This document shows, in pieces, positions 1 to 64,000 of a stretch of DNA of 64,000 bases. Position 1 is the stretch's first letter; every line of letters starts with the position of its first letter. Location: NCBI GenBank assembly GCA_040954595.2, contig CM082595.2:6102137-6166136 (forward strand), given 5' to 3'. This stretch comes from Balanoglossus misakiensis. Taxonomy: Eukaryota > Animalia > Hemichordata. The translations under genes were made by a program, and so were the position numbers. Below the pieces are notes generated by a model. That model saw nothing but the letters and a program-made list of their open reading frames with translations. It was not told the origin of the DNA and did not search any database.

Positions 1-560
1 CAGGATAGTTCAGTCATTATTTTGTCAATAATGTTATCTTCCCATGTTGAGGGGTTTGTTGCACCATACAGAACGTGAGCAAAATTAACCGTCAGAGAAT
101 TGTGTTAATTTACTTGCTGAACGTTGCCCGTATTACTTGTTATACAAGTTTTGCCGGTGAAGAATACATTTTGAGAATTCTCTAAAACTACACCATCCCC
201 AAGCACGCACGAGACTGTCACAGCTCAACGCTGCGTGGTTTGAGTAGACGGATTCGAGAGTCGAACACAATACTTCGTGCGCAGGAGAGACACCCACGTG
301 GCAGAGCACAAGAGAGACTTGCCAATATCTTCGGCTCGATCACGCTTAGATTGATTGTCACCTATCAGACCTCCAACTGTCAACCTGGAAAGTTTCAAGA
401 GCACCAATCAACACACCTCTAACTCGTTTACTAGAGGACTTGTCTATCAAGAAATGTATGGCTGATGACGTAGAATCACTCGTGTGTGAATAAAGCGCAG
501 GTGCAAAAAATGCGCCATGTTTATGCTAATTAACGGGTTTGGGACACCGTGAGCAAGGGA

Positions 561-636
561 CTGGAAATGTATATGTGCAAATATCCCGTTCCATTCTCCT
601 GGAAATGTATATGTGCAAATGTCCCGTTCCATTCTC
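561..636. repeat. 38-bp tandem duplication
   Basis: ctggaaatgtatatgtgcaaat(a/g)tcccgttccattctc occurs twice. Confidence 0.85.
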
Positions 637-2280
637 CTTCTTAGCAGTCGTCGCAATATTCATTGGCAAACGGAACAAATCGTTCTACAAACATCTTTAA
701 TTCTTACTTCTCATTTCACAGCGGTACATATTCTCGTTAGTCTGATGACGTACCACTCGGACTGATGAATCTTTCTCCCGTTATAGGCGTTCAAAGGGCT
801 GGAGATAAAAGGATTAGAGAGGTTTTGACGTCAAAAATTAATCTTTAACAGAATTAACCCAAAATTGCGGTTTCGGATGGTACATTGTGTAAAATAACAC
901 ACAACCGAATTTTGATGTCAAAGATGGCTCGGTCTGCTTCGACGCAGAGAACATCTACCCCCACACACGTTGTAACAATATGAAACGCATCTGTCAAGCT
1001 AAGAATGCCCATTACACTGTCATTTATTGACTGAAAGCGTTGGGTTTGAAATCTATTCGTAATCCTATTGTCGTGAGCCGAACCACGACACTTTCCTAGA
1101 TGCGATTGCCATGGAAACGAGCCAGTCTTAAGTCAGGACAATATCTCCGGTAATTGCGATCATTTTGTTCCCTTATTTCGTGCAGTGAATTTGTCGGTCG
1201 GCAATCTCATTTTTTATGCCCAATGTATTATTGTTTGTCAAGAAACAAGAAAAAAAGAAACCGTTGCGTGAAGCAAAGTCACGTATGCATCCAGAGTAAA
1301 TAAAATCTGAAAACACAACGACCTTTACAGGGCTTTGTCATAAAACCACCCACTTTTCAGCAAAAAAACCTGACGAAACGCAAGTACCGGTAGATTTCCG
1401 CGAGATGATAAAGAAGTCATTCGTCGCTTGCCGATATTCTATGGAACTGATGATTGTAGAAAACGAACAAAAGAGTAATGCTTTCGTTGTAATATATAAA
1501 ACTAATATCCGTGGAAATTTGTGTACAGTAGATCTCTTCACCGAAGCGAAGGACTCTCTTTACGCACGATTGACACCGGATTTGAGTGGCGTTGCACGTT
1601 GATGCGCAGGGTAGGAACACAAAAGATTTTGTGAACGTTGAACGCAGAGTTTTACACCCTGTGTTAGGTGGGCAAGAGCGAACGTGTATAGATACCTATT
1701 ATATGTAATAACCAGAACGACTTCATTGACATCACGATTATAACCACCGCATTTTCAGCGTTTGTGTTCGTGAAGAGCCGAGCACATGTGTAATTTTCAC
1801 CCATCAAATATGTCCAGCCTGACATTGTTTGTGTTGATGTTGTCCTTGTTCTGGATGTACATGAATAGAAACGGATAAGCTGTCGGCGCGTCTTCTTTGA
1901 ATGTCAGTTCTGAAGTATCGTTCGTGAAAAGGCTTTGCCAGATCTTTGGATGTCGAACAGGTAATCACACTTCTCTTGTCTACTTCACACGCCCGATATC
2001 AAAGACATAATTGACACAGAACTATACGATCACACTCTACCGGACTACTTTTCTAACGGCTGTAGCGATATCAGCCACCGTCATCAACTGCGTCATACGG
2101 TTCCACCCGGGCGGGTTACCTTCATCGAATTCAGTTCGCGCACACGGAAGCCACAACCCTCCTCATTAACATTTTCTTAATGACCATGGTAATTACAACC
2201 CCCGCATGGCCCAGCAGAACGTTTTATTAGCAGCGTGTTCGCGGACTCGACAGCACTTCGCATTACACCGTTGGACCAAG

Positions 2281-4447
2281 ATGTTGACCCAAACCTTCTC
2301 AGGTCTCGCCTTAATAATCTGGATATTCACGGCTACAGGTACAACTAGAGGTTTGCAACAAGTAAGTAAAACATGCGTTTCCTATTGAGTCTTTGTTTTC
2401 GAACTGTTTTGCAATACGTTTCAGCATGATGTTTTCGATTTTTGTTCAAAACCATCTCTCCAAACTATATTGTTTCTGGCTTTCGAAAAAGTCAATAATA
2501 TCCGAAAACCTGCAAAAATATCTGTTTACTTTATACCACGATTTTTATCAACATGAACGACACGCCGGAACTCGTAGCCTACATGTGACGTACTTTGGCG
2601 CGCAATTGTTGATGAGGCGCCACAACTTTCGCAGTCGTCTGGGACTTTGCAATTTGTTGCAAACGAATACAATGTGCCATACAGCTTAGTGTCAGGTGTT
2701 GTCTGGCGTTTCCCCACGACGCAGAATTAATTTGATACACAACAACCCGAAACCATGAGCGAAAAGCTTGTATAAGTTTACAAAGCTACCATGGGAGATC
2801 AAAATGGAAATGATAAAAGATTGAAACTTTTTTACCATTTTGAACACAACACCCAATCTTCAGTTACCTATATAACCTGATAAGTTCAGCCCAAGTCACC
2901 GGAAGGTTTCTGACTCAGTACAAGTTTTGGTGACGGCAAAACAAAATGCATGTTCTTTGTCCCGTTAAAGCCTGTCATGGCTACATCATTTCTGCGTCTA
3001 CCATAAGCCGAACAGCGAGCATTTGCTTATGAGAAGAAAAACAACTTCTCGGAATCGAGGCTTGGGGATTGTTCTCGGCGATTAGGGAGGATGATCAGTG
3101 ACCGAGAAACAGAGCAGCGTATGAGAAGGCATATAAGCTTACATCCGGCCTTCGGGCCCGGTCCAGACATTGCAGGGACGGGATAAGCAAGCCCGCCAAG
3201 ACTAGCAACCTTTTGCCGCACACGTTCGGGCGGCTACGGCGTCTATTAGTATCCTCGCCTTATGCAAATATGGCTCCCAGCATTTCCGTCTGCTGGGGGA
3301 ATGCAGGCAGACGGCACGCTGAATACACCTTGATTGGTATGTTCCGTCACGATTCGATTCGACCACCATCTGTCGTGTGATCGATGCTTTTTAACACATG
3401 TCACGGCCTTGTGGCTTTTCTCTAACGGTGCAAGTAATAAACACAATTCTCGGTAGAGTGAGGGCGACACCCTAAGAGTCTATCTCAGAGTAGTCCGTAC
3501 TAACGTATACGTGTTACATGGAGAAGTTACAGTTACGTAGAGTACGTTTTCTTGGGCTTCAATGCAGTTGGCTTGCATATATTCAAACCCGTGGGTGCGC
3601 CCCGAAAATCAACGATTTCAACTCTTTCTCATATTTTGCTCAAGGAAACTTTTATAGACCATTTTCTCTTAGAATTGAGAATAATAATGTACATGTAGGT
3701 ATGTTTACAAAAACACTCTCCACATTTTTACTATAGCAAAGAATAGGAAGGTTCGGAAGTATCATTTTTAACTTCAGTAACGATAACAAACCAACCAGAA
3801 CTTACTCTACACAAAGGATGTAAAGTAAGAACCCTGACTACAGATATCAAACGATGCGATATGAAATATGTCAAGATGGCAATTACGTATCTTCAAAATA
3901 TAATGATTTCAATTTAGGAAGACGTATATCCTGATAGGACGTAGCCTTCACGTTTGTGTTACTATACTTAGTCATGCAGTTCCTGATTTTATGTGTCTTC
4001 CAGAAAAAGTGTAGAAATACAGATTTGCCTAGGTTTTATTAATCTTAGTAACGCAGCAAGTGTTGGTAATTTTAAACATTGTGTTTTTACACCTAAGGTT
4101 CTGCAAAACCGTATCTTTCTCAGTGAGTGGACCCATTAAGCGTGATTTATTAAATTAAAGCAAGAGCCAGACGTTCAACCCACGGTGAAGCATCCGGCGT
4201 TCCCGCGTGGAAACGATTATTTCCTGTTAATTAACGAAACATCAATTTGAGTTGGTCTCTCGCCTCAGCGGCTAAATTGACTTGCCCGACTCTCAAGGCG
4301 TTCGATTTAATGGTTCCGTTTGAATACAATCAAGGTGTTTGAACTTTAACGATTCCGTGCAAACATCACAAGCGGATACTTGTTGCCTAACTGATCCCAA
4401 AAGAAATCATCATCATCATCATCATCATCACCACCACCACCACCACC

Positions 4448-4481
<34 letters not shown>

Positions 4482-6192
4482 TCATTATCATGTGGAAAAA
4501 ATCCTGTCGCTGTTTAATGTCATTTAGGCAACTCAACTTGATTTTTGTCGTTGTGTGGTGAAATGACAGTAACAAAACGCGTGACACATATTAAGTTGAA
4601 AATCTGGAACAAGCTGTTGGAGACAATATTTCCGATCAGTCATTGTCAATTTTCGAGGCCAACAATCCTCTTTTCATCACCTAATTGATTCTCGATTGAC
4701 ACTCCTAATATCGTGAATGACCACTGCACCACGATCTCCCCCATCACTTTTCTATAAACGACGTTTTCACCTACGCCGCTGTTATTGCGAGGGGTATTTC
4801 GATTCGCGCTGAGTGATTTTTCTTCACGGTCTGTCTATATTCATAGAGCCGAACAATGCAATAATCAAATTGCTTTTTAACTTCCAGTATCCACCTGAGA
4901 TAAGCATAAATTTCTGACGCGGACTTCTCTCGACAAATCCCACTCATTTTTCCCTTGACAATGACGTGATTAACGACTAGTAATTGAAGTGACGGCCATG
5001 TTAGACATTATCCCTGAGCATCAAATAACATCAAACAGTTTATAATATCCATTAAATTGATACTGTCAGATTCGTGACGAGAAGGGTATGTTTGTTTAAT
5101 ATAATTTGATAAGCGCTGACCGGCAAACAGACATACTGAGACTGACTGACTGACTGACTTACTTTCGGAACTGACATGGTTTTGTGTTTATGCTCAACCT
5201 ACAGTTTGAAGTTCAAATTAAGTCTTGTTTGAATTCGAATTTAAAGGATTGGCATCTTTAACACAAAAATTGCTGAAGTTATACATTTGATGTACTGAAA
5301 GTGATTTTTTGATGAGCAGGTCCGACGTTCTCTGTCCTAGGGTGAGAAAAAATCCTGGTCCGAGCTAATGGCCGAGTAATTTTTAAGATGGCAGGGCTGG
5401 TCGTTTCCTCTGCTCTGATTGGCCCGACAGGTAACCAACAAATACTGGTATTAGACGGAGAAAAATAACGTGACCGCTCTTTTCATATCTTTTCAGGAAG
5501 AGGCACAGGACACAGACACCAACGCATTGCAAAAGGCTGGAGCAAAGGGGCTGATATGTTTGATGATAGATGGGAGTAGAGACCCGAAACTTTGTCCGGA
5601 GACACCAAAATTCCTCCGGCCCCTTGCCGTTCCTCCCGGCGAGGAAACAGACGACGTCGATGCAGACGAGGGCGATGAATCCGAAGGCCTCCTAGATGCA
5701 CAAGGCGAACACAATACTGACGTACAAGACGAGTTGGCAAAAGTGTTTGGATTTTACAAGCGGGCCCTACAACGGCAGCTGAGCCTGGGCCCCGCCCGTG
5801 CCCTCAGCGGCGGGCTGCCCGAGTTGACATACCTGGACCAGAGTCGGGTTCCGTACGCGACGATTCTCGGGAGAGATCTTCTGGATGTCCTGCGAGGCCG
5901 CAATTCTGCCTGGTCAGGTTTCAACGACGGCGTGGGTCCCTACTTCACGGGAAGTCTCCTCGGCGCGAAACCGGACGGGGGATACTTCACGGGCGACTTG
6001 AACCCCGTACAGAAGCGGATGCTGTCATCCCTGCGCAACCGCAGCGACATGAGTCCCCGACCGACATCTTCTGCCGGAAGACGTATTTTTATTGGCTTTC
6101 CCATGTTCGATAATGTTCTCTATCGTCAAGGAAGGGCCGAGGAGCGTTTGTTATCCAGACCTCAAGGCAGAAACAAAAATAAAGATAACTAA
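2281..6192 (+). CDS. Secreted precursor protein, candidate neuropeptide/prohormone precursor (258 aa, 2 coding exons)
   Basis: Exon 2281-2361 encodes MLTQTFSGLALIIWIFTATGTTRGLQQ, which is signal-peptide-like, and ends at donor gtaagt (2362, phase 0). It joins in frame to acceptor tttcag|5497-6192, a GC-rich 231-aa exon with an acidic spacer and KR, RGR, KR, GRR and GR sites. AATAAA at 6469. Confidence 0.7.
4408..4490. repeat. (CAT)n/(CAC)n microsatellite
   Basis: Direct observation. Confidence 0.95.
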
Positions 6193-6537
6193 ATAATGTC
6201 TGACATCATACCTGGTGACAGTTGATTTCGCGCAGCGATGACGTCATACTTAAATCGCTCGTATCATGTCAACGTACTTCACTGGACCCTTTTATTTTTG
6301 TAACACACTAGAGTAGTTATTGTAAAGCATAATGTTATCACAGAGTGTGGACAGTGGTGATTTTGATTTTTTTTTTCGAAAAAGATGTTCTACAATTTCT
6401 TATATGAAGTGTCTTTTCTGGTTCAGATGACATATACTGGTCTTGTAATTTAAACATACACATGACACAATAAAACAGTTTCTTAGAGAACAAACGATGC
6501 AATTTGTACGATCTATTTATCTACCTGTCTACCTGTC

Positions 6538-6640
6538 TATGTATGTATGTATGTATGTATGTATGTATGTATGTATGTATGTATGTATGTATGTATGTAT
6601 GTATGTATGTATGTATGTATGTATATATGTATGTATGTAT
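6538..6640. repeat. (TATG)n microsatellite
   Basis: Direct observation. Confidence 0.95.
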
Positions 6641-9600
6641 GATGCTAGCATGACATTAAATATGGCATACCCACAGTTTAGATAAACACACATATGAAGG
6701 TCTATAGGTAAAACATACTATCATAATAAGGCCAATCGTATAAGTTGTCTCAGCGTGGTTTAACGTCAAACATTTCAAGTCAGTTTAAATTGTCTCGCCA
6801 ACATACATATGAATGACGTTATTTACTCGTATTCTCGCAACTGTAAATTAAAGTGCCCTTCAATACAAATTGCTGCACTAGTGCTACCGTCAATACTTCT
6901 ATTTAACGCTAACGATACATGAAAAGCAACGGTGAAAAGATTTGTGGTTTGGGGAAAGTAAAGATGGCGTGCTGGATGGATATTCGTTTACAGGCACGAT
7001 TACCTTGATTGGCCACATTGTGTTCCCGACTGATATATAGACAACACAGAGGAGATTCTGGATTAGATTCGCCTAGGGAGTGTTTTGCCGTTAGCATGCG
7101 GTCACTCTGTCCGATTGTAGCCGGCCTCGCTAGTGCCACGACACACCTGCAAGCAAACGGGATGGTTGGTACAGCAGGGTTCTTGGGAATCGCCCACATG
7201 TGATACAATTTCAGATGGTGCAAGACCTACTCACTCTGAAACAAACTTTACCTTTCGATGGATTGTTTTCTGTAGTGAAAGTTATTACATGATAGGTCGG
7301 ACGACATTCCGAGGGTCATATATTTATTTCGCACATGACGTCAAGACACGAAGAAGTCAAACTATCACTATCCATTGTTTTCCAAACCCGCAGATAAAGG
7401 TTAGCTGTTATCTGAAAATTTGGTTTTCTGTCGCAAGAAACGTACATTTTGTGAGCCACTCACCAATTTAAAAATAACACTTTGTCATCTACATGTTCGA
7501 CTTGCTAGATACGGCACCAGAACAGGGATTGTTATCGACACAGCAGTATTTTTACGACCATGTTGTTCGAAACACAGGAACACTGTCATGCCATAGAAAT
7601 GCGTCGGTATAAAAGGGACAGAGGAGACGATTTTTGATAGGAATGGCAGCGAGTGTAACAACACTCATGGGGTTTCCCAAAGCAAATTGAATATTTTGTA
7701 AAAGGTGAGCTATTTAGGGCATTCGTTTTAACTTCAGCGAAACCGTTCATCGGCTGACTCGTTAGCGTCTGTATGTGTCCATGTGTTTAACAGCGATATC
7801 ATACATGTACCCTGACTCAATATTACATGTACATGTAAATTCACGACAGTCGCCCACTCCCAGAAGTTAGTAGGGACAAGGAATGCCCCCCCCCCCACAC
7901 ACACACACACATCCTCCTGTTATTTCTCTGTTCTTTCCTTGGCACGCAACTATTTTTACACCAAAGGACAGACGATAACATTCGGAAGATTTCACAAATT
8001 TGTAAAAAGAACACGTGGGTTGACAGTGTATGGGCAAATATCCTGTACCTGGACAAATATCAAATTCATCAGCTGAATCTTCAGCAAGCTAAGGAGCTCC
8101 AGATATCGGGCGTTGTTCAGTCAGTTTTATGGTAGGGTCACCTCAATAGGGTTAATTATTAAACCGCCCCATCCATCCCACAGCATTGTTGTTAATTATG
8201 TTGCTTTTTGATACTCTTGCTCGAAGCAGGCGTTGCTGATCAGCCAATTTCAGGTCACGACGATCGCGCACTTTGGTATCATTGCTGACTGCAGATAATT
8301 TGTATGTGCCTGAAGGTACTTTGCGAATGATAAATGACTCGTCCTCGTCTTAATCATGGGAGTATTCAAAAGAAGTCCCGTGACGCAATTCGACATCGCA
8401 CACCAGTTTTCCACAACTATGAATTTAGGGCCACAAAATAAAACGAGTTGTTCAACTTGTTCCTTGCCCAAGTTTCCATGTTGCTAGACTTTAGACCTTC
8501 CAGGACAGTGCTGTGCGAGAGGCGATGATGACCAAACCTGATCTGACCAACGTCACCAACAGGCGCCAGTTAGTCTATGTTGATGTATTCTTGTTAGGTT
8601 TTGTTACATCGGTACAAATGTTACACTGTAGCCAAATTTGCTGGCTCGAATTCCGGTTCATGCCACTGATTTTCCTATCAATTGAATTTATTCAACTTAA
8701 TCTAGCCTTGCACCTCCATGATATCATTGACAGAAACGCATAAGTCCTCTTAATCGCATAAGTCCTTATAATTACAAATATGAGTTTCTTTTGTATGAAC
8801 ACGCTGTCTCAGAGAATATTACCAAAATCGTCATAAATTTGATTTCAAAATTTAAAAAAAATACTAGTAAGGGCCACATTTCATCAACGATGCCATAACA
8901 TTCATCAATCAAGTAAGCAAACAAACAAGCAAGCAAATATCTGAAGAAACGTTTCATAAAAGTAAGTACAATACAGTACAATGCATGCAGCCAAAAAAAT
9001 CAATGTTTTCTCGGAATCTATTGAACACCACGCCCATGCAACGTGCGGTCGCGTCGGATTCATTAGCGCCCTTTGTTACCTTCCCGCACCCGACAGCCCC
9101 AGGCGTCATCCATTTTTCAAAACGGAAACAATAAATCACATTATCATTGTCATTTCATTAAATACTTATGAGCATATTAAATTGCACCAGCACCGTCGAG
9201 GGATGTTTCCTTGATTAAGATCATTCAATAGTGCGCGTTTCACTTATCTGACATCGATGATCTGTTTGTGATTAATATATCATATTTTATAACGCATCAG
9301 TTATTCTGTGTATACATTTTATATTACTTTTACTCCTCCGCTGTGACAGTGCTAACCTGTAAATGTTGCGTTATTTGCTTAAATGAGAATATCAATATTA
9401 CATCAAGCATAGATTCATAAACGTGAAATAGCTTGCAGATTAAAAGCCAATTTATATTAAACTATTGACATGCATGTATACACATACATACACACATACA
9501 CACATACATACATGCATGTTATGTTTCGAAAACAAATCTCCCAAGGACTGTCCTACTTTGCTGCTCATGTACCTTTACACGATGAAGTTTCTAAACCATC

Positions 9601-10743
9601 AAGCACTGTTTGCAGGTGTTCTTGCGCACGTCATATTGTCTCGGACGTCTGTGCTGTAAGACCCCCTCACTTTATATATTGAAAGCCTAGTAATTCCCTT
9701 AACACGTCACTGATGTCGAAAAAAAAACGACTAACGTAGCACCATCCAACGCCACCCCAAGCAAAATTAGAGTCAATATGTCCCAGCTCATCTGTGCCTG
9801 AAGAGCTGCAATTCTACCCCGGATACTCCACCTAGATAAAAGCATCATCGACGTGTCATTTCCATCGCTAATCACCCTGAACGTTTCGACTTAAACAGTT
9901 AGGCAATTATCAGATGTCGTCGAGTTTGTCCCAGTACCACTTTTCCTTCATTACGCATTTGGCTGCCTTTGGGTGTGTTTGTGCAGTGACGACAGACACC
10001 CACAAATGCAGGGCCATCACGATGTCATCAGCTCGTGACTTGTTCCCAACAAAGGCCTTGAATTGTACAATTTCAGTAAACGGGTGTGACGAAAATGTCA
10101 AACGTTTCACCTCCAGAGGAAACGACTGAATCTCTTCCAGGCACAGGTGTACGGTGATCATTGATCACGGTGTTAGTAAACCCAACCGAGGTCACTGCAC
10201 CCACTACACGCTTCGATACTTCCTCAAATACGTTCGTGTACCGATCAAAATGATGTTGTGATGTTCCTCTTTATGTAAAGAGTACGCGGGACAAGGATAT
10301 ATAACATTATTTGCGTAGGTTAGTCCTGATCATATTATGGTCGGAAGTATAATTAACAATACATATATGAAATATAAGTACCTAATTAAACGCGTTAATA
10401 TTTACATGCGCTCTCTGATCATAATGTTCATATTGCACATCTATGTTTCTTGCATGTTATACATGTCCACCATACAACCCCAGCAATTACTATTTTCATG
10501 TCGTTGTCTTATTTTTAGTTTGATCGTACGATTGTATTAGCTGTTATGCCATACATATAAACTAATTATGAAGCATTGAAAGTCACCCATGAAAGATGAC
10601 GATGAACATTAAGTGTCAAAGCTTGCAAGCAGACCTGGTGTTTTGAAAATGCGTGCGGACAGCAGAATTGATATTGTGGTTGTTACAAAAAAGAAATGAA
10701 AACTTAGAGGAATATATCTAAGCTTCATGCACATGTACAGTTA

Positions 10744-10835
10744 CCACCACTACCACCACCACCAACAGCAACAACAACAACACCATCACCACCACTACCC
10801 CCACCAACAACAACAACCATAAAAACAACACCAGC
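10744..10835. repeat. Imperfect (CAC/CAA)n repeat
   Basis: Direct observation. Confidence 0.8.
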
Positions 10836-11837
10836 ATAAAGCTGCATAACATCATCAATCCATTATAAATTGATACGAACTTTGTCTACAAAATGTTAGG
10901 CATTCCTTAAACTGAACAATAAAAAATAATTAGCACAGGGCTAATTTCTCATTAAATGTAGATTACGAATCCTGAATATATCTCCACAAAATAATAAAAG
11001 CGAGTCCATATGTTCAGTACTTAACCAGCATATTAAGGTTTATTCGGAGTCACTTCGAAAGTAGGGCATATCCCATCCTGTTTTCAAATCTGAAATTCTA
11101 TCAGTCAATTTTTGATCTGGTTCCGGCGGAGATTGGCGGCCATTTTGAATTTCAATTGTTGGGTAATTTGTTTAGTTAGGCCACAGATATAGACGCAAAC
11201 CCCTATCTGTGTTATTGATTCCAAAAGGAGGATATTAGGTTTAATTGAGCGAATTTTGTAGGACACTTTTGCACTTTAATATTCACGGCACATGTTACAC
11301 TGTCTTCTCCCTTATTTTCAATTTTCGAAGCGTTCAAGGTCATAATATGGTGTTTAATGCTTTCGTCGAGACCTTGGACTGCCTAGTAAGTGACAAAATG
11401 AAATTTACAAATAGATTCCATATGACAATGACACTTTCCGATATTCTTTATATCCGTGCATTGAACTGTCCATTATGTTATCTTTCCTGTAGTCTGTTGT
11501 ACCAGGAGTAAGTGTATCGTTCGCCTAGCGTCTGGCTCGACGAGCAATTCCTATTTTTCCATTTCCGGAGATTCTTCTCGGCTACTACCCCTCGAAAGTA
11601 TTGCAAATACGTGAGAAATGCCGACAAGTGCCGATTGTTTCCAACATTAAAACATATCACGCGAGTTGACAAAGAATGTACAACTACGGATGAATTCATT
11701 CAGCAGTAATAGAACAATTGCATGGCTTCCTGCTGTCGGCAACGTCTACAGGGTAGTGCATTGGATTAAATCGACACGGCACAAGGAAGCGAACAACAGC
11801 AAATAAACCTCACAGGTTAAAACGTCGGTAGACGGAC

Positions 11838-11924
11838 GCATTCATTCATTCATTCATTCATTCGTTCATTCATTCATTCATTCAGTATGTATGTATGTAT
11901 GTATGTATGTATGTATGTATGTAT
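11838..11924. repeat. (CATT)n + (TATG)n compound microsatellite
   Basis: Direct observation. Confidence 0.9.
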
Positions 11925-14900
11925 TCTGATGACAAAAAATAAAATGTCCCGCATAGACCAGAACAAAATGTTACATTATTAAACTAGCATTACCTTCCTA
12001 CAATTCCAAGGAGCCATGTTTATCTTGGAAGTGGAGATTTATGTTTAGTATCAGTCGCTGACATTTACCGCAGATGACGTCAGATCATCTGAGATATAGA
12101 AACGAATTTGACGGTGATTGTAAGTCTGATAATTCCACATACATGTCTAATGAATTTCTGTGAGTATATTTTCACATAAAGAATGTATGTGCTGTTACCC
12201 GATAACAGCACCCACACACACATGATGTATACAGCTACTGACATCAAAATGCAATAGCATTTCTTTTATCTGATTACGTCAGTACCAACAATATTTTTTT
12301 CCATTTTGAACGTTCGTCGTAAACTTCATTTTAAAGCTATTGTAACCTTGGCTAAAGGTCTCGTTTTCTTAAAATGTGCCATTATATTTCACCCAGTGTA
12401 GAAATTCTCGGGTAGAGCGTAGGCTGTTTTCAGCTTCTTACATATTCATGGGTAAACAACCAGAAGCCTGATACCGCGACGAATACATTACGTTTGTACC
12501 GACGTCATGTTTAGCACGATACCCTGATGCCCGGTTGCCACACATCATCGTCCTGTTTTTTTATTTTAGTGATGTACTGAGCAAGAAACATTGAGTACAT
12601 TCATACATCAGGAATCAATATTATTCGTTTTAATCCACGAATGTTATTATTAGCATTTATTCGAAATTTGATTCACAAGGAGGATATATGTGTTGTTTAG
12701 GACCTGTTATGAACCTATACAGTGGAGACCATAGCACAACTCAAATTATCAGATGGTTATTATGGTTCTTAGATAATCAGATAAAAGTTTAATCATTCTG
12801 GTTAAGTGTCAATTGAAATGGCATAATAATCCAAGCGTTAACAGATAGTATGCGGAAATGCCAAATACATACATTGTATATACCATATCTCATGGATCAA
12901 GATACACTTCCATACTAAAACCAGATAGGGGTTATTAACACCACGCGAGGGGATTTGGTTAAGGTTAAGGCTGTAAAATCTTTTGAGGAAAATAGAAATA
13001 ATCACTGATGCAAGGCGATGGGATCATTACAGCTGAAAATATGCTAATATTCACCCAGAGATATCTACTAACCTGATAATATTATCGCATTTGCGCCGAG
13101 TGAAAACTCAAAATCGCGTATTTTTATTATATCTTTCTGATAATCGTGAAATATATGTACTCTGTTAAACTTTGAGGCATTTCTGCGCACATTGGACAAA
13201 CATATCTCTGAAAAGTTAATGTGCAGACTTTAAAAATTTCAAAGTGTGAAAAGGAAAGGTGTGCGAGGGAATAAACGCTTAAAAGTCCAACCAGCCTCAC
13301 CACTTAGGCCTACACTAAGAAGCAATACTGATACAGGCAATGAAGTAAGTACAAGTGGAACTACATAGAATTTGGGTTTAACCCATCATTCGTTATTTGG
13401 GGGTAAGACACTAACAGGCCCGGGGTTACATTGGATGAAGATGGAACTGCGAATAAAGCCATTACGAATGAGGCGGTGAGGATAGATCTGGAGTACATGT
13501 ACTGTTGATTATTGACAATGGAAACAATGAATGATGCAAATCACACAACACCGCTTAACACCACGCCAACACGTGCTGGATTATATTACGTGCACGAATA
13601 TTGCTTGACAAAGAAAAGTCAAGGTCTCATGGCTTTAATTTCAGAGCGAGCCTATCCGCAGCACAGGCACATATATTGCTCCCAAGTGGTCCACTTTGTC
13701 ACCGGCCGATGAATTGATACAGAACAGACCCCCAAAATCCAATGAATATTTGAACAGCCCTTTTCGTTCGCAATACAACGGAGCAATCCATCGTTCGGCG
13801 TTGTTACCGTTCCGGATTACGTTAGGGCATTCAATAAATCGTAGAATGCCATTTACACGCACAAATGGGAAATTCTGTTTGGTAGTTATTAATTTAATAT
13901 TTATTGGTCTTAAAAAGACTTGTCATCCAAACACTTACTTTATTCTTCTCTGGTTGAGTAATGCCCACTGGTGTTTGCCTTCAATTTGTTTCGATTCTCA
14001 GAATTAAGGAAAAAATATTATTCCTTGCTAGAGAGACTTATTAGTTATTTTGACAGAGGCATTGATTTGAAGACTACTTCGTGTCGTGATTGTTGTTTCA
14101 TTATCCTCTATGATAAACAAAGTCCTCATAAATGTTAATCATTTCAGCGCACGACGAATAAGGCTCTCGAATGTACTTCACTGAAAGCCAATGCTTCGAG
14201 TCTTTCAAATGACACAGACTGTTGTTAACGGGGGCGGTATTAAGAGGATATATGACACGAGAATTAATGAACTTCTTCGTTGGTGCAGGAGATACAAAGT
14301 TATCTATAGAGTTTTGAAAGACACATGCGTTGTTAACTGATTTTGATCCAACGCGACGAGCAAGTGTTCCTAGGGATGTCCCCTTCCAGGACGTTTGCAC
14401 AGAAACATGCGCGTTCATTGTATAACCCCAGGTTGCACAGAGCATGCGTGTGACACACCAACAAAATCTAGACCGAGGCCACCTGAACGAAATGTAAAAT
14501 GGCCGCCACCTTGGAACAACACACATCTAAAGCACATCCTTCAAAACAGAATAAAACACTTGACAAGATTATTTGGAACGAAAATGCTTCCAGGAAATTT
14601 CATCAATTAATCAAACGAGTTTCACATCGGTGTATAAAATTTGAATGTGTCTAATAGATTATAAGTGATAGTTAGGAAGATTATTGGCAGACCCCATCGC
14701 GGTACAAGACAGTTATTGTTAACACGGCACGATAAAATTAGCTTGAGTGTTTAATGCATCCGTGATATATTGTATAATTACATACCGGATATCATACCCA
14801 CAGAGCAGTTCCGAAGTAATAAAGATTGCAAAGTTAAGTCGCCGGAAACAATCTCATTTGAATACACTGAAATAGCGGATTAAGTATTAAGAATTTTGTG

Positions 14901-17900
14901 AAAAATAGATTCGAATATTAAATGTGCGGCTGAATAAGACTATCTCAATTCCGCTATCCGGAACTGAGTTGGTAATTAAATATTCGCAGTTCATAAAATT
15001 TGAAACCCGTCGTGACACTACGAAAAAACATCGGTTCCCAACATTTTGTTACAAATGATGCCTTTTGCTACTTCTCTTGCGCCCCCAACTTTTAACAGCG
15101 TGTGATTGAACGATTTATAACTTCCACAACAGGCATTGAAATATATAATCCAATAACTAGTTTTAATGAATAATTCTACTTATGACGTTTGTGTTTTGAG
15201 TCATTGTCCATACAAAGTAGTAAGTTTGGACGCTATTGTATAAACGATATATTTCTGCAGCTTAATCGCGAAGCATTCGTATTTCACCGAAATTTGCATG
15301 GGCTATAAACATAAACTATTAATCTTTCTCCCAGGCCCATAGACAAACATACACATAAATCAGAGTTGGTCAAATGAGTTATGTCTCCTTTGCAAACTAT
15401 TATTTTTTATTCGAAGGCTACTGAAACAGATTTTCCAGTGTTTTTTTTCTATCACTGTGTACCTACATGTGCAAGGAGACCTCTAATGCGATGAAAGCAT
15501 AAGCGAAACCGAAACCGAACTGAGTGGGCGGAATCTTGGAAAAATGGAACAGAGGTTGGCGTTCGGACAGTGAAGATGATTGAACGACGCTGACGTAGTC
15601 ACTACCCCTTTTATGAGATATTCCAACCGTCTAAATCAACAGTGCCAGCGCATCAGTGACAATGACCTTCACAAAAGTTGCTTGTATGCGCGCGCGCTTC
15701 CTTTCCATACTTTGACATAGTCATGACCACAAGAAAACGGGTAGAATAGATATGCCTTTGATATTATAGTTGTGTCTGCTTCTAATCAGAATTTGTGATG
15801 CCGTTCTGTCCATTTAAACGCCTGAATCTCGGTCACCAGATCTTAATAACAAACTGTATTATCAGATCATAATCACAAGCGGTGCTATCTTTTTGGTGTT
15901 ATTTTCTCATTCGCATAATTAACGTTTTATCGTATGCGCTGGAACAAGAATGCGATTTGCATAACTTTTGCTTCATAGTAAAATGATTCTCACCAAGAGA
16001 TGCTTATCTGTTTGATATTATACTTGAATGTAAAAGGAAGGAAGGGGATATGCCATGGTTGCGGTATACCTCAACCAAAGACACGTACATTAAGTTGGTC
16101 CTGTCCACATGCGAAGTGACAACAGACCTTGTGTTGAAAAGGTATTAGCATAACAAACATTCAGACGGACGGACGATACAGATTTGCAAACTAAAAATGG
16201 AAAAACTAAAATTTGCTACAAGGTGACCATCTGTGGAAGAGGTCTGCCTGTCGACATACAATGTATCCGTTTCCCTAACTCATGAAACCGGGACATCCTG
16301 TGAAATCACATTTACCACTTGTAAACAACAGAAACTACCAGAGCTTGTCCATTGGACGTGAAGGACGGGCAGGTTTCTGTGACACACATATGTATTTATC
16401 ATTGATTGTAAGGCATGATAAGATAGGCGCTTTTACACACATAATGAAAAGCCCCAATTGTTACAATTTGAGTGGGATGTAGCTGTATTTCGGAGAAACG
16501 CACTTCAAATTGATTAAAATGTAACAAGTACTGCACCCACCAGCCGAATGAAAGCGCGTTTCTTATCATGGCTGGCTAAAACTGGTAACAACGTCAAATT
16601 CAAATACAGTTCAGTCGTACTTCACGTTCAAACGTCGACCTGCAATACGTTCTGTAGTATAGTAGGGCCGTGGCTTTCACCAACGCCGCCATCAACGCGA
16701 CAAGCCGCGCAGAACCATCTGGTATGAGCGAAGAACACTCTTCAGCCCCACCCTAACCACAGTAATATAGATGAACTCGATACACAGCAATACCAAGGGG
16801 TCGCGAATATTGGTGTCATAGTTGAAAAGTCAGACGCGGATTTGGTAACCGGGTGTTGTGCGCTTTGGGGTCACGTGACGTCCATCGACCAATGATAGCT
16901 TCGTTCCTCGTTAGTATATCGGTAAGTTTATATTTGTCGTCGTGGAGAAAAACGGTACAAATAGTTTTGCCGTTGAAATTGAATGGAATGGCGCCAAATC
17001 AATTTAAGGTTGACTCCATTAACTTCACACACAGGAGGGGACCCAGGTGGTCACGCATGACAAACCGATGACTTCAACAGTTACCATGGCGATGAGATGA
17101 CCCGGCTGTCTGACGTATGAGGTAATGACTGTGTCGTCCTCACTATGAATGATGTGGTTAATGGTGTTGACCGGGTCGCCGTGCGTGGTAGTGTCGCCCA
17201 CCATTTTGCTGTTGCTTCGTTGCAGGCTAAAATTCGCCTCAGTGACCATCGTACATGTACCTGTATGCAATGCCATGAAAACCAGGATTTGTATTTGTAA
17301 AGCTAGGAATTTCCTTTCTTATTCCGACTTCTGAGAAATCAATCTTCTGGGGTTATGAGACGAAGTCGTGTTGCTCGATTTTGCCATTTCCGCGGTAGAT
17401 GGCGCTGTGCATCGGTTCACATCCACCCTCCACCTAATGAACACACTTGATATTGACGTCATACGCGTAATGCTCAGTGTGTCGGCTGTTTTCGCTGACG
17501 TAAACCAAGTGTCCATCAACGTTACACACAATTCAGTCCGAATTTCTGAATCACCGATTTCGTCGGTTGTCTAAAATCATGTTGTCACATCTTTCAGATT
17601 TCTTTCTTTGGGTGCAGAACGGCATAGCTAGGTGTAAGATGTTAAACGTAGCTAACCTTGTGTTCGCCAAATGTCGGGGTCACGTCCGGCAACATGGTGT
17701 AAGATGTTCCATTTTATTACGTTTTTCGCGTCAGACAATGTTTACACACGCGTATGCCACGTCGTGATAGATCAATAGTATAAAAATGAATATTGATAAT
17801 GTCAAGTGTTTAAAATATAAAAGTTACTAAATATTTATATAAATATAACTAGATATTGCTGAAGTGGGACTACAACTATAGTATTAGTTACGACTATTGT

Positions 17901-18102
17901 CGAAGATGCCTTGATTAATATGTGTCTATGGTAGAGTGTTAGCGCAAATGATAGCACATTCTCTACACTACAATTAAGGACAAAATGCCCATTATTTTTC
18001 CAGAGATATTTAACTGGTGGAAGATCATATTATAGTAGATAGGTAGAAGTTTGTAAATAGGCTCTCTGTCAGCAACAAGGCAAGCTGTAACTGGTCCAAC
18101 AC

Positions 18103-18272
18103 TAGACTCTCTCACAGCCCCTCTCGTCGTCCATGCAGGCTTATGGTCTGATTGCATGTGTGCCCGGCGAGAGGTTCGCTACACAACACCATATGGGCTT
18201 CTCTTCAGCTAAACGGTTGAGGGCGCGTCAGCGAAGAGCCTTGTAGCGAACCGTGGGCTGTGAGAGAGTCTA
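18103..18272. mobile_element. 170-bp MITE with 18-bp TIRs and 9-bp target-site duplication
   Basis: TAGACTCTCTCACAGCCC ... GGGCTGTGAGAGAGTCTA, flanked by gtccaacac at 18094-18102 and 18273-18281. Confidence 0.85.
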
Positions 18273-18412
18273 GTCCAACACTTGATTCCAGCTGTGCCGG
18301 TGTTGCTGTGGTTGACCGGGCGAATGTGTGGGCGCGTTTTTCCAACCCGTGTAAACGCACAACATTCTTTCCCAATTAGGATAATTAATGAGACCAGCTG
18401 ATTTAATTTATA

Positions 18413-21400
18413 CTAAAGCTTTGTTTCAATCGTGTCCTGGTCCGCCACATCCTCCAGACTCCCGTTGGCCAAGTGGTTGGCCTGTTTCTCCTGGTCACTT
18501 TGGACCCCATCGGCCTTCGGTGGTTCGCCAGTTTCCCCCTTGGGACCGCAGCACACGTAGCCGAGAACAACAAGCAACAGGGCGAGTGACATCCAAGTAG
18601 CCACGTACAGCCCGACTTCCGACAGTAACTTAGCCAACTGCAGGAGAATAACAGTGGACACAATTCAAGACTGAAAGTACGCCCTCGTGCGTGGAATTAT
18701 TGTGTCACTATTTCCGCCACCATTGACATGTGTACACCATTACTATTCTACATTCCCATTAAGGTATACCTTCACCTATCAACACTTAGCCACAGTTATC
18801 ACGGAAAACTGCGGTCTAACCAATCACAGATTTTTGCGGAGTGGTCACGCGAAAACGTGTTACCACTATGTGGGTCTTCCAACGACTTTTACGATTAATA
18901 CGGCGATGATTTACTTTGAATGTTTTTTAACGTTGATACTCTTACTTAAATTAAAAGGATGGCACGTTTTAAAAATGTTGTCTTTATATGGATATTTCAA
19001 GATATGTTTTCAGGTATGGCGGCTAAGACGCAGTCATGTGTTTTCCTATTAAGGTTGTTCACGCATTAGTTTGCCCCCATGAGACTAGGCCAGCATGATG
19101 TATTGCTTGAATACCCACTTCTGCCAGTAAAGATTTGCACATAACTCAAAGAAGTGATTTTACAATCAGTTATACGCAATTTTGAGATACAAGGTTGAGA
19201 TGACTTCTCACTTACCGTGTACACCGGTATTTCTTCGATTTTCTGTTCCGTGAAATCGCGGAAGTACACTTCAAGGGACACAAGATTGTTCCTGTCAACA
19301 AACAAACAAAACAAAGTAAGACAAATGAACGGCATGTACACAGCAATCATTTGAAGAGTACAATGATACAGCAATGATTCTGAGAAAATGCCATTGTGTC
19401 AGTAAAAGTCCAAACAGATATGATTATCATTGATATTATTATATGGTTAGCGCATACACCACACATCTATAAACTTTCTCAGTTGAGTCTTGAAACTGAC
19501 AAAATCGATGAGTCATACATACCGAACACTCATCTCGTCAGACAGTGTCCATGTCTTGTCATTGGAGTAGTGCAATGAGTTCAGCAAGTGGGGAATGTAT
19601 ACAGGAGACGGCCAAGTAGTTTGTGTGGTTGATATTCTGTACTGAGTCTCACTGTAATTTAATTACAAGTAAAAAGTTGGAGTAGCATGGATGTACCTAT
19701 ACAAACTTAAAGTACCTTAAGTGGCCTCGGGGTTTACAAAAATTAAAAACACATTAAACGAGATCACAACAGATATTGTGTTTACCTGCAAGGTGGAGGG
19801 CAATGGCACTGTAAAATTCCCACTGCAGAAAAGTGCAACATCATCTGTCGACACATATCTGTCAAGAAGACAAAAATTGAATGTTACTTGTTAGATCGAC
19901 TGACTCGCCTTCATTACGAGAGATTGGAAAAGCATAGGGCAAACGAGCAATTACTTCGCATCTTTTTCGGTCGAACGACCGAGTAGACTTGTCTATTTGC
20001 TGCCGCATTTGGCTATTCCCCTCTCCCTATATGTATTGGAAATTTTACCTCGACTGATTTGCAGCGTTCATGAAAAGGATTGTGTCAATTTGTCATCCAG
20101 TTGCGGTTGGCACACGAGCGAATTTAAATCAATGGACAATCACATACTGAGAATCAGACTCACCTTGTGTGTGATTGCTTCTGTCGCACGTCATAGTAGT
20201 ATTATGGTCTGCCAAGGCATCGACACACCCACAATAATCTCGTAGATGTCTTCTCAAACACATCACTTCACAATCCTAAAATATGAACAAATAATATGAC
20301 GTGTACTTGACCAAAACATTTTGTGTTCTTGTTTTATCTTGTCGTCTCTGTGACGTAGGTGTTTCTTATTCAACTGTAGTAGTTACTATTTCTGGTATAA
20401 CCATTTTGTGTTCTTGTTTTATCTTGTCGTCTCTGTGACGTAGGTGTTTCTTATTCAACTGTAGTAGTTACTATTTCTGGTATAACCCATTACTGGATAA
20501 AAAACAATAATAGGTGCTATAATGTTTGTAATAATTCTCGACAATGTTATTAACATAATTGGAATGGAACACTATACATTAACAACAACCGGGCAAGTGT
20601 CGGAGAAAAAGAAAGATATTTCTACCTTGGTGCTTTCTGATGAGCATGCGCCAAACGGTTCTTCCAGCCGAGCTATTGTCATCTGTTGATGAAAAGTTAT
20701 ATTTAAGACACAGTTACCACCTGTGCCAGCACAGCTAATGAGGATTGCAAACTATAGCTGAAGTGTTACAAAGGCAATGTACAGATAAAAGATACATGTA
20801 CGTGTATTATAATCATTACTCAACTATAACGTTCTTGCAAGTTAAAGGTAACCGACCAAACATACATGTACTGCTGAGTATTTCCACCTCTTAGACAGCA
20901 ATTGATTATAAAAACCCGAAGCAAAACTATTTCGCATTCATCTGCTTGTAATTTCCATGCTTGTGTAGTTTGTATTCCTCACACAGTAGCCAAAGCAATC
21001 TGGATTAAGAACCTGATCTTACCCTTTCCATGGAAGCCGATGTCAGCATTCCCGGTGAAGCGTAGAATCCGTCTTTGTCGGGAAAAGGCTTCACTGCTCG
21101 ATCGTGGATTAATACTTTGAACCCCGTCTGACTCCCAGATATCCCTGTGTATTCGTGCAGCTCTGCCGACAACGTGAGTTTTAATCCTGCAATGATGTAA
21201 ACCGTGGTTGTTAATGGCAATGGAGTTATAAACTAAAAACGTATTACATGTATCATGATTGTGATACTTGGATAAACGTGATAGTATTAGACAACGATGG
21301 AGTCTGATCTTCAGGTGAACGAACTTTCACAATCGCACACGCAGTGCACCAAAAACATGGTCGCCAAATGTCTGTCTTTTCGCTGGTCAGCAGTAACTCG

Positions 21401-24394
21401 TTGATTGAAAAGGGAACTTCGATCCCGGTTATTTCTTTGGCTACGCTGTTTTTGTTTTTAAGATTATTTTGCGTTATTTTATTTAAAAAAAATAGTGAGT
21501 TAGTTTAGTGGAATCCGCGAAAATGTACTAAGTAAGACGATGATTCGTGTGAATATAAATATGTTAGGACTGGGTACGGCGACATCGTTACATTGACTCA
21601 CCATGTTCGGGCCCAGGCTTTCTCGCGGTCCTCTTGGTAACTGCACTCTCGTCGTTGAAAGTGAAACAATTGCCGAACTTTTCATGTTGAAACATTTCAA
21701 AATCCCTGCGGGTGAGAACAAATAATAACACGACATAAAAGTTACAGAACGTGTCACCCTCTCGTGCGCCTAATACCAGAAAATTTTGTCGTTTCCCATT
21801 CTCGTGCGGGGCATGATGCCGAAATAGTTATTAACTTTAAGGCGCTTACTCAGCTCCGCACGTCATGCCGCCATAGCTGCATTCAAAAATGAAGTCCTCT
21901 GCTTGGTGTCCCAGATCACGCATCTCGTCTGCAGTAATCGCCAGCGCAGCCCTGACGTCATCGAACGTTGGGGAGGCACTCGCCAGCAGCAGCGGAATCA
22001 AAGATGGCGGATCACCAGTTAACATCGACGCCAATACATTTGGCTTGTAAACATTTTCTCTGAAGTTCTCATAATACCGCCCGGTTCTGGTGACGTTGTG
22101 GTACGGCAGCGTCCAGTTCCCAACAAAGAGATCCAAAGTTGCATTTCCTGTGAAACAAAACAATTATATGTAAGTCATGTTAATCAGATTTAGACAGACA
22201 GAGACAGCACAGTCGGCCATGACAATAAACACAATGTTCTTACCAGTCTGCATGGGATAATCGCAACCTTCCTCATCCAAGCCATTCGGACACTGTTTTA
22301 TTCTATCACAAACAAAATATCCCGGGATGCAGTTCGTCTCCTCTGCATCACCACTGCACTGAAAGGTATCGTTCCCACAATCTAAAACGAAGAAACAAAT
22401 TTAAATGTCTGGAGTAAGTTTGCGGAAGATTGGTGGTGACGAACTAAATAATTTCATTAGAAAACGACGTTATACAGGTTTATATAGAAATGGACCAAAC
22501 AACTCTAAAACTTACAATACATTACAATATAAAGACAACAGTGACATGTTGATTATTCTCTCAGCTGAGCAATCAGAACTAATATATGTCATGTTATTGT
22601 TTTCAGCAACTGTTATTATGGGGAGTAAAACCGGGACAGCGTTAATATTTTATGATGATATATTGCAAATACATGTACCTGTTAAATAAGTACAGTTCTC
22701 TTCATCTGAAAAGTCGCCACAGTGATCGATGTAGTCGCAAACGAGTAATGAAGATATGCATTTCGAGTTGTTGCATACGAATGTGTCTTCGCCACAGAAT
22801 GTGTTGTCATCAGGTACAGGCCCTGGAAATGAACGCGTTAGAAATTCATGAATCAGGTAAATGTAAAAAAACTCAGGGTATGCAACAGTATGGAAAATAT
22901 TAATCTTTGAACAACATATTCCCCTTCCGTACAAATGATTTATCAATCCAAATACTAGTTTGTAAAAAAAGACGTGATTAGGATATTGAAAGTCTTGTCT
23001 CATGTTCCAATAATTTGTGTTGTCGCTCAGCCGTGACTTTTTTCTCTCTAAAGATACGCACTTGCCATGATAGACCCGTCGAGTCAGTCTAAATGCCTGA
23101 ACGCACCAGTAGTCCCGTTGTTTTAATAGTGTATCGTTAGTAACTTCTCACCTCCAGTTCTGGAACAGTTCCGCTCGTCTGCGCCGTTCCCGCAATCATC
23201 CACCCCATCGCACGCCATATACGACTTGACACATTCCGCCGCGTGCTCGTCACAGGAAACGTCCCCATGGAAACAAGGCCCTGCATTTCGATCAAAGAAA
23301 AAAAACCGTTGCATACAGCCTTTGTCGGTGAATTCTATCTCACATTGCAGCAACAGCGACTGGCGATCCCTTGTTCACTGACACAGCTAGGTTGACTCGC
23401 GTGGAATACGAATAACCGCATTTCACGTTACAGTAATTAATACATGGTTTATTCCCAAAATAGATGCCATTTTACCCTGTACCGTTGGGTTCGAGTTTTA
23501 TGAAAGCTGACACTGATGTTAGCGACTTTGGCATCCGAAGCAGAATTCGAACCATCTATTTTCAGACCTAGCTATAACGGAACGACTTCTCAGTTCAATA
23601 GCTAGGTTGCAAGTTTTTTGTTTGTTTGTTTAGACTGCTAGTTGGTGACGCACTTCAAGTCTGCATTCTTCCCATGTCGCAGTGAAAATAACGTGTGTCA
23701 TAAACACGTGCATACAATACAGCATGTTGGTCGGATCGTTGCAGTCTGAATATACGACTGACAGAGAGACGGACTCTCATGTACAGACATGTACATACCG
23801 GGTGTGTCACCACGATATAAAAAATCGTTGCGTTGTGAGTGCATAATCTGGCCCCCGATTAATGTGGTATACCTTTTTAAAGAAAATGGCATTTGACTCA
23901 CTAGTTTGAACATACCGCATTGACATTAAAACTGAACTCATATTGTTAACATTTAAATGTCGCATGAGAGTCCGAGATGAATTATGCAAGAATGCCACAC
24001 TGCACTCTTGCAAGGTCCAACTCTGGAAAGGAGGTACAAATTTACTTGGCGTTTAATACTACCCGCAGTTTGTTTGGAAAAGCGGTGTGTACTCACCGAT
24101 ATATGGCATCAAATTCGACAACCCGCCCGGCCTGTCCAACAGCAACAAGTCCCTGTATCGACTCGCCTCCATCGCCGACTTCCGGAATCTGTTGGTGTTG
24201 CACAGGGTTACCGCTGGAAACGGCACCTTCGCCGGCGTAACCATGGCGACGTGGACAGTCACGGGATATTCTAAATACCTGGGTATGTAGTAGGCGAGGC
24301 TTATCCCCACGGCCAGACCCACGCCGAAGAGACACACTGTCCAAAGCGCTCGGAACGCTTTGTGAAAACGACTGAATTCACTCTCGGTCGCCAT
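18413..24394 (-). CDS. DEG/ENaC (amiloride-sensitive sodium channel family) subunit with three LDLa repeats (648 aa, 13 exons)
   Basis: Exons: 24394-24097, 23280-23152, 22822-22679, 22381-22244, 22147-21850, 21705-21602, 21186-21023, 20682-20626, 20275-20164, 19858-19786, 19651-19523, 19291-19216, 18637-18413. All introns are GT-AG and the total is 1947 nt in frame. Motifs: TM1, YLEYPV, FPAVTLCNTN, GNCFTFN, GLKLTL, GFKVLIHD, CGC, CHCPPPC, WPS, LEVYF, TM2. Confidence 0.92.
20317..20486. repeat. Perfect 85-bp tandem duplication in an ENaC intron
   Basis: 20317-20401 is identical to 20402-20486. Confidence 0.9.
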
Positions 24395-27300
24395 CTTTGA
24401 AAATATGCAAAAACTGAAGACGTCTTCACACTCGCGAAGCTATCTTCCGCTCCCAGGATACATAAACATCATCCAAGTAGACCGAACTCGCTCGCTTCGG
24501 ATTGGCGACGGCGATGCCAACTCTGCAAAATAGAATCGTTTGTGTACATGTTGGTTTGATTTATGTGACAGGAACAGTTTCCAGCGTTTGCCCATAATTC
24601 ATACAATATTGTCAGAAAGGTAAAGGGTCATGAAATGGTGCTAGTAATTACGGTGGTATGCGGAGTTCGCTCTTGGGGGTTCAAATATGCTCGCTTGCGA
24701 CTCTGTATTCCGTTATATTTGCCGGAGCGTTTAACACTCCATAAGCTGCAACCTTCATCTATTTTTCAGTGGTCTGTTTTTACTGCGGTTTCTTATTCGC
24801 GTCTCAAAAGTACGACGAAGTACCCAGTGTACAAAGCTGATGGGCACACTAAAAATATGTGTGTTGTGTCATCATTGTAATCGTTGAAGGTTGACTGTGG
24901 AAGTCTGGACATTAACTCATTTATCATCGATAATAATGATTTTTGCTCGTACAATGTATGCGTGATCGACTGAAAAAAACAACATCATCTCGGCTGTTTG
25001 CACATCCTACTACAAGCCTGTTTATTCCGCGTCAGTCCGCTTCCAACAAAACTTAAAAACCAGTTAAGATATTCAAGACAACGACAGGGTACTCCGTATA
25101 GATTTATAAGGCACATTACATAAACTTATCCAACCTGCTTCCACCCCCTAACGTAATCTCATGGGATCAGTAAGGTTTCCATAGATACAAGTTCGCCTTC
25201 TATCCAGGCACACAATATAAAACGACCAGAATCCCTCTACGGTTTGAAACAATTGTACATACACATGCAATCACAATGACATGCATTTGTGCAATGTTTG
25301 AAAGAAAGTTGTGACTGTATAAAAGAGTCAGTGAAAGGATGACGTCGCTGTTGGCATTGACAACGGGACCTACCGCGACAGATCAGCAGCAGGATGACAC
25401 CGCATACTCGAAATTCGATTAAATTAGATAAATATTAAGAACACATGTCACATCAATATTATATGAGTAATTACACGGTACACGTGTTTATGTAATCAAC
25501 TCGAAAATATAAATAAATCGGCGGCTGATTTCTAAGAACCGAATTAAGCTTGAGTGTGACATATTGGCCCGATTGCATTTCACTCGGTTATATAGAATGT
25601 TGATTCTCTTTCTCTTAAGACGTTGCACCAACCTCATCGGGGTAATTAACCCATATGAACTGAAGGCGAATGCCAATGTCTACTGAATGCATCTTCTTGC
25701 GCAAAAAAAGAGATCACTCGGGTTTTGCGTTAATGGCCGTCAATTCGCCGGGTAGCAATAAATTTGAAGATGCCCTCACATGCCATAACGACTGTGTGTT
25801 AACTGTACACTTATCGCTAGTCTCAAGTGAAGAAACATGCGCTCACTTTGAGTGCTGGCCAATATGTGGTCAATATGCCTTCCCTTCCACCATATGGCGA
25901 AAATGTGTCACACACTTCCCCGTGGCACAGTCTGTAGGATGCACATCGTGTTGAAGTCAAAACATACCGACCTGGTACTTCACAGAAGACGCTTAGCTCC
26001 ACTTCGACTATCTTACCCTCCGTGACCTTTCCGGGCTGTTACAGAGAGTATGACGGTGTTCAGTACTATTCTAGATCAGATGTCGGTGGTGGATTGAAAA
26101 CAACGAGATCACGTGCTGTCCCAAGCAAGGCCAGGGGAGCCCGCTTTGTTTATAGAAATCTGGGGCTTAGCGGAATGTGTTGTGGGTAGACAATGTTTTG
26201 CTTCCAGGCACTGGTGTTGAAAACATACGAGGATTTTGAACGTTAGGAAGGGACAACAATGTGGAGATATACTGGGTCAATCCATGCAGGTCTGCACAAA
26301 AAGCTGTGTTATTCCTTAAACTCCTACTTTGTAAACTTTAATCATCGGTTCTTACAATTAATATACTAGTATAGACTGTAAGAACCGACGATCATTATTT
26401 TCCGGTTTGGAAGGACTAGTATATAAAATTCAATAATAATTTGTGTAGAAGTATCGACCTGCTCTGCGCCTGCGCTCGGCCCTATTGTCAACAACTGTTG
26501 AAATGAATATTGTCCTTGTGGGATTACCGTGCATGCAAGCTTTTTGTTCGAACTGTGTCTTGAAAGAAGGTTTAAAGCACTTTCGCGTTGTGCTCGAACA
26601 ATGGGCTGTTCATTGACGTCATAATTAAACTGGGACGAGGGGTTCTCACTCAACACCACGAACAAGGCGGTAGGCGCTACTTCCATAGTACAAGCACTCC
26701 TTCTAAGCTACCAAATCAATCTTTCTGAATGGAAAGTCCGCTCGGCCTCTGATAATGGAAATAACACAACACGTTTTGTCGTCCTTTGTACAAAACAGTC
26801 ATCCTGGGTTAGTGTGAATTGGTCAGTTGATTGGCCTACTATAAAAATAACGTCTGGGATTTAGCTTTGTTTTGTGTCTACATTTACATGTACCAAGATA
26901 TGCAGGTGCTTGTAACAATACAGTCTGCTTACGTCTGTACGTTATTGTGTGTTATGCAATTACTCGTACAATTCACATGAATTTGTTCAATCAATATAAA
27001 TAATTCGATAATCCGTGACTACGTCAGTCTCAAAAATATGAAAAAAGTACGGGTAGTGTATTTCAGCGAACTTCTGGTACCTGGTCTGTCCGTGGATGTA
27101 CCAGAAGTAAATCCATGTTCTATTAGACAGCACACATTTAATCTGTACATGTCAACATAACTTGGTACATATACACACATATATACCAACATAGTACATG
27201 TATAACTATGCTGTATCTCCCGCGAGTCTGAAGTCGCTTTTGTAAAACGACCGGAACAAATTATACGAACGGATATTTAATACATTATCCGGGAAATAAT

Positions 27301-30300
27301 TGGTCTAATTATGTTTACTTGGTTATACATGCACTGTTGCAGGCATGTAATATGGACCGCGGACGATGGATTAATTTTGCAACAGGGAGGAAATTGCCAA
27401 CGAAAGTCCCACAACACAGTCCCCGGAGTGTAAATTACATGCAATTTGCCCGATTCAACATGTTTTTGTATTCAGGTCACAATTACACTTAATGAAAGGA
27501 CCGACCACAACACAAGCGAAGGCCGGTCGCTGAGGGTTTTCAGCCAGGCAAACAATGACATCGAAGCGCAGGCAGACACCGAACAAGAGTTACTGTAATT
27601 CGTCCATTCTCATCCCGAGGACGTCATAGTTCAAGTTCACAGACTCCTAGTTAACACTTACCACTACGACTTACTTCGGATACTATGTCTGAGTTCAGAT
27701 CATGCCGCTGTCACTCTATATCTGCACACAGCCTGCTTAGCTTCAATTCAGATTACAGTTACGCTTCGGGCTCTTAATATGCAAATACTATAATGCCGCA
27801 TTTGTCTTCTTATGCAAATCGACGCGTGGTCTAATTTTAGAGGGCCACCACGCCCATATACACAGTGCTGAACTTTCATGCTGGTATAAGAAAGCTCGGT
27901 TTGTTTAATAATAAAGGTTTTATAAATGTTCACAAGCTCTTCACGTCACGACAACAAAATATTAGTATGTACACATGTAGGCGCGACTGACTATTGGCTT
28001 CGACCAAGACCAAGCGTTATTACATGTATGTGTATACTCAGTTGCAATTGAACTCGCTGATGGTGTGAGAAAACCTCGAAATTCCCGGATGATCACATTG
28101 CAGGGACTCGAGGCGATTTACAAAACAAACTACAAAATTGAAAGTCAAAATAATTCAGATTCGGCTTCAAAATTATGAGATACACTTCATCCAATACCTT
28201 GCTTAGATCTTAAATCTTCAAGGAGGCCTTATTTGAAGCAGGTTTCATCTTCTCACTTCAACGAGCTGCACTCTCTCGCTTACCATCCACGCATCGACGC
28301 CAACAGCCGTAAAGTGTGTGTGGATTATCAACAAATAATTACATCGTTAACCTTGCTGATCCGTCCCTATCCGCCGTTACATTCCACGGCATTCCCTCTC
28401 GGTTCAACTAACAACCCAAAAACAGGAATAAATAGATGAGAACACCCATGTGAGAAGAACCAGGCGGAAAGAATTAATTCTCTGCCGAAAAACCAACATA
28501 TGACCTTATCGTCGCCATTGACAATATTATTCTCCATATCTCATTGCATGACCCCGTCTACTGACGATTTCAACACTTTCTTCCAACTCCCTCGCCACAA
28601 TATCACAAGCTATTGGGAATTAAGTATTCGAATTCATGAAAACTAACTAGTTTACTTAAGGAAAGAGGGGCACACACGGTTATTACACAACATACATGCA
28701 CCTATGCATTTTCCAATTCAACTACAATAACTGCCCATCTTCAAAAGCAAGACACACAATTGATACCAGTACAGACACAGTAATACTAGACATCCTCTTC
28801 AACAAAGACCAACACACAATACACAAGGCATCAATAACATGTAGGAATGACACGTTAAAACAACAGGACAACCAATTTACCAAAAAGAGACTGAATCAGT
28901 GACTGTGGTGATACGAAAACCCTGCACAATATCACCACAAGCCCTGTACGCCCCAATCAAACAAAAATCACTCGTTTTGTTTAAAGCATGTGTACAGCGC
29001 CACCAGACACCTAACAAACTTCTGACTCTAAACTCACTCCTGATGCTATAGATTTTCCTATGGTGAAAATATCTGAACAGTTCTATCAAAAATCAAGCAC
29101 GGTGACATATTAGTTTCTTTATATCATTTGATTATACTTTTGGTTGGCACCTTTCGTGAAAATATCAAGAAAATTACAATTTTGTAACACAGTTTTCTCA
29201 CAATTCTACATGTAAGGCTGCGGAATGCGATAACCATGCACTGCATCTGGGTAGTCTGCCATCTACCTCAACTTGTTCTGGCTTGCTTTAAACATTGACA
29301 GATGACTTATAGCGGTGCTCTTTTGAACGGCATCTCTCGCATTCCCTGTTTCCGTTAATGTCGTCGTTTTGTAACAACTCGTGACGAGGATTCTCGCGCG
29401 ATTCTCATGATATCCATGGCAACGTATGTATGCGCGGAGAGGTACGGATCTCTCTAACTTCCATTTTCGTCGATTGTCAAAAAACAGCTTTTGATGGATA
29501 ACGGAGGGCGTGCAATTATCACCCGTTTTTCGAATAACTACACGCTAATTTGCGTGGCATATGATTTAACACGCGCAGGCGATTATTTATGGCATGGTCC
29601 CATCGTATGTTTTATGGGGGAAGATTTGGCTATCTTTCATTATTGCGCAACTGTCAATTAACATGCGTAAGTTTAGTAAACCCACGATCTAAAACAAAGG
29701 TGTGTTTTTTTATTTATCCTTTCGCTGTCATTAAAAGACAAGTCTTGTCCAGTCTAACCATTAGGAAGAAAACATGGAATTTTCCAATGATCCAATAGAC
29801 ATACACCAATGGATTTCAAAACAAAAATACAAGAAAATTCAGGTTTTTTCGTCATACATGTCTCAGTCGGAGGGTCTACAATACTGCCAGTAAACGGTGA
29901 ATGTATGAGATGCGCAAATATTAATGATAACCTGCTGGCGTTTGTTTTCACGGATGAAAACGATGCACCGTTTGAATCATTGATTATTTTCATTTCTGGG
30001 TGGAAAAAACTTGTATCTAGCAGAGGTTCGCGTTTTGAATAATACATATCCAAATTTACGACGTGAACAACCTCGTACATTCTACCGTCACGGAAGTATA
30101 CACGACCTTATGGACGTGGATGTGCCTGGCTATTGTGCCTCCGCCGGCCGTATGGTGTTATTGCCAACCCGGGGTCATTATAATCAAATTTGTTACAAGC
30201 TTAACATGGCTCCCTTTCAGAGCCCACCTTTTCTTCATATCAGATATACCCTCTTTGTCATTCGCGATTCGCGAGCACTCTTGGTAGATGCGACCGCATT

Positions 30301-31074
30301 GACGGCAGGTGAGTATGTCTCTCTTGTCTCGAAGCACTTTTTTCCAAGAAACAACTTTCATTTGAACTGACCCTCCCATTAACAAGTTAGCTACAAATTT
30401 GACAGCGCACCCTTTGATGTTCATAATATGAATCGTATCATGCATGCGAACTGCTATCATTGTTGATAGTGTTGACATTTGCATTCACGTCCGTCCCGAG
30501 TGATGAAATTCTGGTCACTTTTGCGAGGTGCCCGAATACTACCGGTAGTAGATGTAGGATAGTGGTGGTTCTGAGAGCATACCAAGAAGTCATACACTGC
30601 ACAAAACTATCGGAAACTTATACCAAAAATTCCAGTGTTCTGAATAGTCAGAACATGCGTTTACTTTGCAATAAAACCGTTTCAGATTTCTTTGGAGTGG
30701 ACAACGACCATCAAACGATACCACTTCAGTGAACAAATTTTAGTCACGGCTAAAAACTTTGGTCATTCGGATATGCTTATGATACGACGATGGAATGACG
30801 TTAAGCAAACTACCACATCAACTTTCGTTTAGTCTTATCGTTATTTTCCGATTTTTTCCATCATCAATACTAGATCTATATCACCCATAACTAAAACTAG
30901 ATTCTACCAATGATAGTCACGGTATTATAATGTTTACACGCCATTCTGTAGGTAATGCTTGTACAGCAGATAACCAGGCATGTAGCTGATGCGAAAGGTA
31001 TCTTACGTCTCCCCACCCCTTTCTCCATCTCCGTCTCATAGAACAGAATCCCTTCCAACACAAACGGCGTTAAT

Positions 31075-34000
31075 ATGCTTAGTTTGAGATGTTTGATGGT
31101 GCTTATTGGAATGGCAATCAATAATAGCGATGGTCAAGAAGCCCCTCTCTACCAACCCGACGCCTCAGTCTCCATTGGTATCTCAAACAGGTACATGGTA
31201 ATCCTAAAACAGGTACGTCACTCATTATCAGGAAAACAGGCGCATGGATTAATTTATCTTACTAAATTATTTGCAGTACATTTGGCATTGGGTATTCGGC
31301 ACGCGTGTCTGGTTACCACTAACAGTACTGTAATCTAGTGACATCTACATTCCGCATATTAGGCCAAATTATGTTCGGACTACTTCAAGTTTACGAAATT
31401 TCCCTTTTCCTATGTATCTAATAGTTCATTATTAGATTTCCTAAAACATGGTGAAATGTAAATATTTTTTCGACACAGCCTTTACATCCATATGGACACT
31501 GATGGTATTGTTACAAATGATATTCCGCATATACAAATATTTTCGTAATCGGAGCAGTGATTACTGCCGTGTTAACACATCGCACCTCAAGCATATGAAC
31601 ATGCCATGTATTATCACAAAAAATGAAGTAGCATTCGAGGCAAAGAAAACATAAAGAAGGGAAACCACAGCCACAAAGGTATGACTCCATTCTATTTGTC
31701 CTTCTGCAGGAATACAGTGTTTCCAAGCTTCTGAGCGTGGCTGCCAGGACTGCCAGCCAGGCGGACAACATCGGCAGTTTTGTGGCCATCGAACGACTCT
31801 TTGAAAACCTCTTTCTGGGGTTCAGCGCCGAGATGGATGATCAGACTCTGGCAATGGTGAGTGTTCGTGAGTTTATGATCAGAGGAAATATTAATTTGAT
31901 ATCTAATTATCTTTGATATCCACTTCTGCCATCGCGATTTTAATCAAGACAATACTCGGGTCACTGTAAATAGTTAACGTTAGAAAACCTCAAGGTACTC
32001 CAAAAGTACACACTAGTAAGAATTTGGCAGAATATAAACAAAACCAGGAAGTGAGTGAAGTACTAAAGCCATTACCCTAAAGCTAACCCCAACCCATAGT
32101 ATGACTATCGAACAATAGGAAAACAATGAACAAATGTCGTAATATTAATGCACTTTTGACCACTGCAAAAAGTGTAAAACAAACCTATTTATATACTTCA
32201 TCTCCCTCAAACCTTTCTGTCTGTTAAATGTTATTTTAAAGACGAAATAGTTAATGTCCACACACACATATACGGAGACCGTTCCCACACTCACCACTGG
32301 CTGACTTTAGCAACACCAGCTTAGGGTTTACAAAACAAGAGCTTTTTTATTGAAAAAAACACCAATATTAACATAAATAAACAGGATACCCGTAAGAAAC
32401 AGGTGGAAAATAAAAACGTATACAGCATAAAATATAAACGCCACTTAAAAACGCTCACGCAACTCACAGTCACATATCCTGCTGGAATCAGTAGCGGAGA
32501 AAGTTTTGCACATGCGCAGTCCGGACCGGATAAGCTGCCAGAATGCGTGGGTGGCTATTTTTTGAAATGGCGATCAACTGTGGGGTTGGAAATTTCCATA
32601 AATAATCTGGAAAAATCGCAATCGAGTCAAAAACTAACGTAAAACCCCGAAACTGGGGAAGAAAGTCCCAAACGATACATAAATACAGTCGATTGACATT
32701 CAAATCTACGTAGATGAGAGAAATTTATCCAAAGCAATGCAGACGACGGAGGTGAAGTGTTTCAGCCACGCGGTACGCAGGAAATTAAAGTTTGGCAGAA
32801 ATTTCACAAGGGAAGATCGCGATCGGGACCGCTAACCAAGCAAAAACAAACTCCGCTGGTATACCCTGGCTTGGCTATGACTCCTAAAATACGACAATTC
32901 TCGATTCCCGCTTTTCTATGCCCAAGAAAAGCACCCACGCCGCTGTTGCGAAATCCACTGTCGCGGTCGCAATTGCGCAATAATTTTAGCCACGCACGTG
33001 TGCTCGGGATCTGGACAACATCAATCGACCGTCCCAAGTCGATCACGCCCGGATCGCAGCAAAAACTAGCAAGCGCGATTGCAGTGATTCGCCGAATTAA
33101 TTTTACTGACCTTATATGAAGCTTGAATATCGCTGTAAACTCATCTGAACGAACTACAAGCGCAATTTCCATAGCATCAGTCGGAGCTCCGAGAAACACA
33201 TCCATCTTCGCCCCAGTCCAGCCAGCAGAGTGTAATCCATTCTCAGTCTAGGGGTGGCAGGATGGTCCGCTGATCTTCCATAGGGGTGCGTTTTCACAAA
33301 TTCACATAATTTTACTTTCACTGCACCTTTCAGGGGAATGGACTGTTCCACTGGTGATATGACCATCGTGCACTGGTGTTCTGATGTACAAAATACATGT
33401 ATACTATTTTGAACATCGCCTCACCGTTATATGATGCAATAAACTATTGTCACAGATAGCACCCTGTAATATGAACTTTTCTGAGAATTCCAAAGGGTCT
33501 GATCATGCGGTCAAAATTAGGCATGGAACCGGCTTCACAGTCTGTCTTGAAACTTTGTTCTTCATTCCACAGGTCAGATCTTACCAAGAGGTCGAGTATG
33601 TTGAACAGGATGTACGCCTTGAGACACAGACCACACCCTCACACCTTGACAGGATAGATCAACGCAGTTCTGTCTTAGACGGAAATCCATATTCACCTCT
33701 AAGTAAGGCAATTTTAGTGAACAAGCGTGTGAATGCCAATTTTCCATTACAGATTTTTAATTATGACAGTTGGTGTAAAAGAACTTATACGACTTACTTT
33801 AAAAATCATGTCTCATGAAATCACCGCGCTTCTGAAACTGATAACTATAACACTATACAGAAGTAATGTTTCACACGTGCCAAGTTGCTGAAACTTTTTC
33901 ACAATCTTTTTCTTGCAGATTTCTTTTGTTCATTTCGTTCGTCAACTCGTCAATCTTGTGCTACTTATTAATATTGTGACGTTACTTAGTAACCCTTTCT

Positions 34001-34623
34001 CTGTTAACATCAGTTAAGTTAAGACATAACAATGGAATTGTTATCACGGTGGTGTTTGGTCTGTGAGAATACCGATGTACGTGTATTGTTTAGAACAGAC
34101 AGACAGTGAGAGAGACAGACAGACAAAATCATACACCATGAAATGATTTTCTTTCTCAAGATAACGCCGAAGGTGTAGGGGTATACATCGTGGATACTGG
34201 TATCAAAGGAGATCACGAAGAAGTTGCAGGCAGGGTCAACTTCGTACCTGATGAAAGCGAACGGTGTGATTTTATGCAGGTGAGGGAGGATTTCTAGTTG
34301 TTGTTTTTGTGATAAACCAGAAGACTTTAACTCTCAATACTTGCCACATGCAAGAAATAATACCATTAATTATGTATTAAACATTATTTCTTACAACTGT
34401 CGTGGAATCAAATTTTAGTTTTTCTTTTCTGTATAGGGACAATCGGCCGAAGTTCCCCTTGAACAAATTTGCGGTTTCCATGGCACCGGCATGGCTGCCC
34501 TGGTCGGCGGAAAACAATATGGTGTTGCCAAAAACGTCTCCTTGTATGATGTGCGTGTTTTGGTTGGACGGTGTTACTCCGGAGATCATTTTCTGAGCCA
34601 AGCGATTCACGGTAATTTCCGAA

Positions 34624-34660
<37 letters not shown>

Positions 34661-34731
34661 GTCAGTTAGTCAGTCTATCAATCGATCAATCAATAAGCCA
34701 GAGTCAGATTCAAGCAATCAATCAATCAGAC

Positions 34732-34770
<39 letters not shown>

Positions 34771-36233
34771 CTTAATCAATCGAGCAATCAGTCAATCAAT
34801 CAATCACTTACAACAAATCATATACATTATTCTTTTATATGAATTATTTAATATTCTTTTCTTTTAATTTGAAAGAAAACGTTTCACTTGGCCACTGGCT
34901 TCGTGTGATTTGGCTACAAAAAGGCACACTCCCTGGCTTCCCTAACTGGATTCTTTTGTTTTCACTCAGGTCTTGACATGATCGTTCACCACAGCGTTCA
35001 CCCAGCCGTCATTTTGATGCCTTTCGGTACATCACAGGCGTACCAGTCGGTTAGTTTGACGGCTGCCACGGAGGTCTTGCACGGTCTCGGCTTCACACAA
35101 GTTGCGGCTGCTGGGGAAATTGGTGATGCGTGTAACAATCTGTTTGGCAACGCCCAAAATGTGAGTTGATTTTGATACAACTGGAAATTGTTTTACTCTC
35201 CCTCTCCATGTGCGCGTGTGTCTGTCTGTCAGTATATCCGTATGTCTGTCTGTCTGTATGTATGCATGTATGTATGTATGTATCATATGTATGTATGTAT
35301 GTATGTGTGTATGTATGTATGTATGTATGTATGTATGTATGTATGTATGTACATGTATGTATGTATGTATGTATGTATGTATGTATGTATGTATGTATGT
35401 ATGTATGTATGTATGTATGTATGTATGTATGTATGTATGTATGTATGTATGTATGTATGTATGAATGTTGTCCGACATACTTGTATTTGTTGAATTCCAA
35501 TGTCAAACTATCAGGCCAAATTTAACTATCAACATGTTTATACTGGTGCATTATATGGAACTTGCAGGTGATAAAGTCAGCACGAATGGCAGCAATGTCG
35601 TCAGCTGATATGTATATAGTTGGCAGTACCGGTCAGTGTGTTGACCTGTTCGCACCTGCCGAGGGGGTGACTACGGCTGACACAGCATCCCCAACGGCGA
35701 CCAGGGTTGTCTCGGGTAGCTCTGTCTCTGCTGCTATTGTTGCAGGTAGGTGTTCGCTTGGTTGGGTCAGAAAAGTTCTTCTCCCTGTCATATATACATT
35801 AAAGGTCCCCCATGGAAAATTAGCTATAGTTACCATGGCAAAATGAGATCTAGCCAATCACAGATTTTCATTGGGTGGCACACGCGAAAAAAAAGAGCGC
35901 AACCATATGTTCTTTAGAACACTGAAATGCTCCATTTCAGCCATATGAGGGTGTATGTACATTGGAGGTGACTGTATACCTTTAACAGATCTCAAGCTGT
36001 TTCAAGCTGCCTTGTAACTATGGCGCAAGATTTTTGCATCTGACGCTGTTTTATCTTTGCTCTCTTCTTGTAAAGGTGTTGCTGCAGCTATCTTAGCAGA
36101 CGACCCATCGCTCTCCCCGAGCGAGGTCAGGGACAGACTGCTGGCAGGCGCCACCATGGACACCATTGCACCCATCTCGCCCATGTTACCAGGGACACCA
36201 AACAGAATGGCCTATGTGGGAAGCGATCTCTAA
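31075..36233 (+). CDS. Secreted S8 subtilase, proteinase K/aqualysin/PCSK9-like, with I9 prodomain (411 aa, 8 exons)
   Basis: Exons: 31075-31212, 31710-31856, 33573-33702, 34161-34279, 34437-34611, 34970-35160, 35568-35745, 36076-36233 (1236 nt in frame). Signal peptide; I9 motifs YMVILK, GFSAEM and VEYVEQD; then LDRIDQR, VYIVDTGI (Asp), HGTGMA (His), YGVAK, CVDLFAP, SGSS (Ser) and GTPNR. Confidence 0.92.
34626..34806. repeat. Imperfect (TCAA)n microsatellite
   Basis: Direct observation; intronic. Confidence 0.9.
35219..35464. repeat. (TCTG)n/(TATG)n microsatellite
   Basis: Direct observation; intronic. Confidence 0.95.
35799..35985. mobile_element. Family B MITE copy in the last intron of the subtilase gene
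   Basis: Shares the core and the right end ggaggtgactgtatacctttaa with 42763-42948. Confidence 0.75.
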
Positions 36234-37486
36234 TGAGACACCTTGTGATGGCCAGGATTCCAATGTACCGTACTCTCTGTGATGTTATAAGCAACACGAC
36301 GATTCAGAAGACTAAGCATTGCAAAAAACAAAACCAGCAAATAACTTTATAAAGCCTGAAGCTTTCCTCACAGCAAAAAGTGGAACCATTCGCAGTTGTA
36401 CAAACACAACATGCATGTTTAGTTAACTGTGTGCACATCCCCCCGTCAAGACGTGGTTTCTAAATCCCTGAGTACAGACGAAAAATTATATGAATCAAGC
36501 TTCTGTTGAGTACATTAATGCAACAGTATATTTTATATTCAAATAATTAAACTAATTTCCAAGCCTGCTGTCAAAATTTTAAAATACTTGATTCCGTTCA
36601 AGACTGCCATTGCTATTGTCTTGGAATTCAAACCAGAGTTGTAATTGACTGCTGATGTCACGCTATCCAATGCACGTGGCAGACCCAAGTAAAATAAACA
36701 AACATTTTTTTTGTTTTAATTGTTCTGAATCACTGACTTGCTTTTAATTTGGTTTAACTGTTGAAGCAAGAGTGACACTGCCAAATGCTACAGGTTTCCA
36801 TTAAGGAATTTGAAAACACGATATCTATGACATCATAGGTCATCTGAGGTCAGGGTGCAAAGGGTTAACACTGTGGAGTCTACAGAGTACAAACAATATC
36901 ACTTGCAAGGGAATGGTTTTCGTTCAGATAGACATATTAAAGTCTGTGTAATTTGCAAACAAGCTTGGTGTTTATTTTCAACTGGAATTAATATGTTCTT
37001 TACAAATGCTCTGTTGTGTTAAATTACATGTACAAAGAGATCTATTCAAGCCTTTTGCCACTGCAACTAAATCCAACTCTATAATATTCTATGATAGAAC
37101 TGGTCCAGTACGTTGGCAAATCAGGGGAGAGGGCTAAGCAACACTGAGCCCTTGAAAACAGTACATTAATGTTCATGTCGATGCTTCTTGTACAATAGTG
37201 ATACATGTACATGCACCCCTACTTTCAAATGGTTTGGCCTTCCTCGCCACAGAAAATATAGAGTTCAGTGAATCACTCCACATATATGAAGGGATAGATG
37301 CGTTAGAATTATAGCTGTAATGCTATTTCCCTCTTTAAAAAATCTTGCAAATTGTCCAGTACTGCACACCACACATTAACACAAGTATGATCAAAGTTGA
37401 ATCCAGCTCCACACTACACAGTCAGGGCATAGACATTCAATCACATTCTAGGAAAGTCTTTAAAAAAGTTGTTTGGATTCTAAATT

Positions 37487-38767
37487 TCACTCTTGCTTTT
37501 GCATCACCTGTAAAAAAAGAAAAATAACAAAATTCTTGTCAGGTAATGTCTTAGTATCTAATAACAGAAGCATTTTTCTGGAATGAGTGACACATATTGT
37601 TTGAGGCTTTTAACCCTTTCACCACCGTGGTTTGGTCTTGATCCATTGTTTTCAATGGTAAAGTTGGACCTCTACAGAGGGAAATGGGGTGAATGGGTTA
37701 AAGGTCCCGGATAATCAAAACATGGTAATTCTGTGTTAATGGGCCATGGGGGTTTAGCTGCATTTTGAATTCAGCATGCAAATTCCCACATATTGGTGCA
37801 TACTTTCTAATGCGCTTGTTGTCGGACAAAATAAAAACGTGTAAAACTATATGGTTAATTTGAAATGTGTAAGTACTACCCCTTTTCTCACCTTGACTAG
37901 TTTTCCTCTAAGTGAAAACGGATCTCGAAATTCATGCTGGCAATTTGCATAACCTATACCCAGACCTACACCAGTGCCAAATGCCACTGGCCATGTTTTC
38001 CCTGTAGAAAGAAATGAACAGAAAATTAATAACAGCAATTGAATAATGTTGGAGGGTTAGTCGTTGGTATCACTATATGTGTTGTGTGGAAAATCGTAGT
38101 GTACACCATAAAAAGAGCTCAAATATTTTACCTAGCTCAAGATGACATAACCTCTCGCAACACTGTTTGTGTGCACAAGTACATCGAAAGACGTCCACTG
38201 ACACTCTATAAGGGTCAATCACTTGTGACACCTATTATACCAGGATTTGTACTCCGATATAGCATTTCACATGTCTCCCTTCAAATAGGCAAAGTGGTGT
38301 ACTTACTTTTGAAAAGAAAAACTGAAAATACAACACCCAGGCCAAGTCCAGCCCCTGTAATGGAAGAAAACAATAGTCACGTTTAAAGTGCTGTCGACAG
38401 AGTGCTGAGTACATAACATACAGTGAGTGAGACTTTCCAGCACACGTGCCTGTGAAGCGATCAGCCTGAAGACAGAACCAACCAAATCCAATGATCCATT
38501 AGTGGCATTCGGAGGGCCTTGTCGCATGCACGTAGGCCTTGTACTTTGCAAGTGCACATTCAAGCTGTCTGCTGTCACCGACCGACGGTGTCTTCTGCCT
38601 AATATCAACAGATCGGCTCACAAATTTGCAAAAACTAACGGACAAGTGTTAAAGTATTATACACTCCTCACAACAAGCCACTTACCGGTTTTCACAAGCG
38701 TGTCATATATACACTGGTCCCATTTTATTCCGAGCTGGTCCTCGCTTCTTGCTTCGCTTTCCGCCAT
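37487..38767 (-). CDS. MICOS10: MICOS complex subunit Mic10 (86 aa, 4 exons)
   Basis: Exons 38767-38686, 38354-38307, 38001-37892, 37507-37487 give MAESEARSEDQLGIKWDQCIYDTLVKTGAGLGLGVVFSVFLFKRKTWPVAFGTGVGLGIGYANCQHEFRDP..., with the Mic10 GxGxGxG motifs and basic loop. Confidence 0.95.
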
Positions 38768-39194
38768 GTTGAAATTAAGTGGGATGTGCGCATGTGTAGA
38801 TCTTGCACTAGCAGACGGACTAAACGAAGAATAAAGTTAAATTGACTTACACCAAATTATGAATATAAATCATCCATTTATAATTAAATTTAATGTTTAT
38901 TTAATCACTTAAGAGGATATTTACTCGGTTTGATGAGAGAAATAAGTATATATTCGACTGTATCGATGATGACCTGAGGTAACCCCAAAAGGTCACACTG
39001 GGGTCACAGTAGAGTCACATGACGAAACAGAGTCATGTGCATTACGGAAGTCCCCTTTCGTTAAAACTTGTGGGAGTGTTCGTCAACTTTTGCGCCGGTA
39101 TATCGCTCTCCTCTCCAAATACCCGAAGATCATTATGTAAAATCATACATAGGAGCTGGCTAACTGGTTCGTAGCGTCTTGCGTTCAAGCAAAA
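38768..39194. promoter_or_regulatory. Putative bidirectional housekeeping promoter between MICOS10 and the membrane-protein gene
   Basis: There are 427 bp between divergent ATGs (38767 and 39195). The interval holds an ETS-like CGGAAG(T) near 39045, TGCGCA near 38787 and AGGTCA/TGACCT half-sites, and both starts sit in YY1-like AANATGGC contexts. Confidence 0.5.
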
Positions 39195-41681
39195 ATGGCT
39201 GAATCTGACGACCAAAAGATCACGTTCGCCGATTTAGGAGTGACTCCGAGGGAAGCAACGACCGATTCCTATTTTGGCAAGGTATTGTACTCTTCCCATT
39301 TCCTGCTTTTATAGTTTGGCGAGTAAATAAGTTTGGCAGCCAAAAATCTAAGAATCACATCAACAATTTCAAAAATACCAAAATACCAGAACCTTGAACT
39401 TAGATTAATAGATCATGTTTGTGATGAAGACGAACTTTATCTGTTGATAAACTGATACAGTACATAGGATACACGTACGTCTTCCCACGTGTTCTAAACC
39501 TTATATCCAAACACTCACAAAGATATAAATTTTATCAATAGAAAATCCATCATACACCTGCCCCATATATATCCTGATAACAGGCTTTCAAAACGGCGGG
39601 GCATTGACAGACATGACCTCGTCCGTGGCATTGACATAGCTTGACCTCATTTGACCCACGCAGTCTATTGCCATACTCAAGTTATTAAATCCCGATATAT
39701 CATTATTTTCCATCTTTTTCTGAGCACGACAAGATTTGTCGTGAGTCATATGGGTTTTAGGTCAGACTCAGCCCTATGCATTGAAACCAAAACTGAAACT
39801 GTATTAAAATGGCTGTGACGGCGGAAATACCTTATTCTTTACAGTTTCACTCCCAGTCTTTGTTCTGTGAAAATTTGAATTCGGGGTTGGATCACAAATC
39901 CATTTACTTGTCCAACTTTGTCTGTAGACTAGGTAACTTGCTTACAAGTCTATGGGCTTAATTATGTCATAAATCATAATTCAGCCAAATATGTCACTCA
40001 AGGCCACAAACACCACAGCCACCACTGTCGGCCAGGGCTCGAACCCACGACGAGTCCACTGCACCAACCACTGGACTATGATGCCCCTATTATTCCATTA
40101 TTTCTTTTTTTTTCACAGAGAAGAAAGTACTCAGATCTAGACAGATGGGAAATTGTCTTTTTGGTGATATCTCTGATCGGTCTCCTAGCAACCATTGGTC
40201 TCACCATCGAAAGGATCATCAGCGTTACTGGTGTGGACTTTACCTTTGCTGTACTCATATTGATCAACTCTGGTAAGTCCTGGTTAACTCTGGTTAGTTA
40301 ACTCTGGTTAGTATTCATTTTGTGAGACAATGGCTCTGTCACTAAAAGTATTTCCTTTAAGTTTCACCCTTTCAACACCATGGTTTGGTCCAATTCCATT
40401 GTTTTCTATGGTAAACGTGGACCTCAATACAGGAAACTAAGGGTGAAAGGGTTAAACTTGTCACCGAAGAAAATGTGAGTGACATCATTCATAGGTCACC
40501 GTTGGGTGTGGGGGTGCAGTCTGCCCATTTGTCAAACCCATGGTTTGGTCCCACTCCATCCTGAATGGCAGTGCTGGACCTCTACATGGGGAAATAGGGG
40601 TGGAAGGGTTAATAAAATGGTTATATTTGAAGGCGGTACTTAGCAATTAATTTCACTAACCCTCTTCCTTCTTTTCTGTTATTTTCAGTGTTTGTTGTGT
40701 ATTACGCCCTGGATGGAGTCTTCCGAGAGCGAGCCTATGAGTTGATTGTTTTTATCATCGCTGTGTGCATAATCATTGCCTACTGCATCATCAATTTTAT
40801 TGGCACGCATGACGAACATGCTAAACATGATATAGTGAAACTGGTAAGTTTTGCACATTATTTGTATAAGCAGGAGTAACACTGGTAACTCAAAAGCAAA
40901 AATAATGGGAATCTTGTACTAATGATATATCACACAGTTTTGTAGGTTCATAGGAGTTTGTTTGTTAGTCATGGTCCAACTGGCTCTAGTTGTTTTGCTT
41001 TTTGGACACATTACTTCCAACAGATGCAAACTATTTGGCAACAAATGTGAGTGATGTTGTTAACTCATTCATTGCCATGGTTTGGTCCAAATCCATTGTT
41101 TTCTTTAATAAAGTTGGACCTGTACAAAGAGGAAAGGGGAGAGTTAATTCACCAAGTTATTGCAATGATCCTTCAGCCCAGGGCTGCTTTAAAGCCAATC
41201 CCTTTCCTTTACAAGTAATAGATGATGCTTTTTGTGTGTGTATGTCCGCACTTTTACACTATGGATTGTCATCGTGTCTGCATTTGTTTACTTCCAGACT
41301 CGACTTGTCCTGGTGATTGTGCTCGGTCCGTTTACAGTTGTACTGGGAGTCGTGTTGGCCAAGCGGTACCATGAGTCACGAAATCTCATTTTCAGAACAG
41401 TTGGGGCCAACACTGAGCTGCAAGGTAAGCATGGATGACTGTACCGACTTCGATGGCGAAATACAGATGAACTTTGACCCAGGTCACAGGGTCAAATGTC
41501 ATGTAATTAGTATATATGGGAAATGAGCTGAAATATTTTTTTTAAAGCACACATTGTTTATCATGAGCGTTGATTGCTTTTGTCTTTTAGACATGTGTGA
41601 TCAGATGTTTTTGTTTGAAGCTCTCTTGAAGTTGGATCTTCAGCTTGTGGTAAGAATGCTTCTTTGTCTTTCTGTGCTCAG

Positions 41682-41720
<39 letters not shown>

Positions 41721-43891
41721 TGTATGTATGTATGTATGTATGTATGTATGTATGTATGTATGTATGTATCTATGTATGTATCTATGTATGTATCTATGTA
41801 TGTATCTATGTATGTATCTATGTATCTATTTATTTATTCATTTATTCATTTATTTATTACAGCTTAAATCCCCCGAGAATTTAACTCTCTCTCTCTCTCT
41901 ATCTCTCCATCCGCCGCAGATCAGCATGTTCGTGTTGGTACTCAGGGATGGATACAATGTTAAAACGGTCGAAACTATTCTCTTGTTTACTGGACTTTTC
42001 TACGCCGCCGTCTGGGTCATCATCGGCTACTGCGCGGTAGGTAACAGACTGTGTCTTCAGTTGGGATATAACCATTCTCACAAACAGGGCAACCTGGAAG
42101 GGGGGGGGGGGCTGTAGGCATGGAACTGTTGTGGTGTATACACTATAGTTTTCATTTTTTTGAACGATGAATGTAAAATAAAAGTTACATATTTAAAACA
42201 TGGTTAAATGAAACAGCACTTGTTTTCAGTCGAGAAGATTTCCAGAGAAATGTGTACAATTATAGGACATGTGTATGTAATATACTGGTTTATTTTTTTC
42301 TGTTCACAGATGCGATTTGAGAACAAAACATTAGTCTGGATTTTTTTAGCCACCAGCATATTGGAACCAGCATATATCGTTTATAAGATGGTTGATGTAA
42401 GTACCAGTGAAGATCTTTGAACCCTCATTATTTATAATGATTGTGGAAAGACTACCCTCATAAATTCTGTTATAATTCTGGAAAAAAAATGAAATGAGAA
42501 GCTACCCTAAACTTATAAATCTCAGTTATTGTGAAATTATTAAATACAAAGTTGATGAATAATCTCTCCTGACTAATCTATAGTGAAATGTCTCCCAATG
42601 ACCCTTTTTTCAGAAATAAATAGATATTGTAGTATTAACAAAAGTGTAAAGAAAAACAAATGTTTTTATGAAAAAATTGTCAGAATTTTTTGCTTTCTCG
42701 TGATGGTCATCACATGAAAATTCGGTTATGTTATTTGTTCCAAGGTTCACTATGAGAATTAAAGGTATACGGTCACCTATGAAAATTTAGCTACAGTTGC
42801 CATGGTAAATTGAGATCTAGCCAATCACAGAATTTCAGTGGTTGGCACACGCGAAAAAAAGACTGCTGCCATATGTTCTTTAGAACTCAGATTCGCCATT
42901 TCCGCCATATATGGGGAATGTAAATTGGAGGTGACTGTATACCTTTAATTTAAAGAGAATGTATTCTGACGCCAGTCTTCTGTTTATGATGGATTTACAG
43001 CTTGGATTAACGTGGGACAGTTATGTGGAAGATGGGATCTACCTGGCAGCGGTGACTGTTGTCTGTGCAATGGCCTCTCTGATTGTGCGAATCACCGTTG
43101 TTGTCGTCATGATAAAAGTTTACAAAAATTTCGGAAAGGGGCTCAAGCAGAAAGGTGAGAGGTCAACAAGCTATGAACGACAGTTGATGTGAACTTTTGA
43201 TAGATGTTTGAAATTTTGTTGAAATTTTCAAGTTTTTTATCAGTAGATGTGATTGTTTGATATATTTTTGCTTTTTTGTTGAAATAATTAAGTTTGTCTA
43301 TCTACTTTCTGTGCAAAAACCAATTCACATCATACAGTTATGATATGAATTTTGTACAAAATGTTAGCATTGATTCGTGGGTGGCATGCATCTTTAGTTC
43401 CACTGCTTAAAGGGACTAGAGCTGTAACTTATGGCTATATTTTAAGTATTTTTGTTCCGTATATCCAATGTCCTTTCTTGTTCTACTCCAAACAGCCTGC
43501 AACTATACCCAGTTCTCCGCTGCATTGTTATTGTTAACAAATGAATTCTAGTCCGGACTTGAATTCAAATTTTTCTCAAAAACAGTAGATGAGCTAAATG
43601 CTGCGCATTTCATCGTGGTGCAGGAATTCGAACAAGAAAGTGCAGTAGATAAACAAAACAAAAATACCGAAAACATAGCCAGAGGTTACCGCTTAGGAAT
43701 GGAGCGCTAACCTATTTTCCATACTCTAATCTTTCTAATCTTATCTGTTGCTTTGTGCGTACGTTCACACAGCTTTCGGTAGTAGCAAGAGTGAGGAGAG
43801 GCGGCGAATGCTCCCCGATGACGAGGAAGACCCTCAGCCGACTACATACGGCAGCACAGATGTGGGCAACGTATCAGACTCTAGTAGATAA
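39195..43891 (+). CDS. Uncharacterised multipass membrane protein, UPF0658-like (352 aa, 9 exons; alternative last exon 44790-44893)
   Basis: Exons: 39195-39281, 40119-40272, 40689-40843, 41298-41424, 41591-41649, 41920-42036, 42310-42396, 43001-43154, 43773-43891 (1059 nt in frame). About 8 hydrophobic segments. Motifs IFRTVGAN, ALLKLD, RFENK, YKM and NFGKGLK recall the fungal UPF0658 family (recognised from memory). Confidence 0.85.
40027..40079 (-). mobile_element. tRNA-derived SINE-like head (Pol III A and B boxes)
   Basis: The minus strand reads tagtccagtgg (A box) ... ggttcgagccc (B box). The spacing is too short for a full cloverleaf. Confidence 0.5.
41682..41860. repeat. (TATT)n/(TATG)n compound microsatellite
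   Basis: Direct observation; intronic. Confidence 0.9.
42763..42944. mobile_element. TTAA-flanked MITE (Kolobok-like), family B
   Basis: TTAA-AGGTATACGGTCACCT ... AGGTGACTGTATACCT-TTAA. The core gagatctagccaatcacaga recurs at about 35800-35985, 45385-45535, 54928-55075 (reverse) and more weakly 18760-18860. Confidence 0.85.
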
Positions 43892-44531
43892 TGCACAATG
43901 TAATATCGCTACTTTGTTATCCCCCGCCACACGAAAGTGCGCTCAGTCGTGAATATTTGCAAAAAAAATTCTGACACCAAAACTGGAGGGGGGGGGGGGG
44001 GTTGAGAGGGAGGGGGGGGGGGGTTCTGTCCTGATTATGTGTGTGTCACAAGGGATCTGGCCCATCCACTACTGCTAAGTTAGACCAGTGAAAAACAGCG
44101 GCCTATTTTGGCATTGCACCCCGGCTACTTTTGTTCATAAAGTAACAATCCTTCTCCCATCCCTTTCAATTCCAACATTTTGTTTGGTCCACCTTCGAAG
44201 CTTCGCTGCCTCCTCGTTACCGTAGCTACACCCCTGCATACATAAACATGCTTTAGTGCTTTATTAAAAGCGTGAATGGTCATTCCCAGCGATTGACCAG
44301 AATTTGCACAATGAATGTCACTAATGCAAGCCTATACAGCACAGTGTAATAATTCCGACATTTGTGGAAGTATACCACAGGAATGTAGATGTACTTCATA
44401 TACATGCATAACCAAACACAGCACTTTCAGTGTTTGTTTTCTATAATTTCATGACCTGCATGTCTGCAAGTACTGCATGTGGTACTACACCTTTGCTAGC
44501 GTCAAACATTCATTGATCGCATAAGCTTTAA

Positions 44532-44616
44532 CCCTTTCACCCCTAGTTCCCTCTTCAGAGGTCCAACCTTACCATAGAAAACATTTGGTTTGGACTGAAC
44601 CATAGTGGTGAAAGGG
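44532..44616. mobile_element. 85-bp TTAA-flanked MITE with CCC...GGG termini (piggyBac-like), family A
   Basis: TTAA-CCCTTTCACC ... GGTGAAAGGG-TTAA. Further copies at 37614-37697, about 40367-40455, about 40536-40612, about 41074-41147, 48245-48330 and 54839-54923. Confidence 0.8.
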
Positions 44617-44789
44617 TTAATCTGCCTTAAGTAACCCTGCTTCTGCTTAAAATCGTGAGGCGAGCTCTTCTCCAGACCAAAAAAATACTAAAATCTTCAA
44701 CGTGGAAAAAAGCTGTTAGCTACAGTTTCCTTCTGAGATGCAGTTTTACTGTAGATCTTATTTTTACTTTATGATTTCTGCATTCACAG

Positions 44790-44893
44790 TTTATACCAGA
44801 TCAAGTTTGGTGAAAAATGATGGACACCTGGCAGAAGATGGTCCAGACACGGAAAGTATCATGGAAGACCACAGTACTTCAGTCAGTACATGA
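44790..44893 (+). CDS. Alternative terminal coding exon of the UPF0658-like gene
   Basis: Acceptor cattcacag is phase-1 compatible with the donor after 43154. It encodes (V)YTRSSLVKNDGHLAEDGPDTESIMEDHSTSVST*, and AATAAA overlaps the stop (44893-44898). Confidence 0.55.
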
Positions 44894-46320
44894 ATAAACC
44901 AAACATACATCTCAAAGGAGTTCTCCATACTCCAAATTGTATTACCTGTTTAAAACTTGGAACTGAATCAAATCATGTTGCATTATGTGTTCTGGAAAGT
45001 GTATCAAGAATTTTCAATGCAGATTCAGGTTTGACCTATTGAACCTTACCCCCAGTGACCCAGGACATCATTTTCAAGGGCATCAACCCCAAAATATGTT
45101 CTTATTTATGTAGTAGTGTTGAACGGAAATATTCATGAAATAAAGAGTTCTGTTAAGCTTTATGTTCAGGCAATAGTTTTCGAACATGTGGAGGCATTGG
45201 GTTTCTTTTTTTTCCAATGCATGCTGAAAGTTTAGTTACATGTACACATTTGAAACCAAATTTGCAGAAAGCAGAGGACACTAAAATGCTGCAAAATTTT
45301 CTGTTTCTTGTTTTTATGGAAAAATAGTTTTTTTTTCAGTCATATTTTTTTAAACCTTCCATTTAGAAGTAAATATTCACGTATACAATGGAAATGTGAG
45401 ATCTGGCCAATCACAGATTTTCAGGTGGATGGCCATGTGGAAAAGTGTGTCATCACATGGTCATTGCAAGGCTTGGACATGCCCATTTTTCCTACATATG
45501 GGAATATTTAAGACAGAGGTGTTTGTATTCCTTCAATCATACCAATCATACCATAGTTTTAATCAATAAGCTATGGAGAGTTCTATAACAAACCTAATAT
45601 TGCTGTCTAGTTTTTTCAACATTTTAATACATGAAATATGTTTTGAAAACCATAGGGGGCAGAGGACAGTATACATCTCGTCAAATTATTCATATTTAAT
45701 AATCTAATTGCCAAATATTCTCTTATCACGACAACTGTATATAGATTAATGTTTGATAACACACCATCATTTGGTTTCTGAAGGGAAAAGTCTGTATTTT
45801 CTGACAATGTATGATAATGTATAATTATCTTTCAATAAAATTTGTTACATCGTTCCATTAAAGACTAATGTGCAAATAAAATCCTTTAAAAAAAAAACTG
45901 TACAAATTCAGTTTGTTTTTGTTCTGATGTTTGGTAGAACTTGGGTGGGCTGTATGACATAACGTAGCTGACATTTGGCAAGTTTGGAAACTGAACCCAA
46001 ACGATAGAATTTTGACGCCATATCAATATCAGAATTAAACAGTCTGCTCCTAGAATAAATATATGAGTTGCTTCGAGACAATCACATTATATAAATTGTT
46101 TTTAATGGTTGGCTAACACGCAAAACGTCACGTACCTAAATGTTGGCAAGGTCTTCTCCCAACAATAGAATTTATGACAAGTAGGTCTATAACCTTTTTT
46201 TACAGAGAATTAAGTACATGTACTGTTAATTGGAATGTTCGAAATATTCAAGACAGACAAGCATACTTCACATCTCAGTCCTACAACTTTCTAAATCTCA
46301 TCCGTATACTCTGCACATTC

Positions 46321-46393
46321 ATGTATGTATGTATGTATGTATGTATGTATGTATGTATGTATGTATGTATGTATGTATGTATGTATGTATGTA
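46321..46393. repeat. (TATG)n microsatellite
   Basis: Direct observation. Confidence 0.95.
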
Positions 46394-46992
46394 GCTGATT
46401 GCTGACTGAAAGACATTAGTTTGCAAAGTTTAGAATTCTCCTGATCTGCCAACCCGTGTCTGCAAAAATTAATAAGCTCTGTTCGCAAGTAGTCCTTTCT
46501 TTGAGCTTATCAGGGACCACAGATTGCTTTCCCAGAAAACAAAACATGTTAGGAATATTTTTGCCTGTTGAAAGGCGACTCTTATGGTAAAGGGATCCTC
46601 AAATAATTTAGTCTCAAAATAAACAGATTCAGTGCCATTCTTTTTGGATGATCAACTACAACAGGGCCTTTATTCCATTCATACTTTTATTATGAAATGC
46701 TGTCAAATTAGGAATCATATTACCCCATTTATCTGCAGCAATGAAAGTTGAGTTTGTGCAAATAATACTTTGACATTTAATTTTAATTTTCAACACACAG
46801 TAAAATTATAAATTAGCTGGCCTTGTTTAGTCTTGGACAATTAAAACATCGCCTGGGGTTTGATCTTTGTTCAGAAACGATAAGTGATACCGATTGCAAT
46901 GCTAGTTATTAAAGGGTTGAATTGGTAGCTTGGGAAAGTTGCAGAAGATTAAAATATTTGCATTGACGCTTTTTCTTATCGGACTCCCGAAT

Positions 46993-47020
46993 CCAATGGG
47001 AGGTGGACGCCGCTATAAAA
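46993..47020 (+). promoter_or_regulatory. CCAAT and TATA box upstream of the ZP-domain gene
   Basis: CCAAT at 46993 and TATAAAA at 47014-47020, about 55 nt before ATG 47071. Confidence 0.45.
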
Positions 47021-47070
47021 CCTCTCCGACAACACAGATGTCTTAGTGTTGTGGTGCATCACAGAACAGG

Positions 47071-50000
47071 ATGGATGTCCGTACGTTGTGTCGCATCATT
47101 GCCCTCGTACTTCTGGTGCTGAAACAATGTGGCGCGCAAACCGGTGGTGAGTTAATAGAATTTATTTATTCACTTCTCCTTTGCAGACATTGCCTGGAGA
47201 CTTGCTATTTACCTAGCTAAGCTGTGGTCTTTACTTAGAGGTCTGTTCCGGCAAAAGCATCAGGTGTAACCTGCTATGTGACTAGTGAAAAAAGTCAAAC
47301 CAGTGTTAGTGGCCACCTGTATATAGTGGCCACTTTGTGAAGTTCACATGTGCATTATTTGAAACACGAGTACATCGAAACGTATCAATCATAAACATGA
47401 TCTTTATTTAATAGTGAAATTTAGCAAACTTTTCATATTTGAAATACTCAAAATCAACTGAAATCATTAATGCTTTACTACAACTAGTCTGTGAGAAATG
47501 TATATGACACAAAACAAAATGGTTAACCAATCAGTTACAACAGAAAACAGAAAAGGAAATATTAGCCTTTCCTATCAACAAAAAAGATGTACAAGAATTC
47601 CTTTTTACTGTGTCCAGGAGTTTTGAAAACTACTAAATGTGTAAGTAAGGTGGAGAGATTTACTAACAATGGAAAATATCTCAGGCAAGCACAATCAGGG
47701 TGAACTTTTTCTGAATACTTCAACAAAACATTGTTTCTACGCTTTGGTAATCAATGCGGGAATTTCCAAAGATGTCTGTTGATTTAATAGCAAGTCCAAG
47801 ACTGTCATTTGCAGACACATGTTGTCACTTTGTCTGTCACTGTGGGTGTGTTATGAGGCCTCCCAATGTATGTGTAAAGTCACTTAGCGATCGAGACAAG
47901 GTAGATTTTGATGTAGTGCAAACTGTAACATCGAGGTATCCATCATTGACTGTGCAACCATCACACAGTTCTGTTGTAGGCGACGAAACCAAATACAGCT
48001 TGGTGCTGTGGTACACAGATAACTTCTTCAATCCTGTTCCACTGTCAGTGACACTAGTTCCAATGACAACATGCACATACAATGACAAAATTACACTTAT
48101 AGACCTGTGCATTTTCTCTTTGAATCTCAATGGTGACTGCAATATTAAACAGCGACAGACAAAGGCAAACCTCTTGCAGCTTGTGTAAGATTTGTACAGA
48201 AAATCCTCCCCTCCCCCCATTATGTTCTGTGATAGTTTGATTAACCCTTTCACCACCATGGTTTGGTCCAAATCCATTGTGTTCTATGGCAAACGTGAAT
48301 CTGTATAGTGGAAACAGGGGTGTGAAAGGGTTGAGTCACTGTTGCAGGTGTTTTGATTTCACATGACAGGCTTCGGTTGTTGGGTTGGCAGTTGTCCAAA
48401 TCGTTTCTTCACCGTGATTCTATGTCTTGAATATTTGTCATCCGGAGAAAATCGGGATGGGTGAGCTGATTGTGTTGGTTTCCCAACCGTGTCGGTTTTC
48501 TGTAAATATTTGCGAAAGATAATAAAAAATAACGTAAGAGATCGTATGACACAAGACATTATTTTAATCAAGAGATACTGAACGGCCATTGTTGCGACTA
48601 CCCGTCCCCTTACATCATGCAAAATCTCGCACGATCACGAGCTACGGCCGAGCAACTTTATCGAGTGAATGACCATATTACACATGGCATGGTCTGGCTG
48701 ACTGGCCCAGCAATGCATCGTACTCGTAAAACCCTAATTTTTCAACCAAATGCAAGGCATATTGAAACTTACCTGCAAGGTGTATTTACGCTCACCATCC
48801 TCGTTGATGTAGTACATCAGATACATTGTGTTATAACGTGTGACTTTAGTTCAGGCCACTTCGAAACGTTGATCCACGTGTTCGTGCCGATGTCGCTTGC
48901 TTGTTGACAATATGGAGGAAAGCGGACATACCCACATTGCAGTTCGGCTTCTTACTTCCGCCGCGTTCGTCACTTCCGGTCTAATGGTTCTTGGTCTTCA
49001 TTCTTGGGCAGTTTTCCCAACAAAATATGATTTTCCTATATTTTATTTCATTTTATTTCATGGTAAACTTTGTTGCCAGATATTAATAATTGACAACGTT
49101 TGATAAAACTGACGGGTTTTCAGTGAGGTATACATATTATTGCATATGTACCACAGTATTCCAAGCGGGCCGTGCAATAATAATTCTGGTATTTTTGCGA
49201 GCTCATATGCAAATGAGCATCCAGAAGAATAAGATCCCCCTTTTCCCCTTCAATCGATCGTATCTTTCAAAGTTTAACCCTCGTTCTGTTACACAATCAC
49301 TTGGAGTTCATATAAACCTCCGGAGGATATAACAAAAGTTTTATTTCAGTCGCAAAAAAGCCGATTGTTGTTTTAGTTGTGCGCGTGACAAAGTGGTATT
49401 TTTCACAACCCATATGCAAATGAGTAAAAACAAGCCGGACTACGTTTTGTTTGTAAACATTGAACGCAGTCGGCAGAGCTGGAGTATGATCGCCGAAACG
49501 TGGGGAATTTTCAACATTCGGAGACGCCATTGTCTTATCCTTCCCAAATTTTGTCAGAATAACAAAACATTAACTGGCAGTATGTTTGGGAACCTCGGAA
49601 AATCCCTCGCTATCGCCAGTTTCTCAAATATTGCCGATGCTATCTTGCGACCTGAGCTAAACCACCGATGAAATGAGCCAACATGATCGCCGAAACATGC
49701 GGATTTTTCAACATTCTGGCACGTTCTTTTATTATCCTTCCCAACTATCGTCAGAATAACAGAACATTTAGTTGTCAGTGTGTTTTGGAACCTCGAAAAT
49801 TACGAAAATCTCTCGCTATCGCCAGTGTTTCGAAATTTATCGCTGCGATCTCACGACCTCAGGTAACCCACTGATGGAATGACCCCACATGACCCTTCTT
49901 TGCATAACAAAGGTTGCGTCATTTTGGCCAATGAGCGGCTTTCTCTGGGTTGCATAGCCTTTGGCGCATCACTGTAATGAAAATCAATACGCCACGATCG

Positions 50001-53000
50001 AAACTTTGATTTTCGTCAAATCTGGGGAAACATATGCAATAATAACAGAACTTCATGACCTCTGCGCGCGATCTGTGCAATATGGATGTTATTTTCACTC
50101 GTGAGAAGGTGTATTCTTCTGCATTTTTACTCGCTGTCGCTCGTAAAAATACTCGGAAGAATACACCTTCTCACTCATGAAAATAAAATCCATATTGCAC
50201 AGATCGCGCGCAGAGGTCATGAAGTTCTGTCATAGGCCTATATGCAGATATCATTGGCAATACGCCTGTAGGCATATGCTTTCAAGTCAGTTTCTACGGG
50301 CCCTACTCAAAAACTAATACCATTACCCTAACTTCCTATATCCAACGTGCATTGTCTATATGTCTGTATGTAAATTTGTCGTGAAGGTTCGTTTTACATA
50401 AGCTTACAGGGGAAGTCAAAAAGTTCATGGCAGGCCTACTGAATTTTCTGCTCATTTGAATACTAGTAGTTAGAGAACTTTTACAATTTGTCAGCTAATT
50501 TGCATTTTGACAATATTGTAGGCTACATCACAAAAATATAGGCCTTACCTATAGCGAGTAGCCTAACTGAGGCTACTATGGGATATTTATCAGCCATGTG
50601 TTAATTAACTACTCTAGTTCGACAATTAACCCGACACGAAAAACGTAATACTATTATCCAACACAGAACCAGTTGGAGGTGATGACGCAATACCCGACCC
50701 AGAACCAATGCCTGTATACAGTACCGCAGTCCCTCTAGTCACGGACGACTGGCCTGCTGTTACTGATCAGCCAGGTAGCTTTATACTTGTATGCAACATT
50801 TAGTGCATACGTTTAATATTTACAACTTGCATCCAGAGTATTTCCACTCCACCATGATATTGTAATGTCATTTGAAAAGGGTGCTGTAGGACCAATGTTC
50901 ATGGTAAATTCATTTTCGGGTTATTATAGGCATTTAAGTTTGAAGAACGTTGCCATGTAGCTGTAACGACAGCCATTTCTCTGTTTCCAGTGTACCCTTA
51001 AAATTGTTTCTTAATTATTCACCAATTTTAAAAAAATGAGTGTTTCGCTTATTTTTAAACAGAAGTGTCTCTCTGCACACCAAACTTTTTGCAAAGGAAT
51101 GACTAGTCAAGGTGATTGTAAACAGCGATATATTACAATGGAATTCTGAGAGGAAAGTAGTAAATAATTTTGTTACGAAATTTGACAGACTGGGTGAGCT
51201 GGTTAATTGTTTGACTCTTAGAACTCAACAGTAACTGAATATTTTCTGTTTTCAACAGTTAGGCCTACTCCAGACGACACAATGACAGGTAAGACTATCG
51301 TTGACATTCATCTCTGAATTACAAAAGGCCAGGCATGTTTCACATACATCATGTACCGGTGTTATTTGCAGTTCAATCGGAAGCAGATACAGAACTATAG
51401 TCGTGAACATTATATTCTGATCTCCTTTTCCCAGTTGTTGCTATTGTGATACACACAAACTTTGGTTTGTGATAAATCTATTTATACACACGTGTATATA
51501 GGAAGAATGTGCAATAAGGGAGCCTTCAGTAATTATGAGGGGGTGGGTGGGCCAGGGGGATTCAGCGTACACCTGGACTGTAAAGTGTGACCCCCCCCCC
51601 CTTGCCCGACATGCTAAAACCTGACCCTCCCCTCCCTAACAACTTCTGTCTTCAATAGGTGTCTCCGTGTCTTGTGGTGACAAAACTATGGAAGTGGCCA
51701 TTTTGAGAGAGTTTATCTTGTACATGGATGCCTCCCTTCTGAACTTGCGTTGGAAGTCCTGTAGACCCTCTCAAAATGACACCCATCTTACTTTCTCGTT
51801 CGACATTGGATCTTGCGGAACCCAAATCGAGGTAGGTGTTTAAAGGGACAAAGTCTCTCTCTCGCTGCCCTTTTTCCATTAATTATATTTGATAAGAGAC
51901 AACGTTTGTTATTCTACATGTGGATATATAGTGAATGAACATTCAACCACACACAACTTCCATCCCTCTTATAGACAGGAGAGTGAAAAAAATCGCCAAA
52001 ATGAATAATCGTTCTTTACCATTTATTCATTTTGGGCGAGTATTTACTCTCATATCCTACAAACGAGATGGAAGTTGTGTGTGGTCGAATGTTGATTCAC
52101 CATATATCCACATGTAGAATAACATAAACGGCGTCTTGTATCAAACCTAAATAATGGGAAAGGGGCAGTGAGAGAGAGACTTTGTCCCTTTAATCACTGT
52201 GTTACCTTGTTAGGGAATTGAGTTTTATAAGGAATACAGTTTCAGGGTTTTTTCTGTGTTGATTACAAAAAAAAGACTACACAGCGACGAAACGCTCGGC
52301 TAAAATGGCTACCTCACATTTTTGATCCATCGAAGGAAACCCGTGAAGAAATCATCTACAAAAACACCATCCGGACCCCTGACGTGTCTCAATCAGCTGT
52401 CATCAGACGCTATCCGGACATCTCGATCCCGATCTCCTGTACCTATCCGAAACGCCTGAAGGTCAACTTCAACGACAAGTACGCCATCCCCACCAGGTAC
52501 GACAGCATACACGACGAGGAGCACGAGGCGGGACAGTTCGTGGGAGAGTTCAAGTTCTACCACGGCGAGACCTTCGAGGATCCGTACCCGGAGGACGCCG
52601 TTGTGGAGGCGAACTACCGGGAAGACGTGTACTTCGGGATCAACCTCAAGGACGACGGTGGCCAGATGACTCGATGGAAGATCAGGACAGATTCCTGCCG
52701 TGGGACCTCATCGTCAGATCCGGATGATGCAGAGGCGACCGGCTACACCTTCCTTGCCGACGGGTGAGTCAGGGTTATACCCCGACCCTCCGACAGATAT
52801 GATGCAGTCCAGGCCCTTGCAGATTCAACAACCGAGACATTCGAACGGGGGGTATTGAAACATGGGAATCGAGCCTATCACAGGAATAAACACCAGTTAT
52901 CGAAAAATAAAATGTCGAAGAGAACTTTATGCAGAGAACCGTGGTGGGAGACATATTCAATATGTTTTCAGTTTTTATTACATCCTGCTTCACGCAACGT

Positions 53001-53491
53001 CCTCAAACGCTCTACACATGGAAATGAAGTTCCAAAGTCCTGGCTCAGGCATAAAATGTCACCAAGTATCAATCTTCTCACAGTTTCTATATCCTATTTT
53101 TGATTGTCACAATTTTATTGGTATGGTTCATTTCAGGTGTTCTCAGGACGAGACCTTAGTTCGTTTTGAAAATAACGAACGCTTGCGTGAGACGTTTGCC
53201 ATTGAAGCATTCCGCTTCCGTGCTCGTGAAGTTGGTAACCTGGTAAATATAAACTGCAATTTTGTCTCCTTCGCTTCTTCATTCCCGGTATATTCCGTGT
53301 GTTGTTACCAACAGTTTCGTGTTTTTTCGTGAATGAATTACTAGTATCCTTACCAATAAATCTCCATCTCGCTCGTTGGCACACTTTTTCATATTTACAA
53401 AAAATATAGGCAGCGAAAAATTAGAGTTGAGTTTGGCTTGAGCAGCATAGCTGACTACGTTGATAAGTCGATCCGATTGTATTTGGTTTGT

Positions 53492-53587
<96 letters not shown>

Positions 53588-54306
53588 CTTTCAGGTGTAC
53601 ATGCATTGTAACATACTGGTATGCGACGTCAACACAACTCAGTCCTTTTGCGACGAGGGGTGTGGTGATGGCGAACACGAAATCACAAGACGTAATGTCC
53701 GCGGGTCAGGTGTTAGCACCCTGCGTGTGTCAACTGGTCCATTACTTATCAAGAGTCCAGAGGGCGCCCTTGGTGAGTGTGGAGACCCAGTTTCCAAAAC
53801 AGTTTACTGCATGCGAAGAAGTACTATTCAATATAAATTTTTCTACTTTTACTATAAAACGGAGTTCATAAGATTTCTATGAAACGGAGTTCATAAGGTT
53901 TATTGAGAGTTGTATTGTTTTTTCATCTACTTTGACGGAGGGTCTTAGGGAATTTGCTATCTTTGATTTTTGCGACCAGACGTTTTGAATGAAGAGAAGT
54001 CCACATAACAAATCGTAAAGATACCTTTGTCATCCTACTACATTGTACATGTATCAGGGTATTCGACTAAAACAGGCATGGTGCACCCCTATCAGTAGTC
54101 AAATTTCACATTTGATAGGCTTCCATGGAGACTTGATTTTGATTTGATTTGTCATTGCAGGCGAGTCAAAGAAAGCTGGAAATAAAATACCCACCATCGC
54201 GATTGCTGTAGTAAGCGCGGTGGTAACAGCGACGGTCGCCGCCATAGGCGTCGTCTTTTACCGTCGCAAACGCTGCGGCAGCATGGATGTGCAACAGCCG
54301 TACTGA
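47071..54306 (+). CDS. ZP-domain type I membrane protein (uromodulin/tectorin/ZP-like; 414 aa, 8 exons)
   Basis: Exons: 47071-47146 (signal peptide), 50667-50774, 51259-51288, 51659-51831, 52336-52763, 53137-53242, 53595-53772, 54161-54306 (1245 nt in frame). ZP motifs [45 protein letters not shown] and [10 protein letters not shown], then basic site RRNVR, hydrophobic patch VSTGPLLI, a TM helix and RRKR. Linkage of exon 1 is less certain than exons 4-8. Confidence 0.85.
48359..48826 (-). CDS. NOP10: H/ACA ribonucleoprotein subunit 3, Nop10 (64 aa, 2 exons)
   Basis: Exons 48826-48773 and 48499-48359 give [64 protein letters not shown], with the hallmark [17 protein letters not shown]. Confidence 0.97.
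49486..49890. repeat. Diverged tandem duplication of about 200 bp
   Basis: Both units start atgatcgccgaaac (49486, 49683) and share ttttcaacattc, gtcagaataaca, ggaacctcg and ctcgctatcgccagt. Confidence 0.8.
50045..50230. mobile_element. 186-bp near-perfect palindromic (fold-back) element
   Basis: acagaacttcatgacctctgcgcgcgatctgtgcaatatggat ... atccatattgcacagatcgcgcgcagaggtcatgaagttctgt; the arms pair almost to the centre. Confidence 0.8.
51844..52189. mobile_element. TTAA-flanked MITE (Kolobok-like AGG termini), family C
   Basis: TTAA-AGGGACAAAGTCTCTCTCTCGCTGCCC ... GGGGCAGTGAGAGAGAGACTTTGTCCCT-TTAA. A partial second copy lies at about 58190-58422. Confidence 0.85.
53494..53586. repeat. 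(GAT)31 microsatellite
   Basis: Direct observation; it ends 8 nt before the ZP exon starting at 53595. Confidence 0.95.
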
Positions 54307-55098
54307 TTGGTGTAAGGACATGACAATCGGGAGTGCAACAGCGCCCCAACGAGTCAACGGAATTTTTTATACAAGTACTGGACAAGATTTGCATAGAATT
54401 TCTGGCCCAGTTATTATCGAAGAATCTGAAGTCTTTATATTCCCAGTGAAAATTATTTCAGACCATGTATCTTAGCCTTTATTGTTAATTATTTTGTTTT
54501 CTTAGATTGTGACTTGTCATTAGGACAGACCCTAAAACTGTTCACAGAAATTTAAAAAAATATACCAAATAAGACATCTTTCTTTTGTTGAATATAAAAT
54601 TTGAATTTATTAATACACGATACATGAAAATGAAAGCGATGATAATATTAATTGGCACTTTACAGCTATCTTTAATTATTAAACAACTTCATAGAAAATC
54701 ATGCCCATTTCTGACAACAAAGTAGACTTGTGTACTTCATTTTCTCTCCAACAGAGATGTTTTTCTCTATTTTAATCTAACCTATGTCAGTGCTAGAACG
54801 TGACCTGAGGCAATGAGAAACTGTGCTCCCTGATTTAACCCTTACACCCCCAGTTCCCTCTATAGAAGTCCAACCTTCCCTTAGAAAACAATGGATTTGG
54901 ACTGGACTATAGTGGTGAAAGGGTTAAAGGTACACGGTCACCTCCAATTTACATACGCCTATACATTGTATATGCCTGAAATGACTTATTTGTACGTTCT
55001 GAAGAACATGTGATGGGGCTCTTTTTTTCGAATGTGCCACCCACTGAAAATCTGCGATTGGCTAGATCTCAATTTAATATCTTGAACCCTTTGAATGT

Positions 55099-56970
55099 TC
55101 AATCAGCAGAGGCTTTATGTTGCATGTTTATCCTCACCGTTGCTGCACTCATCTTGCCTCCATAGTGCCCCGCCCAGAACTGGGTGTCCATGGAACCGTC
55201 CTCAAAGATGATACTTCGAACACCTGGTCCATAATTTGAAAATGTGTGCTTCGTCTGTGCAAAAAGAAAGACAGACGAAAAAATTGAACTAATTGTATTC
55301 AAAATCCAATTTTCCCAAAAAAGCATGCCACTTAATCAATGTGTTTTACAAGTTAAAGTACCTGTAGTAATTTAGAATGAATACTGTCAAAATTTTCATA
55401 CAAATGATTTCGCTCTTTTCATTCACTGTTTTCTACACAGCTTGGGAACACCCAACTAAACATATAGACTGCTTTCTTCTGCAGCAGGTTTTACATGTGC
55501 TGGTTAATGAAATACTGATAGTTTTCCAAGTCTCATTTATTTCTTGAATTCCTTTTGAAAGCTAGGGCATTGAGCACATTTTACTCAAAACATCTCGGAC
55601 TGGATACCAAAAAAAAAATCGGACTTGGTACACAACAGACTTACTTTACACCACACAGCGTCGGACCACTGCGCCGTCGTCTGTGGGCCACACTGGAACT
55701 TTGCCACAAAATCATCTTTGAGGCGTTCGTTGACGGGCCGAGTCTGACGATGATGCAACCGAGTACCAGCACGGGAATCCAAACTTTCAAGGGCATTAAG
55801 GTCACCAGATGTGTAATTCCTCCTCTTGGATAGCGTAACTCTCATGGCCCATTTACTTCCACAGTCAAATCGCGCAGCGTGCCTGTGACATATAACATGT
55901 GACATACAGTTTACACTTGATGAATTAGTTTCCTCTCATAATTAAATTCCCAAAACATGCAGCTGCCATTTTTTGCATTATTTTATCTGATAGGTATATA
56001 CGTACATGTACACACATAGGATGCATCCCCTAGGCTTGTTGGCATGATGTTGGCACCCTCTCGCAATCAATATGGGTGCAATCACTGCCGCTTAAAATTA
56101 TGCCACTCACACGTTGGAGATATTACATCCCCCCTCACTCGAGTGGATATCCCCCAAAAATATTCTTGCAAAGGGGGACATACATGTATCCCCCCATGCA
56201 CGTTGATGCCATGTCATGGCTGGAACGCTGGGTAGGATAGGGGAACTTGTACAATGTATGGTGGTAAGGTCAACACGACTAGGTGACAATTCACATAATG
56301 CTACACACCACTCGGACACCTCAATGGCCGGCTGGATTTCATCCAAGACGTGTTCACTGCATCCTTCAGCAATGAGATCAACCACCTGCACTCTCCAGCA
56401 CCACTGATAGGACGTGGCAAAATTCTTGGTGGAATCACTCGTGTCGTGCAGCATTTCAACAGGCTTGGGCTTGCAGCCAGCATCGCCGTTCTCCACACGC
56501 AATCTATCACCGCCATCCATAAGGATGGTCCAACCAGTTGTAACTCCATCTGAAAGAGTTAAAAGCGGATCATTGTTGGGACTGGACCCCGTGGTTTAGC
56601 GGCATACATGTATCGGTGGAAGTGCATGTATGACTGACAGATATACATGTACATGTAGTGACTTACCGTCTCCGCATGGATTTTTGATCAAATTACGACC
56701 ATACGGATTTTTATAGTACACACTCCTCCACTCTTCCGGTGGTACGTTCACTAATTCCGCAACTGAACGCCCGGACCGGAGACACTTTATCTTCCAGAAC
56801 GTCGCCTGGTGAATCGCTCTGTGCCAGTCTTTGCAGACAAGCATGCAGTTCAGCAGATCACGGTCGCCTGCGAAAGTCAGAATCCTCATAAGTAGAGCCT
56901 CTGGTAAGTACGACAAATCGAGTTGAAAATCTGCATTTGGTGCGATTCCCGGGCTTTCCGTGTTACCCAT
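55099..56970 (-). CDS. F-box protein with FBA lectin domain (FBXO2/6/27/44 family; 312 aa, 4 exons)
   Basis: Exons 56970-56667, 56549-56309, 55882-55645, 55254-55099 (939 nt in frame). F-box LPEALLMRIL...LVCKDW; then RNLIKNPCG, FATSYQWC, QVVDL, ARFDCG, HTFSNYGPGVR and DTQFWAGHYG. Confidence 0.93.
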
Positions 56971-58189
56971 TCTGAGATGCTTTCATAGACGACCTGGCTG
57001 TGTTAAGATCAAAGTGTAAATGCTGCAGACAGATGAGAACTCCTTCAATTTCGTTTAATTCTGAGAGATGCGGTCTAACTTCCGCATTGCCATGATCTCA
57101 TTAGCGCGTCTGCAAATGGCACCAGATTCGGATTACCCACTATGATTTCAAGTAATGTTCGCAGTCAGCGATCATCACAGTAACCGCACCAAATTTTCCA
57201 CAAAACTTTTGCATCAAAGAGTATAAGAGAACTACTACGGTGTTGGTGCAACGGGTTATTAAGAAGTAAGAAATGAAAAATCTGTCAGAAGTGGCTCCGT
57301 TCTGTCACGTATTCGACCCGAATCTAAATCTGAATCCAGTACTAGTGCATTTGTTTTGATTTCGTAATCATCAGCCTGTACATTCGTTTTCACGTGATGC
57401 CTAGGACCAGTCATGCATGAGAAGTGATTCACGATATAGTTGCTGACATCTGCATTCTATATTAAATGAATATATTATATATATAACATAAATAACATCT
57501 CTTTGTATTCGTGCGCTTGTGCACACAATGATCGATCACAGCTGTTCTCTCTCGCGTTCGCTGTCCAAGGCTGTATTCAATGTCATTGGTGGATAAAAAA
57601 CGCCGACGTGTACGCTGGTTCTGCTCTATCGCATCACACAGTCGAGGTGGGCGGTGCGGATTGGCTACGTGGTCAGAACCAAGCACGTTGCAGGCAAGTA
57701 TGAACGTAGACAGAAGGGCGACGTGTCCGAGGAGGAGAACACGTTGATGGTAGAATAGCCCGCTGCTTTACCGCAGATTTAGCTTGGGGTGTTAATAACT
57801 ATACCACCGGGACATTGATGAATGTGAGGTCTATTGCCCCCAGTATGGCGTTATCGTTTATTAATAACATTTCTCCTTGTTTGATTGTTGGCTTAGCGAT
57901 TTTCCTGCCATATGGTGTATTCATACTTCACAAGAAGTGTTTTTTTTTTAATTTTTAACTAGTATATGCCTGCATGGTAAATTTAAATACTTTGCTGATT
58001 TAATCTTTATACATGTACATATATGATCACTACTGGGAAAATTTACTCTGCAGAACTGTAAGAGGAGATTTGGCCCCGATAATGTGACAGCGGTATACTG
58101 TTACATAACTTACAATAACACATCAGAATAACGGTTGGCCTTCTCATGGATGTCGACGTCATAATGGTAGTTTAAACATTCTATCCCAC

Positions 58190-58422
58190 TTGTAGACACG
58201 AGAGTGAAAAAAACTCGCCAAAATATGAATAATCGTTCTCTACCATTTATTCATTTTGGGTGAGTTTTACTCTCGTATCCTACAAACGGGATGGAAGTTG
58301 TGTGTGGTCGCACGTTGATTCACTATACATCCACATGTAGAATAACATAAACGTACGGTGTCTTGTATCAAACATAATTTAATGGAAAGGGACAGCGAGA
58401 GAGAGTCTTTAATGTCCCTTTA
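58190..58422. mobile_element. Partial copy of family C MITE
   Basis: Near-identical to about 51970-52193 (gagtgaaaaaa...tcattttgg...gatggaagttgtgtgtggtcg...gtccctttaa). Confidence 0.75.
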
Positions 58423-58626
58423 ACTGCTGTAATGAAGAGTTCTTTCTATTCACAGAAGTGCCATAAGGTGAATTGTTACAACGCGCCTTGATATAACTAC
58501 TGACAAGTTGAAACCTACAACTGGTCAAGTGCGATTGAGAGCCAGTGTGACGTATAAACTTCTCATTATTCCAGTTTCCACCAAGAAAGTTTTTGTCTGA
58601 TCGACGTGGGTAACTCTGTGCACAGG

Positions 58627-60036
58627 ATGGCGACCAATAACAATATACTCTCCGCACAGATTGAAGGACGAGAACTTTCTCCCTGGGAAGATGCTTTTGC
58701 CCAATTTCATGACTTGAATATTTTAAATAATTCATACGTATTCTTCCTGCAGTCTGAAGAGCCAATAACTGAGCATTTGTTGAAATCAAGTGCGCTCATG
58801 CTCTGCGCAGCTCATCCTATGCTGCGCATGTGCATTGCTCAGGACCAGGGCCGAAGATATTTTCGACCAATGTCAAGAGAGCTTTTAGATGTCAAAAGCA
58901 CTTCTGGGTCATGGGAAGTTGTCCATGTGAATGAGCTTTCCCGCCAATTTGATTTGCGCAATGGGCCACTCTGGAGGATTCGGGCGCTGGAAAACGAAAC
59001 CTCAAACAAGCCAGTGGATGGCGGCATTATCCAGACGACGATTATCTGTACGTTCTTCCAGGGGATAGTGGATGGCAATGCTGTGATGCGATTCATTGAC
59101 GGGTTGTTGGCGAACATGGAATCTGTCAGAGAAGGTACAGCATGCTTCAAAGAGAAGGCCGCACTACCCCTTTCAGTCGAAGCTGCTTTGCAACTGCCCG
59201 GCCCCACCGCTGCCGAGAAGCTGACATTTCAACAGCTGGCGGAGGAAAACGGCTTCACTCAAAGTCCCTACACTGCAAGATTCGGTGTCGAAATGGCGCG
59301 AGATCCCTCCACTCCCAAAGACACCAGATTAATCCCCATCGAGTTCCATCCCAAGCAAACTGCCAAACTGAGAAACCTGTGCAGAAAGCACAAGACCACT
59401 GTCAACGGCGCCCTGACAGCGGCAGCCGCGATTGCCATTTGTAAAATCATCCAAGGCGGGCGACTGACCGAAGAACGAGAAATTCTGGCCGGTTTCGCGG
59501 CAAACATGAGACGTTACTGCAAGCCCCCAGTCGATCCTGCCAGCTCATTTGCTAATTACGCTCCCGATATAGAATTCACTTTAACAGTACCAGCAGATGC
59601 GGACAGACCAGAGAATTTCTGGAAATATGCTGCGAAGTGCAAAAAGGAAACGACCTCGGTCATTGAAGCTGGAGAACCTCAATTAGTATTGAAGCATTTT
59701 CGCTATATGAAAGAGACTAACTACAGTATGAAACGATTCCTAAAACCCTATCTTGAGAACGAGATGGGTGGATATCGCGAGGATGTTTTGTTTTTCATGT
59801 CTAATTTGGGTAATATTGATTACCTGGCAGAAGACAGAAAGTTTCAAATCGTAGGTCGCCATTGCGCATGCGAAAACGCCCTGATGGGTCCAACTTTTAG
59901 TCATTACATAGCAACCATTCACGGGCGGTTACTGTGGAGTTTGGTCTTCCACAGTCACGTGACAAGGCGGGATCAGGCTCAAGAGTATGCAGATGAGATT
60001 GTTAGTATCCTGGAGAGAGCGATTAATATTGAGTGA
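58627..60036 (+). CDS. Intronless condensation-domain / alcohol acetyltransferase-like protein (about 469 aa)
   Basis: Long open frame, probable ATG at 58627 (the ORF track starts at GTG 58606). Motifs RELSPWE, HPMLRMCI, FDLRNGPLWRI, QGIVDG (HxxxDG position), CRKHKTTVNGALTAA, NMRRY and SNLG are typical of this CoA-dependent acyltransferase-like family. Confidence 0.85.
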   Translation: MATNNNILSAQIEGRELSPWEDAFAQFHDLNILNNSYVFFLQSEEPITEHLLKSSALMLCAAHPMLRMCIAQDQGRRYFRPMSRELLDVKSTSGSWEVVHVNELSRQFDLRNGPLWRIRALENETSNKPVDGGIIQTTIICTFFQGIVDGNAVMRFIDGLLANMESVREGTACFKEKAALPLSVEAALQLPGPTAAEKLTFQQLAEENGFTQSPYTARFGVEMARDPSTPKDTRLIPIEFHPKQTAKLRNLCRKHKTTVNGALTAAAAIAICKIIQGGRLTEEREILAGFAANMRRYCKPPVDPASSFANYAPDIEFTLTVPADADRPENFWKYAAKCKKETTSVIEAGEPQLVLKHFRYMKETNYSMKRFLKPYLENEMGGYREDVLFFMSNLGNIDYLAEDRKFQIVGRHCACENALMGPTFSHYIATIHGRLLWSLVFHSHVTRRDQAQEYADEIVSILERAINIE

Positions 60037-61531
60037 AGAGGCCAGTGAAGGGGCGCTGCAATCATGAATGAAATATATTAAGTGCACGTTTGTTTCACAG
60101 CAAATAATAGGGTGTGGTGTAAGGTATATAGCGACTTCTGCGCGGGTATAATTCATTTTACAGTTTATGTGTAAAGGAAATATTACGAATAAATTATACT
60201 TGGTTTATATAAAAAGTAGCATGAAAGTATACGCAATTTCGTATTCTTGGTAATATTAAGCCTTCATGGAAAGGATCAAATGTCGACCCGTCTGCTAGTA
60301 TGCGCACAAAACCTAACATCGATAGCACTGACGTCACTTATGCACTTATGCAATCGGTATGTGGGTAATTGGCGTAGAGGGCGCCATCCTCTAGGATTTT
60401 TCACATGCCATCTGTCAGTACATAATAGGCTTAACCTTCACTGACCTTTGAGTATCTCTATTATCACTCTCTAAAAATTCATGCCGTAAGTCATGAAATG
60501 TTTTAGCTTTCGTTGTTGAGAAGCAACCATCACTCTTGATCGAAGTTGATAAAATTCACCGAGACTGTAAAGCAAGTGCAATTTGAACCATTTATTGCAT
60601 GAAAGCTTATCAATCATGGAATTCTACAATTCGATAATGTTTGCTACATGAACAATTACAGACTATACATAACTAAGAATGTCAGTGATGGCAATAATCC
60701 TACAAGTCTCTTTATGGTTAGGAATGTCAACAGCACTGTATGTTACGGTGAGAAATTATTTTATTATACCGACGAAAATTGCCGTGCAAGTTTAAAACTT
60801 GCCAGCAACCGCAACCAAAAGGTGTTGAATCCTTCAGAGATGCCTGTAACCGTTGAACCCTGACCATCATGTCATATAATACCCGACAAGATTTATCATG
60901 CAATTGGGTGGATTTAAAGACTTTAATTTAGAAATCACCTATAATATAACAAAAAAGGTAAATACATTGTCCAGTTACAGGAAATTCTTGTATATTATAA
61001 AACATTAAACAAATGGAAATACTACAAAATAAATAATTTACAAATATGTCAAAAATAAACTCATAAATGTTCTTTCCTGAGAAAAAATAATGTGTTATAA
61101 ATATTGCACAATTTATAGCAACAAATAAGGCATAAAAAGAGTATACTATAATACATGGCATGGAAAACTATTCTATTTATAGTTAAAGTTTTGTCCCAGT
61201 TTACAGTGAGGGTAAAGGTGTTTTACACCTGTTTTAAATTCGATTGTTATTTCTTACCATTGTTGTAATAGTTATTGTTAATAAGACATGTAAGTTTTAT
61301 AATGCCGTTTCTTAATATCTGTTACCATGGCAGTGGTGGGAAGACATCAAGCATCAGAGAGACACAATGTACAGTCTAGGAGTACAATTTGGCAAGCCTA
61401 AACAATATAAGCTTAGTTAGTAGCTCAGGGCTGACCCCCCAGCCAATGCAAAATTCTAGCATTGTACTGTCTGCAGGTATGGGTCCCACAGGACACAGTT
61501 GCTAGGGAGTCAAAGTAGGAACAATGTGTAA

Positions 61532-63146
61532 AGGCCGAGTTACACGAGGCAACTCGGCAGGCAACTCGGTAGGCAACTCGACGCGCAACCCGAGTTGCTC
61601 GGTGAGTTGCCTCGTGTGAATGATGTAGTCGCCTCAATGGAACGCGTCTGGCGACGTCGCCTCGAAATCCGTCATGTCGGATTTTCGGGCGACGAGTTGC
61701 CTGACGCGCAATCGGTTGCCCCGCGTTACCACATAAATTCTGACATCTGCACATGCAAAAATGGTGTTTATTTGTTATTTTCCGAACCAGGAACTACAGA
61801 CTGTAGACCTGTAGACTTCCGAAAATATTGGGGAATAAGTATTTGCTATGAAATCGGATATTTGTATGTATTTATAGTTTAATATTTCAATTTAAACTCA
61901 AGTTTTGTTAAAGAAACTTTTAACTAATTATCTTGCCAGTGATGGTATAAAAAATAAACTACTATTCAGTTCTGCGAAAATGGTTATGATGATTGACTCG
62001 ACATTGATTGCATTTCCGATTTTTGGGGTACCGCAACCAAATAACGTAACCGAATTTCAGAATAATAAAACGCCAGCTTATGATTATCGCCCACAGTTCA
62101 AGAGTTCTTACACAGCCAGTGTACATCATATATCTTTTTGGGCAAAACACGTGTCTATTTCGCCCGGTCATGTCAACTTATAAATACAAATTTAGTTATA
62201 TTTGTATAATTTTACATACAAACAAATCTTTCAATCAATACATTTCTTCTTAAAAATATACTTCGTTATTCTACAATGAAAAGTCTCACTTGCTTTGTTA
62301 TTACTTTCACTGTATTTCGAAACACGAATTTTGTATATTATCTATAACGTTTTTACAGATTGGCACGACTTTTGGCTCCGCATTTTTCACACATTTATAT
62401 GATGTGCAGTTTGATAATTCAGTAATCTTAATGTTAAATTGCGCAACTTTCTTCAATTTCCCCATAATCTACTCCCCTGTCTTAAAAGGATTTAAACTCG
62501 CCGGTTGATCTTTTATAAAATAATACCTGGTTTCAAGTACATTTTATATAAAATTAAATTAAACTTAAGTTACTCCTGTTCTATTAAAAAATATTAAGTA
62601 ACGTTTAAATTTTGCCTAATGTGGTATCACGATTAAAAAATCCGTATTCATCAATTAAATTAAGCGCCCAAGCTAGTTTTTTTTCTTTTAATACTGATAT
62701 AGACTTGCATATTACCTTCTAACTGAGAACAAAAAATGTTTTTATTGATGAGGATACTGTTGAAGTGCGATACTAGTTAGTTTATTATGTCAATAGTAAT
62801 ACATGGTGGAGAAAGTATACGTATTGTATGCAGTTGAAATTCGCAAACTTTTTTTTTTTTCAAGAAAAAATACTCGGTCAGATGACCAGGTTGATCAGCT
62901 AAATGACAAGAATAATATATGCATGCTGTTGCCAGAATAACCACCAAATATTTATGCATAATATCGAATAAAGATTGAATTGTCGATCGGCTACTGAGGC
63001 GACTGCACATGCGCAGCCACTGTTTACGCGCAGCTAGTTGCCAGTCGAGTCGCCCCGTGTAACTGTTCGATGTAGCGTCGCGACTGGCGTTGCGCGTCGA
63101 GTTGCCCACCGAGTTGCCTACCGAGTTGCCTCGTGTAACTCGGCCT
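61532..63146. mobile_element. Non-autonomous PIF/Harbinger-like DNA transposon (1.6 kb)
   Basis: About 55-bp TIRs AGGCCGAGTTACACGAGGCAACTCGG... / ...CCGAGTTGCCTCGTGTAACTCGGCCT containing AGGCAACTCG subrepeats. TAA duplicated at 61529-61531 and 63147-63149. AT-rich non-coding interior. Confidence 0.85.
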
Positions 63147-63615
63147 TAACTGCTACAATGTATATTATTCCAAAAAATATGGTTGCTACTTTGTATTACA
63201 CTGTAGTATAACTGCTACAATGTACATCATTGCAAACAATATGGTTGTTACTTTGTATTACACTGTAGTATAACTGCTACAATGTACATCATTGCAAACA
63301 ATGGCATAGTTACTTTGTATTACACTGTAGTATAACTGCTACAATGTACATCTTGGCAAACAATGGCACTTTTACTTTGTATTACACTGTAGTATAACTG
63401 CTACAATGTACATCATTGCAAACAATGGCATGGTTACTTTGTATTACACTGTAGTATAACTGCTACAATGTACTTCTTGGCAAACAATGGCATAGTTACT
63501 TTGTATTACACTGTAGTATAACTGCTACAATGTACATCATTGCAAACAGTGGCATAGTTACTTTGTATTACACTGTAGCATAACAGCTACACATCTTGGC
63601 AAACAGTGCATAGTT
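63147..63615. repeat. 62-bp minisatellite, about 7.5 copies
   Basis: taactgctacaatg recurs at 63147, 63209, 63271, 63333, 63395, 63457, 63519 and (variant) 63581. Confidence 0.95.
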
Positions 63616-63687
63616 GGCAAATACAGAGTTTACAAACATACATACATGTATGCTTAAGTTTACAGTGTAAATACATTGTAATTACTT

Positions 63688-64000
63688 TTAATCCAAGTCT
63701 CTCAGCTTATAAGTGTACACTTTTGTGTACAGTCTAAAGAACGGGAAGAAAGACATCATTTTACATGATTTCACTTTGAAACCTGACCTTTCCAGCACAC
63801 GCTGGGCAGCAACTTGAGATTCACTGGCACTGCACATAATTTTCTCATACGGATTACTCAGGCCGAACCGTATTGCTGCCGCCACCAGCATGGCACCGAT
63901 CCCGGATCGCCGATGGAAGCGGGAAACGCTCAGTGTTTGCAGTTCGAGGGTCAGAGGGTCCACTTTCATGGGGCTGACCGAGACGGTCCCGACGACTTCG
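63688..64000 (-). CDS. GNAT N-acetyltransferase, NAT8/camello-like (3' part; runs off the window)
   Basis: The frame is open to the window end: EVVGTVSV...LELQTLSVSRFHRRSGIG (acetyl-CoA motif A), then QVAAQRVLERSGF (motif B). Stop at 63688. Confidence 0.8.
   Translation of the reverse strand, partial: EVVGTVSVSPMKVDPLTLELQTLSVSRFHRRSGIGAMLVAAAIRFGLSNPYEKIMCSASESQVAAQRVLERSGFKVKSCKMMSFFPFFRLYTKVYTYKLRDLD

Follow-up and report, generated by a model that had tools for sequence, protein, structure and literature searches.

Protons, peptides, proteases and force are known to gate DEG/ENaC channels, in which the HG loop and the GAS belt are regarded as almost universal. The window analysed here (the whole stretch of 64,000 nucleotides from the acorn worm Balanoglossus misakiensis; contig CM082595.2, positions 6,102,137 to 6,166,136) holds a gene of this family with three LDL-receptor class A (LDLa) repeats in its extracellular part. 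A preliminary description of the locus took it for a chimera of channel and receptor, gated or regulated by an extracellular protein ligand. Is the product a channel of this kind and, if it is not, what might such a protein do?

The gene and its exons

The gene has 13 exons on the minus strand (24394-18413) and encodes a DEG/ENaC subunit of 648 aa with no stop in frame; checked on the window sequence, all 12 introns are GT-AG. Hydropathy peaks at aa 16 and aa 586 mark two TM helices, one on either side of a large ectodomain. The 64-kb window holds no further copy of the gene. The features, all on the minus strand, are as follows.

24395..24522, minus strand: predicted 5' UTR of the first coding exon, from sequence only
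24097..24394, minus strand: exon 1, aa 1-99, with TM1, FPAVTLCN and helix alpha1; Pfam ASC 52.4 bits
Within exon 1, minus strand: start Met where relatives have the HG histidine, 17 residues ahead of the pre-TM1 Trp, by alignment
About 24367-24272, minus strand: TM1, in exon 1
24220-24197, minus strand: FPAVTLCN motif, aa 59-66, in exon 1
23152..23280, minus strand: exon 2, LDLa repeat 1, aa 102-138, phase 1-1 (Pfam); positional homologue of the family's first repeat
22679..22822, minus strand: exon 3, LDLa repeat 2, aa 152-186, phase 1-1 (Pfam)
22244..22381, minus strand: exon 4, LDLa repeat 3, aa 192-230, phase 1-1 (Pfam)
21850..22147, minus strand: exon 5, family-specific finger helices and strand beta3, from orthologue comparison and model
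21602..21705, minus strand: exon 6, beta-ball with the GNCF motif
21023..21186, minus strand: exon 7, palm and beta-ball strands; Pfam ASC 28.2 bits
20626..20682, minus strand: exon 8, strand beta9 and thumb base, collinear with orthologues
20164..20275, minus strand: exon 9, Cys-rich thumb
19786..19858, minus strand: exon 10, thumb helix and last thumb cysteines
19523..19651, minus strand: exon 11, strand beta10 and knuckle
19216..19291, minus strand: exon 12, strands beta11-beta12 as far as the pre-TM2 Tyr
18413..18637, minus strand: exon 13, altered TM2, post-TM2 Cys-Cys pair, short tail ending Thr-Lys-Leu, stop
18610-18608, 18601-18599, 18589-18581 and 18565-18563, minus strand: TM2 residues in exon 13, respectively Leu 3', Ala 6', Ser-Leu-Ala 10'-12' and Leu 18'

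The predicted 5' UTR holds an in-frame upstream ORF of 10 codons, which begins at the first ATG (24472) and closes with a TAG before the main ATG; an in-frame TAG stands 16 codons upstream of the start ATG (24394). The AG immediately 5' of this ATG is a possible second acceptor and leaves room for an upstream coding exon. Exon 13 by itself gave no Pfam ASC match, and no solved DEG/ENaC came up for it at E up to 10. Exon 5, used as query in a word-based search, returned nothing, though the protein P0001 contains the exon-5 region, so that this search is insensitive here. The ESM Atlas returned no feature match, and its structure matches were LDL-receptor-like only, with TM <0.35.

The LDLa cassette

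Three consecutive phase 1-1 exons of 129, 144 and 138 nt, each flanked by AG and GT, encode one six-cysteine LDLa module apiece. This had been noted in the preliminary description and is confirmed by the agreement of coordinates, peptides and Pfam scores (Ldl_recept_a, PF00057; 29.9, 41.6 and 28.9 bits for repeats 1-3, cut-off 24.1), and orthologues have the same arrangement. The six-cysteine pattern occurs three times in the window and not once in 100 shuffles of 3-base blocks. RefSeq proteins from Ptychodera flava (XP_070549820 and XP_070561192) and Saccoglossus kowalevskii (XP_002737666) carry these three repeats at the corresponding position; XP_070549820 is 75% identical over exon 1 and collinear across the junctions 24097/23280, 23152/22822, 22679/22381 and 22244/22147. 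In-frame splicing of the cassette, as first proposed, is thus supported, but its position 'just after FPAVTLCNTN' has to be corrected: it starts at aa 102, some 35 residues later and beyond helix alpha1. The frame is preserved if any or all of the three LDLa exons are skipped, so that on the DNA alone their inclusion is a prediction.

In the LDLa consensus four acidic residues form a calcium cage, and a Trp of LDLR-family repeats grips lysines of the ligand. The calcium motif had at first been called near-canonical in repeat 2 and degenerate in repeat 3. Scored against this consensus, it is repeat 1 that is complete (4/4), repeats 2 and 3 having 3/4 each, and in the orthologue group as a whole three of the four acids are present in 13 of 14 repeats, repeat 1 of the window protein alone having all four. 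The ligand-site Trp occurs in none of the 14 repeats of the orthologue group, including all three of the window protein, and this weakens the case for gating by a protein ligand. The same Trp is rare family-wide, being found in 19 of 156 pattern-matched repeats in other members. Furin release of the cassette was considered and rejected, the window protein having no R-x-K/R-R site and only three minimal R-x-x-R sites that are not common to the orthologues. With the Trp and cage deficits on the one hand and no R-x-K/R-R site on the other, there is no support for either classical lipoprotein-type binding or furin release of the ENaC type. In the orthologue comparison, 20-26 positions out of 31-39 are identical per repeat for repeats 1-2.

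Position in the finger and predicted fold

The cassette was placed by way of P0008, a sea-urchin relative without LDLa. Via P0008, the helix ahead of the cassette can be aligned to human ENaC alpha as far as residue 152; similarity returns at residue 276, strand beta3. The GRIP domain is described as lying between alpha1 and alpha2 (Noreng et al., PMC6197857). Because the flanks of the cassette align around this alpha1/alpha2 gap of ENaC alpha, the three LDLa exons occupy the slot of the GRIP domain between finger helices alpha1 and alpha2. The earlier placing of the modules in the variable finger region of ENaC is thus borne out, and the product is indeed a chimera, with ASC and LDLa in one frame and the modules in the finger's GRIP slot. 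Vertebrate ENaC (the subunits alpha, beta, gamma, delta; clade B; PDB 6WTH and 9BLR) has the same fold, also with an extra domain between alpha1 and alpha2, and among solved channels it is the one against which relatives of the LDLa family score best. The inserts are nevertheless different: ENaC has GRIP with polybasic cleavage sites, together with a PY motif, whereas the window protein has three LDLa repeats, no R-x-K/R-R and no PY.

P0151, a Ptychodera orthologue with 57% identity to the window protein, was modelled with AlphaFold as a single chain from a 90-row alignment. The model (pLDDT 87.5, pTM 0.76) contains three ordered repeats with flexible linkers at 143-149 and 232-237, and it has the palm, beta-ball, thumb, finger and knuckle fold of FaNaC, ENaC and ASIC (Z about 28-32). 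The individual comparisons gave Z 31.6 with FaNaC (rmsd 4.0, 388 aligned), 30.7 with ENaC beta (rmsd 4.1, 349 aligned) and 29.8 with ASIC1a (rmsd 3.2, 358 aligned). P0151 as a whole scores 200 bits against Pfam ASC, and all 32 ectodomain cysteines are kept in the window protein (14/14 in the core and 18/18 in the LDLa repeats). Palm, thumb and finger are accordingly predicted to be normal in the model, and TM2 (567-601) is predicted to be one straight helix with no re-entrant loop. The prediction is for P0151 as one chain, and such a model may straighten TM2 by itself. The PDB matches included no solved protein with both ASC and LDLa.

An old family of LDLa-bearing channels

LDLa in the DEG/ENaC finger is an old and common family trait and is not special to the window gene. 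A profile search with exon 1 gave 588 matches, and LDLa was found in 36 of the best 150, from acorn worms and starfish and with 1-12 repeats, by means of an LDLa profile built in part from these same proteins. Among those of the best 150 that reach at least 90 residues past the FPAVT motif the count is 34/75. Of 30 proteins chosen for length or repeats, 26 were confirmed by Pfam to have LDLa. Named members come from the acorn worms Ptychodera, Saccoglossus and Glandiceps and from the starfish Acanthaster and Patiria. Further modules (CUB, kringle, PAN, F5/8, SRCR, TSP1) often stand beside LDLa in the relatives, such architectures being confirmed in Saccoglossus, and in a lancelet relative F5/8 and kringle occur with no LDLa. 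The LDLa-bearing relatives carry 3-12 LDLa repeats, often with more module types, whereas the window gene has only its three.

Trees were built without the near-duplicates P0152, P0154, P0155, P0156, P0158, P0161 and P0162, the poorly aligned P0136 and P0023 and fragments short of the core. In a tree of 40 channel cores, LDLa is present in 19/19 rows of one 99/98 group. Here the window protein is joined by relatives from Saccoglossus (XP_077865926), Ptychodera (XP_070548202), Acanthaster (XP_022096860), Patiria (XP_038045203) and Glandiceps (XP_077983148), with which it has the first LDLa repeat and the finger helices in common; two unnamed proteins with one LDLa and a CUB fall outside. Repeat 1 of the orthologues best matches the first repeat in 19 of 23 relatives, and repeats 2 and 3 have no such fixed position. 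As the LDLa group spans acorn worms and starfish and the first repeat is common to it, the insertion is likely to predate the split between the two. Recent shuffling of LDLa exons into the window gene was rejected, since its repeat 1 is the family's first repeat.

The window protein, XP_002737666 and two paralogue types from Ptychodera group together at 100/100, on a stem that is long (0.94 changes per column), and within this group the window protein is nearer to Ptychodera than to Saccoglossus (99/95). Its identity to the orthologues is 46-66%, and the acorn-worm species compared reportedly split about 370 million years ago. Removing the columns of TM1, TM2, HG and LDLa leaves the group standing (SH-aLRT 99 for three rows, in a second tree also without the window protein, P0004 and five other rows), and with or without them it is nested among intact LDLa channels. 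The sister branch of the group is weak (90/42), and its three repeats may be trimmed or may be the original state. Intact paralogues are present in Ptychodera and Saccoglossus. The Ptychodera models are of uneven completeness, one stopping at 345 aa and another being without its N-terminus.

Loss of the pore motifs

The group differs from its relatives above all in the pore. TM2 positions were numbered by anchoring on human ENaC alpha and gamma through P0008, and a full TM2 is present in 44 of the 90 aligned rows. Glycines 3', 6' and 10' are kept in all 40 other relatives with a full TM2, and S12' and E18' in 39 of them. None of these five residues is kept in any of the 4 orthologue rows or in the window protein; the 40 include four near-duplicate pairs and the 4 include one. 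The replacements are Leu, Val or Ala at 3', Ala at 6', Ser or Thr at 10', Ala or Phe at 12' and Leu or Ile at 18'. One alignment shows the change as a two-residue gap, and the G-x-S motif is missing either way. The group has a pattern of its own, with G2' and A6', Ser or Thr at 10' and an acidic residue at 0' each found in 5/5, and below 0' the TM2 of the window protein is free of charged residues. In human ENaC gamma, 10' is a Ser. The LDLa-bearing relatives, in contrast, keep G3', G6' and G10' (18/18 LDLa-bearing rows) and mostly HG, and every ENaC subunit shown keeps HG and G/S-x-S, both of which are missing from the window protein.

All three complete orthologues are also without HG, having only 17-18 residues ahead of the pre-TM1 Trp, and on the minus strand there is no HG-like motif between 24395 and 40000. 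Loss of HG is the less distinctive trait, H-G/A/C being missing in 8 of 32 other LDLa-bearing rows, among which Saccoglossus XP_006824359 has a similarly short start. The HG loop is reported to buttress the GAS belt (Yoder and Gouaux, PMC7308080), so that joint loss of the two is structurally coherent. By fold and descent, then, the window gene encodes a DEG/ENaC subunit, and in HG and pore motifs it does not look like a conducting member. With the HG loop and five TM2 pore residues missing, a self-standing gated sodium channel becomes the less likely reading.

The consequences of such changes may be gauged from ASIC1a. Homomers with G10'A/S, S12'A or E18'A are reported to be non-functional, and concatemers with one or two S12'A subunits conduct (Lynagh et al., PMC5449180). 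D0' and G3' are described as the tightest constriction of closed ASIC1a, and in human ASIC1a a straight TM2 with no re-entrant loop has been assigned to an open, low-selectivity state (PMC13468109, 2026). The latter finding suggests an alternative in which the protein is a working channel, either a homotrimer or paired with a paralogue, whose rebuilt pore of straight TM2 helices is poorly selective and is opened and shut via the LDLa cap. The small residues on one face of TM2 (G2', A6', S/T10') and the acidic 0', all 5/5, are in keeping with such a pore, as is the intact gating machinery of the ectodomain. The centipede channel PDPNaC1 is reported to conduct without a canonical HG (PMC12714832), and it has the DEG/ENaC fold (Z 16.5 against the P0151 model). 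PDPNaC1, however, keeps GAS and the pore glycines and has no LDLa reported (PMC12714832), whereas GAS is lost in the window protein. Further, G3', part of that tightest constriction, has become Leu, Val or Ala, the window protein has no charge in TM2 below 0', and three changes each of which silences homomeric ASIC1a (PMC5449180) occur together. We regard a rebuilt, conducting pore as rather unlikely, though it is the main rival of the reading favoured below.

The other end of the protein bears on a second alternative. In the four full C-terminal tails a Cys-Cys pair follows TM2 in 4/4 and the end is Thr-x-Leu/Phe in 3/4; these resemble lipidation and PDZ-binding signals. The tails are 15-44 residues long and have no PY motif. 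The protein could thus be a receptor or adhesion scaffold derived from a channel, a homotrimer with a closed bundle whose nine LDLa modules capture an extracellular protein or matrix and whose tail signals or clusters, with no ion flow. It would then make sense that the pore motifs are gone and yet the LDLa repeats match the channel core in conservation, and the tail signals (4/4 and 3/4) would have a use. The repeats themselves are poor candidates for capture, the ligand-site Trp being present in 0/14 and the full acidic cage in only 1/14 orthologue repeats; the tail is short and without PY; and thumb and wrist, not clearly needed for pure display, have been kept. A scaffold of this kind seems distinctly improbable.

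A decaying duplicate, or a mis-joined model whose protein is not made as drawn, is very improbable indeed. The stem branch is long (0.94 changes per column), and one Ptychodera model ends at 345 aa while another has no N-terminus, but the 13-exon frame is intact with 12/12 canonical introns, full-length orthologues are found in two other species and all 32 ectodomain cysteines are kept. An intact frame, every cysteine in place, 46-66% identity and a new TM2 pattern common to the group speak against decay. A pseudogene was likewise rejected (intact 648-aa frame, cysteines kept).

A possible accessory subunit

The reading that we favour, at a probability of about one in two, is that the protein is a non-conducting accessory subunit, which would co-assemble with intact LDLa-bearing paralogues, tune them and add an LDLa cap in mixed trimers. 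On the ASIC1a mutant data and the constriction at G3', the homotrimer would be shut and a role in mixed trimers is the most likely one. With Leu, Val or Ala in place of the gate glycine, and with single GAS mutations silencing homomeric ASIC1a, the homotrimer would be shut or nearly so; a mixed trimer would tolerate one or two copies, at the cost of lowered conductance and Na+ selectivity. Finger and thumb would carry the LDLa cap where ENaC has its GRIP domain, with no furin release. Repeat 1 may be a fixed structural part, and repeats 2-3 may offer calcium-stiffened surfaces to a putative extracellular partner, if there is any. The Cys-Cys pair and the C-terminal Thr-x-Leu/Phe might anchor or cluster the complex.

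Proteins that would work in a similar way are NETO1/2 and LEV-10, which are LDLa-bearing auxiliary subunits of ligand-gated channels, polycystin-1, the module-bearing partner of polycystin-2, and the GluD receptors. All are module-bearing and poorly or non-conducting partners of channels from unrelated families, whereas in the window gene the modules are fused into the channel-family subunit itself.

Several points speak against the accessory reading. The ASIC1a data come from individual mutations in one channel, and a helix that has co-evolved may behave otherwise. The straight TM2 of ASIC1a is linked to the open state (PMC13468109), and PDPNaC1 conducts without HG, though its GAS motif is kept (PMC12714832). 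The two Ptychodera paralogue types could pair together rather than with intact subunits. PAC chloride channels have the same fold (Z 12-13) and conduct with another pore design. On this side stand also the Ser at 10' of human ENaC gamma, the loss of HG in other LDLa-bearing rows, the possible acceptor next to the start ATG and the Thr-x-Leu/Phe end in only three of the four full tails.

A larger claim may be made tentatively, with less confidence than the accessory role itself. These acorn worms may have the first natural pore-dead branch of DEG/ENaC, a lineage without the HG loop in which every pore-lining TM2 residue has been rewritten together while the gating ectodomain was kept. As a dedicated LDLa receptor subunit it would give an extracellular protein control over partner channels, within a large unstudied family in which shuffled receptor modules land in the GRIP slot.

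Precedents and significance

The preliminary description had allowed that the LDLa-ASC architecture might prove common and already functionally characterised. Common it is (36 of the best 150 matches), but no characterisation was found in the open-access literature. Searches of open-access full text listed no paper on LDLa-bearing or pore-less DEG/ENaCs. Among five papers on DEG/ENaC phylogeny, the word 'lipoprotein' does not occur in the main text (PMC8791634, PMC9822975, PMC10507113, PMC9234716 and PMC9949801), nor does 'LDL' in that of the first four; one of the five mentions uncharacterised clade B channels of ambulacrarians. Public annotation already shows the LDLa architecture; what is new is the conserved branch without pore motifs. 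Among named proteins, the closest parallel to a DEG/ENaC fused to modules is EGAS-1 to -4 of C. elegans (EGF plus ASC), which like the window protein have Cys-rich extracellular repeats, although these are EGF and not LDLa. Expressed by themselves, EGAS are reported to be silent (PMC10424705).

A lineage that has been maintained without HG and GAS in three or more acorn-worm species is a natural test of whether a straight TM2 with no re-entrant loop is open and unselective or shut. A family that fills the GRIP slot with LDLa, CUB, kringle, PAN or F5/8 bears on the origin of the regulatory domain of ENaC, and also on whether protein ligands or matrix can gate DEG/ENaC channels. At 648 aa the window protein is among the smallest members of this family and is practical to express, to make chimeras from and to solve.

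Relatives without the HG motif

The Saccoglossus family member P0027 (XP_006824359) carries two LDLa modules and has a short N-terminus without the pre-TM1 His-Gly (HG) motif; its record ends upstream of TM2, so that the pore residues lie outside its span. In the related ENaC-like channels P0057 and P0106, the same slot of the finger holds one LDLa module plus a CUB domain. Both proteins are without HG and are placed by the tree outside the acorn-worm/starfish group, and their LDLa modules are possibly an acquisition separate from that of the group.

Other features of the window

24472-24440, minus strand: in-frame upstream ORF of 10 codons, shortly 5' of the start codon of the channel gene
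47050-54300 (approximate), plus strand: zona pellucida domain gene
5455-6189, plus strand: open frame of 245 codons, acidic and coding-like
58627-60033, plus strand: intronless ORF of 468 aa

The upstream ORF contains three ATGs, and it could damp translation of the channel or be a leftover of a lost N-terminus. Intron 8 of the channel gene holds a two-copy direct repeat of ~70 bases (about 20340-20480).

In the zona pellucida domain gene, Pfam matches place ZP-N at 51640-51840 and ZP-N/ZP-C at 52231-52764, with a TM stretch likely near 54148-54303 (all plus strand). The 245-codon frame, for which a Pfam search gave no match, is likely an exon of a gene other than the channel gene. The intronless ORF matches PapA_C above the Pfam cut-off and Condensation weakly; it is a predicted acyltransferase of bacterial style within an animal genome, possibly originating from an old horizontal transfer.
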